Part shown: positions 1 to 64,000 of the stretch, piece by piece
How the letters are laid out: each line of letters begins with the position of its first letter
Position numbering within the stretch: position 1 is the first letter of the stretch
Assembly (NCBI GenBank): GCA_003557645.1
Contig: PWNV01000020.1
Location: forward strand, 78,328-142,327
Reading direction: 5' to 3'
Length of the DNA: 64,000 nt
Source: Candidatus Nealsonbacteria bacterium
GTDB taxonomy: Bacteria; Patescibacteriota; Minisyncoccia; Minisyncoccales; PWPS01
The notes under the pieces: model-generated
Told to the model about the DNA's origin: nothing
Seen by the model: only the letters and a program-made list of their open reading frames with translations
Databases searched by the model: none
Made by a program: the position numbers and the translations under genes

Positions 1-16
1 TAATTATTTTCATATT

Positions 17-625
17 TTAAATAAGTGGTACAAAAGAAAATCCCGGATATTCTGTTCTTTTAAATCCCTTTTTTTCTTTTGTTAAAAGAAAAATTGATGA
101 TCCTATGGGAATTACTGCTTTTCCTTTTGTTTTAAGTTGCTTTCTTAAAGGAAGTGGCAAGTCTTTGTCTGTGGCCGCAGAAACTAGTATCTTATCAAAA
201 GGTGCCTTCTCTTTTTTTCCTTCTTTTCCGTCACCACAAAAAACTTCTACTGTCCCTTTTTCTAAAAAGTTATACTTTCCAATATTTTTCCTTCCAAAAT
301 CATAAAGCTCTGGAACAGTCTCTATAGCTATTACCTTTCCCTTCTTTCCAACTAAAAAAGCTAGAAGTGCTGTAGTCCATCCCGATCCCGAACCAACATC
401 AAGCACTCTTTCTCCCTCTTTTAAATCAAGTAAATTAAGCATAAAAGCTACAACCATCGGCTGAGAAATGGTTTGTCCATAACCAATAGTCAAGGGCACA
501 TCTTCATAGGCATTTTGCTTTTCCTTTTCTAAAACAAAATTTCTCCGATCAATAAAGCGAAAAGCATCCTCAATTTTCTTTCTTCGTGATAACTCGTTTT
601 CTTCTATGGTTTCATCAAAGGACAT
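17..625 (-). CDS. pcm: protein-L-isoaspartate O-methyltransferase
   Basis: 202-aa ORF with PCMT signature GYGQTISQP and SAM motif VLDVGSGSGW. Its start overlaps the end of the upstream def ORF by 22 nt. Confidence 0.85.
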   Translation of the reverse strand: MSFDETIEENELSRRKKIEDAFRFIDRRNFVLEKEKQNAYEDVPLTIGYGQTISQPMVVAFMLNLLDLKEGERVLDVGSGSGWTTALLAFLVGKKGKVIAIETVPELYDFGRKNIGKYNFLEKGTVEVFCGDGKEGKKEKAPFDKILVSAATDKDLPLPLRKQLKTKGKAVIPIGSSIFLLTKEKKGFKRTEYPGFSFVPLI

Positions 626-1122
626 AGTTTCCGAAAATAAAAAAGAAAAAGTATGCCGAACTTCTTAAATGGGCCAACCTCATCTATGATAAGCCTGCCA
701 TTTAAGTGATCAATTTCATGCTGCAAGACTATCGCCATCATACCCTCTGCTTCTATCTGAGACTCTTGTCCACTTTCGTTTAGGAAAGTTACTTTTACTT
801 TTTTTGCGCGTCTAACATCAAAAAGCAACCCCTTCAAGCTAAGACACCCCTCCTTTATAATCACCTCTTCCTCACTTTTTTCTATTATCTCTGGATTAAT
901 GAGTCCATAGATTCCATTGTTAGCTTTAACCACAATCACCATCAAACTTTCTCCTACCTGAGGAGCAGCAAGACCAACGCCATCCTCTTTTCCAAGAACT
1001 TCTTTCATTTCCATTATCAGTGTACTTACCTCTCTGTAGTCTTTTACCTTTTCTGCTTTTTTTCGCAAAACAGGATTATGATAAGGCACTATTTCTTTCA
1101 TACTATCATTATAGCAAAACAT
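604..1122 (-). CDS. def: peptide deformylase (copy 1)
   Basis: All three PDF motifs are present: GVGLAAPQVG, EGCLS, HEIDHLNG. The true start is probably the internal Met at 1101 (MKEIVPYHNP). Confidence 0.9.
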   Translation of the reverse strand: MFCYNDSMKEIVPYHNPVLRKKAEKVKDYREVSTLIMEMKEVLGKEDGVGLAAPQVGESLMVIVVKANNGIYGLINPEIIEKSEEEVIIKEGCLSLKGLLFDVRRAKKVKVTFLNESGQESQIEAEGMMAIVLQHEIDHLNGRLIIDEVGPFKKFGILFLFYFRKLCPLMKP

Positions 1123-1199
1123 TTTTATTTGGACACTGTTTCATTTAAAAAAACAACCGCAAAATCGGCGTTTCAATTCTTAAAGATTATAAAGTTTTC

Positions 1200-2204
1200 T
1201 TATTTATTTTCCTTTTCTATCCTCTCTTTTAATTTTTCTATTATTTTCTTCATTTTTTTCATTTTCAACTCTCTTCCTACAGTAAGACGACGAAACTTTT
1301 CTAACTCATCAACTTTATCCTGTAACTCTTTTGTTCTTTCTTGTATTTTGCTTTCTAAGTTTTCGTTCAGCTCTTTTAATTCTTTCGCTTTTGAGTCTAT
1401 TTTAACTTCAAGCACATCTTTTGCCTCTTCTAAATTTAATTGATAATATTTCAAGTCCTTAATCATCTCATTAAAGCTGTCAATCAATTCTCCTATTTCA
1501 GTATTTGGCTCCGTGTCAATGCTCGGTTCCAGCCCACCATCCCTGGCATCTTTAAAGGCTTCAATAACTTTTTTAAGAGGAACTATAATACTGATTCTTA
1601 AAATAAGAAATATTGTCAAACTAATCATTACTAAACACCCTGTTATAATTAAGAATCCATAAAACACAATTTCTCTGCACATTTCTTCAACGCTTTCCAA
1701 AGAGAAACCTATCCAAATAAACTGCCCACCACTACCTGGATAAATGATTGACCTTATCTTTTCACCATTAAAAATAACATCTGCTTCTATAACGCTGCCC
1801 GCTAAAAAAAGATTTAAAATGTTAGGATTTGTGATCTTTTTGCCACTCTCCCCTTTAATGCTGCTTTGATTGATCCCACCATCTTCTGTGATTACTCTTA
1901 TATATCGTAAGTCACTAAATCCCGCCATCTCTTCAACCATAGTTTCCTTTATATTCTTTTGATAGAGCGCGGATGAAGAATAAGTCGTTCTATCAATAAC
2001 CTCAGCCAATTGCACAATTTCTTGAATCTTTCCTTCAGTTAACTTATTCCTCTGGTAATTAGCAAGAACCGATCCAAAGAAAAGAACAATAACCGCAATG
2101 GCTATAATAAGAACAAATACTATGGTATAGAGAGAGTATCTTTTTTTCATACGTTGTCTCCTTTTAACTCTTCTCATTCTACCGCCACTAAATATTTTTT
2201 TCAA
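1200..2204 (-). CDS. membrane sensor-like protein with HAMP domain and C-terminal coiled coil, no recognisable output domain
   Basis: Layout is N-terminal TM helix, about 150-aa extracytoplasmic region, second TM, then a HAMP-like segment (PLKKVIEAFKDARDGG...EIGELIDSFNEMIKDL). A heptad-rich tail ends the protein (ELEKFRRLTVGRELKMKK). Confidence 0.6.
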   Translation of the reverse strand: MKKIFSGGRMRRVKRRQRMKKRYSLYTIVFVLIIAIAVIVLFFGSVLANYQRNKLTEGKIQEIVQLAEVIDRTTYSSSALYQKNIKETMVEEMAGFSDLRYIRVITEDGGINQSSIKGESGKKITNPNILNLFLAGSVIEADVIFNGEKIRSIIYPGSGGQFIWIGFSLESVEEMCREIVFYGFLIITGCLVMISLTIFLILRISIIVPLKKVIEAFKDARDGGLEPSIDTEPNTEIGELIDSFNEMIKDLKYYQLNLEEAKDVLEVKIDSKAKELKELNENLESKIQERTKELQDKVDELEKFRRLTVGRELKMKKMKKIIEKLKERIEKENK

Positions 2205-2303
2205 GCTTCTTAAAGCTTGTAAAGTCCTGTTCTGTAAAAAAAGAAACCAGCAATCAGCGTCAGTATTATAATGAGAAGTAAAATATTCTTTGCCTTCATT
2301 ATT

Positions 2304-2747
2304 TTACTTTCCAATAATTTGTAATTGAACTTTTCTGTGCCGCGCACTATCAAGCTCAACAAGCATAAGGCTTTGCCACTGCCCAAGCTGAAGCCTTCCC
2401 TTTATAACGCACAATGTGATCGTTGATAATAAATTAATAGCGTTACAGTGCGAGTGCCCGTTTTTACACTCGTTGTCACACACATTAACAGTTCTTTTTG
2501 CAAGATTGTCATGCTTATAATCTTTCTCCTGCGGAGCACTCTCTTCTAAGTGATTTCTGATGTCTTCTAAAAGTAAGGGCTCGTTTTCGTTGAGGATAAG
2601 AGCAGCAGAGGTGTGTAAAATTTGCACATTCAAAAATCCTTCTTCTATTTTTGAAGAATCTAAGAACTCTTTCGCTTTACTTGTAAAGTCAATAAAATGA
2701 AAGATTTTTTCTGTTTTAAATTCTAATAATTTGTTACTTGTTTTCAT
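2304..2747 (-). CDS. YjbQ/UPF0047 family protein
   Basis: 147 aa. Family-typical HTSAALILNENEP and LGQWQSLMLVELD segments. Confidence 0.8.
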   Translation of the reverse strand: MKTSNKLLEFKTEKIFHFIDFTSKAKEFLDSSKIEEGFLNVQILHTSAALILNENEPLLLEDIRNHLEESAPQEKDYKHDNLAKRTVNVCDNECKNGHSHCNAINLLSTITLCVIKGRLQLGQWQSLMLVELDSARHRKVQLQIIGK

Positions 2748-2809
2748 AAATTTCTAAAACAAGAGCTCGAGAAAGTTCTCGAGCCCTTTATTAAAAAACA
2801 AAATTAAGA

Positions 2810-3193
2810 CTAATTTGTTTCTTGTACCTCTTCAAACATTCTCTCAATATCATCTGCCGTCAATGCCTTAAGTTCTTCTAGCGATAACTCCATAATTTTT
2901 TCATCTAAAAGAAGAAGGCTCTCAAGTAAATCCGGGTCCTCTTCTGCAGCCATCTGCATCTCTTCGGGAATAACCTCTTCGAAGGCTTCTTGTAATCTTA
3001 TGAGCTCTTCCTCCGTTAGTTGCATAATTGGAAGATCTTCTTGCTCCGGATCAATCACAATTTCTGCCTCTTGTTCTGGAGTAACAGGATCCTCTCCTTT
3101 TGGAGCAACAGGTTCCTCTTCTTTTGGAATAATCAAAAACACAATAGCAATTGCCAAAGCGCAGACTACTCCAATAAGTATATTTTTTGTCAT
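2810..3193 (-). CDS. hypothetical membrane-anchored acidic protein
   Basis: N-terminal TM helix followed by a Glu/Asp/Pro-rich low-complexity region. No recognised family. Confidence 0.4.
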   Translation of the reverse strand: MTKNILIGVVCALAIAIVFLIIPKEEEPVAPKGEDPVTPEQEAEIVIDPEQEDLPIMQLTEEELIRLQEAFEEVIPEEMQMAAEEDPDLLESLLLLDEKIMELSLEELKALTADDIERMFEEVQETN

Positions 3194-3271
3194 GTTTTGT
3201 TTTTTTTATTTTATCCGACCTTTAAGGCCTAACGTATCAAAAATAAAATAGTATGTAAACCCCCCACTCTA

Positions 3272-3874
3272 TCATTGTCTTACGTTTCTTCTTTTTTTAA
3301 TGAAAATTAAAGGAAAAACTATATCACTTAAACAACAAGGAACTATTACAGCAACAAAAACAATAAAAAAGGATATTAGAGCGTGAGCTAGGATAAAATC
3401 CGAACTAAAAGCTAAGAGATAAAACAGACTGGCAAACACAGAAAGAAGAACATGAGCAAAGTGAGGTGTCTTCGTTATCTTTAGAGCTATCCCAGCAATA
3501 CTTCCCAAAGAAGCAAAAAACAGAGTTAGAAAAGTTTCCTCAACTAAAGGAAGGTGAAAATGCAAATGAACGTCCAGGAAAATTCCACCTAAATATGGAA
3601 AAACTACATCACTTAAACTCCCAATAATTATTGCACCAGAAATACCTACAAAGAAAGCGTTAATAAAGGACGGTTTATACTTATAATAAAGTGCTCCTGT
3701 TGCCATGGCCGAAACAATAATATGCAAAAAGTGAAATATATGAAAAACATCTTCTCCAATCTCTCGTCTTAAAATATAATAAATGAAAAAAACAATCAAA
3801 ATCGCAACGAGCACCGCTAAGGCAGTAAAGGGAGTGTGCTCTTTTAGTTCTTCTATTACTTCCTTTGTTCTCAT
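3272..3874 (-). CDS. integral membrane protein, His-rich TM segments (possible metal-ion transporter)
   Basis: 200 aa with about 6 hydrophobic helices and conserved-looking His clusters (HIFHFLHII, HLHFHLP). The transporter function is a guess. Confidence 0.45.
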   Translation of the reverse strand: MRTKEVIEELKEHTPFTALAVLVAILIVFFIYYILRREIGEDVFHIFHFLHIIVSAMATGALYYKYKPSFINAFFVGISGAIIIGSLSDVVFPYLGGIFLDVHLHFHLPLVEETFLTLFFASLGSIAGIALKITKTPHFAHVLLSVFASLFYLLAFSSDFILAHALISFFIVFVAVIVPCCLSDIVFPLIFIKKRRNVRQ

Positions 3875-4389
3875 TGATAATGTAAATTAATAAACCTGGC
3901 AACAGCAAAAATAATTGCTTTTTCGTAACCTTCTGTTCTTGAAATTAAATTATTGGTTAAAATCCCCACCGCGCCTTGCTTCTGTTTTGTGTCCTTTTCG
4001 CCAATAACTTCATCCATCACAGGACCAAGTTCTTCTCCTTTTCTAATCTTACAAGCGATCTTCTCTGGTAACGGTAACATTCCACCGTTACCAATTCCAA
4101 CCTCCCCACTCTTGTCTACCGCAACAACCCAACCTGTAAGAAACATGCCAAAATGAGAATCATAAACACATGCCTCTATCCCAATACCGATGTCGGCATC
4201 AACTTCCTTTAGAGATGACTGTGCTCTGTTCTTTGCTCCCTCGATACCCTCTTCGTTTGATGTCGGTTGCTCTTTCACACCCGAAGAAGCAATCGTTCCA
4301 ATAACTTCGGCTTCCGGCCAAATCTTTGCAACAACGTTTCTCACAGCTGCCACTTTTACAGGACTTTTTGAACCTACGCTTATTTTCAT
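3871..4389 (-). CDS. inosine/xanthosine triphosphatase, YjjX/DUF84 family
   Basis: 172 aa. N-terminal VGSKSPVKVAAV and C-terminal GAVGILTNNLISRTE resemble the YjjX NTPase family. 4-nt overlap with the downstream ORF. Confidence 0.7.
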   Translation of the reverse strand: MKISVGSKSPVKVAAVRNVVAKIWPEAEVIGTIASSGVKEQPTSNEEGIEGAKNRAQSSLKEVDADIGIGIEACVYDSHFGMFLTGWVVAVDKSGEVGIGNGGMLPLPEKIACKIRKGEELGPVMDEVIGEKDTKQKQGAVGILTNNLISRTEGYEKAIIFAVARFINLHYQ

Positions 4390-4418
4390 AAAACTACTAA
4401 CTGTTTACATAATATGGT

Positions 4419-4841
4419 TTAAAGTAAGTACTGCCAAAATAGCACTAACAAGAATATAATCAGAAGAACGGCGAAGGCCTTGGGAGAAATTAACAACCTT
4501 TCTAATCTACTTTTCCAACCCGCTATTGCATCAAGCTCTCTTGCTAGCATAAAATCATTTTCTGTTAATCCCCCGCTTTCTCGTGTAGTAAGTCCAACAG
4601 TTACCATGCGAAAGCGAACAATCATTACGTCTGGATAATGATTTATTTTGGTAGCAAGACTTGCTGCTCCGTTAACAAAGTCAATAGTCTCACTAAATGT
4701 CTTAAAGTGAAAGCTTTTGAAAATCTTTTTTTCATCTAACGAAAATTTCCATACCTCCATCTCCTTCAAGCGTCTCTGTGCTTCTTTTTGACTTAAAATC
4801 TTATTTCTTCCTTCTGAAAAGTTTTCTGTTCTCTTATTCAT
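4419..4841 (-). CDS. pterin-4a-carbinolamine dehydratase-like protein with C-terminal TM helix
   Basis: PCD/DCoH core (FHFKTFSETIDFVNGAASLATKINHYPD...GGLTENDFMLARELD). Start chosen at ATG 4841, which overlaps the GNAT stop (ATGAATAA); the ORF track extends to 4931. Hydrophobic tail FAVLLIIFLLVLFW. Confidence 0.65.
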   Translation of the reverse strand: MNKRTENFSEGRNKILSQKEAQRRLKEMEVWKFSLDEKKIFKSFHFKTFSETIDFVNGAASLATKINHYPDVMIVRFRMVTVGLTTRESGGLTENDFMLARELDAIAGWKSRLERLLISPKAFAVLLIIFLLVLFWQYLL

Positions 4842-5319
4842 CGTTTTTTTTATCCAACGTATATTTGTTATATCCTTCATCTGAAAACTCAATTTTCTTA
4901 AAGCCATGTTTCCCGAAAAACTTTTCCGCATCCTCTCCTCCTCTTAGATTAAGGGAAATTTCGCTTTTCTCCATACTTTTCATTGCTACCTCTAGAATAT
5001 TACTTGCAAGACCGGAAGAGCGATACTCTTTTTTAACCCACATCATTTCTATAAAATTTGTATCGTCTTCCTTTTCTGTATAAACAATAAATCCTACAAC
5101 ATCCTCGCCCTCTTTTGCTACTAGCAACTTTGATTTCTCAGACTCAATCATCCCTTTCAAATTCTCATAGTTAAAACTAAGAGCTCCTAACTTTATCCCC
5201 ATTTCATCTTCCTCCTCCCTTTCTTCCACTCCTAAGTCTCTGGGAAGATTTTCAAGGTCATCCACGCTTCCCCAAGTTATCTCTGGTAATTTTATATTTT
5301 CAAAATTTCTTTCAAGCAT
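4834..5319 (-). CDS. GNAT family N-acetyltransferase
   Basis: 161 aa. Acetyl-CoA binding-like motif WVKKEYRSSGLASNILE. Confidence 0.75.
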   Translation of the reverse strand: MLERNFENIKLPEITWGSVDDLENLPRDLGVEEREEEDEMGIKLGALSFNYENLKGMIESEKSKLLVAKEGEDVVGFIVYTEKEDDTNFIEMMWVKKEYRSSGLASNILEVAMKSMEKSEISLNLRGGEDAEKFFGKHGFKKIEFSDEGYNKYTLDKKNDE

Positions 5320-5827
5320 TTTCTTTCCCTTTTCTAGTCAAAAAGAAAACTATAATAAACATGGCAAGAATAGATCCAACCGCCACCAAAGCCACCCTTG
5401 TTGAAGAGTCCTTTTGTGTTTCTTCTGCTTCTTTTTGATGAATAGATATGTTCTCAAAATATGGTCCAAAAAAATTAAGAACTGTTCCCTCGATAATATT
5501 TCCCTCCCCTATAATGTCTTCGTCAGGAACATCTTCTACCGCTACATAAATTTCTGTAACTTCATTGACGGGATATAGCTCATCACAACTATCAAAATCA
5601 TGCTCCCACTCTCCGATCAAATCAACTTCGTTTACAAAAACATCCAAAATAAATCTCTTCGGATATGAAAGAGCAGGAAGATTTGGTTGTGACTGTTCTT
5701 CTGCTTCTTGAAAACTAATACTTAAAATTTCACCCCTAACAAAACAATCCGGAAGATACATCGGGCTAAGCCCATTCACAGAAACGGGAATTAATAACAT
5801 TATTACAATTATTATTTTTTTAAACAT
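5312..5827 (-). CDS. hypothetical secreted protein with C-terminal membrane anchor
   Basis: Signal-peptide-like N-terminus, acidic middle region, C-terminal TM helix (VALVAVGSILAMFIIVFFL). Confidence 0.4.
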   Translation of the reverse strand: MFKKIIIVIMLLIPVSVNGLSPMYLPDCFVRGEILSISFQEAEEQSQPNLPALSYPKRFILDVFVNEVDLIGEWEHDFDSCDELYPVNEVTEIYVAVEDVPDEDIIGEGNIIEGTVLNFFGPYFENISIHQKEAEETQKDSSTRVALVAVGSILAMFIIVFFLTRKGKENA

Positions 5828-5849
5828 TTTTTATTTTACAATTATTTTT

Positions 5850-6314
5850 TTAAACATTTTCTATTAATTTTTCTGCAAAAGACTTTGCAGCCTCAATATC
5901 TTTTTTACTCGGTCTTCCCTTGTTTACTCCTCCAATATACTTTATCGGCCCGTAAGTGTCATATCCTAAACAGTTAAAATCTCCCATCAACTCAAATCCC
6001 TTTTTTTCAAGAATTTTTTCCATGTGAGCATGGGATCTATTTAAGATAATATTCTTCTTCATTCCGCTTGTTGAAAAAATAAAAGCTTTCTTCTTATCCA
6101 CTTTTGGAAGATTTTCGACTAAATTAATTAATCCTTTATGAAACTTTGAAAGATAAACTCCTGAACCAAAACCCACTAGCTCAATCTCTTCTAATTCTTC
6201 TTTTTTTACATCAGAAAAAGAAACTACTTTGGCACTCAAAACGTTTCCTATTTCCTTGGCAATTTTCTCTGTGTTCTTGTGGTGAATAGAGGCATAAATG
6301 ATTAGAGTGTTCAT
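5850..6314 (-). CDS. flavodoxin-like protein
   Basis: 154 aa. N-terminal LIIYASIHHKNTEKIA pattern typical of flavodoxin-fold proteins. Confidence 0.65.
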   Translation of the reverse strand: MNTLIIYASIHHKNTEKIAKEIGNVLSAKVVSFSDVKKEELEEIELVGFGSGVYLSKFHKGLINLVENLPKVDKKKAFIFSTSGMKKNIILNRSHAHMEKILEKKGFELMGDFNCLGYDTYGPIKYIGGVNKGRPSKKDIEAAKSFAEKLIENV

Positions 6315-6328
6315 ATATATTTTTATTA

Positions 6329-7048
6329 TTATATCTCACTGTATCCTGGAAAATAATCATGTCTTATCTGCTCTTCTTTGACTCCAAGAGCTATAAGCAT
6401 ATCGCTTGCCGAGTGCACCATCGATTCCGGGCCGGAAACGTAAAAAATACAATCATTGATATTTTTTATATATTTTTTAATCATACCTTCATCAACATAT
6501 CCTGTTTCCCCCTGCCAATCTATGCTTTCATTTTTTACTATATAAATGGTTTCAAGGCCGAAAACTTTTCTTGCCTCATTAAAGATGTCACGAAAAACAA
6601 TTTCTTTTTCCAAGTTTGTTCCGTAAAAAAAAGTAATATCTCTCTTTTCTTTTCTGTCAATTAAACTCTTAACCATACTCCTGAATGGAGTAACTCCTAT
6701 TCCTCCAGCAATAAAAACTAACTTTTCAGTACTTCTCTCGGGAAGAACAAAATCCCCATAAGGACCTTCTGCTGTAATATTGTCTCCTAATTGAATTTTT
6801 TTTAGCTGTGTTTTAAATGTGCTTGCACTTTCAATAATTTTTGTTACAAGCAAGATTTTTTCTTCTGCCGGTGAAGAAGCGATCGTAAAAAATCTCCGAG
6901 ACCCCCTACTATCAGCGTTTTCATGTTTTAACGACCACTCCAAAAACTGTCCTGACCTAAAATTAATCTTTTTTTCACTTTTAAACCAGAATCCATAAAT
7001 AGAGTCCGCGAGTTGTTCCTTTTTTCTTAGAGCCAGTTCAAAACTCAT
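6329..7048 (-). CDS. FAD/NAD(P)-binding oxidoreductase (ferredoxin-NADP reductase-like)
   Basis: RRFFTIASSP (FAD-binding RxYS-like motif) and GGIGVTPFRSM (NAD(P)-binding motif). Confidence 0.75.
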   Translation of the reverse strand: MSFELALRKKEQLADSIYGFWFKSEKKINFRSGQFLEWSLKHENADSRGSRRFFTIASSPAEEKILLVTKIIESASTFKTQLKKIQLGDNITAEGPYGDFVLPERSTEKLVFIAGGIGVTPFRSMVKSLIDRKEKRDITFFYGTNLEKEIVFRDIFNEARKVFGLETIYIVKNESIDWQGETGYVDEGMIKKYIKNINDCIFYVSGPESMVHSASDMLIALGVKEEQIRHDYFPGYSEI

Positions 7049-7050
7049 TT

Positions 7051-7278
7051 TTAAATTTTAGATTTAGGGTCCTTCCCTGTTTCGCAATAATAGTAACTTG
7101 AAAAGCGGTTAATTTTCCAAACAAAACACTTCGAGCAAACGCATCCCTTTCTCTTTATTTCAAACTTACTCTTCCCAAACTCACAATAAGTTTCCAGATC
7201 TCCTTTCTTCGGATAACTTGGGCACTTTGAACAAGCACAAAAAAGTGAGATTATTTTTCTAAGAAACTTTTTAAACAT
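7051..7278 (-). CDS. small Cys-rich protein (DUF2769-like)
   Basis: 75 aa with CxC, CPSYP, GCVCSKC and YYC spacing recalled from the DUF2769 family. Sits tightly between the SDR and FNR-like genes. Confidence 0.45.
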   Translation of the reverse strand: MFKKFLRKIISLFCACSKCPSYPKKGDLETYCEFGKSKFEIKRKGCVCSKCFVWKINRFSSYYYCETGKDPKSKI

Positions 7279-8016
7279 TTACTTTGCAGTCCACCCTCCA
7301 TCAACATGAAGAATATTTCCAGTAACATATTTGGATTCGTCAGAAGCAAGATAAACAGCAGCATTTGCAATGTCCTCAACTTCACCAACATGTCCAAGTG
7401 GTGTTGAGGACTTTACCATAGCATTAAAATTATCATCTTCTAAAACGTCTTTTGTCATATTAGTCCTAATAAATCCAGGAGCAATAGCATTTACACGAAT
7501 ACTACTTTCTGCTAAATCCAAAGCACCAGAACGAGTAAGCTGAACTACTCCTCCTTTAGACGCAGAATACGCCAAAGCACCGTTAAAACCAACGCTACCC
7601 AAGATAGAGCTTATATTGATAATAGAACCTTTTTTATTTTGTTCCTTCATTTTCTTTGCTGCCTCTCTCATCCCATACATTGTTCCGCTTAAATTAACAT
7701 CTATAACTTTCTGCCAATCCTCGTCGGTTACATCAAGAATTCCCCCAAGTGACCCTATTCCTGCGTTATTTACGATAACATCAATTCCTCCAAACAGATC
7801 AATTGTCTTTTCTATTAAATCAATAACTTCGCTGGCAGAAGAAACATCACATTTTAAGTACTTTGCATCACCTTCTAAATTTTCAATTTCACTAAAGTCG
7901 TCATGAATATCAGAAAAAACAACTTTTGCTCCCTCTCTTAGAAAGGTTTCTCCTATCTCCTTTCCAATCCCCGATCCTGCTCCTGTGACTACTGCTACTT
8001 TGTTTTTTAGTCTCAT
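7279..8016 (-). CDS. SDR family oxidoreductase (FabG-like)
   Basis: TGAGSGIGK cofactor motif, NNAG, and catalytic S...YSASK. Confidence 0.9.
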   Translation of the reverse strand: MRLKNKVAVVTGAGSGIGKEIGETFLREGAKVVFSDIHDDFSEIENLEGDAKYLKCDVSSASEVIDLIEKTIDLFGGIDVIVNNAGIGSLGGILDVTDEDWQKVIDVNLSGTMYGMREAAKKMKEQNKKGSIINISSILGSVGFNGALAYSASKGGVVQLTRSGALDLAESSIRVNAIAPGFIRTNMTKDVLEDDNFNAMVKSSTPLGHVGEVEDIANAAVYLASDESKYVTGNILHVDGGWTAK

Positions 8017-8250
8017 ATTTTTTATTTAATTAATTTTTAAAAACTTATAACATAATTTAATTCACCCTCCTTTCGTATTGATTTTGTCCACCGCTTTATG
8101 CGCGCTAAAAACACTAAACATCATCAAGGCAGAATACAAGATAAACCCTATCAAGAAAAACTTTGATAAAATGCAAACTACTCCATTCGTCATGAAAACA
8201 TTATTACATAAATCGCTCCATCTTGCCACTTAACTCACATAACTTTACAT

Positions 8251-8376
8251 TCAGTAAAGATCTTCAGAACTATAATTAAGCTTAAAAGCAAGATGTGCAT
8301 AGTCTCTTTTAGTGCTGTTTATGACAATGTGCCTATCGTCTGGATCAATAATTAAAACATCTCCTTTTTTGAAAAG
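8251..8376 (-). pseudogene. possible remnant of a cupin-domain C-terminus
   Basis: Open frame with no start codon directly after the stop of the 8381..9322 ORF. Reads LELLFKKGDVLIIDPDDRHIVINSTKRDYAHLAFKL, which is cupin beta-strand-like. Confidence 0.25.
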
Positions 8377-8380
8377 AAGT

Positions 8381-9322
8381 TCAAGCTATTTCTTTGCAAA
8401 CATCTATAATATTGTTAAAAGTTTGATCGCTGGGAACTGCTTCTTTGAAATATATCCCCTCCTTCTCTTTTTCCTCAATGACTTCATTAATAATTTTTAA
8501 AAGAGATTCACACTGATCAATAAATTCTTTGTTTTCTTCTCCTATGATACTTTTGTAAGTTTCTAATTGAATTTTAATTTCTTTTAAAAAGACGCCTTGA
8601 AGAGGATCTTTGTTCAGTTTTTTTATCAGATCATTTTTCCACTCTTCCACAAACCCACCTTTATCTTCTTCTAAAGACTTTAGCTCTGCAAAAGTATCAA
8701 AAAGATTATCTACATTGTTTTTGTCTGCCCCCACTACCACCGGAATTAAATTTTTAAGGCTTCCTTGATAATATTCTCCATTAGCATCTTTTATTTGAGA
8801 ATTAAAATACTTAACCTCTTGCATATCCTTTTTCTTTCTTATTTTCTCTATATTTCTCCTTATTTTCTCTTCAATAACTTTAACATTAGAAGATGTGGAG
8901 GCATCCACTGCAATGGCCATTCTTTCTGGTCTTTCTTTGTCAAACTCAATAACCATATCCACTCCATTTATCACGTCATCATATTCAGATGTTCTGGATG
9001 TCTTTACGTCTTTTCCAAGCCATTCTCCTTGATGTATTCGATCACCTAGAACTATTTCAAAACACCTCCCTCTTTTTTTGTTTTCTTCCATAATCCTTTT
9101 TTCTGTTTCTCCTAATCCAGAGTTACTTTTTTCGATTCCTTTTTTAGTTAACCTTAATTTGTTAAGGTCTTTTCCAATTGGGTTTTCTTTCCCATGATAG
9201 ATATGCATGAAGTGTCGGGGATCAGGAGCTTCAAGAGTTTCGCCATACTCTAAAATAATATCATAAACTTTTCCCTTATTTTCTTTTTCTTCAACGCAAT
9301 AATTTTCAAAAATATTTCTCAT
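8381..9322 (-). CDS. hypothetical protein
   Basis: 313-aa charged soluble protein. No family recognised. Confidence 0.4.
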   Translation of the reverse strand: MRNIFENYCVEEKENKGKVYDIILEYGETLEAPDPRHFMHIYHGKENPIGKDLNKLRLTKKGIEKSNSGLGETEKRIMEENKKRGRCFEIVLGDRIHQGEWLGKDVKTSRTSEYDDVINGVDMVIEFDKERPERMAIAVDASTSSNVKVIEEKIRRNIEKIRKKKDMQEVKYFNSQIKDANGEYYQGSLKNLIPVVVGADKNNVDNLFDTFAELKSLEEDKGGFVEEWKNDLIKKLNKDPLQGVFLKEIKIQLETYKSIIGEENKEFIDQCESLLKIINEVIEEKEKEGIYFKEAVPSDQTFNNIIDVCKEIA

Positions 9323-9429
9323 ACTCTTTAATCTTTATAAAATAATATCTTATTTACCCTCTTTCCGCAAACAAAATTTTAAAAAAATGATAGATATAAA
9401 AATAGGGAGCATAACAACATGCTCCCTTT

Positions 9430-10260
9430 TTAAAAAAGGTAAAAGGATATTCCAATAATTGCTAACCATATGTTTGTAATATTACTTACAAGTATATTAT
9501 TGCCAGCAACTTTTACTCGATTATCTCTTAAAAGAACCAAACAACTCTTAAACTCTGGCCAACTCGAGAGTGTGGCCAGCACCAAAAAACCAATCAAGTT
9601 CTTTGGAACGCCAGAAACTTCCCTAGCAAAATCCACCGCTAAATCAAGAAAAGATCCCGCTAAAAAAAGTAGTATGACTGCTGGAACTATGGCCCAACTT
9701 GCAACATCAGAAGATCTTTCTCCTCTCCTCTCTTCTTTAGGTCTTAAAAAGAAAAAGAGTGACGTCGTTAAAAAAGCTATTACCATCCATCCCAAATAAA
9801 AGTTTTCGGGCACGATGTAAAAAATCAAGGAAAGAGCAGCGGTAAAAGCGATGCAAAGCAAGCCATAAGTAAGCTTTGTTTGTAATAATTTAATAGCTCC
9901 CCCACTTAGTAACATCGCTAGCACAAGCATTACTGGATTAATGACGCTCGAACCTAACGGAGTGCTGGTGCCAAAAAGTGCATCGCCTGTCATAATCCCT
10001 ACCACGAGCACTATCAACTCAGGCCCATTAGTTAAAAAGCCAAGAATAGCTCCAAGTCCTCGAACATTACGAAGAATTTCAATGATGATCTCTATCGCCA
10101 CTCCTATTACGCTCATTATTAGAATAACACATAAAGAAGCTAAGACAGTAACTCCAGGACTCCCTCCACTCTTTAGAGAAAAGGAAAGGAAAAAAAGCAA
10201 AACTCCTGCCCAGATATAAACATCTAAAACATCAATCCATTTCCTTGCACCATAAAACAC
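9430..10260 (-). CDS. Ca2+/cation antiporter (CaCA)-like membrane protein
   Basis: Two internal repeats resemble CaCA alpha-repeats: TNGPELIVLVVG...GSSVINPVML and LSSWPEFKSCLV...VSNITNIWL. Confidence 0.55.
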   Translation of the reverse strand: MFYGARKWIDVLDVYIWAGVLLFFLSFSLKSGGSPGVTVLASLCVILIMSVIGVAIEIIIEILRNVRGLGAILGFLTNGPELIVLVVGIMTGDALFGTSTPLGSSVINPVMLVLAMLLSGGAIKLLQTKLTYGLLCIAFTAALSLIFYIVPENFYLGWMVIAFLTTSLFFFLRPKEERRGERSSDVASWAIVPAVILLFLAGSFLDLAVDFAREVSGVPKNLIGFLVLATLSSWPEFKSCLVLLRDNRVKVAGNNILVSNITNIWLAIIGISFYLF

Positions 10261-10350
10261 TTTTTGTCACCTCCTCCAAAAAAAATATTAAAAGAACAAA
10301 CCCTTTTACACTATAACTATATTATACAATAAATTATCAATTATAGCAAT

Positions 10351-10377
10351 GAAAAAGCCCTCTCGATAACGAGGGGC
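10351..10377 (-). terminator. rho-independent terminator after the MraZ-like gene
   Basis: 8-bp GC-rich stem with one bulge (gccc(t)ctcg/cgaggggc), followed by U5 on the minus strand. Confidence 0.6.
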
Positions 10378-10395
10378 TTTGGGAGAACATAATTT

Positions 10396-10716
10396 CTAAA
10401 AGCACTCAATACTTAGTCTTTCGGCTATCTCCTCCATTCTTTCTTTTGCTATAAAATTCTTAAATCTTTGAGGGTTCCATATCTCAAAGAAGTTCCCGCA
10501 TCCAACAACTAAAGCCTTATCTGTAATCTTGGCAAACTCTTTCTCTTCTCTGGATAAAGCAAGCACTTTTCCCTTTGTTTGTGGGATGACAAAAAGGCAA
10601 CCTTCCTCCTTGTGCCTTCCTATCTTTCCAGCACAAAAGTTTTCCGGGAGTCTTATTTTATCATTTCTAATTTTTACCGAATGCTCTCCGTACATATCTC
10701 TTTCTCCCTTCTTCAA
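10396..10716 (-). CDS. MraZ/AbrB-fold-like small protein
   Basis: 106 aa. The C-terminal VVGCGNFFEIWNPQRF resembles the MraZ repeat end. Only one degenerate repeat is present and it is not next to a dcw cluster. Confidence 0.4.
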   Translation of the reverse strand: MKKGERDMYGEHSVKIRNDKIRLPENFCAGKIGRHKEEGCLFVIPQTKGKVLALSREEKEFAKITDKALVVGCGNFFEIWNPQRFKNFIAKERMEEIAERLSIECF

Positions 10717-10839
10717 GGTACAAAATAACTTTTCGAATGTATTTATTTATACAATAAAAAGGAGTATAGTCAATAATTGCCTTTGACAAGAGATCTTTTT
10801 TCATTATAATACAGTACAATTTTAAAGGGAGGTTTTAGA

Positions 10840-11115
10840 ATGTACACTGTAGAAGGTTATATTATACCAAAGGAAGAAGGTTATTTTTCTATTGAAATGC
10901 CAAAACAATCAATACTACTATCTGTGCGAGAGGTACAATATGGATTCCCCTGTCTTTTTGCGTTTGTAAATCACGAAGCGTCCAAGGAGAGAAGAAATTT
11001 TTTGCATGTTGCTACCGGAACTATTATTGAAGAAAATCCTTCTAACTTAAATTGTATTGGTACGTTTCATCTTAAAATCAGTAACCATGTGGGACATATT
11101 TTTGAGATTGAGTAA
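10840..11115 (+). CDS. hypothetical small protein
   Basis: 91 aa with SD gggagg 8 nt upstream. The pattern ...ILSV..Q.G...LFAFV......R.F.....G......IGTF......HIFEI recalls small beta-proteins often seen in prophage regions. That link is from memory only. Confidence 0.4.
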   Translation: MYTVEGYIIPKEEGYFSIEMPKQSILLSVREVQYGFPCLFAFVNHEASKERRNFLHVATGTIIEENPSNLNCIGTFHLKISNHVGHIFEIE

Positions 11116-11130
11116 TATATCTTCTTTCCT

Positions 11131-11158
11131 AAAAAAGACAGCCTTGTGCTGTCTTTTT
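11131..11158 (+). terminator. rho-independent terminator
   Basis: Stem agacagc/gctgtct with a 5-nt loop, then T5. An A6 on the other side makes it potentially bidirectional. Confidence 0.7.
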
Positions 11159-11257
11159 CAATAAACAAGCCAAATCTTGCCATAGTAATAAAAAAATGAT
11201 AAGTTTTTAGCAAGAAAGACAAAGGTCGACTACAGTTAAAAATAAATAAAATTATTT

Positions 11258-11530
11258 ATGAAAAAAGAAGAACTTGTCGAAAAATTAGCCAAAAAAAGTA
11301 ATGTTTCCAAAAACGAAGCAAGAAACTTCTTGAATACTGTTTTGGATGAAATTAGTGGGTCTCTTAAAAAGGGAAAGGATGTAACTCTGACCGGCTTTGG
11401 AACTTTTTCCGTGGCTAAAAGAAAAGCACGCCAGGGAATCAATCCCAGAACACAGGAAAAAATCAAAATTGCCGCATCAAAGGTTCCCAAATTTAAAGCT
11501 GGACAAGCATTGAAAAACCTAGTTAAGTAA
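11258..11530 (+). CDS. hup: HU family DNA-binding protein
   Basis: 90 aa. Motifs GFGTFSVAKRKARQGINPRT and KVPKFKAGQALK. Confidence 0.9.
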   Translation: MKKEELVEKLAKKSNVSKNEARNFLNTVLDEISGSLKKGKDVTLTGFGTFSVAKRKARQGINPRTQEKIKIAASKVPKFKAGQALKNLVK

Positions 11531-11550
11531 AGTCACTTTTGCTTTAAGTT

Positions 11551-11576
11551 AAAAACACCGATTTTTCGGTGTTTTT
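11551..11576. terminator. bidirectional terminator between hup (+) and maf (-)
   Basis: Hairpin aaaaacaccga-tttt-tcggtgttttt, flanked by an A-run and a T-run. Confidence 0.75.
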
Positions 11577-11585
11577 AATTTGACT

Positions 11586-12167
11586 CTATGTTTGCCAATA
11601 TCCTACCCTTTGGAGCATTGTAACTACCAACGACAAAGGAATGCCCATCAAGTTAAGGTGGTTTCCATTAATTTTTTCAATAAAAGAAGCGCTCAGATGT
11701 TTTTCTGTATCATAGCCAAGCGCAAAACGCTTAAATTCAGAATCTTGTTCAAGGTACGCTTCAATCTCTTTGTCTGAATATTTGCGCATAAAGATTTTAA
11801 CCTCATCATATTCTAGGGCGGTTTCGTTAGTTTTGGTGTTCACCATGTAAATCCCGGTATAATGCTGATGCTTTTCTCCCGAAAGAGATTGTAGTCTCTT
11901 AAAAGCTTCTTCTTTTGATTTTGGCTTTTCAAGAATTTTTCTTTTAAAAAATCCTACCGAATCAAATCCGATAACAATATTATTACTATAATCTGCAGAA
12001 ACCGCTTCCGCTTTCATTTTTGCCAGCTCCTTCACCAATTCTTCTGGCCTGTTTCTTTCCAGCTGCGTTTCATCAACATTACTTGCTACTACCTGAAAAG
12101 GAAACCCTAAGGTAGCAAATATCTCTTTACGATAGGGGGAGGTTGTCGCTAAAATTATTTTTTCCAT
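11586..12167 (-). CDS. maf: Maf family nucleoside triphosphate pyrophosphatase
   Basis: 193 aa. ILATTSPYRKEIF N-terminus and overall Maf layout. Confidence 0.85.
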   Translation of the reverse strand: MEKIILATTSPYRKEIFATLGFPFQVVASNVDETQLERNRPEELVKELAKMKAEAVSADYSNNIVIGFDSVGFFKRKILEKPKSKEEAFKRLQSLSGEKHQHYTGIYMVNTKTNETALEYDEVKIFMRKYSDKEIEAYLEQDSEFKRFALGYDTEKHLSASFIEKINGNHLNLMGIPLSLVVTMLQRVGYWQT

Positions 12168-14142
12168 TTTCTTTTTTTGTTAAGACCAAGATTTCTTGAT
12201 CAAGATTAAAGATTTCTTCCTCTTCTTCGGGGACAATCTTCTTCCAGTCTCCAAGGAAAACATTAAAACCACAAGAAGAAGCTAACTCCCTTATCTTCTC
12301 TGCGGAGTGAAAGTGCCTTAGTATCTCTGATCCTTCAATATATCCGCCGTCCGGATTGCCTGACTCCTTGAAAAACTTAATTGTAACAACATCACCATCC
12401 TTGAGTCGTTTCGTTTCGTTTTCAGGAAACTCTTCTCCCTGATAAAGATAACGAGCATTTGTAGAAGAACTTTTTAATTCTGAGCTCGTGTTTACTGTGG
12501 CAATAAGCTTCCCTCCTTTTTTAAGTTTCTTAAAAAGCAAGAGAAAAAGCTCATTCAGGTCCTCTACGTGATCAATCACATACTTCATTATAACAACATC
12601 CAAGGATTTATTTCTAAGTCTACTAAGATAGGATGTCATCTCCTTGTTTTTAAAAGAAATTACGCTTTTACGTTCTTTGTATTCTGGGGTAGAAATGTAC
12701 TCCTTTGCAAGCTTAATCATCTCTGGAGAAACATCTACCCAGTCAATTCTGCTTTCTGAATTTCTAAGTAGTCTTTGAAAAAGACCGTGATACCTATCAG
12801 GATGTGCTCCTCCCCCTAGCTCAGCAACATAGAGCGGATCAGAAAAGCTTTCTGTTTCTTTCATGATAACCCGATCAACCACCTCGGCAACTTGGAAATT
12901 CTTTTCGTTTTGCTCTTGCTTGGCAAATTCCTTAGAAGTAGTAGGAGAAAAATACATCTTGTAATTTTCTGCAAGATGATTTTTTTTGTCTTTTCCAAAA
13001 AAATACCCAGACAAAATCGGACCCACAAAAGTGGTAATAATACTTAAAAATATAAGTGCCGTTATAAGCTCTTCGTCAATGATCTCAAGGTTCTGTCCAA
13101 CTGCGACTACTGCAAGTGTCGTAGATAGTTGTGGAATCCCACTTACTCCAACAAAAATACTCTGCAGATCATTAAAACCAGCCAATCGAGAAGAAATCCA
13201 CCCTCCTATAAACTTTGAAGTTGTTGATGCTAAAACAATCACACCAAGCAAAAGAACGCTCTCTCTTGCTTCTAAAAAGATTAGAGGATTTGTCTGCGTC
13301 CCGATTACGACGAAAAAAATAGGAATAAAAAGGCCGTAAGCAAGAACACGTATTTTCTCTTTAAGAGATGTTCCTGTGATAGCTTCTGAAAGAATAATCC
13401 CTGCAAAAAAAGCACCAATAATAGAGTGTAATCCCAGTGCTTCTGAGATAAGTACCATTCCTACTAAAACCGCAAAGATAAGGCGAAGATCTTTCTCAAA
13501 AACATCTTTATAGTCTTCGTCAGGGTGCGAAAGACTCTTTTTTAATCGAGGAATTCCCCACCTTACAACACCCACCACAAAAAGAATGATAATAAAAACT
13601 ACCAAAAACAATGGTAAAGGAAGAGGTGTGGTAACAAAAAGATATTGTAGCGCTACGGCAAGAAAAATTAAGCTTGCAATGTCTTGAATCATGATTGCCG
13701 AAACCACCGTACGTCCAATTCGTGAATGAATGAGCCCTCTTCTTTCAAGAAAAGGAATAATGACAGCAATAGAAGAAGAGATAAAAATTATTCCTAACAA
13801 AATAGAAACTGCGATATTATATCCAAGTAAAATACCTATTCCCATCCCTGCACCAAAAGAGATTAAACCGGAAATACCGGCAATCAAAGTAGCCTCTTTC
13901 CAGACAAGTTTCATTCCAGAAAAACGGATATGGAGCCCTGCCATAAACATTAAAAAAACAAGCCCTAGGTTTTTAAAAAACTCTAAAGTAACATCAGGAT
14001 TTACAATTTTAAATCCATGAGGACCCACAATCATTCCTCCTACGATAAGAGCAATTATCCAAGGAACATGAAAACGTCCAAAAACTTGGGAAAAAACAAG
14101 AGCCGTAAGAATGATGATAAAAAATGATGCAAATTCAAGCAT
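12127..14142 (-). CDS. cation:proton antiporter (CPA2-type) fused to a C-terminal class I SAM-dependent methyltransferase domain
   Basis: The N-terminal ~390 aa form a polytopic Na_H_exchanger-like region. The C-terminal ~270 aa carry MTase motifs VAELGGGAHP, WVDVSPEM, DVVIMKYVIDHV and LKKGGKLI. Confidence 0.8.
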   Translation of the reverse strand: MLEFASFFIIILTALVFSQVFGRFHVPWIIALIVGGMIVGPHGFKIVNPDVTLEFFKNLGLVFLMFMAGLHIRFSGMKLVWKEATLIAGISGLISFGAGMGIGILLGYNIAVSILLGIIFISSSIAVIIPFLERRGLIHSRIGRTVVSAIMIQDIASLIFLAVALQYLFVTTPLPLPLFLVVFIIILFVVGVVRWGIPRLKKSLSHPDEDYKDVFEKDLRLIFAVLVGMVLISEALGLHSIIGAFFAGIILSEAITGTSLKEKIRVLAYGLFIPIFFVVIGTQTNPLIFLEARESVLLLGVIVLASTTSKFIGGWISSRLAGFNDLQSIFVGVSGIPQLSTTLAVVAVGQNLEIIDEELITALIFLSIITTFVGPILSGYFFGKDKKNHLAENYKMYFSPTTSKEFAKQEQNEKNFQVAEVVDRVIMKETESFSDPLYVAELGGGAHPDRYHGLFQRLLRNSESRIDWVDVSPEMIKLAKEYISTPEYKERKSVISFKNKEMTSYLSRLRNKSLDVVIMKYVIDHVEDLNELFLLLFKKLKKGGKLIATVNTSSELKSSSTNARYLYQGEEFPENETKRLKDGDVVTIKFFKESGNPDGGYIEGSEILRHFHSAEKIRELASSCGFNVFLGDWKKIVPEEEEEIFNLDQEILVLTKKENGKNNFSDNLPLS

Positions 14143-14232
14143 TTCTTTCTTTTATATTGAAAAGTATTTTAAATTCTAATGTAATCTCTTATTTTTAACA
14201 AACAAAAACAAGATAATTCGTCCTGATTAAAA

Positions 14233-14769
14233 TTATTTTTTTCTAGCAATTCTTTTTCGATATTCTTCTGAGCTCATAATTTTCTTAATATCTGTAATCT
14301 TTTCTGTAAACTCAATTCCCTCTAAATGGTCATATTCGTGCTGAATTACTCGACTTAAAAGTCCGTCTGCTTTGATTTCAAACTTATTCCCCCTCCTGTC
14401 AAATGCTTCAATAGTGATTTTTTGAGGTCTTTTAACGGGAGCAAACAATTTCCCGTAAGCTACACTTCCACACCCTTCATAAATAACTACTTCCTTTTTG
14501 GACAACCAAGTAATTTTTGGATTGATATACACTCTTGAGCCATCTTTCTCCTTTGGGTTTCTATTCTTATTTCTCCGAATCTCTGTAACAAAAATTCTCT
14601 TCTTTTCTCCAATTTGAGAAGCTGCCATCCCAACAAGATTATGATAGCGCATTGAATCAATAAGATTTTGCACAATTTTTTGCGTCTTTCGAGAATTGAT
14701 GTCAGAAACCGTCTTAGAGTTTTGTCTTAAGAGAGGATCTCCTACCTGAACAACATTTTTGACAATCAT
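14233..14769 (-). CDS. def: peptide deformylase (copy 2)
   Basis: Motifs GMAASQIG, EGCGS and HEYDHLEG. Confidence 0.9.
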   Translation of the reverse strand: MIVKNVVQVGDPLLRQNSKTVSDINSRKTQKIVQNLIDSMRYHNLVGMAASQIGEKKRIFVTEIRRNKNRNPKEKDGSRVYINPKITWLSKKEVVIYEGCGSVAYGKLFAPVKRPQKITIEAFDRRGNKFEIKADGLLSRVIQHEYDHLEGIEFTEKITDIKKIMSSEEYRKRIARKK

Positions 14770-14791
14770 TTCAAAATTAATAATTTAATTT

Positions 14792-15319
14792 CTATAGGCA
14801 GTTTAAAATAAACCTTGCTCTCTTTTGCGGTGAAAGCACTGGCACTTTTACAACTTTAAACCCAAAATATTGATACGCTTCTTGAATTAGCTCGTAAAGC
14901 CTTCTTTGTTGCTCCGGACTTTCTGTTCTTACATAGTCGTCTTTATACGGCAACATATCTAGAAGAAAAATCTTTTTGTAGCTAGCCTTTTTCAGCTTGT
15001 TCTCCAGCGTCAAATCAAAAGGAATTTCATATAAATTATAATATGCATAAATATCAGGAATTCCTCGATCTAAAAACACTGTCTCTTCCGTGCAGAGACC
15101 CTTCTCCGTCTTTATCTGCATTTTCATTATTTCGTCTTGAAACGTTTTTGCATCCTTTTTAATTTCCTGTATCGTTAGCTTCTGATTGAGTTTTTGATTA
15201 ATATAGGACCGAGCAATTTCATGAACAACATGATATCCCTCCCCCTCCAAAGAACTTATAACCGTCGTTTTCCCAGAAGAGGGTGCGCCGGTTACAACAT
15301 ACCAGTTATTTCTTTTCAT
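14792..15319 (-). CDS. P-loop ATPase/kinase (AAA_28, NadR C-terminal-like)
   Basis: Walker A TGAPSSGKTT. Start taken at the internal Met (MKRNNWYVV) so that it does not overlap the upstream ORF; the ORF track extends to 15364. Confidence 0.6.
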   Translation of the reverse strand: MKRNNWYVVTGAPSSGKTTVISSLEGEGYHVVHEIARSYINQKLNQKLTIQEIKKDAKTFQDEIMKMQIKTEKGLCTEETVFLDRGIPDIYAYYNLYEIPFDLTLENKLKKASYKKIFLLDMLPYKDDYVRTESPEQQRRLYELIQEAYQYFGFKVVKVPVLSPQKRARFILNCL

Positions 15320-15338
15320 GAAAATTTTTAAATAACGT

Positions 15339-15734
15339 TTACAAAATAAATATCTCCCAGACAACCCAGGTCATAAGGCCAAGCCAAATAAGAAGCGAAA
15401 ACCAGTATTTTTTTAATATACCTCCATCTCTTTCTAAATGATTTATCATTCCCTCAAAAATTTTCTTTATATCTGGTGCTAGAGTTAATATGGCCAAAAG
15501 GAAAGCAAAAACAACCGCAACAAAAACTTCAACAATACTAATCTCCATCAAAAGATAAAATAAAACAATACCGCCAAAGATTAATGCAAAAATAGTGGCT
15601 GAAATCTTATTCCACACCAATCTTATTATCGGATTACTGGGACCGTACCACGCTCTAGGGCTAATAATAAGTGTAATTAATTTAACAATAGAAAGAGCAA
15701 TGAAAACTAAGACGATTATTTCTATATTATTCAT
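15339..15734 (-). CDS. hypothetical membrane protein
   Basis: 131 aa, four hydrophobic helices. Confidence 0.4.
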   Translation of the reverse strand: MNNIEIIVLVFIALSIVKLITLIISPRAWYGPSNPIIRLVWNKISATIFALIFGGIVLFYLLMEISIVEVFVAVVFAFLLAILTLAPDIKKIFEGMINHLERDGGILKKYWFSLLIWLGLMTWVVWEIFIL

Positions 15735-15859
15735 TTTGTTATAATTTTTAAATTATTACTGCTAAAGCATTTACCCTTATAATAACATAAAATAAAAGCT
15801 CTCTAAAGTATCTAAGAGAGCTAAAAAACTTCTAAAGGTTCAAAACGAAAGGAATAATA

Positions 15860-16267
15860 TTACCTGCTCGCAGCATCAACATATAGCATGATCTTAACGA
15901 CCTCTTTTCGCACTTCCTCCGTTATTCCAGGAGTTCTGGAGGCCTCTTTAATCACCTTCTGAAACTTTCTCTTTATTCTATCCTTTTCATTTCTTGTCAT
16001 CTTTTTCCAGGGAGAAAGGCCCCACATATCTTCTCTTTCCCCGATAACCCTTTGCACATTTTTTAACACAATAGTGCAACTCTCTCTGCGATCGCTCTCA
16101 CTACGAGTTGTATCTCTTGAAAGGGAAATACAGTGATTAGCATGTCCAATGATTTCTCGAAGGATAATATCAATTTTCTTCTTTGTTTCTTTATCTCTTT
16201 TATCGTAAAGAAAATCTTCGAGATCATTTAGCATTTCAATAAAAAACATTAAAAACTCTCCTTTCAA
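15860..16267 (-). CDS. hypothetical protein
   Basis: 135-aa charged helical protein. No family recognised. Confidence 0.35.
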   Translation of the reverse strand: MKGEFLMFFIEMLNDLEDFLYDKRDKETKKKIDIILREIIGHANHCISLSRDTTRSESDRRESCTIVLKNVQRVIGEREDMWGLSPWKKMTRNEKDRIKRKFQKVIKEASRTPGITEEVRKEVVKIMLYVDAASR

Positions 16268-16447
16268 TTAAATTATGTAAAGGGCAAGACACCTGACCCC
16301 TCCATTGATACTATACCATATTTCTATAAAAAAACAAACTATACAAATTGCACTTCTTAAGCTTTTCTTTCTGCTCTACCTGATAATATTTGGTTTGCTT
16401 TTTTAAATAATGTATAATTTCAGAAATTAATTTATTAATAAAAAAAT

Positions 16448-17215
16448 ATGAAAATTTTAATTAAGTTGGGCATTGTTTTGGTTTCTTTAGTAGTATTACT
16501 CTTTGGGGGAATTTATTTCATCTTTAACACGGGCAAACAAGTTCAAGTGGAATGGACAGAAAATGATCTCTCTTCAGGATTAGAAAAATCAAAGGTTCTT
16601 ATTGGAGATTTAGAAGAGATTAATCTAAGCACCCTTGCAGAAAACAACTTCTCTACCTCAGGAACTAATGAGATAGAAGATTATTTTACCAGCGAAGAAA
16701 TGAGTGCACTACTATCAACCGCAAACATAAACGGTCCAATTAAAAATATTAATGTATCTTTTGGAGAAAATAATAATGGAGAAGTTAGCTTTGTTCTTTC
16801 AGAAACCTTTACTGATTTCTTGAGAGAACAAGGAATGATCGAAAGGTATGTTGGTCCAGTTGTGTATGCCGCAGAAATTCAGGATTACGTTGACAACACT
16901 CCCTCCGGATTTTCTGTTACTGAAATTATTATTGGATATATTACAAACCTCGTAAACAGAAGTCCTGTTTATGCAACAGGAGAACTGTACCGTGATTCAG
17001 AAAACACGGTAAGAATAAATATTAATAGCCTAAGAGTAGGAAGAATCTCTCTTCCACAAGACACAATAAGAAAAGTAGAATACGAAACGCTAAGAGTAGT
17101 AAATACCATTATTTCTCCAGAAAACGGATTTCATATCGAGGAATTACATATCAAAGACGGAAAATTTCACTACAAAGGAACTCTTCCCGCTGAAGTTTAC
17201 GGAGAGAAGTTATAA
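16448..17215 (+). CDS. hypothetical membrane-anchored protein
   Basis: 255 aa, N-terminal TM helix. One of the few plus-strand genes. Confidence 0.4.
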   Translation: MKILIKLGIVLVSLVVLLFGGIYFIFNTGKQVQVEWTENDLSSGLEKSKVLIGDLEEINLSTLAENNFSTSGTNEIEDYFTSEEMSALLSTANINGPIKNINVSFGENNNGEVSFVLSETFTDFLREQGMIERYVGPVVYAAEIQDYVDNTPSGFSVTEIIIGYITNLVNRSPVYATGELYRDSENTVRININSLRVGRISLPQDTIRKVEYETLRVVNTIISPENGFHIEELHIKDGKFHYKGTLPAEVYGEKL

Positions 17216-17223
17216 AAAATTTA

Positions 17224-17637
17224 TTAATTCTCCCCTGCTTCCTTCTTCCATAATCCATGCACATTGCAGTAAGCTCTCACAGAAAGAATATCTTTTCTAT
17301 TGTAAAACTCTGCTTCTGGCTTTTCTCCTGGCTTTAAAAACTTCTTTCCAGATTTCCCATCAGATACATTTATCTCTATCCATTCTATGTAATGTGCTTC
17401 TTCCATCGGATGTTCTTCTTCTCCTATCTTTATACTGAAACCATCTTTCCCCTGGCATGCATTGGCGGGAAGCTCTTCTATCACTGGTAGATGTTTTTCC
17501 TCTCCCTCTTCTTTCACTTTTTCTTTTAATAGTTCCATTGCCTCATCACAGCAAACAAGCTCCCCTACCCCAGCGTGAAATATTTCTACTACATTTCCGC
17601 AAATATTACACTTATAGATTTCTTTTAATTTTGTCAT
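17224..17637 (-). CDS. desulfoferrodoxin (superoxide reductase, 2Fe class)
   Basis: N-terminal desulforedoxin Cys motif CNICGNVV...VCCDEAM. C-terminal SOR centre residues: HPMEEAHYIEWIE...CNVHGLW. Confidence 0.85.
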   Translation of the reverse strand: MTKLKEIYKCNICGNVVEIFHAGVGELVCCDEAMELLKEKVKEEGEEKHLPVIEELPANACQGKDGFSIKIGEEEHPMEEAHYIEWIEINVSDGKSGKKFLKPGEKPEAEFYNRKDILSVRAYCNVHGLWKKEAGEN

Positions 17638-17684
17638 GTTTTTTTTATTTTAGTTAATTTTATATAACATCTTATAGGTAGGCA

Positions 17685-17903
17685 TTATAACAAGAAACTT
17701 TGATTTTTACTAATAACAAGAGATATTGTAAAAAAATCGGGTTGTAACCCGATTTTTGAAAGTAACTTTAAAAGGAACTCATCTAACTTCTCTAAGTCAA
17801 TAGAATCCGAATCAACTACTCCTCCGACAAGCAGTATGCCAAATATTCCAGTCAAAGAAAAAATAAATAACAAAATAAAAAAGAGCACAATGTATTTTTT
17901 CAT
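17685..17903 (-). CDS. small membrane protein
   Basis: 72 aa with a hydrophobic N-terminus. Confidence 0.3.
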   Translation of the reverse strand: MKKYIVLFFILLFIFSLTGIFGILLVGGVVDSDSIDLEKLDEFLLKLLSKIGLQPDFFTISLVISKNQSFLL

Positions 17904-18079
17904 GAAAAATCCTCCTCATTTAGATCATTTTTCCTTTTATATAATACCATTATTTTAGAAAAAGTCAAATATACTAATTCAGGATGCTTTTTTTGATACA
18001 AAGAGTAAAGATGCTTCCTTTTTAAATGAAAACAAACCCCTAAACGAGGATATCTGTTTTGTATTTAAAATTACACCCG

Positions 18080-18289
18080 CTAATCAAGTCCGGTGAAAGA
18101 GACTATGCTCTGAACTCTTCCCACTCTTCCATCTTCTAGCTTCACCTTTATTCCTCGAGAATGTTCTTTAGAGCTCGTAAGCACGCTCTTTACAATGCCT
18201 CTGGTGAGTTTGCCAGAAGACTGATCTTCTTTTAAAACAATATCTACTTCTGTCCCTGGAAAAATATATTTTCTTTCTTTTCCGTTCAT
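18080..18289 (-). CDS. YwbE/DUF2196 family small protein
   Basis: 69 aa. Pattern VDIVLKEDQSSGKLTRGIVKSVLT...HSRGIKVKLEDGRVGRV. Confidence 0.6.
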   Translation of the reverse strand: MNGKERKYIFPGTEVDIVLKEDQSSGKLTRGIVKSVLTSSKEHSRGIKVKLEDGRVGRVQSIVSFTGLD

Positions 18290-18403
18290 TTATTTCTTTC
18301 TAAAATTTTTGTAAAATTGATTGCTCCAGGTTTTAATTAGAAAAATTTTCATTTTTCTCAAATAAATCAAATTAGATTAATTCTTAGCAAGAACGTTGAA
18401 AAA

Positions 18404-18955
18404 TTACATTTTCGCTACACAGCTTCCGGGACCATCACAATCGTCTGTGCAGATCTCTATCCCCATCTCTTCGTCAAAACTACAAACACTAGGCATGCAG
18501 AGTGCTAGGCAATCTTCTGGACAAGTAGTATAAGTATAGTTCTCACAAACAACAGAGGTACTCTTTTCTTCGTTGCTATCGCTTCTTTGGTGTTTATCTT
18601 TAATGTAAGCACACTTTCCTTCTATACATTGCGGGTTCGGTGCCGGAGCACATTCATTGATAATAGTAACACAATCATCGTAATAATCTCTCATTCTTCC
18701 GTAAAAATAATTTTTATCTGTCTCTTTGTTGACAAAATGATAACATCCAAAATCAATATAACTGCCACCAAGAACTAAAACGTCACAGTCACTATCAACT
18801 TCACAGTAGTTCTTTTCTTCAATTTCTTCCCTTATCTCTTTGTAAAGATTATTGCAGTGTCTACTTTCCTTCTTCTCTAAATAATTATCTTGAGCAAAAA
18901 AGAAAGCACCAGCTGTAATTAATAAAAACGATGTTAAAGCAATTATCTTTCCCAT
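18404..18955 (-). CDS. secreted Cys-rich protein
   Basis: Signal or anchor helix followed by more than 20 Cys in 183 aa. Confidence 0.45.
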   Translation of the reverse strand: MGKIIALTSFLLITAGAFFFAQDNYLEKKESRHCNNLYKEIREEIEEKNYCEVDSDCDVLVLGGSYIDFGCYHFVNKETDKNYFYGRMRDYYDDCVTIINECAPAPNPQCIEGKCAYIKDKHQRSDSNEEKSTSVVCENYTYTTCPEDCLALCMPSVCSFDEEMGIEICTDDCDGPGSCVAKM

Positions 18956-19032
18956 AATATTTTTTGATTTAATTATTTTTTTCTTTAATTTGTGGCTCTA
19001 TTTCTTTTATCTAAAATTTAAAACATACATTT

Positions 19033-19830
19033 CTATTTTTCAATCTTCTCCTTTATTAGCTCAATATTCTTCTGAGTTATTTCGCTCCCTTTCTCGATAA
19101 TGCATCTTCCTTTCTCCTTTTTTAGAAAACTGGATATATCCAAAAAACCATCTTCGTTTTCAAGTTCCGGTTCTAGCAAGATATCTGCTCCAACTCTGTG
19201 ATAATTAGCCAGGTGATGCTGAAGAGATCTAATCGCCATTCCCACACTTCTTCGGGCACTCATTTTCCTTCTACCTCTAAGGGATTGAGGATATTTATCA
19301 AGATTAACAGCCAATACTACACCAGAATCCTTTTTCGCCCTTTCCACCGGCAAGGGATCAGATAAGCCACCATCCCAAAAAATATTTCCATCTTTTCTTA
19401 GTGGCTCAATAATCATCGGAAAAGCTATACTTGCGTGAACGCCTTCTGATAAACTGCCTTTATTGAAATAGACCGGTTGAGCTGTGAAGTAATCCGTTGC
19501 CACCGTTTCTAGTGGTATTTCAAGATCCTCAAAATTAGTTTTCCCAAAAAGATTGTCTAGCTCCCTTCTTAGCTTTTCTCCGCCAATCAACCCCCTCCTT
19601 ATATCCAATCTCAAAAGTGAGCAAAGCTCTTTCCAGTCAAAATCAAAAGAAAATTCCTCTGCCTTTTTGTAGCTTCCGAATTTACAAAAAAAACCTCCAA
19701 CAAATGCTCCTATGCTTGAACCAATAATACGATCAGGAACAATCCCGTTTTCTTCCAATGTTTTTAAAACTCCTAGATGCGCAAATCCTCGTGTTCCTCC
19801 TGAGCCCAAAACTAATGTTATTTTTTTCAT
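19033..19830 (-). CDS. patatin-like phospholipase
   Basis: Oxyanion GSGGTRG, lipase GSSIG, and a later catalytic Asp region DGG. Confidence 0.85.
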   Translation of the reverse strand: MKKITLVLGSGGTRGFAHLGVLKTLEENGIVPDRIIGSSIGAFVGGFFCKFGSYKKAEEFSFDFDWKELCSLLRLDIRRGLIGGEKLRRELDNLFGKTNFEDLEIPLETVATDYFTAQPVYFNKGSLSEGVHASIAFPMIIEPLRKDGNIFWDGGLSDPLPVERAKKDSGVVLAVNLDKYPQSLRGRRKMSARRSVGMAIRSLQHHLANYHRVGADILLEPELENEDGFLDISSFLKKEKGRCIIEKGSEITQKNIELIKEKIEK

Positions 19831-19842
19831 TTTTAAGAATTT

Positions 19843-20334
19843 CTATTTTATGGTATCTAGAACAAGAGAAATGTTATTTTTTACTCCTTTTTCGGATTCT
19901 ATGTTCTTCAATCTGTAGTCAAGCTCCCATATCGCCGACTTGTTACTGTCGTACCTTAGCTTTTCCATAGCATCCTGCAAATTTGTCCAGATATACTCGC
20001 TGTGCTCTTCTCCAATAACCAAGTCCTTAGAAAATACTTTTATACCAAAAGATATCTCAGGAATCATTACAATCTCCTTCCCCCATTCCATTCCGCGAAT
20101 GTTTTCCGCTGGAATTGTTGTCGTTGAGGCAAGCCTAATATACTCTACACCTGAAGAAACTGAAATCTCTTCATAAACTTCTCTTTTAACCGTATCTATT
20201 GGTCTTTCACCCTCTTCACCTCCTCCGGCAACTCCTTGCCAGATTCCCGTATTTTTTCTTTTAAATATTGCGTAGTAATAATTTTCACCTTCCTTTATAA
20301 AAGGAAAAGCCAGTATCTGATAAGGGGATCTCAT
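19843..20334 (-). CDS. NUDIX hydrolase
   Basis: Nudix box GGGEEGERPIDTVKREVYEEI. Confidence 0.8.
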   Translation of the reverse strand: MRSPYQILAFPFIKEGENYYYAIFKRKNTGIWQGVAGGGEEGERPIDTVKREVYEEISVSSGVEYIRLASTTTIPAENIRGMEWGKEIVMIPEISFGIKVFSKDLVIGEEHSEYIWTNLQDAMEKLRYDSNKSAIWELDYRLKNIESEKGVKNNISLVLDTIK

Positions 20335-20431
20335 GTTTTTATTAGTTAGTTATTTGTTAATTCTATCACAAAACAGAAGCCCTGGAAACTTCAGGGCCTC
20401 AGTTAAAGAGAAAAGTTTTCAACAAAATTAC

Positions 20432-21097
20432 TTATAATCCACGTCCTTTTCCTTTCCTTGCTCTACGTGATAGTTCATCACGAAGTTCTTCTGCAACCTT
20501 CTCAGAGAGACCAGGCAAAAGGCCTTCTGCGCCTGCGCTTCCGGAACCCCCTGTCCCGGCAGTAAATATCTTCAAGCTTGAAAGTCCTAATATGCGATCT
20601 ATTATTCCTCGCTGAACATTGATGTTCTGAATTCTTTCGTAGGGAATGGTTGTGTATTTTTTAGCTATAACTCCATACTCTTTACGAAAATCTTCTTCTG
20701 CAAGCTCATAACGATAATATTTATAGGCTAACTTCGCCCAGATGTAAGAAAGCAACAAGAGAACTAAAATAAAAATCAGTGAAATAGTTGGAACTCCGAT
20801 TTCTGCTGCACTTAAAACTGGGCCAAGCCATAAAAATAGAAAAAACAAACCGACGATGACAGACATCACAGAGGAAAAGAAAAAAACCCACGTTGCTTTT
20901 GGATCAAGTTGTTTTAATCCGGTAGAAGAAAATGGTGTGCTCGGTGGAGGTGGCGGTGCTTGATCAAAAATTCCAAGCGCTTCGTTAACATCATTCTCTT
21001 TCCATCCTGCGTTCAGAAGGCTATTCTTTATCTCCTCTTTGCTTTTTCCTTTTTCTGTTTGATTTTTAATATAATCTGATAGTTGTTGATTGCTCAT
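20432..21097 (-). CDS. membrane protein with bacterial PH (YdbS/bPH_2-like) domain, tandem paralog 1
   Basis: Small N-terminal helical domain (SDYIKNQ..GKSKEEIKNSLL.AGW), a poly-Pro linker and two TM helices. The C-terminal YRYELAEEDF...TIPYERIQN..VQRGI..R.LGLS segment is typical of bPH_2. Confidence 0.7.
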   Translation of the reverse strand: MSNQQLSDYIKNQTEKGKSKEEIKNSLLNAGWKENDVNEALGIFDQAPPPPPSTPFSSTGLKQLDPKATWVFFFSSVMSVIVGLFFLFLWLGPVLSAAEIGVPTISLIFILVLLLLSYIWAKLAYKYYRYELAEEDFRKEYGVIAKKYTTIPYERIQNINVQRGIIDRILGLSSLKIFTAGTGGSGSAGAEGLLPGLSEKVAEELRDELSRRARKGKGRGL

Positions 21098-21106
21098 ATT
21101 AATTTT

Positions 21107-21787
21107 TTAATTATTTTTTAAATACCTTGATCTATATGTTAACTCATCACGAAGCTCCTCTGCCTCTCTTCGAGAGACTCCAAGCAGTAATCCTTCTGCA
21201 CCATCCATTCCAGAACCTCCTGTTCCAGCCGTGAATATTTTTAAGCTTGAAAGTCCTAAAATACGATCTAGGATACCTCGTTGAATACTGATATTCTGTA
21301 TACGCTCATATGGAATAGTCGTGTATTTTTTGAAAACAACTCCTAACTCTTTACGAAAATCTTCTTCTGCAAGCTCATAACGATAATATTTATAAGTCAG
21401 TTTTGCCCAAACATAAGAAAAAGGTAATCCCAAGAGCAATATAGCTACAGAAAACATTAGCAACGCCTCCATATTCAAATCATGAACTGCCGTCGGATCA
21501 AGTAAGGGAATTATTATCATTAGAACAGGGAAAAAAAGTATAACTATAAAAGGAATTATAAACCTTAAGAAGAAAGCCCAAATTACTTTTGGATCAAGTT
21601 GTTTTAATCCGGTAGAAGAAAATGGTGTGCTCGGAGGAGGTGGCGGTGCTTGATCAAAAATTCCAAGCACTTCGTTAACGTCATTCTCTTTCCATCCTGC
21701 TTCCAGAAGGCTATTCTTTATCTCTTCTTTTCTTTTCCCTTTTTCTATTTGATTTTTAATATAATCTGACAGTTGTTGATTAATCAT
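21107..21787 (-). CDS. membrane protein with bacterial PH domain, tandem paralog 2
   Basis: Same architecture as 20432..21097. Long stretches of the N-terminal coding region are nearly identical at the nucleotide level. Confidence 0.7.
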   Translation of the reverse strand: MINQQLSDYIKNQIEKGKRKEEIKNSLLEAGWKENDVNEVLGIFDQAPPPPPSTPFSSTGLKQLDPKVIWAFFLRFIIPFIVILFFPVLMIIIPLLDPTAVHDLNMEALLMFSVAILLLGLPFSYVWAKLTYKYYRYELAEEDFRKELGVVFKKYTTIPYERIQNISIQRGILDRILGLSSLKIFTAGTGGSGMDGAEGLLLGVSRREAEELRDELTYRSRYLKNN

Positions 21788-21975
21788 ATATTATATTTAC
21801 TTATTAATTTATATTAACTTTACCATATTACAAAACAAAAACCCAAGGGTAGTCGTAAAATTAATCATCTTCTATCATATGAGACTACAAAATAACAAAC
21901 AATACTTTTCTTATCTAAATCCTAAAAAAATTTCAATAAAAAATTGGCAAGCTCAAAAAAATATCCTAATTATCT

Positions 21976-22479
21976 TTATTTTTCCTTAAATTCTTTGATC
22001 AAAATATTTAATTCATCTAGGGAAAGCGTTGAAAGAACCGAGTTTGCTGCCCAATTTTCTTGTGTTATGTCTTCTCCAAACCAACTAGGTGCATCAAATT
22101 TACTTCTTTTTTCTTCACTTGGAAACTCAACTTCCACCATTGCAAAACCATTAAGCCTATCTCGAAAAACATCCACTTCTGCGGTTAAGTCTCCTAAAGG
22201 ATAAAAATATCTTTTCTTTGATATTTTTTTAAGACAAACTTTCCACAAAAGATTAAACTCTTCTTCTTTTATGGTAATGCTTGTTTCGTTGAAACGACTA
22301 CAATCACATTCATCTATCTTGACCTTTTTTGTGAGGGTAAAAATTTGATTGTTTTCGCTTCTTATTCTAAGCGGACTCGGAAGGCCTGAAAAATAACCTT
22401 GCTTTATTTCAATCCTTTTTTGTTCTTCTAGATCCTTTGGAAGGTTTTTGATTAAAAAAGTTAGTTCATTTTCAAACAT
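21976..22479 (-). CDS. CYTH domain protein (triphosphate tunnel metalloenzyme)
   Basis: ELTFLIKNLP...IKQGYF...LRIR...LTKK...VDVF...GFAMVEVEF pattern. Confidence 0.75.
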   Translation of the reverse strand: MFENELTFLIKNLPKDLEEQKRIEIKQGYFSGLPSPLRIRSENNQIFTLTKKVKIDECDCSRFNETSITIKEEEFNLLWKVCLKKISKKRYFYPLGDLTAEVDVFRDRLNGFAMVEVEFPSEEKRSKFDAPSWFGEDITQENWAANSVLSTLSLDELNILIKEFKEK

Positions 22480-22495
22480 TATTTAATTTTGTTAT

Positions 22496-23236
22496 TCATT
22501 TTTTTTCCATAACTGCAATATATCGAGGACCCTCCTTTTCATCAATAAACTCTTTAATCCTCCACCCAGTATCTTTTAAGATATTTTTCATTTCACTCTT
22601 GGAGGCAAGGAGATAATCAAACCAATCTCCTGTATAATTTTTAAACCTTATTCTTATACGATTCTGTCCAACCATTCTTCCTCTCTCTTTGTTCTTTCTA
22701 TGATATGCAAGATGTGCAGGATTCTTAGTATCATATGGATTCGTAGTTTCTGCAATAATCAAAGCGCTGTCAGTCGTAATTCTATATAATTTCTTAAGCA
22801 ACCTTTTCGCCTTTTTAAAGTTACCAAAAAGACCAAAATTGTTACCAAACATAAAAACGGTATCAAAAGACTTCTCTTTAAAATAGTCAACATCTTCAAT
22901 AGCAAGTACTTTTGCCTTCTTTACTCCTCTCTCCTTGCAAACTTTAATTGCTAGTGGTGAGTTATCAATAGAAGTTACACTAAATTTTTTTTGTTGAAGA
23001 TAAAGGGCAAGTCTTCCTGCTCCAGCACCAATATCAAGAACTTCTCCTTTCGCTTTCTTTACCGCCTTTTTTTGAATATCCGGCCACTCTCTATAGTCGC
23101 TGAAATATAAGGCTGGTGCATTTACGGAAATATCAAGAAAGCCATCATCCCTTTCAACAGCTTCATAGGCATCTTCTTTTTTCAGGAAAACCATTAACTC
23201 TTGCCCATAAGCATCTTTGTTTTTATCCATTTCCAT
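22496..23236 (-). CDS. class I SAM-dependent methyltransferase
   Basis: Motif I VLDIGAGAGRLALYL, followed by SIDNSP. Confidence 0.8.
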   Translation of the reverse strand: MEMDKNKDAYGQELMVFLKKEDAYEAVERDDGFLDISVNAPALYFSDYREWPDIQKKAVKKAKGEVLDIGAGAGRLALYLQQKKFSVTSIDNSPLAIKVCKERGVKKAKVLAIEDVDYFKEKSFDTVFMFGNNFGLFGNFKKAKRLLKKLYRITTDSALIIAETTNPYDTKNPAHLAYHRKNKERGRMVGQNRIRIRFKNYTGDWFDYLLASKSEMKNILKDTGWRIKEFIDEKEGPRYIAVMEKK

Positions 23237-23335
23237 TATTAACCTTTAATAAAAAGGTTGATTTATTTACTAATTAATTATTCTGCTGAATATATTATAA
23301 CAGAATTAATGGGATGCTGAAAAGTGAAGTTCAAT

Positions 23336-23363
23336 AAAAAAGCGGCTGTTGAGAGGTGCCGCT
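23336..23363 (-). terminator. rho-independent terminator closing the micro-ORF operon
   Basis: Stem agcggc/gccgct followed by U6 on the minus strand. Confidence 0.6.
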
Positions 23364-23397
23364 TGAACCTTTTTTTAAGAAAATGAACAAATGTGAT

Positions 23398-23565
23398 TTA
23401 GAGCAAATCATTTCTTCTCTGTCGCTCTATTCGTGCATATATATTTTTTTCATCTCTTTCTTTGATCTCTCTTGCAAACGCTTCGCTAAAAGCGTCGTCC
23501 TCTGAAAAATATTCTCCCCTTTCATGAGATTTTTCTGTCGGTTTATAATCTTTCTTCTTTTTCAC
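23398..23565 (-). CDS. micro-ORF, 55 aa, highly charged
   Basis: Below the ORF-track cutoff. GTG start 7 nt after aaaggaggagag. Translates to (M)KKKKDYKPTEKSHERGEYFSEDDAFSEAFAREIKERDEKNIYARIERQRRNDLL. Confidence 0.4.
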   Translation of the reverse strand: MKKKKDYKPTEKSHERGEYFSEDDAFSEAFAREIKERDEKNIYARIERQRRNDLL

Positions 23566-23592
23566 CTAATCTCTCCTCCTTTAAATAATCCT

Positions 23593-23646
23593 CTACCACT
23601 TCCACAATCCGCTGTACAAAAACAATTTTCCTAGAAATCTTTTCAC
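23593..23646 (-). CDS. micro-ORF, 17 aa, cationic amphipathic Trp-rich peptide
   Basis: GTG start 7 nt after aaaggagg. Translates to (M)KRFLGKLFLYSGLWKW. Ends about 12 nt before the SD of the next ORF. Confidence 0.25.
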   Translation of the reverse strand: MKRFLGKLFLYSGLWKW

Positions 23647-23722
23647 ACTGATTCCTCCTTTAAGTCTTTTGACTTAACTTCTAGAGCATCCCTTAATCTT
23701 CCTCAAAAATAATTTCAAAGAG

Positions 23723-23881
23723 CTAAAGAGCTTTTAAGTAGTTTTGCACTGCTTCTATTTTTGCTTTGTCTTTACTTCCAATAAGCGCGCTTACTATACG
23801 ATATTTTTCGCTAGACATCACACCCTTATCCTTTTTTTCTTTTAGCTTTTCTAGTAATTTTTGTTCCTTATTATTTTCCAA
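23723..23881 (-). CDS. micro-ORF, 52 aa, Lys-rich helical
   Basis: TTG start 6 nt after aaaggaggg. Translates to (M)ENNKEQKLLEKLKEKKDKGVMSSEKYRIVSALIGSKDKAKIEAVQNYLKAL. Confidence 0.35.
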   Translation of the reverse strand: MENNKEQKLLEKLKEKKDKGVMSSEKYRIVSALIGSKDKAKIEAVQNYLKAL

Positions 23882-24028
23882 AACAAACCCTCCTTTCAAA
23901 GTTTAAATTTTTAGAAAACCTAAAAAGTGCTTATATTCTAAAATATTTTAATTGTTTTGTAAAATTTAAGAAAAATATTATAAGATAAGCATGACGCTCT
24001 ATACTGGTAAATTCCGAGTTTCTCTTCC

Positions 24029-24056
24029 TTGACATTCTGAAAGAAAGATTTACAAT
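24029..24056 (+). promoter_or_regulatory. near-consensus sigma70-type promoter
   Basis: TTGACA (24029-24034), 16-nt spacer, TACAAT (24051-24056). No annotated plus-strand gene lies downstream, only the hairpin-rich region. Confidence 0.4.
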
Positions 24057-24062
24057 AGAGAA

Positions 24063-24400
24063 AAACTTTTGAAATTACTATGAAAGAAAAAATTAATCAA
24101 TCGTTATCTATCGTCGTAGTAGTCCTCCTTTTAAGGAGGGGGGCTTTGTTTTTCTAACCACTCAAGAGAGTGAACAAAAACAAACCCTCCCTAAAAACTT
24201 AGGGAGGTTTTTAATTGCCCCCGTGCCAAAGAAAAAATCTTTTTTGGTACGGGGGGAATAAGGGAAGAAATCCTTACCAGGATACCGGTCAAACTCCTTG
24301 CGAGAAAACCTCCAAATTGAGTTACCGGGACTTCCTCCCTCCTCCCGTAACCAGATGGAGGGAAGCACAAAAAAGGCCCTTATTAAAAAGGGCTCTTTTT
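24063..24400. ncRNA. candidate structured RNA of unknown class (GC-rich multi-hairpin island)
   Basis: At least six stable hairpins lie in an otherwise AT-rich ORF-free region, e.g. 24124-24139, 24159-24172, 24182-24210, 24218-24256 (13 bp) and 24331-24366. A terminator-like hairpin sits at 24376-24400. The strand is unresolved. Confidence 0.4.
24080..24157 (+). CDS. possible 25-aa hydrophobic micro-ORF
   Basis: ATG..TAA encodes MKEKINQSLSIVVVVLLLRRGALFF, starting 17-18 nt after the predicted TSS. No SD is present, so it may not be translated. Confidence 0.2.
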   Translation: MKEKINQSLSIVVVVLLLRRGALFF

Positions 24401-24497
24401 ATACTAAAAAAACCTTATATATGTTTTTATTTTTGAAAGCGCCCCTTTAAAATGTAGAGATGTTAATTTAATTTTTTTAAAAAAAGAGCGTAAGTAT

Positions 24498-24866
24498 TTA
24501 GATACCACGCCCCAAGTAAAAGATCACAAAAGCAATTCCTGTTGTATTGATAATTACGGCCAACAAATAGTATGCATTAAATATATACAGCAACGTGAAA
24601 GAACTTAATTTGAAACTTCTCCCAAAAACAATAAAGGATTGCTTCTGGAGTCCAAAACGATAATAGAGATACACGCATATAGCAAGTGGCACTATAACTT
24701 TTACATATACCGCAAAATTTGACGATATTCCTCGGAAATGTTCTATTACCAAATTAAGTTCCTGTAAGTGATAATGCCTTATTCCAATCTCGGTTATTAT
24801 CATATCAGCAGCACTCAGAAAAACTAGCAACGTTGACAGTAATAGGAATTTTCTTTTTGCCATCAA
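24498..24866 (-). CDS. small membrane protein (DUF5658-like)
   Basis: 122 aa with four TM helices. N-terminal SAADMIITEIGI...ELN resembles DUF5658, recalled from memory. SD aaggagg lies upstream. Confidence 0.4.
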   Translation of the reverse strand: MMAKRKFLLLSTLLVFLSAADMIITEIGIRHYHLQELNLVIEHFRGISSNFAVYVKVIVPLAICVYLYYRFGLQKQSFIVFGRSFKLSSFTLLYIFNAYYLLAVIINTTGIAFVIFYLGRGI

Positions 24867-24950
24867 TTAAATTACCTCCTTTAATTTTTCAGGGTACAAA
24901 CTTTGTTCATTATACAATAAGTTTTTAAAAATGCAATATTTTTCTTATCA

Positions 24951-25268
24951 CTAAGAAATTTTTGCACCTGGAGCTATGTCTTTGTCCGGTACAAGGAGGG
25001 AAAGATCTTCTTCATCGACAGCAAGAAGCATTCCTTGACTCTCTAATCCAAATATCTTTCTAGGTTTTAAATTGTAAACAATAACTATATTCTTTCCTTC
25101 AAGCTCTTTGGGAATATAGCTTTCAGCAATTCCAGAAACAATTTGTCTTTTCTCTTCTCCCACATCTACTTCAATCTTCAAAAGTTTATCTGTTCCGTCC
25201 ACTTTTTCTGCTTTTAAGATCTTCGCTGCTCTTAAATCTACTTTTTTAAAATCATCAAAATTTATCAT
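24951..25268 (-). CDS. tRNA-binding domain protein (CsaA/EMAP-like)
   Basis: DFKKVDLRAAKILKAEKVDGTDKLLKIEVDVGEEKRQIVSGIA. Start taken at the internal Met (MINFDDF) to avoid overlap with Pif1; the ORF track extends to 25376. Confidence 0.8.
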   Translation of the reverse strand: MINFDDFKKVDLRAAKILKAEKVDGTDKLLKIEVDVGEEKRQIVSGIAESYIPKELEGKNIVIVYNLKPRKIFGLESQGMLLAVDEEDLSLLVPDKDIAPGAKIS

Positions 25269-25326
25269 TTTAAATATATTATCTTTATTAATTTTCAAAC
25301 TTGGGTTTTTAAAGTAGCGTGAAGCT

Positions 25327-26622
25327 TTACACTCCTCGCCTCTTTTCTTTAAGTGTTCGCCAAAACTCTTTCCCATCTTCTTCTGATGCTTTCTTGAAAG
25401 CCCTATCTATTTTGATAACCTCTTCATTTGCCTGAAGCGCTGTTTTATTTAATCCTATAAGACGTAAGCCTTCAAGTGAACGAATTCTTGAAAGAGCAAC
25501 ATATCCCATTCCCGGCTCAAAAGCCCTACTAAGATCAATCTCTGCAGCATCTAGTGTTGTTCCTTGGCTTTTATGCACCGTAACTGCCCACGCTAAGCGC
25601 AGTGGCAATTGCCTTACCTCTGCCTTCACCTCCCCCTCTTCTTCAATATTCCACTTTTCTTGCTCTACTTTCACGTACCTTCCTTTCTGTGTTCTTACAA
25701 CCGGCATTTCTTCCTGAAATCTTACAACACGTCCAAGAGTTCCATTAACATACCCTTTCTCTGGATTATTTTTAACAAACATCACCACTGCATCTTTTTT
25801 AAGCTCCAGTCTCTTTGGAGTAAGAAGATTTTTCTCTAAAGTGCTCGCTAGTCTTTCCGGCCCACTCTTTTTCATGTTAAAAACTTTTTGTTTGCCGGAA
25901 AGTTTTTCCAGTTCTCTGGCATTTATATTATCCACATTCACATTGTGAGTATAGAGTTTTGTAATCTCTTCTCCTTCTTTTATCTTAGCCATATATCGTC
26001 CCTTCAAAAGATTTATAACATCCTCATTCACTTCATTCTTCCTTATGGACTCTAAAACAAAAAGAAGATCCTTTTCCTTGTGTCGATGCTGCTCTGTAAG
26101 ATAACAAACTCTTAAATCTAATTCTCTCCATGCTCTGCCCTTATAGGCAAAACCTGTTCCCTGGGAGTAAAGATTGTGATCACTTTTTATCGGTGGAAGC
26201 TGAAAAAAATCACCACAAAGAATTACCTGCATTCCTCCAAAAGGTTCTTCACTTTTTAAAAAACTACGTATAATTTTGTCAGCTATATCAAGCTGATCCA
26301 AAGAAAGCATTGATATTTCATCAATAATGAGAACTCGAGTTTTCTCTAATTTCTTAATAAGGTAACTTTTTTTGAGGACACGATTAAGGTCACTAGAAGT
26401 AAGTTGATTTAAGACCCCCATGCCACTAAAGGAGTGAATCGTTACTCCCCCAATATGAGTTGCCGCAATTCCTGTAGAAGCGGTTATTCCAACTGAAACT
26501 CCTTTCTTTTTCAAAAAACTTATATAATCACTTAAAAGATGAGTTTTCCCTGAGCCTGCACACCCAGTAAGAAACACATTGTAACCCGCCTTTAAAATTT
26601 CAAAAGCTTCCTTTTGTTTCAT
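25327..26622 (-). CDS. Pif1/RecD-family SF1B DNA helicase
   Basis: Walker A GCAGSGKTHLL, motif II LIIDEISML, GDFFQLPP, and C-terminal TVHKSQGTTLD. Confidence 0.85.
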   Translation of the reverse strand: MKQKEAFEILKAGYNVFLTGCAGSGKTHLLSDYISFLKKKGVSVGITASTGIAATHIGGVTIHSFSGMGVLNQLTSSDLNRVLKKSYLIKKLEKTRVLIIDEISMLSLDQLDIADKIIRSFLKSEEPFGGMQVILCGDFFQLPPIKSDHNLYSQGTGFAYKGRAWRELDLRVCYLTEQHRHKEKDLLFVLESIRKNEVNEDVINLLKGRYMAKIKEGEEITKLYTHNVNVDNINARELEKLSGKQKVFNMKKSGPERLASTLEKNLLTPKRLELKKDAVVMFVKNNPEKGYVNGTLGRVVRFQEEMPVVRTQKGRYVKVEQEKWNIEEEGEVKAEVRQLPLRLAWAVTVHKSQGTTLDAAEIDLSRAFEPGMGYVALSRIRSLEGLRLIGLNKTALQANEEVIKIDRAFKKASEEDGKEFWRTLKEKRRGV

Positions 26623-26675
26623 CTAATTATTTTCTAAAACTTTGCCTCTCAGTTCTTATATCTTTTTTAAACAAG

Positions 26676-27401
26676 TCAAAAATATTTACTAAACCGCTTC
26701 TTAATTTCAACGAACTCCTGTTTTTTGAAATTAAACCTATGCCCTGGTCTATCATTTAAACTTTTTAAAAGTCTACAAAATTTTTCGTGATCAAGGGTCT
26801 CTATATCAAGATCTTCACACTCTTTTCTTATCCTCTCGTTAGCTTTTTCAATATTTTTAGACTCAGTTACAACTTCCGCTTCAAAATAATATCCCCAATC
26901 AGGAACCTCTACCAAGGAAAAATCGACTTCCTTGTAGCGATAAAGATATGTTTTTGTTGCCTGAAGAACACCGTGATAGTGTCCCAGTATCTTTAAAAAC
27001 TCTATCATCTCATCAATCTTTTCTTTTTCAATTGGGAAAAGAAACTCTTTCCGCGCATCATTCCCGCTCCACCTTCCATGCTTTAAAACCAACTCCCCTT
27101 TTTTATTGGTTATTCTAACCTTTAAATCTACTGGATGTTCGTATACCTCTTTACTTTGATCATCCTCTCGTTGTGAGTATATAACAGAAAACCTATCAAT
27201 TATTCCTAGGAAATCAGCTTCTTTATCAAAAAAAACCTTAAGTCTTTTAAACTCATCTTTTTTTAGTGCTCCCCTGTGCTCAACTTCTATTTTTGTCATA
27301 TTTCTCTTTATCATCATACCAGACCTCGAAGAAAAGATAAATAAAAAAGGAAACCTTTTCAGAGCTCCCTTTTTGTGTTTACCGACTCGTTTAGATGACA
27401 A
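26676..27401 (-). CDS. CYTH-like domain protein
   Basis: EVEHRG...DLKVRIT...LVLKHG...RKEFLFPI...VDFSLVEVPDWGYYFEAEV beta-strand pattern. The true start is probably an internal Met at 27317 or 27299. Confidence 0.55.
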   Translation of the reverse strand: MSSKRVGKHKKGALKRFPFLFIFSSRSGMMIKRNMTKIEVEHRGALKKDEFKRLKVFFDKEADFLGIIDRFSVIYSQREDDQSKEVYEHPVDLKVRITNKKGELVLKHGRWSGNDARKEFLFPIEKEKIDEMIEFLKILGHYHGVLQATKTYLYRYKEVDFSLVEVPDWGYYFEAEVVTESKNIEKANERIRKECEDLDIETLDHEKFCRLLKSLNDRPGHRFNFKKQEFVEIKKRFSKYF

Positions 27402-27452
27402 AACTTACACTTTAAAGTATAACTTTCTTTTCTTTGTGAAACTCATATAAAA

Positions 27453-29102
27453 TTATTCTGCAACCTCTCTTGCCTCTTTGTCTTCTAAAGAAAACTCTAT
27501 AATTTTCTCTTCTGCTGGGAAATAACTTCCCTTCTCAAATCTAATTACTCGCCTTTCTTTATCATAGCTACATTTTTGAGCACACATGTCTTCTTCTTTC
27601 CTATACACTTCTTCAAAATCTGAAACGCTGTAAATCGCTTCATAACACTGCCCGTACATTTCATTGCTAACACAAGCGAAAAAATAGTCCTCTTCTTCTG
27701 TGAAGGCAGAATTATTAAAATGAGCCAAGTCTAAACTTAAAACCTTTTCTTTTTCATTTAAGTTATATATATCTATTCCTCCAAATCCAAAAAAGCTGAA
27801 ATAACTCATTAAATAGTTACCTTTCGGAGAAAACTTCAATGGTCCTAAGAGCATCTTTTTATCACCCCTTTCAAATGAAAATTCTGCAACTCCTTCATCT
27901 AAAACTTTTTCTTCCCCATCTTCTAAAACCACTAAATAGCTATTACCTTGTCTTTCTTTTGTGAAAGCAATCATGTCTTCAAATTGAAAAAACTCTGTAA
28001 GAATTTTTTCTGAAGAAATCGGGATGATCTTTTCTTCTTCAACTTCCATAGTTACGTGGTATAGTTCTTTTTCCCTGTTTTCATCTTGAAAGTAAACTTT
28101 AAAGCGATATCTATTATCTCCTATCTCTTCAAAATCGCTAGGCTCAGCTAAAATTGTTTCTTCGTACCAGCTCTCGTATGTTTCAAAATCAATATCTCCT
28201 TCTTTGTACATACCATAAGCATCTTCTAAATCTCCTTTTACTATCTTATAGTAGTACTTGCGAATAGTTGTTATTCTCGGATCTTCACCTTCTATAACCT
28301 CAAAATCTTTTTGTTCCGATATAGTAGGTGGAAAAACGTCAATACTACCAACAAAAGCAGAAAACTTTGCTTTCTCCTTTTCATAGCTTTCTCCTGCTTC
28401 CATAAAAATATCTTCTGGACCTAATATTTCATCAAAAGATTGTTTTCCTGCATGAAAATAACTGATAACTGCATTATCAAAATAATTGTTTTGCAGTTTC
28501 ACGAAAGCATAGTCTGTTAGATTGTAATTATAATAAGTGTCTCCTCCTTCTCTCTTGACTCTTGTTTGACGAATTGATGTTTTAATATCTTTCCTACACT
28601 CAGAATAAATTTCTTCTAAAACATACCAATCAACATTCGGTCTTTTATCGAACTCAAAGCGATAATCACAGATGTCGTGACTTTCTTTTATCTCAAGAAA
28701 ATTATCAATGGGACCCAAAGACATCAAGCGGAGATTCGAAGGTAGTTTTCCTTTGAATTCATCGTTATATATTTCTATTCTTGGAACTTTTTCTCCAGAA
28801 AAATACAAATCAACCCTGTAATCTAATTCCGACACGTAATCTGTATTCTCCCTACCCTCTTTTCTTAGCTCGTTAATTTTTTCTAAATTGGTAATTGTTG
28901 TTCTGGGAGATGTGATTGGCTCTCCCCACTCAGGTGGATAGTGAAAAGAAATCCCCAAAACATCATGCTCGTAATAAATCCAATCTTTCGTTAATATCCT
29001 CTCTTCTGATTTTTCTTGCAACAAGGAGATAACCGATGCTATTATCCCGATAACAACAAGAATAATCAAAAAAACAATTATTAGTAGTGCTACTTTTTTC
29101 AT
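27453..29102 (-). CDS. hypothetical large secreted/anchored protein
   Basis: 549 aa with an N-terminal TM helix. No family recognised. Confidence 0.4.
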   Translation of the reverse strand: MKKVALLIIVFLIILVVIGIIASVISLLQEKSEERILTKDWIYYEHDVLGISFHYPPEWGEPITSPRTTITNLEKINELRKEGRENTDYVSELDYRVDLYFSGEKVPRIEIYNDEFKGKLPSNLRLMSLGPIDNFLEIKESHDICDYRFEFDKRPNVDWYVLEEIYSECRKDIKTSIRQTRVKREGGDTYYNYNLTDYAFVKLQNNYFDNAVISYFHAGKQSFDEILGPEDIFMEAGESYEKEKAKFSAFVGSIDVFPPTISEQKDFEVIEGEDPRITTIRKYYYKIVKGDLEDAYGMYKEGDIDFETYESWYEETILAEPSDFEEIGDNRYRFKVYFQDENREKELYHVTMEVEEEKIIPISSEKILTEFFQFEDMIAFTKERQGNSYLVVLEDGEEKVLDEGVAEFSFERGDKKMLLGPLKFSPKGNYLMSYFSFFGFGGIDIYNLNEKEKVLSLDLAHFNNSAFTEEEDYFFACVSNEMYGQCYEAIYSVSDFEEVYRKEEDMCAQKCSYDKERRVIRFEKGSYFPAEEKIIEFSLEDKEAREVAE

Positions 29103-29162
29103 AAAATATTTATTTAACTTTTGATATTTTTTGCTTATCCTCTACTGTTGTCATTAAAGATT

Positions 29163-30317
29163 TTAACTAAGCAAATAATAAGAAGCGAGATAGAAAAGAA
29201 TTGCTGCGCCAAAAAGTGTAACCCCAATCATTGCTTTGGAATTTACTAACCATATCCTTTTGGTCAAAACAGCGCTGGTAAAGACCGCTACTTCAATTAA
29301 CATATAGGAGAAGAGATAGAGCAAGATATAAAGAATAGATGCTGTAAGAGAAACTCCTGCCTCAGCTAATAAGCCAGCATAAATTATGGGCAAGCCGATC
29401 GAACAAGGAAGCTCTACTAGCGTTATTATAATAGCAAAGGAAACAACACTTCCGGTCAAGGCAATAGCACTTTTTTTAGGATCACTGAAAGATTCTTGAA
29501 GTTTTTTTGCCACATTGATAGCGAGCCTGCTTTCAGAAGAATCACACGTTGGTCCGTATTTAACAAACCTCCACGCCTCTTTCAAAAAATATAATCCCCC
29601 CAAAAATGCTAATACTCCAATAACAAAACCCAGGCTTTCAGTGTATGCTGATAACACTTCGTAGAGACCTCTCCAAGCAAAAACAATTCCCCCATAGACC
29701 GCCACAGTAATAAAGATAAATAATCCTCCATAAAAAAATATTTTTTTTCTGGAATCAAAGGCAATAACAATAGACAAAATCAAAATAAGGGCCCCGAGAG
29801 AACATATATTAAATCCATCGATTGTACCCAAAGCGATAGTTATAAAAGGCAAAGACCAATCACTAGTATCAACTTTTAATCCAATAAGTGGAACTGTAAA
29901 AATACAGCAATCACTCACAATATCTCTTCCTTCGATTGCAGCAATCAAATCTTTCTCTTCTTCCTCGGAAAACTGAATAAATTGAAGGTGATAATCTTTA
30001 TCGTTGCTATGAATAAAAATAGTTGGCGCCATCATGTCTGGTGACTCTACTCCATGCATCTCCCCTACTTCATCTAAAAGCTCTCTGTCAGATATAGGAT
30101 AGGTAATAATTTCTAGTCCCTCATAATCATCTTTAATCTCTTCAAAAAAATACTTCACTTTCCTACAAACCTCACACCATCTGTCTTCAAAAAAGTAAAT
30201 GGTTACCTCTTTCTCATTAACGCTGTTTTCTGTAATCAAATCTTCGCTGGCAAGCAAAGGACTTGCCGTAAACAAAAAAATAAAAGAGATTAAAAGAAAT
30301 ATTGCTTTTTTTGCCAT
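29163..30317 (-). CDS. thioredoxin-like domain fused to CcdA/DsbD-type thiol-disulfide transporter
   Basis: Signal peptide and a WCEVC redox motif, followed by a polytopic domain with DGFNIC and LPCS motifs as in CcdA. Confidence 0.7.
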   Translation of the reverse strand: MAKKAIFLLISFIFLFTASPLLASEDLITENSVNEKEVTIYFFEDRWCEVCRKVKYFFEEIKDDYEGLEIITYPISDRELLDEVGEMHGVESPDMMAPTIFIHSNDKDYHLQFIQFSEEEEKDLIAAIEGRDIVSDCCIFTVPLIGLKVDTSDWSLPFITIALGTIDGFNICSLGALILILSIVIAFDSRKKIFFYGGLFIFITVAVYGGIVFAWRGLYEVLSAYTESLGFVIGVLAFLGGLYFLKEAWRFVKYGPTCDSSESRLAINVAKKLQESFSDPKKSAIALTGSVVSFAIIITLVELPCSIGLPIIYAGLLAEAGVSLTASILYILLYLFSYMLIEVAVFTSAVLTKRIWLVNSKAMIGVTLFGAAILFYLASYYLLS

Positions 30318-30335
30318 AGAAACATTTAATTAACT

Positions 30336-30713
30336 TTATAATCTACATCCTGTCTCTTCTGATAAGTTTTCCGGGGAACCCCAATCATCAAAAACCTCCC
30401 CCTTTATCTGTACTTCAGGAACAACGTTTGTCTTCATTTCACTCCTACATCTCACTGTCTCTCCTGTAGTGCCACGCCCTGAACAATCTAGATAAATGAA
30501 TTTTATTGTTTCATAATCATCATATTCCCGTTCTAACTTGGTACAAGTCGGACAAGTACTACTACCATAAATAATTACACCAGAGTCTGCTAAACACTCA
30601 ATAAAGGAATGATCACTATTGTTTTTATCTCCCTTTTCCTCAATATTTACAGCATAAACAACTCCAACAATAACTAGAGCCGTCGCCATTAATATTAAAA
30701 TTGCTTTCTTCAT
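30336..30713 (-). CDS. secreted glutaredoxin/thioredoxin-fold protein
   Basis: Signal or anchor helix. YGSSTCPTCTKL is a CPxC motif. Confidence 0.55.
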   Translation of the reverse strand: MKKAILILMATALVIVGVVYAVNIEEKGDKNNSDHSFIECLADSGVIIYGSSTCPTCTKLEREYDDYETIKFIYLDCSGRGTTGETVRCRSEMKTNVVPEVQIKGEVFDDWGSPENLSEETGCRL

Positions 30714-31001
30714 GAATTAGATTTTTATAAATTCCTAAATCTCACAAACACACCCCAAGCACATAAACAATTCTAAACCTATTTTACTCAGAAATCAACT
30801 CCAAAAAATTACTTAATTTAATTAATTCTTTCTAAAAGAGTTCTTATTATTACAACACTCCGTTTTATTTTCTTTCATTTTACTGTTAAAGTCGTGAAGG
30901 CTGTGAACTAAAAATAGGGAGACCACAAATAATTACTAAAAAAAACACTAATTCCCTATATAGAAGACAACGAGCTAGTAGAAGCTACCCCCAAGCAAAA
31001 C

Positions 31002-31030
31002 AAAGCCCCTGGTTGAAAGCAGGGGTTTTG
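31002..31030 (-). terminator. terminator-like hairpin downstream of QueC-like A
   Basis: Stem cccctg/cagggg with an 8-nt loop, followed by a U-rich tract on the minus strand. Confidence 0.5.
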
Positions 31031-31048
31031 TAGATGTTTGTGCAAAGA

Positions 31049-31882
31049 CTAAGCATCATATTTTGTTCTGTCTTCTATTCCCGCCTTTTTAAATGCTTCT
31101 ATTCTGTTAACGCAAGCGGGGTAGCACTTCCCACAATGTTTTTCTTGATCTTTATAACAACTCCTTGTTTTTTCAATAGGAAGATTGTGTTTATCAGCCC
31201 ATCTCAAATAAACATCTTTCCCATAAAAATTATTATACTCCCTCTCTATAGGAAGGCATATCACTTGCCAAGAATAATCGCCCATAATCTGACAAATTAA
31301 TAGATTTAAAATCCTCATGGATGTAAGAGTTGAGTGTCTCGGTGGATCTTCTTTCATGCAAGAAATAAAAACTGTCTTTGGGAAAACTTTTTTTGATTGA
31401 AGAGAGTAAGCATATTCTGCTGCTGTTAATATTATTGCTGGATTTCTAGCAGGATAAGCTATTCTCGTTCTTGACTCTATTCCGTCCCCTAAATTTTTTA
31501 CACTCCTTAACATGTCCTTGTATTCAGAGGCAGGAGTCGGTACTTGAATTTCAATAGTTTTATTAAACAGTTCAGGATATTTCTTCGAAAAGTAATCATC
31601 AAAATAATTTACAGCTTCTCTTTCATACTTTAAATTGCTCTGATCTCTATTTATAAAAGCAGGATAAACACTAAGCTTAAAATCCTCTAAGAGAATAGCA
31701 ATATTGGTTGTAGAATCCATTCCTCCAGAGTGAACTGCAACAACCGGAGACCCGGGTTTGGGAATTTTTGCAACATTTAATCTTCTCCTCTTTATTATCC
31801 CGTCAATATCCTTTAGAACACTCGGATCCTCTTGTCTTTTCTTCTCTAAACCAAAAGTATTAGTGTTTATTATCTTCGTCAT
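31049..31882 (-). CDS. QueC-like PP-loop ATPase, paralog A
   Basis: PP-loop HSGGMDSTT, YPARNP segment, and a C-terminal Zn-type cluster SCYKDQEKHCGKCYPAC. A ~40-aa N-terminal extension precedes the PP-loop. Overlaps the upstream TS-like gene by 23 nt. Confidence 0.75.
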   Translation of the reverse strand: MTKIINTNTFGLEKKRQEDPSVLKDIDGIIKRRRLNVAKIPKPGSPVVAVHSGGMDSTTNIAILLEDFKLSVYPAFINRDQSNLKYEREAVNYFDDYFSKKYPELFNKTIEIQVPTPASEYKDMLRSVKNLGDGIESRTRIAYPARNPAIILTAAEYAYSLQSKKVFPKTVFISCMKEDPPRHSTLTSMRILNLLICQIMGDYSWQVICLPIEREYNNFYGKDVYLRWADKHNLPIEKTRSCYKDQEKHCGKCYPACVNRIEAFKKAGIEDRTKYDA

Positions 31883-32594
31883 ATTTTTTAATTAATTCTT
31901 TAGCATCTTCTATGCACTCTCCATATATGTGCACATCTGTTATAAAACCATCCAATGACTTTGTATTAATTGGAACATTTAATTTTTTGCTAAGATCTTC
32001 TGCTATCTGATTACAAAGTATTGATATCGCCAACATATTTCCATTTCCTTTCTGAAAACCATCTAAGCTTCTTGCATACCAAACGCAATTCATATCCCAC
32101 CCTTCATTGTTTTTAATGAGCCTAAATTGAACGTTGCAAAGACATGGCAAATAATCATCGTAGTGATCTGCCATCACCAGCTCATAATCCTCCCAGTTTA
32201 TGAAGCTCATCACTGCCTTCTTGCTTTCAGGTATAGTGCTCAGCCTGTCAATAATATACTCATACATTCTTCCCTCTTTAATTCTGGAATAGTAACTTTT
32301 AGGTCCCGCAGTAAAGCTTGGAACTACATCAAAATCATACATCTCTACTCCCCCTCCAACAGTTAAATAAACTATGGCATCCAAGTTGTCTTTATTTCCG
32401 TATTCTTCCAGAACAGGATCGGGCATAACCGGTTTTTCTATCTTAATTCTTAAATTTTGAAGAGCTACTCTATCTCTTTTTTCATCAGGTGAATTTTCTC
32501 CGAAATCAATTATTGAGCGAATTAAATCAACCCAAGCTTTGCCTACGGTTTCGTTGTGAATATGGACACCAAACGGCTCTATATTTTTGTACAT
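31860..32594 (-). CDS. divergent thymidylate-synthase-fold enzyme (archaeal-type TS-like)
   Basis: LPCLCNVQF (catalytic Cys region, compare PPCH..FQF), WYARSLD (compare YQRSxD), DVHIYG (compare H.Y). Lacks several canonical ThyA motifs. Confidence 0.65.
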   Translation of the reverse strand: MYKNIEPFGVHIHNETVGKAWVDLIRSIIDFGENSPDEKRDRVALQNLRIKIEKPVMPDPVLEEYGNKDNLDAIVYLTVGGGVEMYDFDVVPSFTAGPKSYYSRIKEGRMYEYIIDRLSTIPESKKAVMSFINWEDYELVMADHYDDYLPCLCNVQFRLIKNNEGWDMNCVWYARSLDGFQKGNGNMLAISILCNQIAEDLSKKLNVPINTKSLDGFITDVHIYGECIEDAKELIKKYDEDNKH

Positions 32595-32792
32595 ATTTTT
32601 TTTAAAAAAAACAATATTTTTTATTGCTTTTTTAATTAATAATTATGTTTAACATTTATACTTGATTGGCTCTGATGAAATAATATATTTACATTATATA
32701 ATAAAATATATTTTTGTCAATAATAAGCCTTAAAACTGTGTCCCCCGCCTCATTTACCTTTACAAAACAAGAAAATATGTTATTGTAAAAAA

Positions 32793-33668
32793 ATGAATAA
32801 TTTAATCAACACAAAGACTGGTCATTTAAATAGAGAAAGAAGGACTGAAGATGGATATCTTATTGAAAAATTTAATGAAATTTTGAAAGAAAAGAGAGGT
32901 TACGTTGTTAAAATACCAAAAGAAAGCTCCGCTGTAACAATTCCTGTATCTGGAGGAATTGACAGCATATGTCAGCTGTTTATTTTGCTTAATGATCTTA
33001 AGCTAAATGTTTATCCATGCTTCATAGACAGAGGACAGTCAAACATTAAAGCAGAAAGTGCGTCAGTAGATTATTTCAATAAATACTTTTCAAAAAGATT
33101 TCCAAATCATTTTCACGAGATAAAAAAAATAAAAGTAGAAACCCCTGCAAAAGAGTATAAAGAAGACTTAATAGCTACTAAAAAACTAAAAGACGATATA
33201 TTGCTAAGAACCGATATTAGCTATCCTGTAAGAAATCCAATTATCTTTCTAACCGCAATGGAGTACGCTTATTCTCTTCAGTCAAAAGGTGTTTATATAG
33301 ATACCGTATTTCTTTCTCTTTGCAAAGAAGATAATTTATACCACTCTTCCCTAACTTCACTGAGGTCCTTAAATATTTTGATTTGTCATATTACAAATAA
33401 CTGGAATTGGCAAATAATATCTTTACCAATTGAAGAAGAGTTTCAAAATTGCTACGAAAAAGAGGTTTACATGAAGCATTGTCTTGAAAATGGGCTTCCA
33501 TTAGAATTTACTAGAACGTGCACAAACAAAGGGAAAAATCATTGTGGCCAGTGTGCTTGTTGCTGGGACAGGAGAAATGGATTCAAGAACGCAAAAGCAA
33601 AAGACTTAACTGTTTATGATAACCCATTAAACGATAATCTTTCTTATGCCGAAAGAAGGCTTTTATAA
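32793..33668 (+). CDS. QueC-like PP-loop ATPase, paralog B
   Basis: VSGGIDS, YPVRNP and TCTNKGKNHCGQCACC. Roughly 45% identical to paralog A by eye, including the N-terminal extension (INT.T..L...R.ED). Confidence 0.75.
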   Translation: MNNLINTKTGHLNRERRTEDGYLIEKFNEILKEKRGYVVKIPKESSAVTIPVSGGIDSICQLFILLNDLKLNVYPCFIDRGQSNIKAESASVDYFNKYFSKRFPNHFHEIKKIKVETPAKEYKEDLIATKKLKDDILLRTDISYPVRNPIIFLTAMEYAYSLQSKGVYIDTVFLSLCKEDNLYHSSLTSLRSLNILICHITNNWNWQIISLPIEEEFQNCYEKEVYMKHCLENGLPLEFTRTCTNKGKNHCGQCACCWDRRNGFKNAKAKDLTVYDNPLNDNLSYAERRLL

Positions 33669-33671
33669 AAT

Positions 33672-34199
33672 ATGAAAAAAGAAATAGAAGTTAAATTTCA
33701 ATTAAAAAACAAAGATAAGATTCTTGAAAAGCTCTCTGCTTTGGGAGGAAAAGCAAAAAAACCATATGACCAAATAACATATGGATTTTTTTCAAAAGAC
33801 TCTGTTGAGAGAGGTATTTTTCCTAGAATAAGGAAAGAATTTGGGAAAAGTGTTTTAACCGTGAAAGTAAGGCCACAAAAAGAATCTTCCTTTTTTGAAA
33901 GAAAAGAATATTCAATAACAATTGATGACGAAAAGGAAGGTATAGAAATACTAAAATCTCTGGGATTTGATCGTATCAGAGAGTTTTCAAAGAAAAGACA
34001 AGAGTGGGAATTTCCTGATGTTGAGGTGTGTGTTGATGATCTGTACTTTGGCACTTTTTTAGAAATTGAAGGAGAAAAGAAAGACATTGAATCAATGATT
34101 AAAAAACTAGGACTTGAAAATAATGAAAGAATAACAAAGGCGTACTTAGCCATTGAAGATGACTATAAAAGTATGTTGAAGAAAGATAATAAGAGTTAG
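33672..34199 (+). CDS. CYTH domain protein (CyaB/class IV adenylate cyclase-like)
   Basis: EIEVKFQL...PRIR...LTVKV...ERKEYSI...VCVDDLYFGTFLEIEGE pattern. Starts 3 nt after the stop of QueC-like B. Confidence 0.75.
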   Translation: MKKEIEVKFQLKNKDKILEKLSALGGKAKKPYDQITYGFFSKDSVERGIFPRIRKEFGKSVLTVKVRPQKESSFFERKEYSITIDDEKEGIEILKSLGFDRIREFSKKRQEWEFPDVEVCVDDLYFGTFLEIEGEKKDIESMIKKLGLENNERITKAYLAIEDDYKSMLKKDNKS

Positions 34200-34254
34200 T
34201 TTTGTTATTTTTCTCCGACATATCAACTCTGTCGGAGGAGGGAAACTGATCTTT

Positions 34255-34872
34255 ATGAGTAAAATATTTGTTTTATACGGGATTAATGGAGTTGGTAAAG
34301 ATGCTATTGCTGCTGCTCTACAAAGAGAGAATTCAGAAATTGTAATTGTTACCGTGTCAAGGCTAGTTATGTATCATCTAGGAATTATAAGAGACTTTTC
34401 CTATAATTTAAGTATCAATGAAAGCGCATATCGTGAACTTGAAAAAACAAGTTCCGAAAGAAAGGAAGAAGTCTCAAATACTCTCTGTTTTGAGACCATA
34501 GCAAGTCTTTCTGAAAACGGTAAAATTGTTTTGTGCTTGAGTCACCTAGCAATATCAAAAAGATACGGCAAAAATAACTGGACATGCAAGCCATCATCCC
34601 CTTCAAAGTGGATTAATAGTGCAAATGGATTAATTCATGTCACCGCTGATCCAGAAGATGTTTTAATTTGGAGAAAAAACGATAAGAGAGAAAGGGTAAA
34701 CTGCATCAAAGAAATCCAAGAGCAACAGATAACAACGACCAATGAGTGGGAGAAAATCATCAACAACACCCAAGTTCCTTACATCACCGTTTTAAACAAG
34801 AATCATCAAAAAAGAAAAGCTGTACGTGCTATCGAAAGATTTATTTTCCAAAACAGCAGAAAAGAGGATTAA
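34255..34872 (+). CDS. P-loop protein resembling archaeal-type adenylate kinase
   Basis: GINGVGKD P-loop. Collinear with my recollection of archaeal AdkA (…HL.I....G…W…, ADPEDVLIWRKND..RER, IQEQQ). SD ggagg lies upstream. Confidence 0.5.
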   Translation: MSKIFVLYGINGVGKDAIAAALQRENSEIVIVTVSRLVMYHLGIIRDFSYNLSINESAYRELEKTSSERKEEVSNTLCFETIASLSENGKIVLCLSHLAISKRYGKNNWTCKPSSPSKWINSANGLIHVTADPEDVLIWRKNDKRERVNCIKEIQEQQITTTNEWEKIINNTQVPYITVLNKNHQKRKAVRAIERFIFQNSRKED

Positions 34873-34919
34873 CCATCCTCTCTTTTTTTTAAAGAATACA
34901 TTTTTTGGGATTACTCCAT

Positions 34920-36104
34920 CTAGGCATTACTTTCATTTTCACAAGAAAAGCACCCTTCTTTGCCTGCAAAATAACTAGCAAAAAAACTAGATACTGGAAC
35001 TCCAAGTATCAGCGAAACGCTTCCAACTATTGCCCTAATAACTTCTTCAGCGACAAACTCACTATTTAGCATTACCCATAGTGGTGTATGATCTATCCCC
35101 ATAATTAATAAAAGAAAAGGAAGAGATGCGCCAACATAAACCAAAATAAGAGTGTTTACCAGAGAAGCAATATGCTCTCTTCCGACTAAAGTCCCTCTTT
35201 GATACAGTTCCTTCATTTCTAACTCCGGATTAGCTCTTTTGATTTGCCAAATTGCAGCTGTTTGTGTAGAAGCAACATCAGTAATAACACCAAAAACTCC
35301 GATAACAAGTCCTGCAAGTAGCAATCCTTGCAAACTAATATGCGAGTATTCTCCGTAGTGGAAAGAAAGACCGACATCGTTTCCTCTCCCAAAAAGACTA
35401 GTTATCTCTACGAAGAAATGCGACAAAAAGATGGCAATCAATAAAGTAATTACTGTGCTTAACCAAATAACATTTGCCTTTTTCCCAATTCCATGAGCAA
35501 GAAAAATTGAAACACCAGATATTATTAAAATACCAGTCAAAGCAACTTTTATTATTTCTTCTCCAGTAATGATTGCTGGAACAATATAATTAATTAAAAC
35601 CAAAAAACTAAAACCAAGTCCGCAAATAGCACCAAGTCCACGCATTCTCCCAAAATATAAAATAGCTATCAAAAAAATAAAAAGAGATAAAATTAATCCG
35701 TTTCTCCTTAGGTGATCGCTAATATAAAAATTACTTTCATCAATTGTTCTTAACACAACAATGTCTCCCTCTTTGAAAACATTCGATTTGTCCAGGTCAA
35801 ATATGGACCCGTGTTCAACTAGAAATACTTTTCCAGTAAAATCACCATCCAATACTTCTACCTTTAATTCTTGTTTTACACTCTGGTAACCCGCATCTTC
35901 GTGTTGGTAACCTATCTCTTCATGCTCCACCCTCAACACTCTTCCCTTATAAAAAGATACTTCGCTCTGATGAAAAACACTCTCTTCCTCATATAAAACA
36001 ATTTCTTCATCTACCCTTATTCCAGAAGAAAAAAATGCACAAAGAAAGAAGGCAATAAGAGATATTGATATAACAAAAAACGAAATAAGATTCTCTTTCT
36101 TCAT
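34920..36104 (-). CDS. YibE/F family membrane protein
   Basis: N-terminal TM plus a soluble domain, then a polytopic region with GVITDVASTQTAAIWQI and VGREHIASLVNTLILVYVGASLPFLLL. Confidence 0.7.
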   Translation of the reverse strand: MKKENLISFFVISISLIAFFLCAFFSSGIRVDEEIVLYEEESVFHQSEVSFYKGRVLRVEHEEIGYQHEDAGYQSVKQELKVEVLDGDFTGKVFLVEHGSIFDLDKSNVFKEGDIVVLRTIDESNFYISDHLRRNGLILSLFIFLIAILYFGRMRGLGAICGLGFSFLVLINYIVPAIITGEEIIKVALTGILIISGVSIFLAHGIGKKANVIWLSTVITLLIAIFLSHFFVEITSLFGRGNDVGLSFHYGEYSHISLQGLLLAGLVIGVFGVITDVASTQTAAIWQIKRANPELEMKELYQRGTLVGREHIASLVNTLILVYVGASLPFLLLIMGIDHTPLWVMLNSEFVAEEVIRAIVGSVSLILGVPVSSFFASYFAGKEGCFSCENESNA

Positions 36105-36142
36105 GATTTTTGGATTGTTTTAATATAAAAACAAGAAAGCAA

Positions 36143-36916
36143 TCAGTATTTATTTTTTGGTGGGAGTGGCACAAAAACACTTGTCCTCTTTTTATAGTCA
36201 TCAAAATCCGGGTGCTCTGCCATCTTTTTTTCAAGCATAGGAATTCCTGATACTTTTAATACTAAAAAAGTAATGACTATCGGACTAACAAGAAGCCAAA
36301 TAGATTCTGTAACAGAAAAAGAAATTATCCAGACCCCCCACCACAAAAGAGCCTCCCCAAAATAATTCGGATGCCTGGTGTATCTCCAAAGGCCTTGCGT
36401 CATCAATTTTCCTTTGTTTTTTGGATTTTCCAAAAACTTGGCAAGCTGAGCATCTCCTACAGATTCAAAGAAAAAACCAATACACCAAACAAAAACTCCG
36501 ATAAAGTCTAAAATTTCAAAACTGCCCCCTGCTTCTTTGTTAATAAAAAGTACCGGCAAAACAATAATATATAGAAGAGCTCCCTGTAATATATAAACTT
36601 GGAAGTAAGATCTCAGATAAAACCATCTCCCCCACTTTTCTCTCCACTTTAGATAACGATAGTCTTCTTCCTTTCCCTTGTTTCTTGTGTAAACATGTCC
36701 AGCAAGCCTAATTCCCCAAACACTAACTAAAGCACAAATAATGATATGTCTCAGCTCTGTTTCAGGAGAGAGGAAAAAAGAAACCCAAGCAAGCATAACA
36801 AAACCAATTCCCCATGCAACATCAGCAACATCATTTCTTTTTTTGATCAAAGAAACCAAAAAAAAGGCCGTCATATAAAGAAAAAGAGTTCCCGCAAGAA
36901 GTAAAAAATAATTCAT
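36143..36916 (-). CDS. DUF1295 / steroid 5-alpha-reductase-like membrane protein
   Basis: RYTRHPNYFGEALLWWG motif. Confidence 0.8.
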   Translation of the reverse strand: MNYFLLLAGTLFLYMTAFFLVSLIKKRNDVADVAWGIGFVMLAWVSFFLSPETELRHIIICALVSVWGIRLAGHVYTRNKGKEEDYRYLKWREKWGRWFYLRSYFQVYILQGALLYIIVLPVLFINKEAGGSFEILDFIGVFVWCIGFFFESVGDAQLAKFLENPKNKGKLMTQGLWRYTRHPNYFGEALLWWGVWIISFSVTESIWLLVSPIVITFLVLKVSGIPMLEKKMAEHPDFDDYKKRTSVFVPLPPKNKY

Positions 36917-37311
36917 GACAAAAACTTAGTAACAACAAAATAAGTTAAAACACAGACAGTTCCTCCCAGAAAAGCCCCCCACATAATGTCAACAACGGCA
37001 ACAATAATCGGCCAACTTTTTAGTGTAGCAAGATTGGTAAGATCGTAGGTGGCATAAGCAATAAAGCCAAAGAAAGCACCATACAAAAGTGCATGTATCC
37101 ATGAGTTTTTCTCAAGAGAAGGAGTGATGACAAATACAACAAGAGCAACAACAAAAAGAAGATAAAAAATGATTGCAGGAGGCCAGTTAACGTTATCCCT
37201 TAAAAGATGACCAAGGTATTTATCATAGAAATTTTTGGCAACCAGTCCAAGCCACAACATATCTACTGCTAGAAATATAAGAAACGCAACTAAAAAAGAT
37301 TTAAAAAACAT
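36913..37311 (-). CDS. DUF2177 family membrane protein
   Basis: 132 aa. AYATYDLTNLATLKSWP and VDIMWGAFLGG segments. 4-nt overlap with the DUF1295 gene. Confidence 0.65.
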   Translation of the reverse strand: MFFKSFLVAFLIFLAVDMLWLGLVAKNFYDKYLGHLLRDNVNWPPAIIFYLLFVVALVVFVITPSLEKNSWIHALLYGAFFGFIAYATYDLTNLATLKSWPIIVAVVDIMWGAFLGGTVCVLTYFVVTKFLS

Positions 37312-37425
37312 AAGCTTTATTTTAAAGAATAATATTCCTATTGCAATGCAAAGCAGGATTCCTAAAAAAATGTCGAGAATTGTCGATAAAGAAAATTAGA
37401 AAAAATTTTCTCTTTATAGACATTT

Positions 37426-37959
37426 TTATGCTTCTGGAGCTCTTTCTTCGCTCATCAGAGGAACCCAAAACCACTCATCATTTAATTCAGCTACAGAAAT
37501 TAAAAAATTAAAATCTTCTGATTCGCCAATTATATTCAAAAATTTTTCAGGAGAAACAGGAAGATACAAGGACTCTCCATTGCCTCCGCTAAAATAATTA
37601 TCTAGTAATTTATTTTCTTCGTCATAAACTCCTGCATTGCTTATGTCCTCTGTAATGTCATTTACAATAAATGAGGGTTTTGTTTTTTTAAAAATGCTTG
37701 AGGAATAAGTAATTAAATCTTCTACCTTTTCTCCTTCTTTCTCAGGGCCTAATGAAGAAAAATAATCTCGAGATTCAGGGTGTATCAACATTTTAAGGCT
37801 TTCACTGTCCTGTTGATATAAATAATCAACAAACACTTCAGTAAAGTTATATATTTCTTTGTTATCTGTTTTTCGAAAATTATCTCCAATAAGGAAGATT
37901 CCAATAGCGAAAGAAAATATTATTCCAATTGTTATAATTTTAAATATTTTTTTATTCAT
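37426..37959 (-). CDS. hypothetical membrane-anchored protein
   Basis: 177 aa, N-terminal TM helix. Confidence 0.35.
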   Translation of the reverse strand: MNKKIFKIITIGIIFSFAIGIFLIGDNFRKTDNKEIYNFTEVFVDYLYQQDSESLKMLIHPESRDYFSSLGPEKEGEKVEDLITYSSSIFKKTKPSFIVNDITEDISNAGVYDEENKLLDNYFSGGNGESLYLPVSPEKFLNIIGESEDFNFLISVAELNDEWFWVPLMSEERAPEA

Positions 37960-38123
37960 AAATTATTTGCTTAATTTATATTGTCTTCAGTATATCACAA
38001 AACAAAAATTCGAAGAATGCTTTGAAAATACTAATATTAAAAGTTTAACTAAAGAAAGGCTATATCAAAGCATCTTTATTGAAATAAAAACCCATCATTT
38101 CTCTCTTTGATAGTTTTGCAAGT

Positions 38124-39242
38124 TTATGCTCTATACCCTGTTTTTAATTCTTTTTCTATTTTAAATCTTTTCAAGGAAAGATTAATAAGCTCTGTAATTA
38201 AGTCTTTATAAGAAACGCCTGAAGCCTCCCAAAGCTTTGGATACATGCTTATTTTTGTAAACCCCGGCATTGTATTAATCTCATTAACAAAAAGCTCTCC
38301 ATTTTCTTTTAAGAAAAAGTCAACTCTTCCTAATCCCTCGCAATACAAGGCCTTAAATGTTTTTACTGCTAAGTTCTGAATTTTTTCTGCTATCTCACTA
38401 TTAACGTCTGCCGGAACTTTAAGACTAGCCCCTTCTTCATCTATATATTTTGACTCATAGGAATAAAAGTCATGACTTGGAATAACTTCCCCTAAAACAG
38501 ATGCTCGAGGATTGCTGTTTCCTAAAACCGAACACTCGATTTCCCTTCCTTCTACAAACTCTTCAACTATTATTTTTAAATCGTAATCAAACGCCAGAGA
38601 AATTGCTTTGTGATAATCTTTTTCTTTGTAGACTTTACTTACTCCGACAGAGGACCCCATGTTTGCTGGCTTCACAAAAAAAGGACTCTTAAGTCTTTTT
38701 ACCACCTCTTCATAACCTAAAATTTCTTCATCCTTATAGAAACATAAATAATCGGCTACAGGAATAGAGTTGTCTTTTAAAATCTTTTTCATGGCTTCTT
38801 TATCCATGCCAACTGCAGATCCTAAAACGCTTGAACCAACAAAAGGAATATCTGCTAATTTCAAAACTCCTTGAACCGTTCCGTCCTCACCAAAAGGACC
38901 GTGAAGTATAGGGAAAACAACATCAATTTTTATTTTTGTTTCTTTTCCTGTTAAAAAAATAACTTTCCCTTCACACTGTGGAGTTAGTGCTACATAGTCT
39001 TTTTTAATGTCTTTCATTAATCTTCCATCCAGCAAGACAGATTCAAGGTCTTCGCTTACGAACCACTTTCCCTCTTTATCAATTCCAATTAAAAATGGAT
39101 TATAAAGGTCTTTATCAATTTCCTGGAAAATGCTCTTTGCCGATTGCAAAGATACTTCATGTTCAGCAGATTTACCTCCAAACAAAATCGCAATATTTTT
39201 TTTATTATTCATGTTAGCTTGATTATACATCATCAGCTTCAT
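38124..39242 (-). CDS. ddl: D-alanine--D-alanine ligase
   Basis: ILFGGKSAEHEVSLQSA N-terminus and ATP-grasp body. The real start is probably the MNNKKNIAILFGG Met. Confidence 0.9.
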   Translation of the reverse strand: MKLMMYNQANMNNKKNIAILFGGKSAEHEVSLQSAKSIFQEIDKDLYNPFLIGIDKEGKWFVSEDLESVLLDGRLMKDIKKDYVALTPQCEGKVIFLTGKETKIKIDVVFPILHGPFGEDGTVQGVLKLADIPFVGSSVLGSAVGMDKEAMKKILKDNSIPVADYLCFYKDEEILGYEEVVKRLKSPFFVKPANMGSSVGVSKVYKEKDYHKAISLAFDYDLKIIVEEFVEGREIECSVLGNSNPRASVLGEVIPSHDFYSYESKYIDEEGASLKVPADVNSEIAEKIQNLAVKTFKALYCEGLGRVDFFLKENGELFVNEINTMPGFTKISMYPKLWEASGVSYKDLITELINLSLKRFKIEKELKTGYRA

Positions 39243-39302
39243 TTGTTAAAATCATAGTTATCACCTCCCCCGATACACTGTACTACATATACTCATCTAT
39301 TA

Positions 39303-39328
39303 TAAAAAATCCCCCTATAAAGGGGGGT
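39303..39328 (-). terminator. rho-independent terminator after the GGDEF gene
   Basis: Stem ccccc/ggggg with a 6-nt loop, followed by U6 on the minus strand. Confidence 0.55.
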
Positions 39329-39494
39329 GGAGTTAATTTAAAACATCAATGTTGTTTACTTTAACTCTTTTAAAAAGATCATTGTAGGGTTTGAGAGGAT
39401 CTCTGCTCTTCGTGAAACATTTTTTTATTTAAAGCAAATACTTTTCACTTACTAAGCTAGTATATAATCTTCATTCCCTAATTTCTCCTTTGCA

Positions 39495-40022
39495 TCAATT
39501 ATTTCTAATCAAATCCCTCTTGCTTTTTTTCTCAATGTACATTCTCTTTTCAGCAAGCTTCATAACGTCACGAAGATTTTCTTTCTTCCCAGAATACTGA
39601 GAATAACCCACAGAAATGTTGTTTTTTTTCCTTAATCTTGAAACAATTTTTTCTGCATCACTCTCACTTGTCTCAGGAAAAATAATAACGAATTCATCTC
39701 CTCCAGTGCGAGCAGCAAAATCCATAATACGGCAACTTTGCTTTATCGTTTCCGCTAGAAAAATTATTGCATCATCACCAGCATCGTGTCCCTCGTCATC
39801 ATTTATCTCTTTCAAATTATCCATATCAATATAAACAACAAGAAAAGGATAGCTATACCTATCTGAACGTTCCTTTTCAACTTCTACCCTCTTTTCAAAA
39901 CCTCTTCGATTTAAGAGACCTGTGAGGTAGTCTGTCGTTGCCTCTTTCTCTAATTTTTCTATCCTATCTGGTCCCATCCGAAGAACAAGCACTACAGCTT
40001 TAAATATTTTTCTTATTATCAT
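39495..40022 (-). CDS. stand-alone GGDEF diguanylate cyclase
   Basis: DYLTGLLNRRGF, active site GGDEF, and an RxxD I-site (RIMD) exactly 5 residues upstream of GGDEF. Confidence 0.85.
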   Translation of the reverse strand: MIIRKIFKAVVLVLRMGPDRIEKLEKEATTDYLTGLLNRRGFEKRVEVEKERSDRYSYPFLVVYIDMDNLKEINDDEGHDAGDDAIIFLAETIKQSCRIMDFAARTGGDEFVIIFPETSESDAEKIVSRLRKKNNISVGYSQYSGKKENLRDVMKLAEKRMYIEKKSKRDLIRNN

Positions 40023-40173
40023 TTTGCTAACCCCCTCTCCTTAATATTTAATTTTAAGAGTTCTGATAAAATCCCTCGCTTATAATATTATACAATATTT
40101 TACACAAAAAAACAACTCATTATACTGATCCATATAATAAAAGGCGCTCCTTCAGAGCGCCCAATTGTAACGT

Positions 40174-41217
40174 TTAAGCCAAGAAATCCTCCTTTTTAAA
40201 AGGAAAAGAAGCAAAATCATCTACTTTTAATCCTTTAATATTTTTTAAAATTTCTTTAATACCTAGATCTTCTATAGCGCTATCTTCGGAGGCCAAAGCG
40301 ATAGCATTAACATCTTCTTCATTGATTAAAGCAAAAACAATAACCGGGTCACACTGTGAAAAAATTTCACTCTCCCCGATTCGTTTATATGCTTTTTCCA
40401 AGATCGAAAAATCAATATCCTTATCCGCCTCTGCATAAACGTTTTCAAACATAAAATTACTTGCACTACTAAATATTTCGGCCATCTCGCTTTTTTCAAA
40501 AGAAACTTTTCCTTTTTCCGCACTTTCTTTTATTACCGCTCGCAAAACATTAGCTATCCTTTTCCTTTGACTGCTTCCCATTTTTTCAAAGCAATCATTC
40601 TTTTTAGAAATATAGCCCATACGCATCGCATCATTGTAATCAGCAACAGTATAAGCAAGCTTATCTGCGATTTTTACAACGAGATACTCTTGAGGAAGCT
40701 TATAATCAAAGTTTTTCCAATCACCAGAATGATGATATATCCCCTCAAGGGTTTCATAGCTTAGATTTAATCCTCCACCAGATCTTTCAATAAATTCAGC
40801 GACAATAGTGCTAAAGGCATTGTGTCTAAATTTACCTGCTAATTTTTTAGAAAGAAATCGTTCCCCCAAATGACCAAAGGGAACATGTCCAATGTCATGC
40901 CCAGCTGCTATTGCCCTTGCAAGAGAAACATTTAATCCCAAAAATTTAGCCAAAAAAGATGCTATTGCAACAACTTCTATTGTGTGAGTCATTCTTGTCC
41001 TTGTATAAGGCGTGCCAGAACAGTAAAAAACTTGCACTTTTTTCTCCATTCTTCTTGTTGCTTTGCTGGGAATTATTTTTTGACTTTCATCAACTGCAAA
41101 TGAGCTAGCTAGCCCAAAATAAAAAAAATCGCTATCATCTTCTAAAAAGCTTCTTCTTCCAGCAGTATTCTCCGTAATGAACCTTTGCGCTTTTAAACAT
41201 CCTTGGTATTTTTCCAA
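40174..41217 (-). CDS. HD-domain dNTP triphosphohydrolase-like protein (dGTPase family)
   Basis: RMTHTIEV...GHDIGHVPFGHLGE motif. Confidence 0.8.
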   Translation of the reverse strand: MEKYQGCLKAQRFITENTAGRRSFLEDDSDFFYFGLASSFAVDESQKIIPSKATRRMEKKVQVFYCSGTPYTRTRMTHTIEVVAIASFLAKFLGLNVSLARAIAAGHDIGHVPFGHLGERFLSKKLAGKFRHNAFSTIVAEFIERSGGGLNLSYETLEGIYHHSGDWKNFDYKLPQEYLVVKIADKLAYTVADYNDAMRMGYISKKNDCFEKMGSSQRKRIANVLRAVIKESAEKGKVSFEKSEMAEIFSSASNFMFENVYAEADKDIDFSILEKAYKRIGESEIFSQCDPVIVFALINEEDVNAIALASEDSAIEDLGIKEILKNIKGLKVDDFASFPFKKEDFLA

Positions 41218-41339
41218 AACTCTTCCCTCCTTTAATTTTTAAATGTGCAGTGCCATCGCTTATATTATGAAACAAAAATCTTTTAAAGTAAATAACTTTT
41301 AAAAAAGGTAAAGAGGTATCTTTTGATGACACCTCCTTT

Positions 41340-41579
41340 TTATTGCCCCTCTCTGGATAAATGAACATATTCTGCCGGAGAAATATCGTCAGGAATCCTG
41401 ATATCAATAAAACTTATATCAAATTCATCTTTTTCTGTTCTTGCATAGTTTATATCATTTGTTTCATTAAGATGATAGCCAGATTTTTCCCGCTCTTTAA
41501 TATCTACTTCTTTTTCTTGATAACTGTTAGGCACTGTAATAAGTAAAAAAAAGACTAAAAAAAAGAACAATTTCTCCAT
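41340..41579 (-). CDS. small secreted protein
   Basis: 79 aa with a signal peptide. Confidence 0.35.
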   Translation of the reverse strand: MEKLFFFLVFFLLITVPNSYQEKEVDIKEREKSGYHLNETNDINYARTEKDEFDISFIDIRIPDDISPAEYVHLSREGQ

Positions 41580-41823
41580 TTTTCACCCTCCCTTTTTTGT
41601 ATTTTATCTTATAATACCACAGAACAAAATTATAAAAAACATCTTTTCGAATTTCTAGGTCTTAAAAATTTGAAGAAAAAAAGAAAAGAAAATTGGTTTT
41701 TTTATAAAAATACACGGACTTGCCCTAGTCTAAAATATTGATAGTCAAAGTAATTATTTTTCTTCATAAAAATAAGAGCACTTTTAAATAAAGTGCTCTC
41801 ATTACTAAAAAGAAGATTACCTT

Positions 41824-42156
41824 TTATTTTGAGAATCTTCCCTTTCTTGTCTGCATTTTCTCTAGCATCTCACTTTCTGTAATACATCCTCTTTCAACAG
41901 CTACCATTAATCTTTCCTCTCTTTGTTCTAGTCTACTTTGTCTGTGTTGTTCTCTAGTTTCATTTCTATAGACATGAAAGTCTTCTTTTGACATATCCAA
42001 TTCTTGAGCAGAGAAACTGTCTTCTCCTCTAAACCTTGTCATCGATTCCCAGGGCTTTGCATCTTCAGAGGCAAAAACTGACCCTGTTGAAAGAAAAGCA
42101 ACTCCTGCTAAAAGAATCATTCCAACAATTAATCTTTTTGTCATTAGAGTAATCAT
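41824..42156 (-). CDS. small secreted protein
   Basis: 110 aa. Signal peptide followed by a charged helical region. Confidence 0.35.
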   Translation of the reverse strand: MITLMTKRLIVGMILLAGVAFLSTGSVFASEDAKPWESMTRFRGEDSFSAQELDMSKEDFHVYRNETREQHRQSRLEQREERLMVAVERGCITESEMLEKMQTRKGRFSK

Positions 42157-42212
42157 TATTTTTTAATAAATTATTATCGACCTTTCTGTATATTAATACA
42201 AAAAAGTCATAT

Positions 42213-42974
42213 TTATCTTTCATTTAATCTTTTGCTATTGTATCTAAAACGCCTTTCAACAGTTTTGAAACTAACTACATCTATCTTTCCTTCATCCATC
42301 TCACCAATGACAAGAACTTTTTCCCCTTCTTCTGTCTGCAAATATAAACGTCTTCCTCTTGTTTCTTCGGTTATTTTCAAATCAACTTTTTCTCCGTCAT
42401 CAAGCTCCATTATCCAAAGATCATTCTGCTTTTCTAAGATTATTCCAAAATAAGCATTATCAATGTCAAGATTACCTAAATTTCTATACATTCTTCCAGC
42501 CACTGGCAATCTTTCCTCCTGTGCTAATTTAAAAAAAGAATAGTGCAAAGAGGATTTCTCTATCAAAAAGCTACTAACAATAACTATAACTAATATCGCA
42601 AACAAAGAAAAAATAAGTGGCTTCCGGTAAACAAATTGAAACTTCCTTCCAATTACACTAATCAACAAAGCCAAAATAAAAATCAAAAAAACAAGATACC
42701 AAGGAAACGACAAGAGAATATTTCTTATCGCATAAAATCCAATTCCATGAAAAAGTAAAATATCATTTATTCTTAAAACAAAAATAATCAGACTTCCGAA
42801 GTAAAAAAGAAGTAAAAAAAACAAAGACAATAAACCGATTATTAAAAACGACCTAGCAATAAAATAAGATCTAGATTTCATCTTCACCTCCCCTCTCTCA
42901 ATCTTAGAAACAATTTTTTCAGTTATTGAATTTTCACTGTTTTCTTTTTTCATGTAATAGTTTTTTAATTTCAC
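42213..42974 (-). CDS. membrane protein, putative anti-sigma factor
   Basis: Immediately downstream of the ECF sigma gene and overlapping it. Several TM helices plus a C-terminal soluble domain. The anti-sigma function is inferred from position only. Confidence 0.4.
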   Translation of the reverse strand: MKLKNYYMKKENSENSITEKIVSKIERGEVKMKSRSYFIARSFLIIGLLSLFFLLLFYFGSLIIFVLRINDILLFHGIGFYAIRNILLSFPWYLVFLIFILALLISVIGRKFQFVYRKPLIFSLFAILVIVIVSSFLIEKSSLHYSFFKLAQEERLPVAGRMYRNLGNLDIDNAYFGIILEKQNDLWIMELDDGEKVDLKITEETRGRRLYLQTEEGEKVLVIGEMDEGKIDVVSFKTVERRFRYNSKRLNER

Positions 42975-43497
42975 TGCGCCCTCTTTTTAGTCTTGTGCCA
43001 ACGGTAGAAATCGGAATCTTTAAAATATCAGAAATTTCTTGGTAATCTTTTTCTTCAAAATAGTAAAGCACTATTGGTTCTCGATACTTTTCTTTTAGTT
43101 TATGTAAATATTTTTCTATCTCTTCTTTCATTTCTTTCATTTCAATATCTTTTAAAAAATTTTCTTTTCCAGCAAAAGAAAAAATAACATCTGTCTCAAG
43201 GAAAAGAAAAGGTTCTTTTTTTTCTTTCTTAATAAGATTTATAAATTCATTATGAGCAATCCTGTAAATCCAAGGTGAAAATTTTCTTGAAGGATCAAAG
43301 CTTTTGATATTGACATACGCTTTAGTGAGAACATTTTGCACTACATCTTCAATGTTTTCATAATTGTACAAAAATCTTTTTCCATATCTTAGCAGTTTCT
43401 TCTCGTAACGTTTAGCAAGAATATCAAAAGCTCCTGTTTTATTTTTCAAAACCAACCGAACTAATTCTTCATCAGTTTTATCATCTATTTGCTTCAT
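42934..43497 (-). CDS. ECF-type RNA polymerase sigma factor
   Basis: Region 2 (FSPWIYRIAHNEFIN) and region 4 HTH (YQEISDILKIPISTVGTRLKRGR). Confidence 0.85.
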   Translation of the reverse strand: MKQIDDKTDEELVRLVLKNKTGAFDILAKRYEKKLLRYGKRFLYNYENIEDVVQNVLTKAYVNIKSFDPSRKFSPWIYRIAHNEFINLIKKEKKEPFLFLETDVIFSFAGKENFLKDIEMKEMKEEIEKYLHKLKEKYREPIVLYYFEEKDYQEISDILKIPISTVGTRLKRGRSEIKKLLHEKRKQ

Positions 43498-43599
43498 CTA
43501 GATTATTTTTAGCTATATTATAGTTATACACCATTTAATAATATTTATTTCACTTTTAAAAGAAATAATAAAAAAAAATCCTTTTAGAAAAAAGGAATT

Positions 43600-43785
43600 T
43601 TAAAGATCGAAAAAAATGACAATAAAAGAACCATTGTCGCTCTCTTTATCAAAATATTTAATCATAATATTTTCATCTTCAGGCTCTATCGTTGCTACAA
43701 CCTCTCCTCCTTTAATTACATCAACAAATGTTTTCTTCTTTCTTACCAATCCCACTTTCGGCGTTCTTAATTTAAAAGAAATCAC
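43600..43785 (-). CDS. small hypothetical protein
   Basis: 61 aa. SD gggaggg lies upstream. Confidence 0.3.
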   Translation of the reverse strand: MISFKLRTPKVGLVRKKKTFVDVIKGGEVVATIEPEDENIMIKYFDKESDNGSFIVIFFDL

Positions 43786-44084
43786 GAAAAACCCTCCTTC
43801 TATTTATTATTTTTAAATTAACTATTTGATAATGAGCTTTAAGATAATAATATTTATCATTATTATAATTTCTTTATATCAGATATATAACTATTTTACA
43901 ACTCATAATATAAATTTTTATTAATTGTTTTTTCAAAAAAATACTACAATTCCCATATCTGAAAGAAGCCTATTTTATTCTTTTCTAGAAAGAATATTTA
44001 ACACAATACCCGATGCAAGAATTACACCGGGTTTTCAAATAATTTATATGTAAATTTATTATTTTGTTCTTGTATTTTTTATTT

Positions 44085-44690
44085 TTACATATAACCACAT
44101 ATTGGCTGATCAATTTCTAGTTCTTCTACTTTTCTAGAAATAACCTCTTCAATCGTTTCTGTAACCTTTCTAAATATCTCTAAATGAGGATCTTCTTGAT
44201 AGTAGTAATGACTTAAATATGATATTTTTTTTATTTTCTCTCCTCCAGAATAAATTTCCAACACTCTGCTAGTTGGCGGTATAACGGTAACACAATTTTC
44301 TCCTGCTTCATCACAGTTATCTGTAAATTCATCTTTTATTTTCATTAAATCGTTATCTTTAATAAAAATACATATTTCTTTTTTCTTGCTATCACTAAGA
44401 ATAAACTCATATTCAACTGGTTCTTCTCCGCACATGTCTGGAGAATAAAAGTTTTCTTTTGTATTCAAGGTAGATTCACCAACTCCAAAGCTATAAATAA
44501 AATCAATTTTATTATCACATTCTATAGTATTGCCATTTGAAACATCATAATTATTGTTTTTTTCATAAACATCTTCATCAAAAATTTTTTCTGTTGTTTC
44601 TTGTTGCTTTAAAAAAACAAATAATCCCATTGCCACTGCAAAAATAAAAATTATTAAAATCCCTACTGTTGTTGATATTTGTTTTTTCAT
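44085..44690 (-). CDS. hypothetical membrane-anchored protein
   Basis: 201 aa, N-terminal TM helix. Confidence 0.4.
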   Translation of the reverse strand: MKKQISTTVGILIIFIFAVAMGLFVFLKQQETTEKIFDEDVYEKNNNYDVSNGNTIECDNKIDFIYSFGVGESTLNTKENFYSPDMCGEEPVEYEFILSDSKKKEICIFIKDNDLMKIKDEFTDNCDEAGENCVTVIPPTSRVLEIYSGGEKIKKISYLSHYYYQEDPHLEIFRKVTETIEEVISRKVEELEIDQPICGYM

Positions 44691-44726
44691 ATACTTTATG
44701 TCTATTATTGCTGAATTATATCACAA

Positions 44727-44806
44727 AACAAAAACCCGAGGAATATCTCGAGATTGTTATTAGAAAAAAAATAGAAAGGGCTGCCCGGATGGGACAATTT
44801 CCGAAC
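44727..44806. repeat. direct repeat copy A (degenerate tRNA-Gln 3' end plus downstream flank)
   Basis: Aligns with 45928..46002 at about 85% identity. The block ttgttattagaaaaaaaatagaaag is identical at an offset of exactly 1200 nt. The tRNA-derived part carries a 5-nt insertion. Confidence 0.75.
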
Positions 44807-45026
44807 TTTTAAGTGGTTAAATAAGGTTGAAAATATAGATGATGTGTTAGAAGAATCAAAGGTTTTACTAGAAATATAGTTACCCCACACCCCCGCACAC
44901 TATTGTTCTATTAAAAAGCCAAATTCTCCGACTAAAAGGGACCTGCCCCCTGTTTCCTCTGTCTCACACGTAAAATTTTTTTGCCAAAGTTAGGCGATGG
45001 AAACGGAAAAATTTAAAGATTTAAGA

Positions 45027-45860
45027 TTATAAGTCCCGGAGACAACGAACCGAAAAGCCGAACTCCTGACCGCGGGTATCGCGATAGACGGTAGAGAAAC
45101 CGGAAAGATGGTACCGGTAGTAACTACTCCAGGGACGGGAATCAACTTCGGAGGAAGACCAAAAATTGGCGAACGAACCGAGATAGTAGAAATTGCCGTA
45201 AGTGTCCCGGAAGCCACCTGGGAGAGCAGAAAAGTCGTAGTTATCCGTTCCGGTGTTCATGTCCCACAAGGCAGTGTTTGCTTTTAGTATTGTTCCAGCA
45301 GGTGAGCAGCCCCAATTATTTCTTGTATCACTACAGTTATCAGTTGCAAGATAGTCTTCCAGTGTGTGCCACTCTTCATCTGTTGGCAGATGCCAACCTA
45401 TTGGACAGGAATTGTCTGCTGCTAGATGGTTGTAAAGAACACCGTAGGTTTGGTAGTTACTGGTTGCTTTAGCTGCTTCTACATCTGTGCCATCGTATCC
45501 GTAAACATAGTAATACTTGGTTGCTGTGTCTCCCGTAGCAGGTCCTACTACTTCTGGAAGGTAGGCTAGGTTTTCTGACATCCAACATTGATTACCTATC
45601 TTTGTCGTAGAATAAGTTTGGTTGTCTCTTTCATCTATAAAATCATCTCCACAAGACCACTCTTCGTCAACAACCGGCTCATCTATTTCCGGTTCTTCGG
45701 TTTCTACTGCATCCTCATCAATAACCGGCTCATCCACCTCCGGTTCTTCGTTTTCTACTACATCTTCTACCGGCTCCGGACTTTGGAGTGCCAAAGCAAC
45801 AAGACTTCCTAATACGACAACTCCCAAGAAAATTAAAAATATTTTTAAGTTTTTAGTCAT
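45027..45860 (-). CDS. FISUMP (Fibrobacter succinogenes major paralogous) domain protein
   Basis: TM anchor and an acidic tandem repeat. Then FIDERDNQTY...IGNQCWMSENL...GWHLPTDEEW...FSALPGG...FWSS...GFSVRCL. Local GC is much higher than the surroundings: 35/60 in 45041-45100 versus 19/60 in 44101-44160. Confidence 0.8.
   Translation of the reverse strand: MTKNLKIFLIFLGVVVLGSLVALALQSPEPVEDVVENEEPEVDEPVIDEDAVETEEPEIDEPVVDEEWSCGDDFIDERDNQTYSTTKIGNQCWMSENLAYLPEVVGPATGDTATKYYYVYGYDGTDVEAAKATSNYQTYGVLYNHLAADNSCPIGWHLPTDEEWHTLEDYLATDNCSDTRNNWGCSPAGTILKANTALWDMNTGTDNYDFSALPGGFRDTYGNFYYLGSFANFWSSSEVDSRPWSSYYRYHLSGFSTVYRDTRGQEFGFSVRCLRDL
45668..45769. repeat. 2 x 51-nt tandem repeat inside the FISUMP gene
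   Basis: Units start at 45668 and 45719. They encode EEPEVDEPVIDEDAVET / EEPEIDEPVVDEE. Confidence 0.7.
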
Positions 45861-45927
45861 AATAATTTGTTATTTTATTATATATCACCGCCTTGCTAAT
45901 ACCTTAGCATAAAGAGAATAAATGTTA

Positions 45928-46002
45928 AACAAAAACCCGAGAAGTCCTCGGGGTTGTTATTAGAAAAAAAATAGAAAGAGCTGCCGGGATAGGACTCGAA
46001 CC
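45928..46002. repeat. direct repeat copy B (includes the genuine 3' end of tRNA-Gln and its terminator)
   Basis: Partner of 44727..44806. Confidence 0.75.
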
Positions 46003-46051
46003 TATACTACGAGTGCCAGAAACTCGTGTCCTACCATTAGACGACCCGGCA
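45982..46051 (-). tRNA. tRNA-Gln (anticodon CUG)
   Basis: Manual cloverleaf. Acceptor TGCCGGG/CCCGGCA with the U1-A72 pair typical of tRNA-Gln, anticodon loop TTCTGGC, T-loop TTCGAGT. No encoded CCA. Confidence 0.9.
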
Positions 46052-46055
46052 AAAT

Positions 46056-46967
46056 TTATACTTTCAAATATTTCCCAGTGGCTATTAGGCTAGAAAATAC
46101 GCCTAAAACAATTCCCACAGTAAATTGAAGTAAGAGAATCACAGATATGTTTTGCAAGAAGTATTGATGAAAATCAATCCCCATCGTAATGTTATGGGTC
46201 TGAGGAACTAGAAAAGCAAAAATCAAAAATAACGTGAAAGAAATAAAGCCTGCAAAAAATCCCATTAAAATCCCTTGAATAATGAATGAACCTTGAATAA
46301 AGAGATTAGAAGAACCAACCAAACGCATCACTCGTATCTCTTCTCTTAACCCGTAAATAGCAAGTTTTGTTGTGTTATAAACAAGGACTATGGCGATAAA
46401 GCCCAAAATAGTGCTCACAATAATTCCTCCCCTTCTAACGCTTTCTGTTACAGAAAAAATTCCTTCAATAATGTCTTTCCTTTGATGAAAATCAACACTA
46501 TAAATTAAATCTGAATGAGATTCCTTTAAAAAATCTGCTACTTGAGCATAAACAACTGCATCATCTGCCTTAATGTTTAAAGAGGCTGGAAAAGGATTTC
46601 CTACTTCTTCCAGGGACTCCATTAGTGCAGGTCGATCTCCATACCTTTCAATAAACTCTACCCTTACATCTTCCTTGGAAAGATACTCTATTCCACTAAT
46701 CTCAAATTTTTCTTCAATATCATCTCTCACCCTAAAAATATCTTCTTCTACAACAGTAAGGTTAAAGTCTATGCTAATATCTGCTCTTCCCTCAACGTCA
46801 TCTATTATGATTCCAGCGATGTCCTGAAGAAAAAAAAGTGAGGTAGTTAGCGATATAGTAACTACCAAAACAAACACCGCAACAAAAGAAAGTCCTCCTT
46901 CTCGAGAAAAATTCTTCCATCCCAAGCTACAAACTCTTTTTAGTGAAGTAATTATTTTTTCTTTCAT
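46056..46967 (-). CDS. ftsX: cell division permease-like protein FtsX
   Basis: 303 aa with typical FtsX topology (TM, large loop, 3 TM). Overlaps ftsE by 4 nt. Confidence 0.85.
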   Translation of the reverse strand: MKEKIITSLKRVCSLGWKNFSREGGLSFVAVFVLVVTISLTTSLFFLQDIAGIIIDDVEGRADISIDFNLTVVEEDIFRVRDDIEEKFEISGIEYLSKEDVRVEFIERYGDRPALMESLEEVGNPFPASLNIKADDAVVYAQVADFLKESHSDLIYSVDFHQRKDIIEGIFSVTESVRRGGIIVSTILGFIAIVLVYNTTKLAIYGLREEIRVMRLVGSSNLFIQGSFIIQGILMGFFAGFISFTLFLIFAFLVPQTHNITMGIDFHQYFLQNISVILLLQFTVGIVLGVFSSLIATGKYLKV

Positions 46968-47659
46968 AATATAAATCTTCCTTCTTTAATATCATTTACA
47001 ATTTTACCATCTCTCAAGGAGATAACCCTTTTTCCAAGCGCATTTACACAATCCTTGTCATGCGTAGCAAGTAGTACTGTCGTTCCACACTCGTTAATAC
47101 GCAAAAGTAAGTTTAGTACGTCACGACTGTGATATGGATCCAAGTCTCCTGTAGGTTCATCCGCTAAAATGACATCAGGGTTGTGAATTAAGGCACGAGC
47201 GATAGCTGTTCTTTGCTGCTCTCCTCCTGAAAGTTGATGTGGAAACTGATGTGCTTGCAGTCCAAGGCCAACCATCTCCAGTATTTCCGGAACATCTCTT
47301 TTCACTTCTTTATCTAATGATCCCGTTACTTCCATAGCATAAGCAATATTTTCATAAACTGTTTTTGAGGAAAGTAATTTATAGTCCTGAAATATAGTCC
47401 CAACTCTTCTTCTTATTTTATAAAACTTGGAGGGAGAAACTTTATGCACGTTCTGCCCATCAAAAAAAATTTCTCCTTCTGTTGGTGCCTCTTCTCCAAG
47501 AAGCATACGAAACAGGGTTGTTTTTCCAGCCCCAGACCTTCCGACAACAGAGACAAACTCCCCTTTATCCACCTTAAAAGAAATATTCTCCAAGACAACA
47601 TTTTCTTTTCTGGTAAGGTGTGGAGGAAAAACCTTGGTAATGTTATTGAAAAAAATCAT
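46964..47659 (-). CDS. ftsE: cell division ATP-binding protein FtsE
   Basis: Walker A GRSGAGKTT, signature LSGGEQQR, Walker B ILADEPTG. Start taken at the MIFFNNITKVF Met; the ORF track extends to 47704. Confidence 0.9.
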   Translation of the reverse strand: MIFFNNITKVFPPHLTRKENVVLENISFKVDKGEFVSVVGRSGAGKTTLFRMLLGEEAPTEGEIFFDGQNVHKVSPSKFYKIRRRVGTIFQDYKLLSSKTVYENIAYAMEVTGSLDKEVKRDVPEILEMVGLGLQAHQFPHQLSGGEQQRTAIARALIHNPDVILADEPTGDLDPYHSRDVLNLLLRINECGTTVLLATHDKDCVNALGKRVISLRDGKIVNDIKEGRFIL

Positions 47660-47660
47660 T

Positions 47661-48759
47661 TTATTTCTTAATTCCTGACTCAATAAAAGAGTCAAGACTT
47701 CCATCTAATACTTCTTCAACGTTCGAAGTTTCAACCTTTGTTCGTAAATCTTTTGCTAGTTTATAAGGATGGAGAACATAGTTTCTTATCTGATTTCCCC
47801 AGCTTGCCGATGCTAACTCTCCCCTCTCTTTTTCCATCTTTCTCTTTTTTTCTTCTTCTTGTAGTTGCTCTATCTTGGACCTTAGAATGTTCATTGCTTC
47901 TTTCTTGTTTTCACCTTGCAACTTTCCACTTTGTGAGCTAGCTGTAAGTTTGGTAGGAAGATGAGTGATACGCACCGCTGTTTCTCTTCTGTTTACATGC
48001 TGCCCTCCTGGTCCAGAAGAACGAAAAGTATCGATACGTAGATCTTCCTCTTTGATCTCCACTTCTGAATCTTTTTCCTCTATTTTCGGAATCACACTAA
48101 CTTGCGCAAAAGAGGTGTGTCGGACACTAGCTGAAGAAAAAGGAGACTTGCGAACAAGTCGATGAACTCCACTTTCCTTCTTTAAAAATCCGAAAACATA
48201 AGAACCTTTTATCTCTAGGGAAACATCTTTTATCCCTGTTCTTCCTTCCGGGCCACCAGCCTCTCCAAAAGAAGTAGATATCACTTTTACCTTGTAATTC
48301 TTTCTTTCTGCATAACGCTCGTACATCCGAAGAAGCATTGCGGCAAAATCTTCTGCATCTCTCCCACCTGCTCCAGAAGATATTTCTATTATAGCATCAT
48401 TTCTATCAAATTTACCAGACAGGAAAATACGGAATTCTTCCTTTTTGATTTTTTCTTTAAGCTCTATCACTTCTTTCTGTAATTCCTTCATTATCTCCTC
48501 ATCCTCTTCTGTTTCTCTATGAATATCTTTTATATCCTCTACTTTTTTCTTTAGCTCTGTCATCTTCTCTATATCGTCCTCGAGCAAAGAAAGTTCTTTT
48601 TGTTTTTTAACCGCACCTTCAGGCTTATTCCAGAAATCAGGATGGGAAACTTCCTCTCTAAGCTTTTCTACTTTTTTTGTTTTACCTTTTACATCAAAGA
48701 CACTCCTCCATGTGGAGGATTTTATCTTCAATTTCTTTAATGTCTTTTTCTATTTCCAT
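47661..48759 (-). CDS. prfB: peptide chain release factor 2, with programmed +1 frameshift
   Basis: Frame 0 runs from ATG 48759 to CTT TGA at 48699-48694, preceded by the SD-like GGAGGAG. A +1 shift continues as DVKGKTKKVEKL... into the 47661..48731 ORF. SPF and GGQ motifs are present. Confidence 0.9.
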
Positions 48760-48777
48760 AATTATAATAAATTAATG

Positions 48778-48849
48778 AGCCAGCGACCGGAATTGAACCG
48801 GTGACCTGCTCTTTACGAGAGAGCTGCTCTGCCTCTGAGCTACGCTGGC
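48778..48849 (-). tRNA. tRNA-Thr (anticodon CGU)
   Basis: Manual cloverleaf. Acceptor GCCAGCG/CGCTGGC, anticodon loop CTCGTAA, T-loop TTCAATT. Confidence 0.9.
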
Positions 48850-48864
48850 AAACTGAATTTTCTG

Positions 48865-48935
48865 AGCGAGTGAGGGGAATCGAACCCCCGTCTCAACCTT
48901 GGGAAGGTTGCATTCTGCCACTGAACCACACTCGC
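48865..48935 (-). tRNA. tRNA-Gly (anticodon CCC)
   Basis: Manual cloverleaf. Acceptor GCGAGTG/CACTCGC, anticodon loop TTCCCAA, T-loop TTCGATT. Confidence 0.9.
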
Positions 48936-48943
48936 ATCGATTC

Positions 48944-49306
48944 TTACGGCAAAACATCAAGAAGCCTGTCCCAAAAGTCCTTTTCTTCTTCAATCTCTTC
49001 TTCCTCTTCTTCCTCTTCTTCTTCTCTGGAAATAACAACAACTTCTTCTCCCTCTCTTCTAAGTAAAAGTTGCTCTCTGGCTATTTGCTCAATTACTTCC
49101 ATCTTGTCGTAACTTCCTACTTCTGCCTTTAAATAGTCTTGCCTTAAGGTCTCTCTTTCAATCTTTTCTTCAAGAGATTCAATCTTTGCAATCTTTTCAA
49201 CTCTTTCCTGCCATATGTTAAAATTTATATAAGAAAGGAGCAAAACAGCAAAAACAACAAAAACAAGGACTACATCAATATTTCTTTTTTTCTTCTTCCT
49301 TGTCAT
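48944..49306 (-). CDS. FtsB/DivIC-like septum formation initiator with poly-Glu tail
   Basis: TM helix, coiled coil, EQIAREQLLLRREGE motif, then EEEEEEEEEIEEE. Ends 9 nt before tRNA-Gly. Confidence 0.6.
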   Translation of the reverse strand: MTRKKKKRNIDVVLVFVVFAVLLLSYINFNIWQERVEKIAKIESLEEKIERETLRQDYLKAEVGSYDKMEVIEQIAREQLLLRREGEEVVVISREEEEEEEEEEIEEEKDFWDRLLDVLP

Positions 49307-49336
49307 ACTGTATTATATCTTTCATGAAGGAAAATA

Positions 49337-51112
49337 TCAATTACCCCTAAAAGCCTTAAAATACGCTTCTTGAGGAATATTGACCTTACCCTCCTTTTCT
49401 AATCTCTTCTTTCCTTTCTTTTGTTTCTCTAAAAGTTTCCTTTTCCGAGTCACATCTCCCCCATACAAGTCTCCAGTAACATCTTTTCTTCTTGCCTTGA
49501 TGGTTTCTCTGGCAATAATTTTCCCTCCCACCTTTGCCTGCAGTGCTACCGCAAACTGTTGTGGAGGGATTACTTCCTTAAGCCTGGCAACCATCTTTTT
49601 ACCTTCTTCGTAAGCTTCTGTACGAGGAACTATTGTAGAAAATGCTTCATCGGGCTTATGGGCAATCAAAATCTCCATTTTGACAAGATCTTCTGGATAA
49701 AAGCCAATAAACTTGTATCCCGCAGAGGCATACCCCTTGGTAAAGCTTTTTAGCTTATCGTGAAAATCAACAACAACATTCCGAAGAGGTGCATTGTAAA
49801 GAGTCAACACCCTGCTCTCAGAAAGATAACGGGTATCTGCATAATTTCCCTTTAAACTGTTTAAAGTCTCCGTTGTACTGCCTAGCATATTCTCTGGTGT
49901 AATCACTTCCAGTTGTACCCAGGGTTCTTCGGTTCGATCTATCTCTGATCCATCTGGGAAATCGGAAGCTGATCTAATTTCTATCTCCTCTTTGTTTCTT
50001 TTTATCACTTTAAACGTTACCGATGGCGCGGATATTATAAGGTCAAGATTAAATTCTCTTCTCAGTCTCTCTGAGATAATCTCTGAATGAAGGGATCCCA
50101 GATAACCACAACGAAAACCTCTTCCAAACGCCTCCCTGAACTCTGGGTCAAATATAAACGCAGGATCAGTAAGCTTTATCTCATACAAGGCGTTGCGTAA
50201 AACATTGTAACTCGCAGCTTCACGAGGATAAAGACTGCTGAACACCATCGGTTTTGGTTCCTTGTATCCAGGGAGAGGAGTTGCACTTTCTCCTTTTCTA
50301 CAAATAGTGTCTCCCGATCTTACCACCCCTATATCCTTTATACCAGTAGCTATATACCCTATATCCCCTTCTTTAATCTTTGGCTGGGAAACTTGAAGAG
50401 GAGAGAAGAAGCCCACCTCTTTTGCTTCTCCACTTTCTTTTGAAGCAGAAAGATAAATATGTTCTTTCGTTTTGACCTCTCCACTCACCACTCTTACATG
50501 GGCAATAATTCCTTTATAAGAATTATACTCTGAATCAAAAACAAGAGCACGAAAAAAGTTATCATTCTCTACACTTGGAGGAGAAATTCTTTCAACAATA
50601 GCGCCAAGTACTTCTTCTATGTTAATCGCTTGTTTTGCGGATATCTTGATAATTTCTTCTCTTTTCACTCCCAGAGCTTCTACCATCTCTTTCTCTGTCT
50701 CCTCTATCATTGCATTATCCGAATCTATCTTGTTAATTACCGGGATAATTGCAAATTTATCTCCTTTCTCTTTAGCAAGCTGTAAGTTTGCCAAAGTCTG
50801 AGCTTGAATCCCTTTTGTTGCATCAACTAAAAGCACTGCGCCTTCAACAGCAGCAAGTGAACGAGACACCTCATAAGAAAAATCAACATGGCCAGGAGTA
50901 TCGATCATGTTAAGTATATACTCTCCATAAATCATGCGTACTGGACGCAATTTAATGTTAATTCCTCTTTCACGCTCAAGGTCCATGCTGTCAAGGAACT
51001 GTTCTTGCATGTCTTTTTTTGAAACAGTTTTCGTGATCTCTAAAAACCTATCGGCAAGTGTAGATTTTCCGTGATCTATATGAGATATAATGCAAAAGTT
51101 TCTTATTTTCAT
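49337..51112 (-). CDS. lepA: translation elongation factor 4
   Basis: GTPase motifs HIDHGKST and DTPGH, plus the LepA-specific C-terminal region. Confidence 0.95.
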   Translation of the reverse strand: MKIRNFCIISHIDHGKSTLADRFLEITKTVSKKDMQEQFLDSMDLERERGINIKLRPVRMIYGEYILNMIDTPGHVDFSYEVSRSLAAVEGAVLLVDATKGIQAQTLANLQLAKEKGDKFAIIPVINKIDSDNAMIEETEKEMVEALGVKREEIIKISAKQAINIEEVLGAIVERISPPSVENDNFFRALVFDSEYNSYKGIIAHVRVVSGEVKTKEHIYLSASKESGEAKEVGFFSPLQVSQPKIKEGDIGYIATGIKDIGVVRSGDTICRKGESATPLPGYKEPKPMVFSSLYPREAASYNVLRNALYEIKLTDPAFIFDPEFREAFGRGFRCGYLGSLHSEIISERLRREFNLDLIISAPSVTFKVIKRNKEEIEIRSASDFPDGSEIDRTEEPWVQLEVITPENMLGSTTETLNSLKGNYADTRYLSESRVLTLYNAPLRNVVVDFHDKLKSFTKGYASAGYKFIGFYPEDLVKMEILIAHKPDEAFSTIVPRTEAYEEGKKMVARLKEVIPPQQFAVALQAKVGGKIIARETIKARRKDVTGDLYGGDVTRKRKLLEKQKKGKKRLEKEGKVNIPQEAYFKAFRGN

Positions 51113-52758
51113 CGTTTAGAAAAAGATTCAACTGTTCTAACAAGCTCAGGAGAATTAAGCGCTTTTGAGGTTAGAACATAAACTAATAATCCAGTACAGA
51201 AAGCAACAATAATTTGAATAAAAACATCCAGGAAAGTGTCAACATCTAAGATGGTCCCCGTTACACGTAAGGAAGCAAAGATTACCGCTCCCGTCAAGAA
51301 AGAAGAAGCGATGATTCTGATTAATGACTCGCCTATCTCTCTTTCTTTGAAAAATCCCATCTTTTTTTTCAAGAAAAATACAAGGAGAAGCAGATGCAAA
51401 ATAGTAGAAAATAAAATCGCCAAAGGAAAGGCAATAACTTCAATATGAGGAAGCAGCTCTTCGAGCCTTAAAAAACTTACAAAAAATGAACGAAAAAAAT
51501 TATCAAATCCAAGCGCCCAAATAAAAAGAAAAGAAAGCACTACATTAAAGGTCATCGAAGTAACCGACGCGATAACAGGCGTACGAGTGTCCTGGAAGGA
51601 AAAAAATGCACGTACAAACACATGTACAAGAGCGGTAGCAAAAAAAGAAAAAGAAAAAACGCCGAGAGAAGCGGCTGTTAACTGTGTTGCTCCCCACCCA
51701 AAAGCTCCTGTTCCAAGAACAAGACGAACAATTTGTGCTCGTAATAGAAAAACCGCTATACTTACCGGAATAATAAGAAAAAGAACTTGTCTTACAACCA
51801 TAGAAAAATGCTCTAAAAACATTTCCTTGTTCTTGGATGCAAAAGACCGTGAAAAAGCCGGGAAAGCAGCAACTGCAAAAGCTACTCCGATTATTCTTAC
51901 AGGAAAAGCCTGTAGATGTTCAGCAAAATAGAAAACAGAGATACTTCCCGCAGCGAGTGAGGACCCTAAGGCCGTGATTACAATCAAATTAATTTGAGTT
52001 GCAAACTGCCCGATAAAACGAGGTATTATTAAATGAAAAATACGCTTTAATTCTTTCTGTTTTAAGTCAATAAACCATTTATAGGAAAATCCTGAAAACT
52101 TAGCAGGAAATATTTGAATTGCAAAATGTAAAATTGACCCGATAACCACTCCCGCAGCAACACCCATGATAGCTTTTTCGGGATGAAAAAGCGGAACCAA
52201 AAAAATAATTCCAAAAATGATTCCTATATTATAAAGCACAGGCGCCAAAGAATATGCAAAAAAACGATCAAAGTACTGTAGTACCCCCGAAAAAAGACTA
52301 GACATCCCAAGGAGTACAGGGCTTATCATCATAATCCTGGTTAGTGGCACCATAAACTCTCTGTCTGCATCTGTAAAGCCAGGGGCGATGATTCGTATCA
52401 CTAATGGAGCAAAAATAAAGAGTAAACTACCTAAACAAAAAAGTATTAAACACAAAACATTTAATACATTATTTGCTAATTTCCACCCCTCTTTTTCGTT
52501 TTTTTCAAATGTTTCTGCAAAAACAGGAAGAAAGGCAGCTACAATTCCTCCTGTTATTAAGACTCCGTACACAAAGTCTGGAATCCTAAAAGCAGCAAAA
52601 TAAATGTCAAGATCAACTCCCGCTCCAAAGTTTCCAGCCAGAAGACGATCTCGTAAAAGACCTAAAAGCGCACTTACTCCTACAGAAAAAGCAATCAAAA
52701 CAGCAGAAAAGGTAATCGTATTAGATCTTTTGTTGAGTATGCGCTTTATCATCACCAA
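51109..52758 (-). CDS. murJ: lipid II flippase MurJ
   Basis: 549 aa, about 14 TM helices. N-terminal LGLLRDRLLAGNFGAG...DIYFAAFRIP is typical of MurJ/MviN. Confidence 0.85.
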   Translation of the reverse strand: MVMIKRILNKRSNTITFSAVLIAFSVGVSALLGLLRDRLLAGNFGAGVDLDIYFAAFRIPDFVYGVLITGGIVAAFLPVFAETFEKNEKEGWKLANNVLNVLCLILFCLGSLLFIFAPLVIRIIAPGFTDADREFMVPLTRIMMISPVLLGMSSLFSGVLQYFDRFFAYSLAPVLYNIGIIFGIIFLVPLFHPEKAIMGVAAGVVIGSILHFAIQIFPAKFSGFSYKWFIDLKQKELKRIFHLIIPRFIGQFATQINLIVITALGSSLAAGSISVFYFAEHLQAFPVRIIGVAFAVAAFPAFSRSFASKNKEMFLEHFSMVVRQVLFLIIPVSIAVFLLRAQIVRLVLGTGAFGWGATQLTAASLGVFSFSFFATALVHVFVRAFFSFQDTRTPVIASVTSMTFNVVLSFLFIWALGFDNFFRSFFVSFLRLEELLPHIEVIAFPLAILFSTILHLLLLVFFLKKKMGFFKEREIGESLIRIIASSFLTGAVIFASLRVTGTILDVDTFLDVFIQIIVAFCTGLLVYVLTSKALNSPELVRTVESFSKR

Positions 52759-52775
52759 ATATTAATATAAAAAAA

Positions 52776-53107
52776 GCTCAAGTAGGACGTAAGCTGAATT
52801 CTGTTATTCCTACAAAAAGTAGAAACGATAATCATTTATCTTGGCTTCGAATTACTTCGAAGCTCCAGCGGGCTACCAAAATTTGCCCTTGCACTCGGAT
52901 AGGGATTTAGCCGTTTCACTCCTAATGTCTCCATTAGGACTATTCCCGAAGGAATCGTCTTTCCTTACGAAAAAACGCGTCTCTGCTCGCACCCCTCGCT
53001 TTACAGCGTGCGGGAATTACCCGCTATCTTTTTACTTAAAAAGTGAGTGTTCAGACTTTCCTCCCTTCTTCATTAAAAAGAAGAGCGATTACCTCACCTA
53101 CTTGAGC
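52776..53107 (-). ncRNA. rnpB: RNase P RNA (bacterial type A-like)
   Basis: On the minus strand: P1 GCUCAAGUAGG pairs with CCUACUUGAGC. Conserved regions are CR-I GGGAGGAAAGUCUGAAC, GUGCAAGGGCAAA, CR-IV AGAUAAAUGAUUAUC and CR-V ACAGAAUUCAGCUUAC. P4 complementarity is AAGUCUGAA/UUCAGCUU. Confidence 0.85.
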
Positions 53108-53151
53108 CGAATTTAATAGTGACACATCTAGGGTAAAGTGTCAATAAATGT

Positions 53152-53181
53152 TAAAGGAGAGAGTGGTGTTCTCTCTCCTTT
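53152..53181 (-). repeat. 30-nt hairpin element, copy 1 (3' of the 139-aa Gre-like gene)
   Basis: taaaggagagagtggtgttctctctccttt, 100% identical to 53712..53741. 8-bp stem GGAGAGAG/CUCUCUCC. Only a 3-nt U tract follows on the minus strand. Confidence 0.8.
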
Positions 53182-53203
53182 AGCTTCCCAAGACTTTTAA
53201 CTC

Positions 53204-53623
53204 TTAAAGCTCATACAAATCAATGATTGTTATATTTAGCTTTCCTACGGGAGCATCTACAGTGACTGTTTCTCCAGGGCTCTTTCCCTGAAGAGCTTTA
53301 GCGATCGGTGCTTCTTCGGATATAAACCTGTAAAGATTATTGTTATTTTCAATAGGAGGTAGCTGCTTGCAGAATATAAGATCAATTTCTTCAGGACCGA
53401 TTCCTCCTACTTTCGCAACAAAAGAAAATTTGCTGTTTTTCATGAAATCATCAATCTCACGAAGACTCTTATTTACTCTTTCTAGCTCAAAATGAAGAGC
53501 ACCAGCAGTACTCCCCTTTTCGTCTCTGCATCCTGGGCCATTTTTGACATTACAGATCTGCTGATGTAACCTCTCTTTGCTTTCAAGTAATCTCTGCTTT
53601 TTTTCTTCTATTTCAATGAACAC
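53204..53623 (-). CDS. GreA/GreB-family-like protein (139 aa)
   Basis: N-terminal coiled-coil hairpin plus a C-terminal Gre domain: ISEEAPIAKALQGKSPGETVTVDAPVGKLNITIIDL. GTG start with SD aaggagg. Confidence 0.65.
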   Translation of the reverse strand: MFIEIEEKKQRLLESKERLHQQICNVKNGPGCRDEKGSTAGALHFELERVNKSLREIDDFMKNSKFSFVAKVGGIGPEEIDLIFCKQLPPIENNNNLYRFISEEAPIAKALQGKSPGETVTVDAPVGKLNITIIDLYEL

Positions 53624-53711
53624 TATATAACAACCTCCTTAAATTTTTAAAGCTTTGGGAAGCTTTGGTGATATAATATATTAATTTTTCTAAAAATCAA
53701 TAGATTACGTG

Positions 53712-53741
53712 TAAAGGAGAGAGTGGTGTTCTCTCTCCTTT
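53712..53741 (-). repeat. 30-nt hairpin element, copy 2 (3' of the 141-aa Gre-like gene)
   Basis: Identical to 53152..53181. Confidence 0.8.
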
Positions 53742-53759
53742 TTTGGGGTTTCAAGGGTT

Positions 53760-54185
53760 TTATTGTGGTATGTACATGTCAATGATTTCGACTTCCTGTT
53801 TTCCTCCCGGAGTAACAATGGTCACGCTATCTCCAGCGCCTTTTTCGTTAATAGCGATGGCGATCGGTGCTTCTCGAGAGATAATTATAAACGCTTCATC
53901 TTCCGATGCTATCGGAGGAACATTTTCGCAAACAAGCAGGTCCATTATCTTTCCCTTTATTCTGACAGTGGCGATAAAGCACACCCCGTTACCAACAAGA
54001 CATAAATCCACTCCTGCAATACTTCTTTCAGTTATTTTCATATCTTGCAGAATTGGAAGAATCATCTCCCGCTTGTTTTTCGCACTATCTGCGGCTTGAT
54101 TAATTCTACTGATCTCTTCCCTTCTTGTTAGATTTTTTTTAACCAGGTCACTTTTAATTCTTTCTAGCTCTTTTTTAAAGATCAA
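53760..54185 (-). CDS. GreA/GreB-family-like protein (141 aa)
   Basis: Coiled-coil N-terminus plus ISREAPIAIAINEKGAGDSVTIVTPGGKQEVEIIDM. TTG start with SD aaggagg. Promoter-like TTGACT-N16-TATTAT lies upstream. Confidence 0.65.
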   Translation of the reverse strand: MIFKKELERIKSDLVKKNLTRREEISRINQAADSAKNKREMILPILQDMKITERSIAGVDLCLVGNGVCFIATVRIKGKIMDLLVCENVPPIASEDEAFIIISREAPIAIAINEKGAGDSVTIVTPGGKQEVEIIDMYIPQ

Positions 54186-54266
54186 TTGGAATCCTCCTTA
54201 AAAGAAATTTGAAACCCCAAACCCTTGTCGTTATAATACAATATTTATAAAAAAAGTCAATAGCAA

Positions 54267-55043
54267 CTAATTATCGCTATGGTTTTTTTCATCTAAAACT
54301 TTGCGAACTTCTTTGCGATAGAGACAAAAATCACAATCATCACCAGATCTTGGCAAAAGATCACTATCTAAAAGATCTTTTATTTCATAGAGAGTTTTTT
54401 CTACCCAATGATCACTTCCTTTGTAAGGGATAAGAGTAACATCAAACTCTATTTTTCCATCAAACGCCTCTACATCAGTCCTTCCGTTGCAGTAAACAAA
54501 GTATCCTGTATCGGAAACATTCAATCCGTTTTGTCGTAGAAGCCACTGATAAACTTCCATTTGTCTCTTGTATGAATCTTGCCAGTCTTTATTAAGCTCT
54601 ATAATCTCTCCTTCCTTGCTTGTTGCTTTGTAATCAACCACAATATATCTCCCCTCTTTGTCTATCCATAAATCATCAATCGCTCCCGTCACAATGAAGT
54701 TTGTTGGCTCGTGAAAAGCTCTTACTCCTTTAAAGTTCTCCCTCCATTCGTTCATCTCTTCTCTTTTTGCCGGAACAGCATCCACTCCGTACTTTTCAAG
54801 AAGAGGATGTCGAGACCCCTCCGCTCTGTGCAGATCAAACTCTTGTTTCAAAAGAGTGTCTACCGCACTATTTATTGCAAACGGGTATCCAGGAGGAGTT
54901 CCTACGCCGAGCCTCCTATCTATATAAAAACAACGAGGACAGTTCAAAAAAAGATCTATTTTTGATCTACTCAAGCAAAAAGCTTCTTTCCTTTTCGGAT
55001 CATAAATATTTCGACTTCTTTTTCCTTTGTAATATTGTGACAT
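54267..55043 (-). CDS. PD-(D/E)XK nuclease, Cas4/RecB-like with Cys cluster
   Basis: Catalytic D...VDYK, QMEVYQW (QxxxY), and N-terminal CPRC plus C-terminal CDFC, consistent with Fe-S ligands. Confidence 0.75.
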   Translation of the reverse strand: MSQYYKGKRSRNIYDPKRKEAFCLSRSKIDLFLNCPRCFYIDRRLGVGTPPGYPFAINSAVDTLLKQEFDLHRAEGSRHPLLEKYGVDAVPAKREEMNEWRENFKGVRAFHEPTNFIVTGAIDDLWIDKEGRYIVVDYKATSKEGEIIELNKDWQDSYKRQMEVYQWLLRQNGLNVSDTGYFVYCNGRTDVEAFDGKIEFDVTLIPYKGSDHWVEKTLYEIKDLLDSDLLPRSGDDCDFCLYRKEVRKVLDEKNHSDN

Positions 55044-55047
55044 ATAT

Positions 55048-55551
55048 TTAAATTTTTCTTGGATCGTAAGCCCAGTGTAAAAGCACTTGTCTTTGTTTTT
55101 TCCGACAATTTAAATCTCTTGCTTTACAGTTTTTCTTAACCGCACCCAGGTGTCTTTTTATTGCTTTCCATCGCTTGATCTGCCTCTCATCTTCCTCCTT
55201 AATTCTTCGCCCTTGATAATATCTGCAGTACCACTGAAACCATCCTCGAGGGTCATCTTTAAAAATCCATCCCTTCTTTATCCAGTGTGACAAGGGCATG
55301 CTTGCGTCAATTTGAAAATAATTAAGAAGACAGTTCCTTTTTTCTGGAGAAAGCTTTGCTCTCTGAAACCAATTTTTTGGGAACTCATTCTTGCAGTCCG
55401 TCATATATTTCCCACAAAAAACTCCGAGCTCCAACATTTCTTTGGGCGTAACTTCTGGTCTGAAGTCAGAATGAAAATTCCTTCCTGAGGTCTCTACAAG
55501 CACATACTGATAACCTCTCTGCATCTTATCATTAACTGTTATTTTCTTCAT
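55048..55551 (-). CDS. conserved hypothetical protein
   Basis: 167 aa from the MKKITVND Met; the ORF track extends to 55647 through a hydrophobic overlap. Distinctive DPRGWFQWYCRYYQGRR...DERQIKRW motif, family not identified. Confidence 0.45.
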   Translation of the reverse strand: MKKITVNDKMQRGYQYVLVETSGRNFHSDFRPEVTPKEMLELGVFCGKYMTDCKNEFPKNWFQRAKLSPEKRNCLLNYFQIDASMPLSHWIKKGWIFKDDPRGWFQWYCRYYQGRRIKEEDERQIKRWKAIKRHLGAVKKNCKARDLNCRKKQRQVLLHWAYDPRKI

Positions 55552-55553
55552 TT

Positions 55554-55787
55554 TTAAAAAAAGAAAGCAATAAAAATAATAGTCGATGAAAACAAAAATA
55601 AGAAACAAAAAAATCCGAACAGTGTCCAAGAAACAAGATACGGCCACCTCTTAATTTTCTTTTCAAACCAAAGAAGAAAGGCTCCCAAAAAGAAAAGAAA
55701 ACAAAAAGAAAAAATAACCACAAAAGAGTGAACCGAAATAAAAACTTCGCTGTGAGATGTTATAAATTCAATCATTTTTGGAAGCAT
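55554..55787 (-). CDS. small membrane protein
   Basis: 77 aa with 2-3 TM helices. Its stop is 2 nt before the next ATG. Confidence 0.35.
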   Translation of the reverse strand: MLPKMIEFITSHSEVFISVHSFVVIFSFCFLFFLGAFLLWFEKKIKRWPYLVSWTLFGFFCFLFLFSSTIIFIAFFF

Positions 55788-55962
55788 CTATTTGTCCTGC
55801 AAATACATATATTACATATCCCCCGCAAATCAAAAGCAAAAGAAGAAATAAATAAAGAAAATCTACAAAAAAATAATGCCAGTAGGATCCAATAATAATT
55901 CCAAAAGAAAGAACTGCGATCTCGTAGGGAATAAGTTGCCACCATTTTATCTTAAAGTGCAT
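55768..55962 (-). CDS. small membrane protein
   Basis: 64 aa with 2 TM helices. Overlaps the next ORF by 20 nt. Confidence 0.35.
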   Translation of the reverse strand: MHFKIKWWQLIPYEIAVLSFGIIIGSYWHYFFVDFLYLFLLLLLICGGYVIYVFAGQIDASKND

Positions 55963-55973
55963 ATATATTACTT

Positions 55974-56002
55974 AAAAAAAGGAGGCACGCAAAGATGCCT
56001 CC
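55974..56002 (-). terminator. rho-independent terminator after the 97-aa Gre-C-like gene
   Basis: Stem ggaggca/tgcctcc followed by U7 on the minus strand. Confidence 0.7.
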
Positions 56003-56295
56003 TACTTGTTTTTTACATCAAGAATTTTAACAACAATTTTTTCCATTTTTCCAGTTTCTCTGCTAGCTACTTCATAAAAAACTTTTTCTCCTGGACCTGC
56101 ATTCATTGCTGCTTTAGCAAAAGGGGAAGAAAAAGATATTTTTAAAACCCCTTTCTCGCTCTGTGCTTCATCTGTGCTGACCATCCGTTCTTCTACAATT
56201 TCAATAGTTTCAATTTTCCCTGTATCTTGAAATTCAATTTTTGCTCGCGATCCTAGGTTAATTCTTGAGCAGTCATTTTTGACTGACATCATCAA
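56002..56295 (-). CDS. GreA C-terminal-domain-like small protein
   Basis: 97 aa. ISFSSPFAKAAMNAGPGEKVFYEV...KIVVKILDV. Confidence 0.55.
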   Translation of the reverse strand: MMMSVKNDCSRINLGSRAKIEFQDTGKIETIEIVEERMVSTDEAQSEKGVLKISFSSPFAKAAMNAGPGEKVFYEVASRETGKMEKIVVKILDVKNK

Positions 56296-56352
56296 CCCCT
56301 CCTTTTATTGGGATTATCTTAATCCTACCAATAAAAAGAAAAACTATCAACC

Positions 56353-57855
56353 TTAATAGGCTTTTGCGAAGACCGCTCTTTCCAGAGAAGGTTTTCCACT
56401 CTTTACACACCTCCCTTCTTCTTTCTCTTGCCTAAAGGGAATATAACGGATTGTTGCTTTTGTCTCACTTTTGATCTGAGCTTCCACTTCTTTTTCTCCG
56501 GACCAGTGAGCATGAACAAAGTTACCTTCTTCAATTGCTTTTACAAAATCTTCCCAGTTGTCCACAAATTTTGTTTTTGCATTTCTATACTCTAATGCTC
56601 TATTATATAGATTCGTTTGTATCTCTTCTAAAAGCAAATTAATGCTCTTTGGAAGATCTGGTAATTCTACTTTGACCTTTTTGCCGTTATCGCGACGAAC
56701 AAGTACTACTGAATTATCCGCTATATCTTTTGCTCCTAGCTCTATACGAACAGGGACTCCTTTTCTTTCCCATTCATAGAACTTCTCCCCAGGACGAAGA
56801 TCCCTTTTGTCAACAAAAACTCTTACACTTTCTTTTTTGAGCATGTTTTCAATCTCATTCGCTTTTTCTACAATTTCTTCATTGTCACTACTTTGGCTGA
56901 TCGTGGTAATAACGGCTTGAGTTGGCGCTAATCGTGGTGGAAGAACCAAACCACTATCATCACTATGAGTCATAATAAGACCACCAATGGCTCTTGTGCT
57001 AAGCCCCCACCTTGTTTGCCATCCATACTGCTTTTCTCCGTTTCTTCCCAAAAAAGAAACATCAAAAGCCTTAGAAAAATTTTGTCCAAGATTATGAGAT
57101 GTTGCAAACTGTAGAGCCTTGCCATCTTGCATCATCGCCTCAATCGTATAGGTTCGCAGTGCCCCCGCAAACTTTTCTGATTCGGACTTAACTCCTGTAA
57201 ACACGGGAATAGCCATAATATTTTCTGCAATATCTCGATAAACCTCTAGCATTTGCCGTGCTCTCTCATCTCCCTCTTCCTCTGTTTCATGGACAGTATG
57301 ACCTTCCTGCCATAAGAACTCTGTTGTTCTCAAAAACAAACGAGGTCTTAACTCCCAACGCACAATATTTGACCACTGATTAAGAAGCAGTGGTAGATCA
57401 CGATATGATTGAATCCAGTTACCAAAAGTATCGTACATAATAGTTTCTGATGTTGGACGAACAATCAAAGGCTCTTCCAGCTTTTTGCCACCTGCATGAG
57501 TAACAACCGCTACTTCCGGGGCAAATCCTTCCACGTGATCTTTTTCTTTATTTAAAAATTTTTCAGGAATAAAAAGAGGAAAATAAACATTAGAAACACC
57601 TGTTTCCTTAAATCTATCGTCAAGCACTCTCTGGATGCGCTCCCATATACTGTAGCCATGCGGTTTAATAATCATACATCCACGAACAGGAGCATTTTCA
57701 GCAAGGTCAGCCATATTTACTACGTCCAGGTACCACTGAGAATAATCCTCACTTCGTGAAGTAATTTTATTCTTTGTGGCTTTGTTGTTTGCTTTGTCTA
57801 TCATAGTAAGTAATTTTAATCTTCTTAACTTCTTGGTAACTATAATATAAAGCAC
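56353..57855 (-). CDS. proS: proline--tRNA ligase (archaeal/eukaryote-like type)
   Basis: YSQWYLDV..MADL...VRGCMIIKPHGYSIWE and class II aaRS motifs. The true start is probably the MIDKANNK Met at 57804. Confidence 0.95.
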   Translation of the reverse strand: MLYIIVTKKLRRLKLLTMIDKANNKATKNKITSRSEDYSQWYLDVVNMADLAENAPVRGCMIIKPHGYSIWERIQRVLDDRFKETGVSNVYFPLFIPEKFLNKEKDHVEGFAPEVAVVTHAGGKKLEEPLIVRPTSETIMYDTFGNWIQSYRDLPLLLNQWSNIVRWELRPRLFLRTTEFLWQEGHTVHETEEEGDERARQMLEVYRDIAENIMAIPVFTGVKSESEKFAGALRTYTIEAMMQDGKALQFATSHNLGQNFSKAFDVSFLGRNGEKQYGWQTRWGLSTRAIGGLIMTHSDDSGLVLPPRLAPTQAVITTISQSSDNEEIVEKANEIENMLKKESVRVFVDKRDLRPGEKFYEWERKGVPVRIELGAKDIADNSVVLVRRDNGKKVKVELPDLPKSINLLLEEIQTNLYNRALEYRNAKTKFVDNWEDFVKAIEEGNFVHAHWSGEKEVEAQIKSETKATIRYIPFRQEKEEGRCVKSGKPSLERAVFAKAY

Positions 57856-57903
57856 TAAATATTACAAACATAGACGCATCACATGCACCTAATCCTATAC
57901 AAC

Positions 57904-57930
57904 AAAAAAGCCCGAAATTTTCGGGCTTTT
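57904..57930. terminator. bidirectional terminator
   Basis: Hairpin aaaaaagcccgaaattttcgggctttt. Confidence 0.7.
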
Positions 57931-57951
57931 CTGTATCTTAGACTACTAAAA

Positions 57952-59040
57952 TTACAGCCCCAATTCTTCCATCATCTCCATTTCTTCTGGAGTAAGTTCA
58001 TACTCTCCGGAATGAGGAATGGGAGTTTGCATAAATATTTCCATGACCTCCTCTGTCGTCAAATACTCACTCGGAGCAGTGATATCAAACTCTTCATTGA
58101 AGTTATCATAATTTACTTCAAAGAAAAAAACTACTCTGCTTACTTCAGGAAGCTCATCGAGATCAATATCTTCATCACTTACATCCACATCTATTTCTGC
58201 TCTTATCCTGTAGATATATTCACCGTCTGTCCAGATATGCAACTCCATCATTTCTAAGATTCTCTCCATCTCTTCTAAATTCTCCTCATCCTCAAATTCT
58301 ATTTTGGCTTCCGCTATCATAGACAACACTTCATCTAGTTCTTCTTGACTCATCTCAAGGACCTCTCCAAAAAATTCCATAAAGGGAATAAAATCTTCTT
58401 CCAAAAACTCTGGCATTTTCTCAGGATCAAAAGAAACGAGATACTTGTCAACACTTACACCGTTTATTTCATCTCTCTCCTTTTCTCCTAAAAGAAGAAG
58501 TTCCTTTTCCCAGAATGCAATGAGGAGCTTCTCTACCTCCTCCTCAACCTCCTCTTCCCTCATATCCAACTCCTCCTCTATTTCTTCCTGAACTCCTTCT
58601 GCTAAAAGAATCCATCTGCCAGTAAGTTCAGAAACAACGTCTGCCTGAATAGCTGGTAAGAACCCTAAAAGAGGGGTCGGGAAGGTTTCTAGTTTTCCGT
58701 AAAAATTATCATCTACAAGCATGAAGCCTCCTTCTAAGGAAAACCTCATCTCCATTCCACCCATCTGATAGTCAACATCCAAAATACCGCTACCTTCAGT
58801 GGCATTTCTGACATCGTCAACATCAGCATTAGCAAGAAGGGAGATGCTAGCAACCTCCTCTTCTCCGTCAAAAGCTGTAGCCCCAAAAATAACTTGAGTA
58901 CTGTAAGTGTCAAGCTCTGCTGTGTTCTGCATGGCTCTCACGACTGCTTCTTCGTCGGTGAGAGACATCTGAGTATAGTAGTAAGCACCTCCGCCAACAA
59001 TAGCTACAGCGAGCAAAGCAACTAATAATTTAATTTGCAT
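57952..59040 (-). CDS. hypothetical secreted acidic protein
   Basis: 362 aa. Signal or anchor helix, very Glu/Asp-rich. Confidence 0.4.
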   Translation of the reverse strand: MQIKLLVALLAVAIVGGGAYYYTQMSLTDEEAVVRAMQNTAELDTYSTQVIFGATAFDGEEEVASISLLANADVDDVRNATEGSGILDVDYQMGGMEMRFSLEGGFMLVDDNFYGKLETFPTPLLGFLPAIQADVVSELTGRWILLAEGVQEEIEEELDMREEEVEEEVEKLLIAFWEKELLLLGEKERDEINGVSVDKYLVSFDPEKMPEFLEEDFIPFMEFFGEVLEMSQEELDEVLSMIAEAKIEFEDEENLEEMERILEMMELHIWTDGEYIYRIRAEIDVDVSDEDIDLDELPEVSRVVFFFEVNYDNFNEEFDITAPSEYLTTEEVMEIFMQTPIPHSGEYELTPEEMEMMEELGL

Positions 59041-59209
59041 AGTTTTCTATTTTAAATTTTTCATTCTCGACCTTTTATTAGATGATACCCTCCTTTTCTT
59101 TTCTTGTAAACCTATATCTGAGTTTATCATTGCAATCTCTCCCAATACTCTTTCTCTTTTAATTATTAGAAAATATGGTATAATAAAAATCAAAAGGAGG
59201 AGATGATCT

Positions 59210-59668
59210 TTGAAAAATTATAATCCAGAAAAACCATGGACGACAAGAAAGGGAGATACTTTGGAGTTGATGATGTTTAATAATTACTCAACTCTTCAAA
59301 AATGGTTACAGCAAACAAAAGATTCTTTTACAGGGAAAAGAGAAAAAAACAACTATCATCGTCACTTAGAGTGGCTCTTTAAAAAAGGAGAAGATCGTTC
59401 CCCTGTAATGCTCTGCCCACACTGCGGGAAATTACCTGTAAAATATTTCACTATTAGGTATTCCTACGAAATAACTATAAACTGGGAGCATACTTACTGT
59501 GAAAGTTGTGTTGATCTTGCAGAGGGAGTTCCTCTTCAATTTAAGTTCTCTGCGCTGAAAGGAAAAAGTAAGTGGGAACAAGAAAAAATCATAGATCTCT
59601 ATAAGCAGGTCTTTGATATTAAAACGCCCTTAACTAAAAAAAGAGCGTTCCAATTCTTTAAGAGATAA
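59210..59668 (+). CDS. hypothetical protein with CxxC...CxxC zinc-ribbon-like motif
   Basis: 152 aa. TTG start 9 nt after SD aaggagg. CPHCG...CESC. Confidence 0.4.
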   Translation: MKNYNPEKPWTTRKGDTLELMMFNNYSTLQKWLQQTKDSFTGKREKNNYHRHLEWLFKKGEDRSPVMLCPHCGKLPVKYFTIRYSYEITINWEHTYCESCVDLAEGVPLQFKFSALKGKSKWEQEKIIDLYKQVFDIKTPLTKKRAFQFFKR

Positions 59669-59675
59669 GTATCAC

Positions 59676-59702
59676 ACACCGCAAATCAAGCGGTGTTTTT
59701 TT
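59676..59702 (+). terminator. rho-independent terminator
   Basis: Stem acaccgc/gcggtgt followed by T7. Confidence 0.75.
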
Positions 59703-60867
59703 AATAGTGCACATAAACCCACGTTCCTTTTCCTCCAAACGGAGAAACTTCTCTTTGATTTGGGAGGAGCTCTGGATCAGACCAGTGAAAAAACCAGTGT
59801 GCGTCGTGAGGACTTAAGTTCACACATCCCGAGCTTTGCACTGTTCCAAAATTGTCGTGCCAATAAGTGCCATGCCAAGCATAATTTCCTGAGAAATAGT
59901 AAATCCACGGAACACTTGCAAAATCATACGCAAAATTTTGACCTTGCATGGGAGCAGCTCTAGTTTTAACCCTGGCCCAAAAAACACCAGTGATAGTTTC
60001 ATGTCCGTATCTGCCCGTAGAAGTCAATGTTGCATAAATCGGATTATCTCCCTCGTGAGCAAATATGACCTGTTCGCTTAAATTAACTTCTATCCATTTA
60101 TCATTTTCTCCAATGTTTGCTGGTCTTTTACCCGGAGTTAAATTACGAACATAAGTACTGTGAACCCATTGATCTTCTGCTATTTTGTACCACACATTAC
60201 CATTAACCACTCTTTCTTCCTGAACTGAAAGTAAGCTGTATTTAGGTAAACGGCCAATCGCGGTATCTTCTCCTATATCTCCTGGGAAAAGTCGCACATT
60301 TAGCGAATCAACATACACCATTGCTAAGCGTTCGTCTAATCGCTCTTTTATCTCTATTCCTTTTAGTCTGGAGAGTATCGCTTCAAAACTTACATTATTT
60401 TCTGTAATCCAGCCAGAGCGTCCCCATCCCCACTCTACCTTGTAAAATTTGCTTCCTTCGATGATAAGCTCTTCAACTACATTCACCCACGCAATCTCAC
60501 TGTTTTGCCTTATAGAATACATTCCAGCCATCGCCATCTCAGCCGAGGAATAAATAGGAGCATTTCTAGTGAGCTTTGCATAGTTTTTTCCTTCAGGGAG
60601 ATACTTGGAAGGATCCGCAACAACACTAAGCTCTCCAGCAATTTCTATCGGCTTATTCTCTTCTTCCTCTCTCTCAATCACTCTTTCCTGTGGTTTAATC
60701 GGTGCCAATACTACAGGTTCTTCGATTTCAGGTACCTCATGAAACCATAAAAAATAAGAGAAGAAAGCTCCATTGAAAATAAAAATTACTAAAATTGTAA
60801 AAATAAAATCTTTACTCATAATTCTTTCACATTGTATCACAATTTCATAAAAAACAAACTTTCCCAT
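59701..60867 (-). CDS. L,D-transpeptidase (YkuD) with SH3-like domains
   Basis: Catalytic HGTYWHDNFGTVQSSGCVNL. N-terminal TM helix. The start is probably the MSKDFIF Met at 60819. Confidence 0.8.
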   Translation of the reverse strand: MGKFVFYEIVIQCERIMSKDFIFTILVIFIFNGAFFSYFLWFHEVPEIEEPVVLAPIKPQERVIEREEEENKPIEIAGELSVVADPSKYLPEGKNYAKLTRNAPIYSSAEMAMAGMYSIRQNSEIAWVNVVEELIIEGSKFYKVEWGWGRSGWITENNVSFEAILSRLKGIEIKERLDERLAMVYVDSLNVRLFPGDIGEDTAIGRLPKYSLLSVQEERVVNGNVWYKIAEDQWVHSTYVRNLTPGKRPANIGENDKWIEVNLSEQVIFAHEGDNPIYATLTSTGRYGHETITGVFWARVKTRAAPMQGQNFAYDFASVPWIYYFSGNYAWHGTYWHDNFGTVQSSGCVNLSPHDAHWFFHWSDPELLPNQREVSPFGGKGTWVYVHY

Positions 60868-61590
60868 CTCCTATCTCTACTCTCTTTAAGTTAAGTAAGA
60901 CTGCTCCTGGACCGATTATCCTTCCTGCTTCGTGTGCTAAGCTCCTTATGTAGGTTCCACTACTGCAAGATACTGTAATTTTTGCTTCCCAGAAACAGTC
61001 TCTCTCTTGAAATAAGCGCCTCCACTCCTTCTTTATTTCTTCCTGCCTAAAGTCTCCTTCTACTTTTTCTAAACTCTCTAAAATCTCTTTTTCCAATATA
61101 TCTGAAGAAGTTTTCTCTATTTTATTTACTTGCAAGTTATATATATCAACCTCTCTTTCAGGAATCCTGATTTCTTTAAGTCGCTTTTCTAATGCCCATT
61201 TAAAGAGTGGCTTTCCTTTAATTTTGTATGATGAAAAGGGCGGAAGAAGAAAGGAAAATTTTCCCTCAAAAGACAAAAGTGTTTTTTTAATATTTTTTTC
61301 ACTAAGAGCTCCTTTCCCCTTTTTGGGATCCCAAGAATATCATATGTATCAGTATGAAAGCCAAAAAGAAGAGTTGCTTCATACTTTTTATTAAGTTTTA
61401 AATAGTCATCAAAATTTTTTAATTCATTTCCTGCAATCATTAAAAGAACTCCTTCTGCCATCGGATCAAGTCTCCCTGCATAAGCCATCTTAACCTCCTC
61501 GTACTCTGGCTTTCTTTTTTTAAACTCTAAAACAGCATCAAGAGGAGAGATTCCTTTTCTTTTATGAATATAAAAAACTTCTTTCTCCAT
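60845..61590 (-). pseudogene. truB: tRNA pseudouridine55 synthase TruB, interrupted by a frameshift
   Basis: The N-terminal half (61189..61590: GRLDPMAEGVL, KKYEATLLFGFHTDTYD) and the C-terminal half (60845..61276: PPFSSYKIKGKPLF, SSGTYIRSL) lie in frames offset by 1 nt. The frames overlap around two A7 runs at 61282-61288 and 61293-61299. Confidence 0.75.
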
Positions 61591-61594
61591 AGCT

Positions 61595-62680
61595 CTACTT
61601 AATCTTTTCCTCTACCTCTGGGAAAGACTTGCTCTTTACCACTCGAAAAGTCTTTCTTGCCACTGTTTGTCCTATTTCCGTTTTAATGTTTACTCTCCAT
61701 ACTCCAGGCCAAACAGTGCGATAAGTGTACCAACGATATCCAATATCTCTTCCACCAGCAATAAAAAATGGTATCTTTGATACGGTTTCCCATTTTTTGT
61801 TTTCCTCATTATAATATTTCCACTCATGAATCATCTCAAGATCTATCCCTCGTGGCGCAAAAACAGAGCTATAAACATATACTGTTTTCGATGAATCGGT
61901 AACATGAATCTCTTCGTGAGAAAAAAGACATTCATGCCAAGCGCACTCTTCTTCTGCGATTACCCTGTAGTTATCATTAACTCTCTCAACTCCGTGATAA
62001 ACCCCAATATCTCTAAGAGTAAGAGGAATAGGAGGAATAAGGTTGGTGAAATAAAAAATATTCATTAACGCAAAAATTCCTATAATACCAAATCCGTACT
62101 CCTTTCTTTTTTCTCTGATCGACAAACTTCGCGAAGATAATATTTGTAAAAAGAGATGAATTAAAAGCAGGCTCAATGCACCACTTGAAAGAAAGACAAA
62201 AACGCTCAGATCCTTGAAAATATGAGGAAGAATAAGGTTGGTGTAAGAAAATATTGCAAAAAAATAAACACTAACGTGAATTTCTGGACGAACGTTGTAT
62301 TTTCTAAAGACTTCATTGGCAATCATTAAGAAAATCAACTTCAAAATAAATGGCCAACTCGCTGCTATTGATCCACTGTGAGAATAGAAAATTAAAAACG
62401 CACTAAAAAGAACTCCAAAAGAATACTGCAAAGCAAGAGGTGATAAAAGATAGGCATAGGAAAAAAACTTCCCAGGAGATACGCGTGTTTTGTAAAGATT
62501 AAGAACTGAGATTGCACTTCCAATTACTATAAGATGCCCAAAAAGAAGGCTCATCGCTAAAGGAAAATTGATAAAGCGAAAGGTTATTACATCAGTAATG
62601 AAACCAAAAATAAGAGCACCTGGAATTAAGTACCTTTCATATTTATTATAAAATTGGCCAAGCTTTTTTAACTTCTCCAT
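61595..62680 (-). CDS. membrane protein with DUF2914-like C-terminal domain
   Basis: About 6 TM helices plus a soluble C-terminal beta-domain (GVWRVNIKTEIGQTVARKTFRV). The family assignment is from memory. Confidence 0.5.
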   Translation of the reverse strand: MEKLKKLGQFYNKYERYLIPGALIFGFITDVITFRFINFPLAMSLLFGHLIVIGSAISVLNLYKTRVSPGKFFSYAYLLSPLALQYSFGVLFSAFLIFYSHSGSIAASWPFILKLIFLMIANEVFRKYNVRPEIHVSVYFFAIFSYTNLILPHIFKDLSVFVFLSSGALSLLLIHLFLQILSSRSLSIREKRKEYGFGIIGIFALMNIFYFTNLIPPIPLTLRDIGVYHGVERVNDNYRVIAEEECAWHECLFSHEEIHVTDSSKTVYVYSSVFAPRGIDLEMIHEWKYYNEENKKWETVSKIPFFIAGGRDIGYRWYTYRTVWPGVWRVNIKTEIGQTVARKTFRVVKSKSFPEVEEKIK

Positions 62681-63642
62681 TTTTTCTTTCCTATCAGTGT
62701 TTGCAAAATCTTTGTTACTGCAAGAAAACTTTCTTCGTCAATAATTGATATTGGTACAGCTTTTTTGTTTATTTTCTTGAATTTTTTAACTAAAGAAGCA
62801 ACAGCTTTTTCAGAAATCTCGTCTTTCTTGCTTATAAAAACATACTCATCCTTTTCCAGTAACTCTTTGTTGTGCATCTTGATTTCTTGCCGCACTGCTC
62901 TGTAGTCCTTGATCGGTGAAGACGAATCAGCTGCAACGAGGTGAAACAGAACCCTCGTTCGCTCTATATGTCTTAAAAATTTAAACCCAAGACCCTTTCC
63001 CTTTGAAGCCCCACTGATAAGCCCAGGGATATCAGCTATGATCAGTTCATTGTAAACTCCAAGATGTGGCTCCAGTGTTGTAAATCGATAATTAGCAACC
63101 TTGCTTTTTGCTCTAGTAAGCTCGTTTAGCAAACTAGATTTCCCAACATTAGGTAGTCCGATTAGACCTACGTCAGCGATCATTTTCAGTTCAAAGCGAA
63201 AGCAGAATGACTTCCCAGATCTTCCCTCTTCTGCTTCTTGAGGGCTGGTGTTAGTCGAGGAACGAAAGTGAAAATTTCCCCTCCCTCCTCTACCACCTCT
63301 TGCAAGCGTTTTTTCTTCATTAATTTTGGTTAACTCGGACACCTCTTCGGTATCAAGATTATAAATAACCGTTCCCACAGGAACATAAAGCCAGAGATCA
63401 TCTCCATTTTTCCCATCTTGATGCTGCGGACCTCCTGGCCTTCCGTCAGGTGCTCGGAACTCTTTCTGAAAACGAAATCTATCAAGAGCGCCAAGATCAG
63501 ATACTGCCCTAACACAAATGTCTCCCCCTTTACCTCCACTTCCTCCTGTTGGGCCAAGTGCTTTTGCTTCTCTATTAAAAAGAACAGCACCATCACCCCC
63601 TTTTCCTGCAGTCACTTTTATTTTTACATCATCAACAAGCAT
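62668..63642 (-). CDS. obg: GTPase Obg/CgtA
   Basis: Gly-rich Obg fold (GKGGDGAV...GGSGGKGGD) plus G-domain motifs GLPNVGKSS and DIPG. Confidence 0.9.
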   Translation of the reverse strand: MLVDDVKIKVTAGKGGDGAVLFNREAKALGPTGGSGGKGGDICVRAVSDLGALDRFRFQKEFRAPDGRPGGPQHQDGKNGDDLWLYVPVGTVIYNLDTEEVSELTKINEEKTLARGGRGGRGNFHFRSSTNTSPQEAEEGRSGKSFCFRFELKMIADVGLIGLPNVGKSSLLNELTRAKSKVANYRFTTLEPHLGVYNELIIADIPGLISGASKGKGLGFKFLRHIERTRVLFHLVAADSSSPIKDYRAVRQEIKMHNKELLEKDEYVFISKKDEISEKAVASLVKKFKKINKKAVPISIIDEESFLAVTKILQTLIGKKKWRS

Positions 63643-63738
63643 AATAATTTAATTTTATCACTGAAATCATGATATTGCCATAATATTGTAATATTTTTTT
63701 AAATGGAGTATACTCCTCACTATAATCTAACCTCATTT

Positions 63739-64000
63739 ATGAAAGATTTAAAAACAATTGTAAACTACTCTAAAAGTAAAGGATTCATCTTCCCTTCCTC
63801 GGAAATATACGGTGGCTTTTCTGCAATATACGACTTTGGTCCTCTTGGAACAGAGCTAAAAAACAATGTAAAGCACTTGTGGTGGAAGGAGATGGTATGG
63901 GAGAATAAGAACGTTGTTGGTCTTGATTCTTCCATTTTTATGCACCCTAAAATCTGGGAAGCAAGCGGGCATGTTTCTGGGTTTAGCGACCCTCTTGTTG
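63739..64000 (+). CDS. glyQS: glycine--tRNA ligase, N-terminal fragment (runs off the window)
   Basis: GFIFPSSEIYGGFSAIYDFGPLGTELKNNVK..WW is typical of dimeric GlyRS. Confidence 0.85.
   Translation, partial: MKDLKTIVNYSKSKGFIFPSSEIYGGFSAIYDFGPLGTELKNNVKHLWWKEMVWENKNVVGLDSSIFMHPKIWEASGHVSGFSDPLV

Follow-up and report, generated by a model that had tools for sequence, protein, structure and literature searches.

We propose that a non-coding unit of about 370 bases in an uncultured soda-lake member of the Patescibacteria (CPR), on the plus strand at 24029-24400 of the 64-kb window (the whole stretch of DNA analysed here), may be an attenuator that senses valine, isoleucine and leucine ahead of a non-coding RNA. 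We put the probability of this reading at about 0.4, and it rests on a single sequence because the GC-rich island that it explains occurs in no other available sequence. The first-pass annotation had taken this island for one RNA of unknown class. This it probably is not: its 5' half (micro-ORF, H1, H2 and H3; Table 1) is anatomically a leader-peptide transcription attenuator, whose parts that annotation had named one by one and left unconnected.

Table 1. Coordinates of the features in and around the island; paired arms are joined by "with".
Feature	Position	Strand	Details
Promoter of small-gene operon	23963-23935	-	back-to-back with the plus-strand promoter at 24029-24056
24-nt repeat	23880-23903	+	20/24 identical to 24177-24200, 14 nt exact
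Sigma-70-like promoter TTGACA-16-TACAAT	24029-24056	+	11/12 consensus match
25-codon leader ORF (micro-ORF) MKEKINQSLSIVVVVLLLRRGALFF	24080-24157	+	ATG at 24080
Control codons Ile-Val4-Leu3 (IVVVVLLL)	24110-24133	+
Hairpin H1 (region 1:2)	24121-24131 with 24135-24145	+	followed by U-tract UUGUUUUUC; element 24121-24154
Terminator-like site H1	24121-24145	+ only
Antiterminator (region 2:3)	24137-24153 with 24176-24192	+	17 nt, 88% complementary
Small hairpin H2	24159-24172	+	enclosed by antiterminator 2:3
Hairpin H3 (region 3:4, terminator)	24186-24194 with 24199-24207	+	followed by UUUUUAAUU; element 24186-24216
Terminator-like site H3	24186-24207	both
73-aa ORF	24215-24436	+	GGGAGG, 7 nt, TTG start
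Hairpin H4	24218-24233 with 24240-24255 (element 24214-24259)	+	16-bp stem, 6-nt loop
Three-way junction	24263-24335	+	closed by GGAAG/CUUCC, 24263-24267 with 24331-24335
Hairpins H5, H6	24270-24283, 24285-24328	+	inside the three-way junction
Hairpin H7	24336-24363	+	triple CCUCC tract and GGAGGGA
Terminator T	24370-24400 (site 24375-24394)	both	bidirectional, intrinsic; A-tract, stem GGCCCUU/AAGGGCU, U-tract

The putative leader ORF and its overlapping pairings

The unit opens with a promoter on the strand and in the place that an attenuator would need, and transcription would probably start at about 24063, a short way ahead of a small ORF that is likewise on the plus strand. The first-pass annotation had noticed this promoter, which is a consensus match only, and such matches are not rare in this AT-rich DNA: the window contains 6 that reach 11/12 or better, and its shuffles 4.3 +/- 2.0. 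The match by itself is thus within chance, a point against the attenuator, and the promoter draws its support only from its position directly upstream of a structured unit.

The micro-ORF begins as the genes of this genome typically do. Its start region is A/U-rich and has no Shine-Dalgarno (SD) sequence, as in most of them, and 17 of 18 bases match the start of gene 46967. It also carries a run of codons for the amino acids that would be sensed. In fact, all six frames of the window, 128,000 codon positions in total, contain a single VVVV, the one in the leader ORF. Runs of at least eight Ile, Leu or Val residues number only three in the same codon positions, and among 1,876 small ATG ORFs of the window and 17 loci (207 kb) the leader ORF is the one that has such a run. 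Its stop codon, at 24155, falls just past region 2 and beyond the U-tract of H1. By codon score the micro-ORF does not resemble a gene, which counts against the attenuator, but 25 codons are too few to judge.

The pairings 1:2, 2:3 and 3:4 overlap and are mutually exclusive, and 3:4 is an intrinsic terminator. H1 folds at -14.3 kcal/mol on the plus strand and -9.3 on the minus strand, and we read it as a pause site or first terminator. H3 folds at -14.6 / -15.2 kcal/mol, and an A-tract on its 5' side gives it a terminator-like shape on the minus strand too. Constraint folding yielded the three states expected of an attenuator. In the free RNA, H1 and H3 form (-39.3 kcal/mol). When 24110-24134 is masked, mimicking a ribosome on the Ile, Val and Leu codons, the antiterminator forms and the G+C stem of H3 is lost (-28.9 kcal/mol). 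When 24110-24170 is masked, mimicking a ribosome at the stop codon, H3 alone persists. As modelled, these folds reproduce the geometry of ribosome-mediated attenuation of the ilv/trp type.

The complementarity of regions 2 and 3 has a second explanation, which weakens the attenuator: a single terminator module, copied in inverted orientation, may have given rise to both H1 on the plus strand and H3 on the minus strand. The candidate module, AGGAGGG..UUUGUUUUU (AGGAGGG-UUUGUUUU), is found in three copies, the third being the ribosome-binding site of a neighbouring gene. G+C-rich stems followed by a U-run are present in H1 (plus), H3 (both strands) and T (both strands; -13.8 / -13.7 kcal/mol on plus / minus), and terminator-like matches reach 7 per 2 kb where 1.1 are expected. 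T, which the first-pass annotation had described as a stem with a T-run at 24376-24400, serves both the plus-strand unit and the convergent DUF5658 / tRNA-binding / Pif1 operon.

A promoter followed by three serial plus-strand hairpins of terminator shape would also fit a plain lineage-specific small RNA locus without translational control. Its RNA of about 90 nt would end at H1, a competent terminator given its stability and its U-tract, H3 and T would be back-up terminators guarding the convergent operon, and the micro-ORF would be incidental. The absence of a cargo gene suits such a locus, as does the different promoter-hairpin-terminator unit that relatives carry here, a sign of turnover. 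Indeed, the U-tract of H1 could simply end a 90-nt RNA, at the attenuator's expense. However, this alternative leaves unexplained why a unique in-frame Val4 run lies exactly on region 1, why the stop codon comes exactly after region 2, and why a structured body of 160 nt without its own promoter stands between H3 and T. We consider it somewhat doubtful, though a serious candidate.

The structured body, its strand and its coding potential

The body after H3 comprises 185 nt and ends at T; it consists of the 16-bp hairpin H4, the three-way junction and the CCUCC/GGAGG hairpin H7. Its surroundings are poor in G+C. Across 24100-24399 the GC content is 0.41-0.52 (100-nt windows), against 0.19-0.28 in the flanks and a window mean of 0.350. 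From 24060 to 24405 the plus strand folds at -128.1 kcal/mol (shuffles -84.0 +/- 4.5; z -9.75) and the minus strand at -124.7 (z -6.08), and the island, 24120-24400, is the most stable fold of the 64-kb window. In a sliding scan of the whole window, the lowest energies on both strands belong to four 120-nt windows over the island; three of these reach -43.8 to -50.4 kcal/mol on the plus strand (scan mean -15.5, sd 6.4). The windows over the island are more stable than RNase P RNA and the tRNAs.

The first-pass annotation thus described a genuine object: the features that it listed lie where it had placed them, the multiple hairpins are as it had drawn them, and the region is strongly structured and free of ORFs with gene-like composition. 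Two of its details change. The stem that it gave as 13 bp, H4, is 16 bp long with two plus-strand G.U pairs, and the 1.26-kb stretch that it called free of ORFs is a real gene gap only at about 23900-24497, as three small minus-strand genes occupy 23398-23899. These genes have gene-like codon and GC1/2/3 patterns and ribosome-binding sites AAAGGAGG.

The annotation had also pointed to several stems that pair CCUCC with GGAGG. The window holds 7 matches to CCTCC...GGAGG hairpins where 0.2 are expected, and 5 of the 7, corresponding to three hairpins, are inside the island; none was found in the 16 fetched loci, related or unrelated. The six CCUCC tracts of the plus strand, all within 250 nt, and the SD-using neighbours recall RsaE and RoxS, the C-rich SD-targeting small RNAs of Gram-positive bacteria. 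In contrast to those, the island has no Rfam match and its tracts are almost all paired (unpaired probability 0-0.03 for four, 0.21 for one and 0.37-0.39 for the one at 24341). We rejected an SD-targeting or anti-SD sponge RNA: the tracts are mostly paired and the duplexes predicted show no specificity for the neighbouring genes, although the duplex test was given little weight, as RNAduplex predicted unrealistically long loops.

The conflict over strand that the first-pass annotation reported is real. H1 and H4 favour the plus strand, by 5 and 9.4 kcal/mol (H4: -28.8 on plus, -19.4 on minus), and their G.U pairs function there only, becoming A.C on the minus strand; with T closing the unit, this speaks for the attenuator. 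H4 lacks a U-tract on both strands. The minus strand is favoured by H7 (by 9.1 kcal/mol) and by the central domain (by 6.2), against the attenuator; H7 folds at -13.0 on plus and -22.1 on minus, where its stem is longer (13 bp). The three-way junction has high pairing probabilities on both strands.

Might the element then belong to the minus strand, as the 3' UTR of the DUF5658 operon or as the leader of the small-gene operon, with CCUCC sequestering GGAGG sites that resemble ribosome-binding sites? The flanking genes are all on that strand, GUUUGUUUUUG follows H3 there, and the 58-aa gene has a ribosome-binding site similar to the 3' arm of H3. Few genes of this genome have a strong SD; the four adjacent ones do, and the subset of genes that includes them uses AAAGGAGG. 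However, no minus-strand promoter-like site was found in 24060-24400 or between 24400 and 24500. On that strand T lies upstream of the island, and the small-gene operon has its own promoter downstream of it. The losses of H1 and H4 add to these objections, and most GGAGG tracts have no start codon after them. We therefore regard a minus-strand element as very unlikely.

Equally little speaks for a protein product, be it the 25-aa peptide as a type I toxin-like or small membrane peptide, or the 73-aa ORF as an orphan gene and cargo of the attenuator; of all the readings we find this the least probable. The micro-ORF has a typical start context and was called as a gene by IMG, and the 73-aa ORF starts like the SD-led genes of the genome in its SD, spacer and TTG. 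This ORF nevertheless crosses the 16-bp hairpin and T, and its GC1/2/3 (0.40/0.45/0.40) is not that of the genes (0.45/0.33/0.29). It has no family among 1.84 billion representatives searched by phmmer, where two marginal matches are translated repeats, and PHROGs and NCBIfam have no family for the island ORFs. Type I toxin-antitoxin loci, such as Ibs/Sib, TisB/IstR and Fst/RNAII, likewise have a small hydrophobic ORF in a highly structured RNA, and the annotation had named such a toxin as an alternative. That alternative is weak. The hydrophobic core of the micro-ORF, LSIVVVVLLL, spans 8-11 residues before RRG, too short for a membrane helix, its stop codon comes only once the U-tract of H1 has been passed, no antisense promoter or signal of an antisense or divergent antitoxin RNA was found, and there are no repeats or homologues.

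That the body has no gene-like ORF counts in favour of the attenuator. Up to T and over the 8 kb that follow it, the plus strand has no gene-like ORF, the other two frames included. The same result cuts the other way: no gene linked to the sensed amino acids, the companion by which an attenuator is defined, follows downstream.

Proposed mechanism and known systems

We envision that hairpin 1:2 would keep polymerase paused or stopped for as long as no ribosome translates the leader. If charged Val and Ile (and Leu) tRNAs are plentiful, the ribosome would reach the stop codon at 24155 and cover region 2, 3:4 would form, and transcription would terminate near 24216 with a leader RNA of roughly 150 nt as its product. 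If they are scarce, the ribosome would stall on the Val codons and cover region 1, 2:3 would pair, the terminator would be blocked and polymerase would continue into the 185-nt body. This body would most likely either regulate other RNAs in trans or put the convergent operon under controlled antisense pressure.

A more specific version, which we hold to be unlikely, is that an amino-acid-auxotrophic CPR bacterium uses stalling on Ile-Val4-Leu3 as a sensor of charged tRNA, switching on a trans-acting RNA or antisense transcription into the operon of the tRNA-binding protein, and that the CCUCC/GGAGG body or the terminated leader acts on neighbouring SD-led mRNAs. To our knowledge, synthesis of branched-chain amino acids is generally lacking in CPR bacteria, which counts against the attenuator as such. 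If the attenuator reading is true, a CPR bacterium with a reduced genome and a dependence on its host has turned a sensor of this type into a broad starvation signal that drives riboregulation. The unit would then be one of very few leads on regulation in Patescibacteria, for which we know of almost no described regulatory RNAs.

Attenuation by a leader peptide is a textbook means of regulating amino-acid biosynthesis, and ilvL, ivbL and leuL of E. coli are branched-chain examples. Like these, the island has a short ORF a few bases past the start, Ile, Val and Leu codons on the first arm of 1:2, an overlapping anti-antiterminator, antiterminator and terminator, and a leader of about 150 nt. 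Unlike these, it is followed by a 185-nt RNA instead of a biosynthetic, transport or tRNA-synthetase gene, its hairpin 1:2 has a U-tract of its own, its host is a CPR bacterium, and it has no sequence similarity to any Rfam leader.

EutX/Rli55 and AspocR are non-coding RNAs of Enterococcus and Listeria that are controlled by B12 riboswitches. There too a conditional terminator stands ahead of a non-coding RNA and not of an ORF, but the switch is a metabolite-binding riboswitch, where by analogy a translating ribosome would act here. Both have been reviewed (PMC8079631). The peptide logic of the island is that of the proven C. glutamicum ilvBNC leader IlvL, MTIIRLVVVTARRLP, for which a three-hairpin attenuator model has been established (PMC11857589). 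A leucine-rich attenuator peptide has been described in S. aureus (PMC5794164), and actinobacterial attenuators have been surveyed (PMC1262725).

In Sinorhizobium meliloti, rnTrpL and peTrpL act in trans (PMC7298713). By this precedent the terminated leader or its peptide may itself be the product here. The 24-nt repeat at 23880-23903 is antisense to the minus-strand 58-aa gene (23723-23899), where it covers the start codon and the ribosome-binding site, and region 3 of the leader is predicted to be complementary to that site. Judged from the sequence, this could reflect either pairing with the mRNA of the 58-aa gene or paralogous copies. rnTrpL differs in that it precedes trp genes.

Searches, relatives and turnover at the locus

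The claim that the island matches no known RNA family held up. Rfam 15 at gathering thresholds, run on the whole window, gave nothing in 23200-24600. At E <= 10 (23200-24600) and E <= 5 (24205-24410) there were sub-threshold matches only, driven by hairpins, U-tracts and terminators and on both strands; the best scored 31 bits against the 208 needed. Phe_leader, His_leader and Thr_leader appeared only among these, again on both strands. ARAGORN found no tRNA or tmRNA in the island region.

Homologues of the island were not found in the collections searched, a further point against the attenuator. Against all fetched loci, nhmmer, blastn and tblastx recovered the island only from contig L010, where it is identical and from the same organism. 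The genome was obtained from soda-lake sediments, and the identical contig derives from run SRR490128. A 4,511-nt IMG contig is also identical and from the same organism, so it offers no strain variation. Metagenome pattern scans and genome-collection protein scans gave no match, viral scans gave one chance match within a coding region, and blastn against phages and plasmids returned noise of 27-43 nt. There is no second copy in the 64 kb or the 17 loci (about a quarter of the source genome is covered). A repeated palindromic element (REP/BIME, MITE) was rejected on this ground, as the island, with no other copies in the window or loci, is not a repeat family.

The relatives speak against a conserved class of structured RNA, which the island had been suspected to be: the closest of them lack it and have an unrelated element in its place. 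Relatives of the Pif1 helicase (73-85% identity; L001-L009) have a different downstream gene order and no island, and those of the methyltransferase (76% and 73%; L016, L017) have neither the small genes nor the island. DUF5658 is represented among 5.8 billion proteins by itself and one cluster of 63% identity. The four loci of that cluster (L011-L014) keep tRNA_bind-DUF5658, then have a different element, then Pterin_4a. This element is a different promoter-hairpin-terminator unit, whose local alignment score with the island is within the shuffled range. Thus, such units turn over at this locus.

It could then be asked whether the island has any dedicated RNA function, or is an accumulation of palindromes and bidirectional terminators left where a DNA segment was recently exchanged, at most a transcriptional insulator. 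In fact, the DUF5658-CYTH segment is replaced in relatives (2.0 kb here, against 4.1 kb with other genes in L012), and homology ends exactly at the DUF5658 stop codon. The methyltransferase relatives, the symmetry of H3 and T, wobble pairs that point to different strands from hairpin to hairpin, and the three copies of the AGGAGGG-UUUGUUUU module are in keeping with such debris. Against it, the island folds far better than the rest of the window, the excess of CCUCC/GGAGG hairpins argues for selection on pairing, the single copy shows that this is not a repeat family, and the leader ORF statistics would go unexplained. We judge it unlikely.

If the unit is not an attenuator, the locus would still show fast turnover of promoter-hairpin-terminator units in a variable CPR segment. 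The case also cautions against equating the most prominent GC-rich hairpin island of an AT-rich genome with a conserved class of RNA. A weak 14-nt direct repeat, in line with exchange, lies at both edges of the variable segment.

Putative leader ORF and alternative pairings

The first-pass annotation proposed an RNA of unknown class at 24029-24400, a stretch which holds a GC-rich multi-hairpin island (24120-24370). All the island features that it listed are present in the sequence and no known family accounts for them, but the first half has the anatomy of an attenuator and conservation as a class is unsupported; the unknown-class reading thus has partial support only. To explain these features we propose, with a probability of about 0.4, a plus-strand unit with a Val/Ile/Leu leader-peptide attenuator gating a structured non-coding RNA.

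The proposed leader is a 25-codon micro-ORF (24080-24157). Its peptide, MKEKINQSLSIVVVVLLLRRGALFF, contains the sole VVVV across the six frames of the window, its Ile/Leu/Val run is one of only three of length at least 8 in the window, and it alone has such a run among 1,876 small ATG ORFs (window plus 17 loci). Its start region is A/U-rich and SD-less, as in most genes here, so the missing SD does not speak against translation; 17 of 18 bases are identical to the start of the gene at 46967. SD use is patchy throughout the window, where most genes have A/U-rich, SD-less start regions, in agreement with the report that the anti-SD motif is absent from about half of Parcubacteria (PMC9297842). 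About a dozen genes, many small and many with TTG/GTG starts, carry a strong AAAGGAGG, among them each of the four genes adjoining the island.

The Ile/Val/Leu run is located on the 5' arm of H1, the first of seven island hairpins (H1-H7, in plus-strand order). H1 and H3 are the 1:2 and 3:4 pairings of four leader regions (Table), and the 2:3 pairing is a 17-nt inverted repeat (24137-24153 with 24176-24192) enclosing H2. Constraint folding of the free RNA gives H1 and H3. When 24110-24134 is masked, mimicking a ribosome that has stalled at the Ile/Val/Leu codons, 2:3 forms; H3 no longer has its G+C stem, and its U-run is drawn into a weak A-U hairpin. With the mask extended through 24170, mimicking a ribosome that has reached the stop codon (24155-24157), terminator H3 alone remains. 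The predicted folds match the three states known from classical attenuators. Within the run, the codons for Val and Ile have the best position; a ribosome stalled on those for Leu would already overlap region 2 in part. In logic the element closely resembles the ilvBNC leader of C. glutamicum (MTIIRLVVVTARRLP, three hairpins), which has been dissected by experiment (PMC11857589). The analysis establishes the sequence features, how rare they are, and that the folds exclude one another. Beyond that, we envision that transcription from the promoter would be followed by leader translation, that ribosome stalling would decide between 2:3 and 3:4, and that read-through would then extend into the downstream RNA, with whatever function it may have.

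Canonical attenuators stand before genes related to the amino acid that they sense. In contrast, what comes after terminator H3 here is a very stable RNA of 185 nt (the body: 16-bp H4, the 24263-24335 three-way junction and H7), and then T (24370-24400), a bidirectional terminator shared with the convergent operon. Nearly every CCUCC tract in the body is paired, which is evidence against its acting as a simple SD sponge. The module AGGAGGG..UUUGUUUUU occurs in inverted copies as the H1 3' arm and tail (plus) and the H3 3' arm and tail (minus), and it is possible that the 2:3 complementarity stems from these copies instead. A third copy is the ribosome-binding site of the neighbouring 58-aa gene; because of it, region 3 is complementary to that gene's start region (14 nt exact, 20/24), which could be functional, as with the trans-acting attenuator RNA rnTrpL (PMC7298713), or mere paralogy; duplex predictions were too unspecific to favour either.

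Folding, strand and coding tests

The island is indeed GC-rich (0.41-0.52 G+C vs 0.19-0.28 in the flanks) in an AT-rich Patescibacteria/CPR genome (window G+C 35.0%). Its fold energy is -128.1 kcal/mol for the plus strand (z = -9.75) and -124.7 kcal/mol for the minus strand (z = -6.08), and in a sliding scan of the whole window it is the most stable region on both strands, above RNase P RNA and tRNAs. Terminator-like hairpins are enriched (7 vs 1.1 expected in 2 kb), as are CCUCC/GGAGG hairpins (7 matches vs 0.2 expected; five matches, in three hairpins, lie inside the island), and none of the latter was found among 16 other fetched loci. A simple orphan sRNA with terminators in series is a less likely alternative to the attenuator.

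The conflict in strand evidence seen earlier persists in hairpin energies. H1 and H4 have G.U pairs on the plus strand only, and their plus-strand folds gain 5 and 9.4 kcal/mol over the minus-strand ones; for H7 and the central junction the minus strand has the advantage, by 9.1 and 6.2 kcal/mol. Four elements, H2, H3, H6 and T, are symmetric. Signals point to the plus strand: the sole good promoter is there, and H1 has a U-tract on that strand alone. On the minus strand no promoter was found for the island, which lies downstream of T. The promoter match scores 11/12, but about four equally good matches occur per window by chance, so only its position gives it weight. A minus-strand UTR element is improbable, even though every gene around the island is on that strand.

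At gathering thresholds Rfam returned RNase P RNA and three tRNAs elsewhere in the window and nothing in the island. Permissive scans gave weak island matches far under threshold on both strands (terminator-containing sRNAs, amino-acid leaders, plant microRNA hairpins), and ARAGORN found no tmRNA there. Island ORFs have GC1/2/3 of ~0.40/0.45/0.40 to 0.46/0.51/0.44, vs 0.45/0.33/0.29 in real genes. For the 73-aa ORF, a search of 1.84 billion representatives gave no family, just two marginal matches that are translated repeats, and there is no PHROG or NCBIfam match. This ORF, the only one in the body, has an SD-like GGGAGG 7 nt from a TTG, a pattern as in the genome's real SD-led genes; it fails the composition and homology tests and extends across T. 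On these tests the island is neither a known RNA nor a gene, and a coding role for one of its ORFs is improbable.

Gene neighbourhood and relatives

The 1.26-kb stretch in which the first-pass annotation saw no ORF of 60 aa or more outside the hairpins is truly non-coding only at ~23900-24497, because the remainder holds three small genes with gene-like codon usage and GC1>GC2>GC3 (Table).

Table. Leader regions, neighbouring genes and related features
Feature	Location	Strand	Remark
Region 1	24121-24131	plus	
Region 2	24133-24153	plus	
Region 3	24176-24195	plus	
Region 4	24199-24211	plus	U-run next
Pif1	25327-26622	minus	
tRNA-binding-domain protein	24951-25376	minus	
DUF5658 membrane protein	24498-24866	minus	gap comes next
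Small gene, 58 aa	23723-23899	minus	strong AAAGGAGG ribosome-binding site
Small 16-codon ORF	start 23646	minus	strong AAAGGAGG ribosome-binding site
Small gene, 55 aa	23398-23565	minus	strong AAAGGAGG ribosome-binding site
SAM methyltransferase	22496-23236	minus	
CYTH protein		minus	past SAM methyltransferase in gene order
Strong-SD gene examples	24879, 23893, 23579, 10828, 41230, 41591, 43797, 53638, 54197, 56302, 59196		window
Relatives' post-DUF5658 unit	L012 5326-5614; L011 772-1058; L013 2507-2748; L014 3352-3641	same as DUF5658	

Pif1 homologues are named Patescibacteria, Paceibacterota and Minisyncoccia and come from soda-lake sediments; the Pif1 relatives (73-85% identity) have unrelated downstream genes. 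DUF5658 has one other cluster only (63% identity) in 5.8 billion proteins. Its contigs (L011-L014) retain the tRNA_bind-DUF5658 pair, and homology to the window ends exactly at the DUF5658 stop codon. Beyond lies a different, well-conserved unit on the opposite strand to the island unit, with promoter TTGACA-17-(TG)TATTCT, a long hairpin whose ~15-bp closing stem (CUAGAUGAAGGUCUCC... / ...GGGGGCCUUCAUCUA) surrounds a variable interior, and a CU-rich single strand GCUCCUUUCUUUCAAAG before a terminator; a Pterin_4a gene begins ~100 nt downstream. The unit matches no Rfam family, is not significantly similar to the island, and is a candidate sRNA or leader in its own right. The entire DUF5658-CYTH segment has been exchanged, because in L012 a CYTH homologue returns 4 kb further along. 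Palindromes in a recently exchanged segment, functionless or insulating, are an unlikely explanation of the island.

Upstream of the methyltransferase relatives (76%, 73%) there are neither small genes nor island. Nothing beyond chance came from pattern scans in the metagenome and viral collections, from protein scans in the genome collection or from blastn searches of phages and plasmids; the island's only further copies, in L010 and an IMG contig, are identical and belong to the same organism. The island is, as far as these searches reach, an orphan, and the attenuator case rests on one sequence without relatives. A conserved RNA class, which the first-pass annotation had tied to conservation, is not supported, as relatives reached via each flanking gene lack the island.

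A 14-nt AT-rich direct repeat, ATTTAATTTT(G/T)TTA (22481-22494 and 24466-24479), sits just inside both edges of the 2.0-kb segment that spans the methyltransferase, the small genes and the island and in whose place relatives have other genes; since the DNA is AT-rich, this repeat may be due to chance.

Other features of the window

A (GGA)n-like purine tract at 24335-24350 (minus strand GGGAGGAGGGAGGAAG), ~1 kb from the Pif1-family helicase gene, could in principle make a two-tetrad G-quadruplex, probably incidental. A second strongly folding intergenic region (30714-31048, -43 kcal/mol per 120 nt, plus strand) has a terminator-like hairpin enclosed by the long-range pairing ATAGAAGACA...TGTCTTCTAT and no Rfam match at gathering; it adjoins a minus-strand gene (31049-31882) with a domain match to QueC (queuosine biosynthesis). 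A direct repeat of 65 nt (44731-44795 and 45931-45995, 82% identical) contains the last 16 nt of tRNA-Gln and its terminator and flanks a 1.2-kb segment with a gene (45027-45860) for a Fib_succ_major-domain protein; the repeat resembles an att-type duplication left by tRNA 3'-end insertion, or a decayed tRNA duplicate. Tandem paralogous genes at 20432-21097 and 21107-21787, with DNA blocks 76-90% identical, encode proline-rich, membrane-spanning bPH_2 (bacterial PH domain) proteins. The window's sole perfect 12/12 plus-strand promoter match (10783-10810) is directly 5' of an SD-led DUF7352 gene (10840-11115), and a DUF7352 gene is also beside Pif1 in two of the relative loci (L008, L009).

Follow-up and report, generated by a model that had tools for sequence, protein, structure and literature searches.

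Organisation and recurrence of the gene cluster

The five-gene cluster at positions 31,049-34,872 of the window (the 64,000-nucleotide stretch of Candidatus Nealsonbacteria DNA analysed here) is one instance of a gene module that is rare and tightly conserved and is carried by ultra-small CPR/DPANN microbes and by their phages. The module is apparently undescribed, no description of it having been found in the literature searched, and its output is most likely a new modified DNA pyrimidine and not queuosine. We propose, with a probability of about 0.5, that it encodes a mononucleotide-level pathway to a non-canonical thymidylate-like pyrimidine deoxynucleotide and that it circulates between CPR/DPANN cells and phages.

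The two arms of the cluster diverge from an AT-rich spacer of 198 bp (32595-32792). On the minus strand lie the genes for a thymidylate synthase-fold enzyme (TS-like; 31860-32594, 244 aa; PF00303, 8e-11) and a QueC-like PP-loop ATPase, paralog A (31049-31882, 277 aa; PF06508 QueC, 5e-14), whose reading frames share 23 nt, an overlap that suggests translational coupling. The plus strand carries a second QueC-like ATPase, paralog B (32793-33668, 291 aa; PF06508, 6e-10), followed after 3 nt by a CYTH (triphosphate tunnel) protein (33672-34199, 175 aa; PF01928, 3e-14) and by a P-loop NMP kinase of the archaeal adenylate-kinase type (34255-34872, 205 aa; PRK04040 archaeal adenylate kinase, 8e-4). 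Coordinates, strands and lengths of the five ORFs, together with the overlap, gap and spacer, agree with the initial annotation, and profile searches bore out the identities it had proposed (two QueC-like, TS-fold, CYTH and archaeal-adenylate-kinase-like proteins), although all except CYTH stayed far short of the curated thresholds set for the orthodox families. The spacer is a divergent promoter region by its motif matches, with an exact TTGACA-16-TATAAT match at 32720-32693 of the minus strand and plus-strand candidates at 32675-32702 (10/12) and 32759-32786. Each arm ends in a terminator-like hairpin: that of the minus arm (31006-31025, minus strand; 6-pair stem with 5 GC pairs, then a T-rich tail) starts 24 nt 3′ of the paralog A stop codon, and that of the plus arm (34863-34881, plus strand; 7-pair stem, then CTTTTTTTT) overlaps the kinase stop codon.

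The synteny recurs in other genomes, in 89 non-redundant loci, so the arrangement is not due to chance. TS-like was directly upstream of QueC-like in 66 of the 68 assessable loci, usually overlapping it, and overlaps of 17-23 nt were seen repeatedly. Among the 38 well-flanked loci (at least 2.5 kb on both sides), 36 had TS-like, 33 had a CYTH, Ham1 or NUDIX hydrolase after QueC-like, and 19 had an NMP kinase. Almost all hosts were Patescibacteria (CPR) and DPANN archaea. The window's copy and several others are set among ordinary chromosomal genes with no evident prophage, L003 being likewise chromosomal and non-island. At least four copies are on phage-like contigs, including an IMG/VR viral contig (L038) and contigs with neighbouring genes for endolysin, a Cas4-like exonuclease and RusA (L007), Rad52, Phage_rep_O and RecA (L042), or a helicase and a PD-(D/E)XK nuclease (L009).

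A divergent thymidylate synthase-fold enzyme

The AlphaFold2 model of TS-like (pLDDT 93.8) was closest in Foldseek to the MilA CMP hydroxymethylase (TM 0.72) and the phage dCMP hydroxylase AfhB (TM 0.70/0.77). The catalytic-Cys region and further motifs reported earlier are indeed retained: the catalytic-Cys, RS.D and D.H.Y motifs align to ThyA C146, R166/S167/D169 and D205/H207/Y209, with equivalents of C146, R166, S167, D169, H207 and Y209 kept in TS-like, and all 194 family sequences share the catalytic Cys and the dUMP-binding residues. Also as reported, other ThyA features are lacking, namely the folate contacts and the C-terminus. The position of ThyA N177, which discriminates dUMP from dCMP (PMC13326640), is Asn in 188 of the 194 family members. 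ThyA L143 is replaced by Tyr, a residue that fits neither methyl- nor hydroxymethyl-forming enzymes, and L172/G173/F176 by Gln/Lys/Gly; the signature of a 5-hydroxy-dCMP synthase is excluded by Asp at the D169 position. MilA and AfhB, like TS-like, are short or divergent TS-fold enzymes that act on a free pyrimidine monophosphate, but they share only 15-17% sequence identity with it. The N177 position, Asn in the TS-like family, is Asp in these two enzymes of cytosine substrates; they further have Asp/Glu in place of the family's Tyr at L143, or Asn in place of its Asp at D169. On these residues, the predicted target of TS-like is C5 of a uracil mononucleotide, which is probably dUMP.

A uracil-specific enzyme, as predicted here from sequence, would also suit a non-canonical route to ordinary dTTP, in which TS-like and QueC-like would together make up a thymidylate synthase of two components that may work without folate, the hydrolase would serve as a dUTPase and the kinases would complete dUMP to dTMP, dTDP and dTTP. 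If true, the module would provide thymidine for CPR/DPANN cells, which are AT-rich and poor in biosynthesis, and for their phages. The accessory genes (dCTP-deaminase-like, NTP pyrophosphatase, thymidylate kinase and NDK) are exactly those of the dTTP pathway, the window and L003 copies are chromosomal, and thymidylate synthases are frequent in phages. The best curated sequence match of TS-like is TIGR03283, the family of short archaeal thymidylate synthases (1e-12, full-length match), but at 47.9 bits it lies far under the cut-off of 174.55. A PP-loop ATPase is not known to be required in any thymidylate synthesis, and both the Tyr in place of the water-excluding Leu143 and the loss of the folate contacts count against this route. 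The module is moreover rare (26 of 185,579 species representatives; 230 representatives among 1.84 billion) and patchy across phyla, and is thus not a general CPR solution for thymidylate. We regard this route as rather unlikely.

QueC-like ATPases probably outside queuosine synthesis

Paralogs A and B are 49% identical (previously put at roughly 45%) and both retain all family-invariant residues, including the SGGxDS PP-loop and the four C-terminal Cys by which they were first recognised. Their N-terminal extension, initially given as about 40 aa, spans about 45 aa and is real, since the Pfam QueC model matches only from residue 52; it contains an invariant Glu18 in both paralogs and was confidently modelled by AlphaFold2 (pLDDT 82-96, helix 20-34). 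The paralog A model (pLDDT 94.5) was nearest in Foldseek to QueC (2pg3) and Cap9 (9nto_B; a top structural match, TM 0.79 over the length of Cap9), followed by YcfA, and in profile searches of the PDB the family matched Cap9 best (9e-10), with QueC at 3e-3.

The QueC fold (PF06508, TIGR00364; hhalign probability 96%), the PP-loop, the (V/Y)PxRN motif, the C-terminal four-Cys zinc-type cluster and, presumably, adenylation chemistry with ammonia as nucleophile are common to QueC and the module proteins. With Pfam QueC scores above gathering, public annotation of relatives as 7-cyano-7-deazaguanine synthase and, in L011 only, a Q_salvage gene 5 kb from the module, it could be argued that two QueC paralogs carry out (near-)orthodox 7-deazaguanine (preQ0/queuosine) synthesis or salvage, the other three genes being unrelated neighbours. 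This is highly improbable and largely refuted. The paralogs are 18-25% identical to QueC and score 35.7 and 18.4 bits with the QueC equivalog model, far under its cut-off of 150.3. Two of the three canonical substrate-pocket motifs are missing in both: YxQxHxxE has an invariant Arg in place of its Tyr, and there is no YPDC, both motifs being essential in E. coli QueC. Where QueC has its deazaguanine-pocket motifs the family carries an invariant Arg, Tyr-Lys and His, and there is an extra invariant Cys197. Consistent with the earlier observation that no queuosine genes are adjacent, a scan of 20 genes around the cluster, reaching about 10 kb to each side, showed no que, tgt or folE gene, and none of queD, queE, folE, queF and tgt recurs as a neighbour across the 89 loci. 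The strict, usually overlapping linkage to TS-like would also be left unexplained. The initial view that the cluster is not for queuosine synthesis is thus upheld.

Cap9 (type IV CBASS) and QatC (QatABCD) are likewise QueC-family proteins outside queuosine synthesis, and conjugate a protein N-terminus to 7-deazaguanine. By sequence profile Cap9 is the closest solved relative, but none of the CBASS or Qat partner genes (CD-NTase, Cap10/TGT-like, QatA, QatB and QatD) lies near the module, its partners are instead nucleotide-metabolism enzymes, and the QatC model gave 19-30 bits against a cut-off of 280. YcfA, of the YcfA-YcfC 6-thioguanine system, acts on a free guanine nucleotide, the carbonyl of which it adenylates (PMC12494993); it is a stand-alone PP-loop enzyme in which a small nucleophile displaces AMP, but it differs from the module in its purine context, its lack of a TS-like partner and its 11-13% identity. 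In L032, and there only, a short QueC-like gene is paired with a PLP enzyme, which resembles YcfA with YcfC.

The hydrolase and kinase partners

The CYTH protein scored 61.4 bits with TIGR00318 (cut-off 57.95), and its N-terminal EIEVK fits the ExExK motif. Ham1 or NUDIX pyrophosphohydrolases occupy its position in other loci, and one protein, P0160, is a QueC-like::Ham1 fusion, which together point to NTP hydrolysis and not cyclisation; the activity predicted for CYTH is accordingly hydrolysis of nucleoside triphosphates or of triphosphate. The kinase matched AAA_18 at 3e-4, and a 13-member profile of module kinases matched the archaeal adenylate kinases 1ki9, 6pjw and 3h86 at 5e-16 to 5e-15 (1ki9, 5e-16). 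Thymidylate-kinase homologues (PF02223, 3e-26) stand in for it elsewhere, in several loci between the TS-like and QueC-like genes, and NDK (PF00334, ~1e-35) and a dCTP-deaminase-like gene (PF22769, 3e-19) occur in the L014, L029 and L032 clusters.

These partners bear on whether the product might be a toxic or signalling nucleotide analogue, destined for conflict with phages, hosts or competitors and not for DNA of the producer itself. It could be an antimetabolite or an antiviral chain terminator (compare 6-thioguanine nucleotides and viperin products), or a cyclic nucleotide made by CYTH. Recruitment of the QueC family to defence as QatC and Cap9, the latter being the best PDB sequence match, fits such a role, as do YcfA, a PP-loop enzyme that turns a free nucleotide into an antimetabolite, the CYTH score above the class IV adenylate cyclase cut-off, and the genes of variable or conflict type near several loci (Fic, NYN, a diversity-generating retroelement, RhuM, Imm5 and a serine recombinase). 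PADLOC, however, returned only weak generic QueC and QatC matches, and the remaining three proteins drew no hit; the genes that recur beside the module include no effector, sensor, cyclase or TGT-like partner; the Ham1 and NUDIX enzymes that replace CYTH are incapable of cyclising; the module sits in replication/recombination gene blocks of phage-like contigs; and partnership with a kinase and NDK indicates a product meant for a polymerase. We consider an analogue of this kind distinctly unlikely. The initial annotation had suggested a modification or signalling module: modification has good support from recurrent synteny, nucleotide-enzyme partners and phage-like contigs, while the exchange of CYTH for Ham1/NUDIX and the fusion speak against signalling.

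A candidate pathway to a modified pyrimidine

For the preferred reading, a non-canonical thymidylate-like deoxynucleotide, we drew on directly observed gene order, co-occurrence, fusion, residue conservation, folds and taxonomic spread, and we infer in which order the steps run, that the substrates are deoxy and not ribo, that the product enters DNA, and what chemistry steps 2 and 3 perform. In step 1 the NTP hydrolase (CYTH here, Ham1 or NUDIX elsewhere) would convert a pyrimidine dNTP to the monophosphate, fed at one locus by the dCTP-deaminase-like enzyme; alternatively or additionally, it may clear an unwanted triphosphate. In step 2 the conserved Cys of TS-like would attack C6 of dUMP and a substituent would be placed at C5. 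In step 3 QueC-like, co-translated with TS-like and probably bound to it, would adenylate an oxygen of the TS-like product, either a ring carbonyl or a carboxyl/carbonyl on the new C5 group, and ammonia or another small nucleophile would displace AMP. In step 4 the adenylate-kinase-like or thymidylate-kinase-like enzyme, then NDK, would yield a triphosphate for DNA synthesis. The nucleotide-handling partners (Ham1, NUDIX, thymidylate kinase, NDK and dCTP-deaminase-like) support this scheme, and a TS homologue with a cognate dNMP kinase is the standard route to modified phage pyrimidines (PMC13326640).

Several points count against modification. In the window and several other loci the setting is chromosomal, and there would be no precedent for replacing a base of a cellular genome by way of the nucleotide pool; TS, thymidylate kinase, NDK, dCTP-deaminase-like and dNTP pyrophosphatase enzymes also make up the ordinary dTTP pathway; and the kinase is present in only half of the well-flanked loci. 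Characterised QueC-family enzymes all act on the carboxylate of 7-carboxy-7-deazaguanine, and a source of carboxylated pyrimidine is not evident. The clade that is sister to the QueC-like family carries fusions to PqqD peptide-binding domains, so the substrate may be a peptide or protein.

Phage toolkits that act on pyrimidines at the mononucleotide level include T4 gp42/gp56/gp1 and the SPO1 dUMP hydroxymethylase. That of RB69/DLP3 combines a 5-hydroxy-dCMP synthase with a dNMP kinase (PMC13326640). Like the module, these toolkits cluster a TS-superfamily enzyme acting on a pyrimidine monophosphate with a dedicated NMP kinase and a dNTP pyrophosphatase, in phage genomes and beside replication genes. 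The module differs in its obligatory QueC-like PP-loop ATPase, found in no described toolkit, in a hydrolase that is CYTH, Ham1 or NUDIX and not a dCTPase/dUTPase, in a kinase of archaeal adenylate-kinase type, and in the location of most copies in cellular CPR/DPANN genomes; the Asn177, Tyr143 and Asp169 equivalents of its TS-like enzyme fit none of the methyl-, hydroxymethyl- and hydroxy-forming classes.

Origin of the two arms

Paralog A is 85% identical to its L043 counterpart, paralog B is closest to the TS-adjacent QueC-like proteins of L003 (59%) and L011 (57%), and the CYTH protein is 69% identical to that of L003. Judged by these identities, the window's copy is a chimera of a TS plus QueC-like pair of one lineage and a QueC-like, CYTH and kinase trio of another. 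Local duplication was rejected as the origin of paralogs A and B, as the two belong to different module lineages that were joined in this genome.

Organisation of the five-gene locus

The five open reading frames proposed in the initial annotation were borne out in their coordinates, strands and spacing. On the minus strand, the gene for QueC-like A (31049-31882, 277 aa) overlaps by 23 nt the gene for a thymidylate-synthase-fold (TS-like) protein (31860-32594, 244 aa), while the plus strand carries QueC-like B (32793-33668, 291 aa), a CYTH gene that starts 3 nt past it (33672-34199) and a gene for a P-loop protein (34255-34872). The two arms diverge from an AT-rich spacer of 198 bp that holds a perfect TTGACA-16-TATAAT on its minus strand and promoter candidates on its plus strand too, and a terminator-like hairpin lies at the end of each arm. 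A bacterial class A RNase P RNA (52775-53104, minus strand, 137.5 bits) and three tRNA genes (Gln-CTG, Thr-CGT and Gly-CCC, at 45980-46051 and 48777-48935) identify the window as bacterial chromosome, and with 32-39% G+C and nearly every gene on the minus strand it resembles the genomes of Patescibacteria (CPR). The 20 neighbouring genes examined on the two sides are of ordinary cellular types (YibE/F, DUF1295, DUF2177, D-Ala-D-Ala ligase, Pif1 helicase, methyltransferase, GGDEF, HD and sigma factor among them) and include no integrase or phage gene; queD, queE, folE and tgt are also absent from them, in line with the original remark that no queuosine genes lie nearby.

A conserved module in CPR, DPANN and phage-like contigs

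A word-indexed search of 5.8 billion proteins returned only 38 clusters of QueC-like homologues, and an exhaustive profile search of 1.84 billion gave 230 representatives at E <= 1e-30. For the TS-like protein at least 316 clusters were retrieved, annotated as 'thymidylate synthase' or hypothetical. To collect neighbourhoods we combined exact look-up with scanning of genomes, metagenomes and viral contigs, and annotated them with HMMs of the module proteins. The arrangement recurs in relatives: across 89 non-redundant loci the QueC-like gene directly follows the TS-like gene in 66 of the 68 cases that could be assessed, usually with an overlap of 17-23 nt, which implies co-translation of the two. 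In the 38 loci whose flanks extend 2.5 kb or more in each direction, TS-like was present in 36, a CYTH, Ham1 or NUDIX hydrolase in 33 (28, 5 and 8 loci, respectively) and an NMP kinase in 19. This clustering of a TS homologue with NMP kinase and dNTP hydrolase classes was also found in phage-like contigs. Two loci (L014 and L029) add an NDK, and some richer ones contain additional Ham1 copies and a shorter QueC-like paralog.

The module was found in 26 of 185,579 species representatives. Its bacterial carriers are Saccharibacteria, Uhr-, Staskawicz-, Brenner-, Shapiro-, Nealson-, Falkow- and Collierbacteria, WWE3 and Paceibacterota, its archaeal carriers are one Woesearchaeote and one Nanoarchaeote, and two short carrier contigs were binned as Gammaproteobacteria. 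At least four contigs that carry the module have a phage-like appearance: L007 (amidase endolysin, Cas4-like exonuclease, RusA and many small same-strand ORFs), the IMG/VR viral contig L038 (exonuclease and endolysin-like peptidase), L042 (Rad52, Phage_rep_O, DnaC-like loader and RecA) and L009 (helicase and PD-(D/E)XK nuclease). In these the module sits in the replication/recombination block. Large serine recombinases occur near it in a few cellular loci, and its chromosomal site varies among close relatives, with cysS adjoining the module in L043 and L001 and not in the window.

Several other neighbours were observed. ThiF-family E1-like genes lie a few kb from the module in about 5 of the 89 loci (L009 2427-3748, L035 11946-13022 and three others), with a JAB-like gene also present in the L009 locus; they could belong to a sulfur-relay or ubiquitin-like system, or be there by coincidence. 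A 7TM-type sensor histidine kinase (HisKA_7TM, HisKA, HATPase_c), sometimes accompanied by a response regulator, lies 2-5 kb downstream in 16 of 89 loci (e.g. L085 7413-9017), a recurrence that may reflect either Paceibacterota lineage synteny or regulation of the module. In locus L005, a bAvd accessory protein gene and a reverse transcriptase gene (1947-4054), which together resemble a diversity-generating retroelement, precede the module by a few kb, and RhuM and a type I restriction-related fragment follow it at a distance of a few kb.

A TS-fold enzyme with uracil-type residues

The thymidylate-synthase fold first assigned to the minus-arm protein was upheld by a match to Pfam Thymidylat_synt (PF00303, 8e-11), whose gathering score was the sole TS cut-off passed (42 vs 24.3); curated cut-offs for ThyA (NF002495, 32.9 vs 327) and short archaeal thymidylate synthase (TIGR03283, 47.9 vs 174.55) were not reached. 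A search of the PDB with the family profile gave no match at E <= 0.01. The AlphaFold2 model was confident (pLDDT 93.8), and the nearest solved folds were the CMP hydroxymethylase MilA (TM 0.72) and the phage dCMP hydroxylase AfhB (TM 0.70/0.77), with ThyA ranking behind both (TM about 0.55-0.60). Residue equivalents were taken from an hhalign alignment to an E. coli ThyA sequence that was checked for length and landmark residues, the aligned span covering residues 106-231 only. On this alignment, C151, R175, S176, D178, H222 and Y224 correspond to ThyA C146, R166, S167, D169, H207 and Y209. Across 194 family sequences no exception was seen at the positions of C146, R166, S167 and D169, and the H207 and Y209 positions are conserved in 192 and fall in alignment gaps in the other two. 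The positions of ThyA R126/R127 read Lys-Lys, the folate contacts L172, G173 and F176 are replaced by Gln, Lys and Gly, and the protein ends about 20 residues past the D.H.Y motif, so that the ThyA C-terminal segment is missing.

Within this fold, Asn or Asp at position 177 decides between dUMP and dCMP, and the choice between methyl and hydroxymethyl depends on whether position 143 is hydrophobic or acidic; hydroxymethylases such as T4 gp42 and MilA combine N177D with L143D/E, and D169N is the mark of 5-hydroxy-dCMP synthases (PMC13326640). The TS-like proteins show neither the hydroxymethylase nor the 5-hydroxy-dCMP synthase signature: of 194 sequences, 188 have Asn and 6 have Asp at the N177 position (N186), the position of the water-excluding L143 is Tyr in 193 of 194, and the D169 position is Asp in 194 of 194. 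MilA and AfhB are closest in fold only. By the residue rules of PMC13326640 the family is predicted to be uracil-specific and to fit none of the three known product classes, a combination that supports action at C5 of dUMP. The Gln-Lys in place of hydrophobic folate contacts is suggestive, though not decisive, because MilA differs at those positions too.

A small sub-branch (representatives P0112, P0121, P0131, P0154 and P0158, together with L032 6129-6743) has Asp at the N177 position, which would mean cytosine specificity. L032 was the only one of the 89 loci, all fetched via the QueC-like gene, to contain such a protein, and a scan of viral contigs for the neighbourhoods of the five representatives found none. 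The L032 gene lies in an eleven-gene nucleotide supercluster of Candidatus Collierbacteria GW2011_GWC2_44_18 (L032 3711-10854), which comprises Ham1, a short QueC-like gene, a PLP aminotransferase-fold enzyme, the short Asp-type TS-like gene, a kinase, a dCTP-deaminase-like gene, a QueC-like gene, Ham1, a nucleoside deoxyribosyltransferase (NDT)-like gene and PfkB, with a methyltransferase upstream. The dCTP-deaminase-like, PLP aminotransferase-fold, NDT-like and PfkB genes are extras relative to other loci, and the NDT and PfkB pair recalls 'cluster 4' of a survey of PF06508.

QueC-like ATPases with a remodelled pocket

Both plus- and minus-arm ATPases matched Pfam QueC (5e-14 for A and 6e-10 for B), as the initial annotation had proposed, and both fell below the QueC equivalog cut-off (TIGR00364, 35.7 and 18.4 bits vs 150.3). 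The QatC model NF041925 scored 29.9 and 19.2 against 280, with the match confined to the C-terminal Cys region. We compared the family with the experimentally defined signature of canonical QueC, which is PF06508 cluster 1 (PMC13329287). The SGGxDS PP-loop (S52-G-G-x-D56-S57, invariant in 32 family members including both window proteins), the PxRN motif and a four-Cys cluster are kept. The four invariant cysteines (C242, C250, C253 and C257) are spaced Cx7CxxCxxxC in A and Cx7CxxCx(1-2)C in B, a variant of the C(x)8CxxCxxC spacing in the canonical zinc-binding motif; the range given for B arises because its last two Cys are adjacent. The QueC YxQxHxxE site reads R79-G-Q81-x5-E87, with the essential Tyr changed to an invariant Arg and the His absent, and the YPDC pocket motif is missing, its region reading (E/D)DPxxHS in a part of the hhalign alignment that is of low confidence. 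Invariant additions are Glu18 in the N-terminal arm, Tyr121-Lys122, Glu156-Tyr157, His183 and Cys197. These changed and added signature residues indicate that the 7-deazaguanine pocket has been remodelled, and a pair of Arg together with a Lys would fit a substrate that carries phosphate. A and B both have all the invariant residues, and both are probably active. Queuosine genes (queD/queE/folE/tgt) are not among the recurrent neighbours of the module at the 89 loci, and orthodox queuosine synthesis, already disfavoured in the initial annotation, is essentially excluded.

Single-sequence searches of the PDB gave almost no matches, so structure prediction was needed. The AlphaFold2 model was confident (pLDDT 94.5), and Foldseek placed QueC (2pg3) and Cap9 (9nto_B) at the top, followed by YcfA, GMP synthase, TtuA, LarE, NcsA and TilS. 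With the family profile the best PDB sequence match was Cap9 (9e-10), followed by QueC (3e-3), and hhalign against an E. coli QueC reference sequence gave a probability of 96%. The gene neighbourhoods nevertheless differ from those of the QueC-like proteins of defence systems. QatC has qatA/B/D partners, none of which was found in the window or the examined neighbourhoods, and Cap9 of type IV CBASS has adjacent CD-NTase and Cap10 (TGT-like) genes, which have no counterpart in the window or the Pfam-annotated loci. PADLOC gave only weak matches (QueC, QatC), and with the Qat and CBASS partners missing, membership of a known defence system was rejected. Synthesis of a toxic or signalling nucleotide for conflict is possible but quite unlikely, as recurrent effector or sensor partners and PADLOC support are both missing.

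A tblastn search of 50,697 phage records detected orthodox phage QueCs only, at about 25% identity, and no close homologue in cultured phages, and PHROGs matched only its generic QueC and thymidylate-synthase families. A 2026 survey of PF06508 distinguishes QueC, QatC, Cap9, LarE, a PfkB-linked cluster, WbpG-like proteins, GMP synthase and small archaeal clusters, and does not mention thymidylate-synthase, CYTH or kinase neighbours.

Remoter relatives (E about 1e-55) are fused to a PqqD peptide-binding domain and are without the Arg-Gly-Gln motif. They form a large sister branch (e.g. P0198, P0199, P0210, P0251 and P0265) of about 410-465 aa with PqqD at the C-terminus, and a further protein, P0214, is a QueC-like domain fused to a peptidase S24-like domain. 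PqqD is the peptide-recognition element of RiPP pathways, and the PqqD-fused proteins make up a branch of their own that is probably peptide-modifying. Together with the S24 fusion they may be undescribed peptide-modifying PP-loop enzymes; a literature search found no paper on QueC, PqqD and RiPP together.

Hydrolase and kinase partners

The CYTH assignment was confirmed by Pfam (PF01928, 3e-14; 53.7 vs 23.2), and an ExExK motif is present as EIEVK at residues 4-8. It is the only protein of the cluster to pass its NCBIfam model, TIGR00318 for class IV adenylate cyclase (61.4 vs 57.95). The initial annotation allowed for cyclisation or signalling, which we consider unlikely: Ham1 and NUDIX enzymes are interchangeable with CYTH at other loci, and the 481-aa protein P0160 is a QueC-like::Ham1 fusion (module-family profile 1.5e-123, Ham1p_like 1.6e-20), both of which argue that the CYTH protein hydrolyses a nucleoside triphosphate. 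Outside the cluster the window contains a CYTH-like ORF (21976-22479, minus strand, Pfam CYTH 3.5e-5) and another (26676-27401, minus strand) that starts with IEVEHR and by eye has the layout of a CYTH protein, though it had no match in Pfam or NCBIfam; three CYTH-type genes in 13 kb are unusual.

The P-loop protein has a GxxGxGK Walker A motif and on its own scored 19 vs 155 against the archaeal adenylate kinase model NF003122. A profile of 13 module kinases matched the archaeal adenylate kinase 1ki9 over its full length (5e-16), and on this basis the fifth gene is predicted to encode an NMP kinase of archaeal adenylate-kinase fold, as had first been suspected. The module kinase varies, with several adenylate-kinase-like groups represented, and several loci have a thymidylate-kinase homologue (PF02223, 3e-26) between the TS-like and QueC-like genes.

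A proposed pyrimidine deoxynucleotide pathway

In its gene set the module has the logic of phage base replacement, in which a TS homologue acts on a monophosphate and is joined by a dNTP hydrolase and a dedicated kinase; it differs from the phage pathways in having the QueC-like protein as one new obligatory component. Hydrolysis by CYTH would either feed the monophosphate enzymes or remove an unwanted triphosphate. For the QueC-like step there are two precedents. QueC amidates and then dehydrates a carboxylate on an sp2 carbon that matches pyrimidine C5 in position, the parallel being the conversion of CDG to ADG to preQ0 at C7 of the deazaguanine. YcfA is a PP-loop enzyme that adenylates a carbonyl of a free nucleotide and accepts a small nucleophile (PMC12494993). 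On these precedents the QueC-like step may be either ring chemistry, with amination or thiolation of C4 or C2 of a thymidylate-like intermediate, or amidation of a carboxyl-bearing C5 substituent. The pairing of a QueC-like with an Asp-type, cytosine-type TS-like in L032, a single locus, slightly favours action on the C5 group and weakens a simple role in converting a U derivative to a C derivative.

We put at roughly one in four the probability that CPR and DPANN organisms and phages make an unseen pyrimidine deoxynucleotide in this way, with C5 of dUMP functionalised by the TS-fold enzyme, possibly without folate, an obligatory QueC-family ATPase carrying out amidation, amination or thiolation, and the base present genome-wide in cellular carriers. 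A serious alternative, albeit a fairly unlikely one, is a two-component and perhaps folate-independent thymidylate synthase for ordinary dTTP. The accessory genes of the module spell an ordinary dTTP pathway equally well, but the module is rare and patchy, Tyr occupies the ThyA L143 position, and the requirement for a PP-loop ATPase would go unexplained.

Full-text literature searches found no description of this gene combination, and none of such a nucleotide-modification system in the carrier lineages. A nucleotide-level pathway to a non-canonical pyrimidine would have a QueC-family enzyme as a new core component and, if true, would represent a fourth functional class of the QueC family, beyond preQ0 synthesis, protein deazaguanylation and cofactor/salvage roles. 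Were the product a new DNA base, the TS route to modified pyrimidines would gain PP-loop adenylation chemistry, which to our knowledge has so far been described for purine-like 7-deazaguanines, tRNA and cofactors alone. The module would then be the first system for nucleotide modification to be linked to the uncultured CPR/DPANN radiations and their phages, and we know of no earlier cellular genomes with pool-level replacement or hypermodification of thymidine. Carrier DNA could then behave differently in restriction, sequencing and amplification, and the module would be a possible source of new enzymes for modified-nucleotide production. The public labels 'thymidylate synthase' and '7-cyano-7-deazaguanine synthase' probably mislead metabolic reconstructions of the carriers.

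Mixed ancestry of the window copy

The two arms of the window locus have different nearest relatives. For TS-like and QueC-like A, identity to the counterparts in L043 is 87% and 85%, respectively; L043 is a soda-lake CPR contig with the order TS, QueC-like, kinase, CYTH, whose kinase and CYTH are only 36-38% identical to those of the window. QueC-like B and the window CYTH are instead closest to L003 and L011 (59% and 69% identity to L003, respectively), where the order is TS, QueC-like, CYTH, kinase. The window copy is thus a chimera of two module lineages, in which the A arm is without its own hydrolase and kinase and the B arm without its own TS-like gene. The two QueC-likes first described as paralogs are indeed homologous, but they were brought together from separate module lineages, and recent local duplication was rejected.

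The divergent arrangement, including the 198-bp spacer, was also present in an independent metagenome, on a 2.5 kb contig from soda-lake sediment (L091 1-2484, SL_3KL_010_SEDDRAFT_10059769), which suggests that such sediment is the habitat of the window organism or of a very close relative. In the Saccharibacteria contig L001, a truncated second QueC-like gene (8951-9445, 164 aa) lies between the full QueC-like gene and CYTH; its PP-loop half is missing, it shares about 70% identity with proteins of the phage and Paceibacterota types, and it is likely to be a decaying second acquisition. The L091 arrangement and the L001 remnant fit repeated acquisition and decay of the module. The same Saccharibacteria contig also carries a DnaB helicase gene split by an intein with a LAGLIDADG domain (L001 1-1810).

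Follow-up and report, generated by a model that had tools for sequence, protein, structure and literature searches.

The window, a 64-kb stretch of a Nealsonbacteria-like Patescibacteria genome, contains an intact tRNA-Gln(CTG) gene followed by an islet lying between two direct repeats spaced 1200 nt apart. The insertion begins 1 base past the 3' end of the tRNA, and the synteny of FtsX and tRNA-Gln is kept in all related loci. The inserted segment consists of a copy of the tRNA-Gln trailer and terminator, a leader with a gene for a FISUMP protein, a spacer of 122 nt, and an end module of 126 nt, referred to below as the block. Beyond the block lies a second copy of the trailer. The features of the locus, in order from the tRNA gene, are as follows.

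45980..46051, minus strand: intact tRNA-Gln(CTG) (ARAGORN; Rfam RF00005, 60.4 bits), the 3' end of which is the insertion point
45927..45978, minus strand: proximal trailer copy, 52 nt, with a 25-nt AT-rich spacer, a terminator hairpin (45936-45952) and a T tract
45861..45926, minus strand: FISUMP leader, 66 nt, AT-rich (24% GC), with promoter-like hexamers
45027..45860, minus strand: FISUMP cargo gene, 277 aa (PF09603, E=1e-37; TIGR02145, E=1.3e-37)
44905..45026, no strand assigned: non-coding spacer, 122 nt, between the FISUMP stop codon and the conserved block
44779..44904, minus strand: 126-nt end module (block), 110 of 126 positions identical to positions 7010-7135 of L005/L006, ungapped, E=4e-40
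44775..44879, plus strand: open frame KGLPGWDNFRTFKWLNKVENIDDVLEESKVLLEI, ending in a stop codon, on the opposite strand of the block; its 30-residue tail defines a small family
44726..44778, minus strand: distal trailer copy, 53 nt, with a terminator hairpin (44735-44752)

Direct repeats flanking the islet

Ungapped alignment of 44731-44795 with 45931-45995 showed 82% identity at a spacing of 1200 nt, and gapped alignment of 44726-44795 with 45927-45995 showed 87.1% identity over 70 nt (E=7e-18). The Smith-Waterman score of the repeat pair was 93, compared with 22.6 +/- 1.9 for shuffled sequences, and the 25-mer CTTTCTATTTTTTTTCTAATAACAA occurred exactly twice in the 64 kb (44754-44778 and 45954-45978), where 100 shuffles gave an expectation of 0. 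The alignments and the exact-match count thus bore out an earlier note on this DNA, which had reported repeats 1200 nt apart with an identical block of 25 nt, and a search for further copies indicated that the window contains no dispersed family of this repeat. Another repeat in the window, 32 nt in length, was attributed to chance. The same note had placed about 21 nt of the tRNA 3' end in the repeat. A tRNA portion is indeed present, but it amounts to only about 17 nt (14 of 17 identical), and most of the repeat consists of the trailer and terminator hairpin (52-53 nt). When the alignment was extended over a 5-nt indel into the T-loop, the identity dropped to 78% over 90 columns.

The proximal trailer copy was positive in a terminator scan and folded at -12.4 kcal/mol. 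Its likeness to the distal copy ends within the T tract, and it is devoid of the host-type motif TTTTGTTTTGTG(G/A)TA, which in relatives comes after the terminator. The distal copy runs on into the host-type motif TTTTGTTTTGTGATAT, which ends near 44715, and then into the gene at 44085-44690 on the minus strand; this flank motif is common to L002, L003, L026, and L030. The distal copy probably represents the trailer and terminator that tRNA-Gln originally had in the host, and the proximal copy, which now terminates tRNA-Gln, probably arrived with the inserted segment. All differences between the two copies are located in the hairpin (6 in 18 columns, as against 0 in 34; Fisher p=9e-4), a distribution that fits two terminator alleles better than uniform decay of a duplication.

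The FISUMP gene and base composition of the islet

As the earlier note had described, a single gene lies between the repeats, and it is the only ORF of the islet. Its product matched PF09603 over profile positions 2-187 of 187 with 130.6 bits (cut-off 33.9) and TIGR02145 with 130.2 bits (cut-off 41.65); full-length domain-model matches above the curated cut-offs place it in the FISUMP family. The protein has a hydrophobic N-terminal segment, followed by an acidic linker and then the FISUMP domain; a tandem repeat of 51 nt (45661-45762) encodes the linker, and the gene is a secreted-protein gene. The best non-self homologues were at most 62% identical over the domain, and FISUMP proteins were common in Paceibacterota/Parcubacteria in the homologue search. 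In the sequence contexts of two FISUMP homologues (L033 and L034), neither the block nor the tRNA was found. A neighbouring gene of 201 aa was considered as a FISUMP paralogue and rejected.

Of 70 window ORFs, the FISUMP gene ranked first in both GC content (45.0%, z=3.0) and GC3 (0.399, z=2.4), in agreement with the earlier statement that its GC content lies above background. The deviation is moderate, and GC2 is raised through amino-acid composition. The non-coding DNA of the islet, in which G/C-rich tracts had been pointed out, did not prove to be G/C-rich in general, the stretch from the gene to the distal repeat having 35.5% GC overall. The leader contains two pairs of hexamers on the minus strand, TTAGCA-16-TAAAAT and GTGATA-18-TATTAT, which are consensus matches only; leader and gene together constitute a self-contained expression unit. 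The 122-nt spacer had no Rfam match and no counterpart in the L005 islet described below, to which the likeness starts only at 44904.

Conservation of the 126-nt block in another lineage

An islet that is identical in two independent assemblies (L005 and L006) has the order tRNA-Gln, a 61-nt repeat (60/61), 1.15 kb of DNA, the 126-nt block, and the repeat again, so that the block occupies a position equivalent to that in the window. The cargo of L005 consists of two small ORFs unrelated to FISUMP, and its duplicated trailer is unrelated to that of the window. FtsX of L005/L006 showed 63% amino acid identity with FtsX of the window, and the tRNA-Gln genes were identical at 54 of 76 positions. 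The block is 87% identical between the two islets, and a promoter-like TTGATT-16-TATATT (44859-44832) is conserved in both copies. Vertical inheritance of the block was rejected because its 87% identity contrasts with 71% for the tRNA-Gln genes and with trailers that cannot be aligned. In addition, the host synteny of window and L005/L006 is 66-68% identical, with no 126-column window exceeding 82.5% over 5.7 kb of essential genes. The block is therefore better conserved than any such syntenic window, which requires either lateral spread or very strong constraint.

The last 17 nt of the block (44779-44795, GTCCCATCCGGGCAGCC) imitate the tRNA-Gln 3' end. At its end, ...CAGCC, the block is in register with the 3' end of the tRNA; each host's own trailer then follows. 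The earlier note had taken the distal copy for a dead tRNA fragment and had named duplication of a tRNA 3' end as the classic footprint of integration at tRNA genes. The distal copy does not represent a host tRNA end that was displaced and then decayed, as that footprint would have it: the tRNA-like piece, including its 5 extra bases, is the tip of a module that is conserved in the islet of another lineage, and it therefore belongs to the incoming element. The position of the block in its two DNA copies suggests a role as a recombination site. Alternatively, the block could be conserved for encoding a peptide or an RNA; the consensus structure of the two copies predicted by alifold was weak (-12.45 kcal/mol, with one compensatory pair).

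The plus-strand open frame across the block (44775..44879) contains no ATG, GTG, or TTG start codon in the window. A phmmer search of 1.84 billion representatives with its translation found five small metagenomic ORFs of 38-76 aa with 53-75% identity and the same stop; they have a tail of 30 residues in common, and their N-termini are unrelated. Judging from these translations, metagenomes appear to hold at least five further copies of the block beside unrelated flanks. Only these ORFs of 38-76 aa, and no long protein, carried the 30-residue tail among the 1.84 billion representatives. The 55-aa L005 version of the peptide had no homologue in a protein word search, and the peptide had no match in Pfam, PHROG, NCBIfam, or PDB.

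tRNA-Gln loci of relatives

Removal of 1200 nt from the window restores the order tRNA, trailer, terminator, TTTTGTTTTGTG, and next gene, a layout that is found unoccupied in L030/L031 and L026. Other relatives carry different cargo after tRNA-Gln, namely NADAR in L001 and GIY-YIG in L002/L003, and type III restriction-modification is also among the cargo after the tRNA in relatives. Together with the deviant composition, these loci upheld the earlier proposal that a small islet was acquired at the 3' end of tRNA-Gln; the relatives with the unoccupied layout or other cargo showed only 58-76% FtsX identity to the window. The block was missing at the tRNA-Gln loci of L001, L002, L003, L008, L026, and L029. 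L003 has a perfect 53-nt repeat (53/53) around a bare GIY-YIG ORF, without the block. Duplicated trailers are available for three cases, measuring 52/53 nt in the window, 53 nt in L003, and, counted after CAGCC, 56 nt in L005. L002 and L003 were obtained by a metagenome scan with a 23-mer of the tRNA 3' end; a metagenome scan with an FtsX alignment gave no matches.

A possible second tRNA fragment after NADAR in L001 (approximately 4985-5017) was not above chance (p ~0.1) and was dropped. The contigs L004, L007, L009, L011, L012, L028, and L030-L032 end in or just past tRNA-Gln. Such ends were considered as a sign of strain variability but were not relied on, since assemblies are broken by conserved tRNA sequences as well as by the trailer duplication.

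Search for mobility genes and known elements

No recombinase, integrase, or transposase domain was detected in the 46 window ORFs scanned, 44 of which were of at least 170 aa, and the tyrosine-recombinase box II motif was not found in the window. With the FISUMP gene as its single ORF, the islet is thus without an integrase, as noted earlier. The scanned ORFs also included no Cas1-like gene and no IntI, and the block contained no attC-type imperfect palindrome. A repeat search of the islet ends revealed no terminal inverted repeats, only one pair of AT-rich 17-mers. The islet's end block had no Pfam match, and Rfam recognized only tRNAs and RNase P in the window, the rest being sub-threshold noise.

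Among viral contigs, a 17-mer of the block gave 13 matches, all of them bare seeds that did not extend, and two longer block patterns together with the tRNA 3' end, the peptide alignment, and FISUMP each gave none. Blastn of the islet against phage and plasmid records gave no match. No partner ICE/IME was found; every scan of viral contigs and of phage and plasmid records was negative.

A proposed small cassette at the tRNA-Gln 3' end and alternative explanations

We favor, with moderate confidence, the reading that the 1200 nt between the repeats are a small non-autonomous mobile cassette at the tRNA-Gln(CTG) 3' end that is served by a recombinase in trans. Since the block recurs beside other cargo at this site in another lineage, the cassette is probably a member of a small family of mobile cassettes that has not been described. 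A recombinase coded elsewhere would pair the block's tRNA-like tip with the genuine 3' end of the tRNA, and a circular form of the cassette would be spliced between the tRNA and the tRNA's own trailer. The tRNA would stay intact and would now be terminated by the cassette-borne trailer copy, probably taken from the tRNA-Gln locus of a related donor, and the original terminator would now close the FISUMP transcript. A point against this cassette is that a simple att crossover alone fails to explain why each host's own trailer is duplicated. An extra assumption is needed, either that the cassette came from a close relative of the host or that another mechanism produced the duplication.

Part of the evidence could instead be read as what is left, after decay, of a larger integrative element or a prophage that had its attP inside a gene. 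The block would then be the 3' tail of that gene, about 30 codons long and orphaned by deletion of the rest of the element, integrase included, comparable to a BPs-type repressor tail or SSV-type split integrases. The frame extends from the tRNA-like core about 32 codons into the element, with the same stop in seven sequences and invariant hydrophobic positions. Mycobacteriophage BPs offers a precedent, since its attP lies within the repressor gene, from which 33 C-terminal residues are lost on integration (PMC4557955), and tRNA hot spots often contain degenerate elements and scattered tRNA fragments (bioRxiv 10.1101/2020.12.28.424599). We nevertheless regard such a remnant as doubtful. At the proximal junction, there was no N-terminal partner reading toward the tRNA in either the window or L005; the tail occurred in no long protein of the representatives searched, and its L005 version was likewise without a homologue in the protein word search. 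Furthermore, the compact layout and the left boundary of the block are common to two islets despite their different cargo, and mismatches between the two DNA copies are distributed 5/3/5 over the three codon positions, giving no sign of coding constraint.

Doubling of trailers that are unrelated between hosts would be accounted for by a transposition-like insertion with a long target-site duplication, in which an enzyme cuts the DNA twice, once at the tRNA 3' end and once some 52-56 bp further downstream, and gap repair then doubles the host trailer, as with a CRISPR repeat or a casposon, only longer. Each host's own trailer is doubled at a similar length, and the copies are perfect or nearly so in L003 and L005. 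We judge this explanation unlikely, as neither terminal inverted repeats nor, in the scanned ORFs, a transposase or Cas1-like gene were found, the copy differences in the window cluster in the hairpin, and the tRNA-like tip of the block is left without a role; the duplication in L003, where the block is absent, may also have another cause. We know of no characterised enzyme that gives a fixed duplication of about 55 bp, and the IS1634 group is the only one known to us to give long, variable target duplications. It is improbable, in our view, that no dedicated element was involved and that a circular or linear fragment of a related strain carrying the tRNA-Gln trailer entered by Campbell-type recombination in the 25-nt spacer, or that a local duplication occurred, the block being merely part of the donor locus. 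The identical 25-nt core has diverged sequence on both sides, as around a crossover, and a perfect 53-nt repeat surrounds the bare GIY-YIG ORF of L003, which has no block. However, 25 nt is short for RecA-type recombination, and homologous recombination cannot carry the block between lineages with 66% identical flanks and unrelated trailers and leaves the origin of the first duplication unexplained. A very improbable alternative is that nothing here is mobile, the block being a conserved small gene that normally lies downstream of tRNA-Gln (for a micro-protein of approximately 32-42 aa or an sRNA from TTGATT-16-TATATT) and the FISUMP gene being an ordinary lineage-specific gene. Conservation of the frame and stop in seven sequences, conservation of the promoter-like site, and the frequency of FISUMP proteins in Paceibacterota/Parcubacteria are in line with such a gene. 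Against it stand the six tRNA-Gln loci from which the block is missing, the far closer similarity of the block between the two hosts than of their tRNAs and essential genes, the lack of a start codon in the window copy, the weak consensus structure, and the absence of Rfam, Pfam, PHROG, NCBIfam, and PDB matches.

Going beyond the mobile cassette that we favor for the window, we tentatively raise the possibility that Patescibacteria contain a hitherto undescribed family of mini-cassettes without integrases, marked by the block, that move between lineages, insert exactly at tRNA 3' ends, and duplicate about 52-56 bp of host trailer; each would consist of one or two genes and a conserved end that both resembles a tRNA 3' end and codes for, or overlaps, the 30-residue peptide. 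If so, integration would proceed either by a new mechanism, with a long staggered cut or a ruler-type integrase, or by means of a new trans-acting recombinase, and if the integration step itself duplicates the trailer, its enzymology would be new. Patescibacteria (CPR) have very small genomes and poorly understood gene exchange, and few mobile elements have, to our knowledge, been described in them. A family of cassettes of about 1 kb would, if real, provide a simple route for moving surface and accessory genes between lineages; such a family is supported here by exchangeable cargo, by a cis-acting end that is conserved, and by insertion precisely at the 3' end of a tRNA. The 126-nt block and its 30-residue translation offer a sequence handle for finding such events, or the missing recombinase, in metagenomes.

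Comparison with known systems

In islands that target tRNA genes, insertion at the 3' end and repeats containing the tRNA end accompany an integrase inside the island; the islet shows the first two of these features and contains no integrase. Integration-dependent gene truncation is known from mycobacteriophage BPs, and split integrases are known from SSV-type systems. As in these two, the tRNA-like att core of the islet is traversed by a frame, with roughly 30 C-terminal codons located at the distal junction (33 residues in BPs), but the N-terminal part is absent from the other junction, no full-length protein was found in the libraries searched, and there is no prophage. In neither the window nor L005 do two halves of an ORF lie at opposite junctions, as in a split-gene att site.

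Integron cassettes consist of one or two promoter-proximal genes and a conserved 3' cis site, with exchangeable cargo and no recombinase inside. All of these features, including the lack of a recombinase within the cassette, are common to them and the present islet. The islet differs in that its target is the tRNA 3' end and that it has a promoter-like leader of its own, and neither an attC-type palindrome nor a nearby IntI was detected.

Tycheposons are islands at tRNA genes in Prochlorococcus (bioRxiv 10.1101/2020.12.28.424599). The islet is similar to them in its hot spot beside a tRNA, streamlined host genome, partial tRNA repeats as att sites, variable cargo, and degenerate remnants. Whereas tycheposons have a tyrosine recombinase and replication genes, the islet has neither and is smaller by an order of magnitude, and no homology to them was found.

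CIMEs are decayed derivatives of ICEs and IMEs that keep attL and attR and have lost the genes for integration and transfer (Guedon et al. 2017, PMC5704250). The islet likewise has att-like repeats and is devoid of mobility genes; lying at a tRNA 3' end between direct repeats of which the tRNA end forms part, and carrying no recombinase, it would need an integrase in trans, as CIMEs do. Unlike a CIME, it measures only 1.2 kb with one gene, its repeat is mostly trailer and terminator, and it resides in a Patescibacteria host with no known partner ICE/IME. One of its ends is a 126-nt module common to cassettes with unrelated cargo, and this shared end suggests a designed non-autonomous unit and not a product of random decay.

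Direct repeat downstream of tRNA-Gln

Genes at the locus in the window:
45980–46051, minus strand: intact tRNA-Gln(CTG), identified by ARAGORN and Rfam
45027–45860, minus strand: FISUMP gene, the sole gene between the repeats (PF09603, E=1e-37; TIGR02145; models matched end to end)

The two copies of the direct repeat (44731–44795 and 45931–45995) were 82% identical without gaps, at a start-to-start spacing of exactly 1200 nt; when one gap was allowed, 44726–44795 and 45927–45995 showed 87.1% identity over 70 nt (E=7e-18). Smith-Waterman alignment of the tRNA 3′ end and its flank with the downstream DNA scored 93 (shuffles, 22.6 ± 1.9). The 25-mer CTTTCTATTTTTTTTCTAATAACAA was found at two sites only in the 64 kb scanned, one in each repeat copy, against an expectation of none. 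These values bore out the repeat beside tRNA-Gln and the identical 25-nt block at a 1200-nt offset described in an earlier note, and a search of the window with the 25-mer gave no third site. The tRNA 3′ end that the note placed in the repeat accounted for only approximately 17 nt (14/17 identical); the remaining 52–53 nt were tRNA trailer, in which a 25-nt spacer is followed by the terminator hairpin and then by a T tract. Between the trailer copies 25 + 9 positions were identical, and all six differences lay within the 18-nt hairpin (Fisher p=9e-4). In sequence, the trailer copies resemble alleles of a single terminator on either side of a crossover region.

Cargo gene

The single FISUMP gene ranked first among the 70 ORFs of the window in both GC content (45.0%, z=3.0) and GC3 (0.399, z=2.4), in agreement with the single bracketed gene and elevated GC reported earlier. 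There were 1513 homologues at E<=1e-3, the best non-self matches being 41–62% identical; the few named ones belonged to Paceibacterota/Parcubacteria, Bacteroidota, and one Gammaproteobacteria bin, and many were fused to prepilin N-termini. The gene may have come from another lineage of Patescibacteria as readily as from any other source. Neither the 126-nt block described below nor a tRNA was present around two of the homologues (L033 and L034). On the metagenomic contig L033 (1101–2229), a full-length homologue with 46% identity directly followed a GIY-YIG gene, an order that echoes the GIY-YIG and FISUMP cargo at tRNA-Gln. Within the gene, a 51-nt tandem repeat of two units (45661–45762, 84% identical) encodes the acidic linker EEPE(V/I)DEPV(I/V)DE.

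tRNA-Gln locus in related genomes

The tRNA-Gln gene lies in a housekeeping block of MurJ, LepA, tRNA-Gly, tRNA-Thr, PrfB, FtsE, FtsX, and tRNA-Gln. The prfB gene has a canonical programmed +1 frameshift (48694–48759, minus strand; ATG at 48759–48757, then GGAGGAGTGT CTT TGA T, with CTT TGA at 48699–48694), so that a mechanical ORF list gives its downstream frame only. One RNA gene lies downstream of murJ.
52775–53104, minus strand: RNase P RNA, bacterial class A (137.5 bits)

The protein collection lists the source genome as a singleton, on a 176-kb contig. Related loci came from one GTDB genome of Candidatus Nealsonbacteria (L001, FtsX 76% identical), metagenomes searched with the 3′ terminus of the tRNA (L002 and L003), and the contexts of FtsX homologues (L004–L012 and L026–L032). 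The FtsX–tRNA-Gln adjacency was kept in all of them, and the DNA after tRNA-Gln was different in every lineage.

DNA following tRNA-Gln in related loci
L001: NADAR-domain gene
L002, L003: GIY-YIG genes
L005/L006: two small ORFs
L008: response regulator
L026/L027: native-looking terminator, then a type III restriction-modification pair
L029: unknown ORFs

The proposed empty-site comparison revealed an unoccupied layout in L030/L031 and L026, which are loci of other lineages: tRNA, a trailer of approximately 30 nt, a terminator hairpin, TTTTGTTTTGTGGTA, and the next gene. In the window, the post-terminator motif was present after the distal copy (TTTTTGTTTTGTGATAT) and absent after the proximal copy (TTTTTGTTTAACAT); therefore, deletion of the 1200 nt restores that empty arrangement. 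The original host trailer is probably the distal one.

Nine of the 19 FtsX–tRNA-Gln contigs (L004, L007, L009, L011, L012, L028, L030, L031, and L032) ended inside tRNA-Gln or within approximately 160 nt past it. This could reflect strain-variable insertions, or equally an assembly artefact of the conserved tRNA and duplicated trailers. L028 and L026/L027 had identical FtsX proteins and tRNA-Gln genes and diverged right after the tRNA CCA, which may be a polymorphism within one species where the insertion occurs, the L028 part being only 32 nt long.

L003 (6322–6754) carried a bare GIY-YIG ORF (104 aa, 6378–6692) between the copies of a perfect direct repeat of 53 nt, in which 14 nt of the tRNA-Gln 3′ end are joined to 39 nt of trailer. 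Directly behind the stop codon of the ORF, 9 nt (CGAAGGATA) form the reverse complement of the trailer's initial 9 nt. Because this locus lacked the 126-nt block, a different mechanism may have acted at the same hot spot. L002 (2400–3320) had GIY-YIG genes on both sides of tRNA-Gln (n=2): one in the gap separating the FtsX stop from the tRNA, with a 14-nt direct repeat AATTCATTGCCGGG at 3306–3293 and 2993–2980, and one beginning at the tRNA 3′ end behind a 120-nt GC-rich leader, without a repeat. Farther downstream were a fragment of an rve-type transposase and an ORF of 340 aa, radical-SAM-like by eye. In L001, the closest relative, what by eye resembles an IS30-type transposase C-terminus (...RKRLGYLTPYEVY...; 5100–5243, minus strand) lay at the contig end, approximately 200 nt past the NADAR cassette.

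Conserved block at the islet end

L005/L006, whose islet was identical in two independent assemblies, had the same architecture as the window: a 61-nt repeat (60/61) starting at the last five bases of tRNA-Gln, with its second copy 1149 nt downstream. This repeat, a GC-rich hairpin (-23.8 kcal/mol, z=-5.5), and the cargo were both unrelated to their counterparts in the window. On the inner side of the distal repeat, however, 126 nt (L005 7010–7135) matched one segment of the window without gaps (87%, 110/126, E=4e-40).
44779–44904, minus strand: 126-nt block at the islet end

The hosts themselves are distant, with 63% FtsX identity, tRNA-Gln genes matching at 54/76 positions, and 67–68% identity over 5.7 kb of syntenic DNA, in which the best 126-column window reached at most 82.5%. 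The block spans what the note called a dead tRNA fragment and a classic integration footprint, including its five extra bases. Because the block is 87% conserved between distant hosts, decay of a host tRNA end does not explain the tRNA-like piece; read from this alignment, it is the tip of a module that moves together with the inserted DNA. The ...CAGCC terminus of the module lines up with the real tRNA end in both hosts, and each host's own trailer comes next.

No Rfam family matched the block, and its two-copy consensus fold was weak (-12.45 kcal/mol, one compensatory pair). A promoter-like TTGATT-16-TATATT was conserved in both copies, with only 9/12 positions agreeing with the consensus. 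The opposite strand was open for approximately 32 codons in both copies, with the same stop position; the window copy had no ATG/GTG/TTG start, and mismatches by codon position were 5/3/5. Exhaustive phmmer with the 34-residue translation retrieved five small ORFs (38–76 aa) on 0.9–2.4-kb contigs from JGI, ENA, and NCBI, with tails 53–75% identical, invariant hydrophobic positions, the same stop and unrelated N-termini. Counting the two DNA copies, this brings the family to at least seven members with different flanks, a biased sample since the protein library shows only copies with an open frame. Searches with this translation and the L005 version found the tail in no long protein, and the putative peptide had no match in Pfam, PHROG, NCBIfam or PDB.

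Origin of the islet

The islet had no recombinase gene and no terminal inverted repeats; no recombinase or transposase domain was detected among 46 window ORFs scanned (44 of >=170 aa), and no tyrosine-recombinase box II motif was found. Searches of viral contigs and of phage and plasmid records turned up nothing similar. The GC and GC3 values, the unoccupied layouts and the lack of a detected recombinase domain support the earlier view of a small acquired islet at tRNA-Gln without an integrase. We favour, at about even odds, the reading that it is a non-autonomous cassette, and infer its mechanism as follows: the conserved end would pair with the 3′ end of tRNA-Gln, and a catalyst supplied in trans would carry out the site-specific reaction. 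The cassette itself would have brought in the proximal trailer, plausibly acquired from the tRNA-Gln locus of a related donor; differences confined to the hairpin fit this. In the window and in L005 alike, the host's own trailer is duplicated, and the two trailers are unrelated; this is the weak point of the cassette reading, which then requires donors near the present hosts, or another mechanism.

A staggered-cut insertion duplicating approximately 52–56 bp of target would account for such host-specific duplications (lengths 52/53, 56, and 53), but it has no inverted repeats, detected enzyme or known precedent, and leaves the tRNA-like tip without a role. If the islet were instead the remnant of a larger decayed element, the block would be the orphaned 3′ end of a gene lying across attP, as in BPs, where 33 residues of a gene are split off at attP (PMC4557955); however, the N-terminal half is missing at the other junction, phmmer found no full-length homologue, and the compact layout is common to two islets. 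Campbell-type homologous recombination or local duplication meets the difficulty that block transfer is impossible between 66%-identical hosts, and a resident, non-mobile small gene is contradicted by the absence of the block from six related loci and its conservation in excess of the hosts' DNA.

Elsewhere in the window, three large ORFs (241, 549, and 384 aa) without a Pfam match come after a PIF1-like helicase gene (25327–26622), and this region (24900–30400) may be another accessory or defence-like patch.

The islet suggests a mini-cassette family in Patescibacteria, for whose further members the block is a sequence handle. It relates to known tRNA-linked islets and to cis-mobilizable elements, by analogy with which trans-catalysed site-specific integration is proposed for the cassette (PMC5704250).
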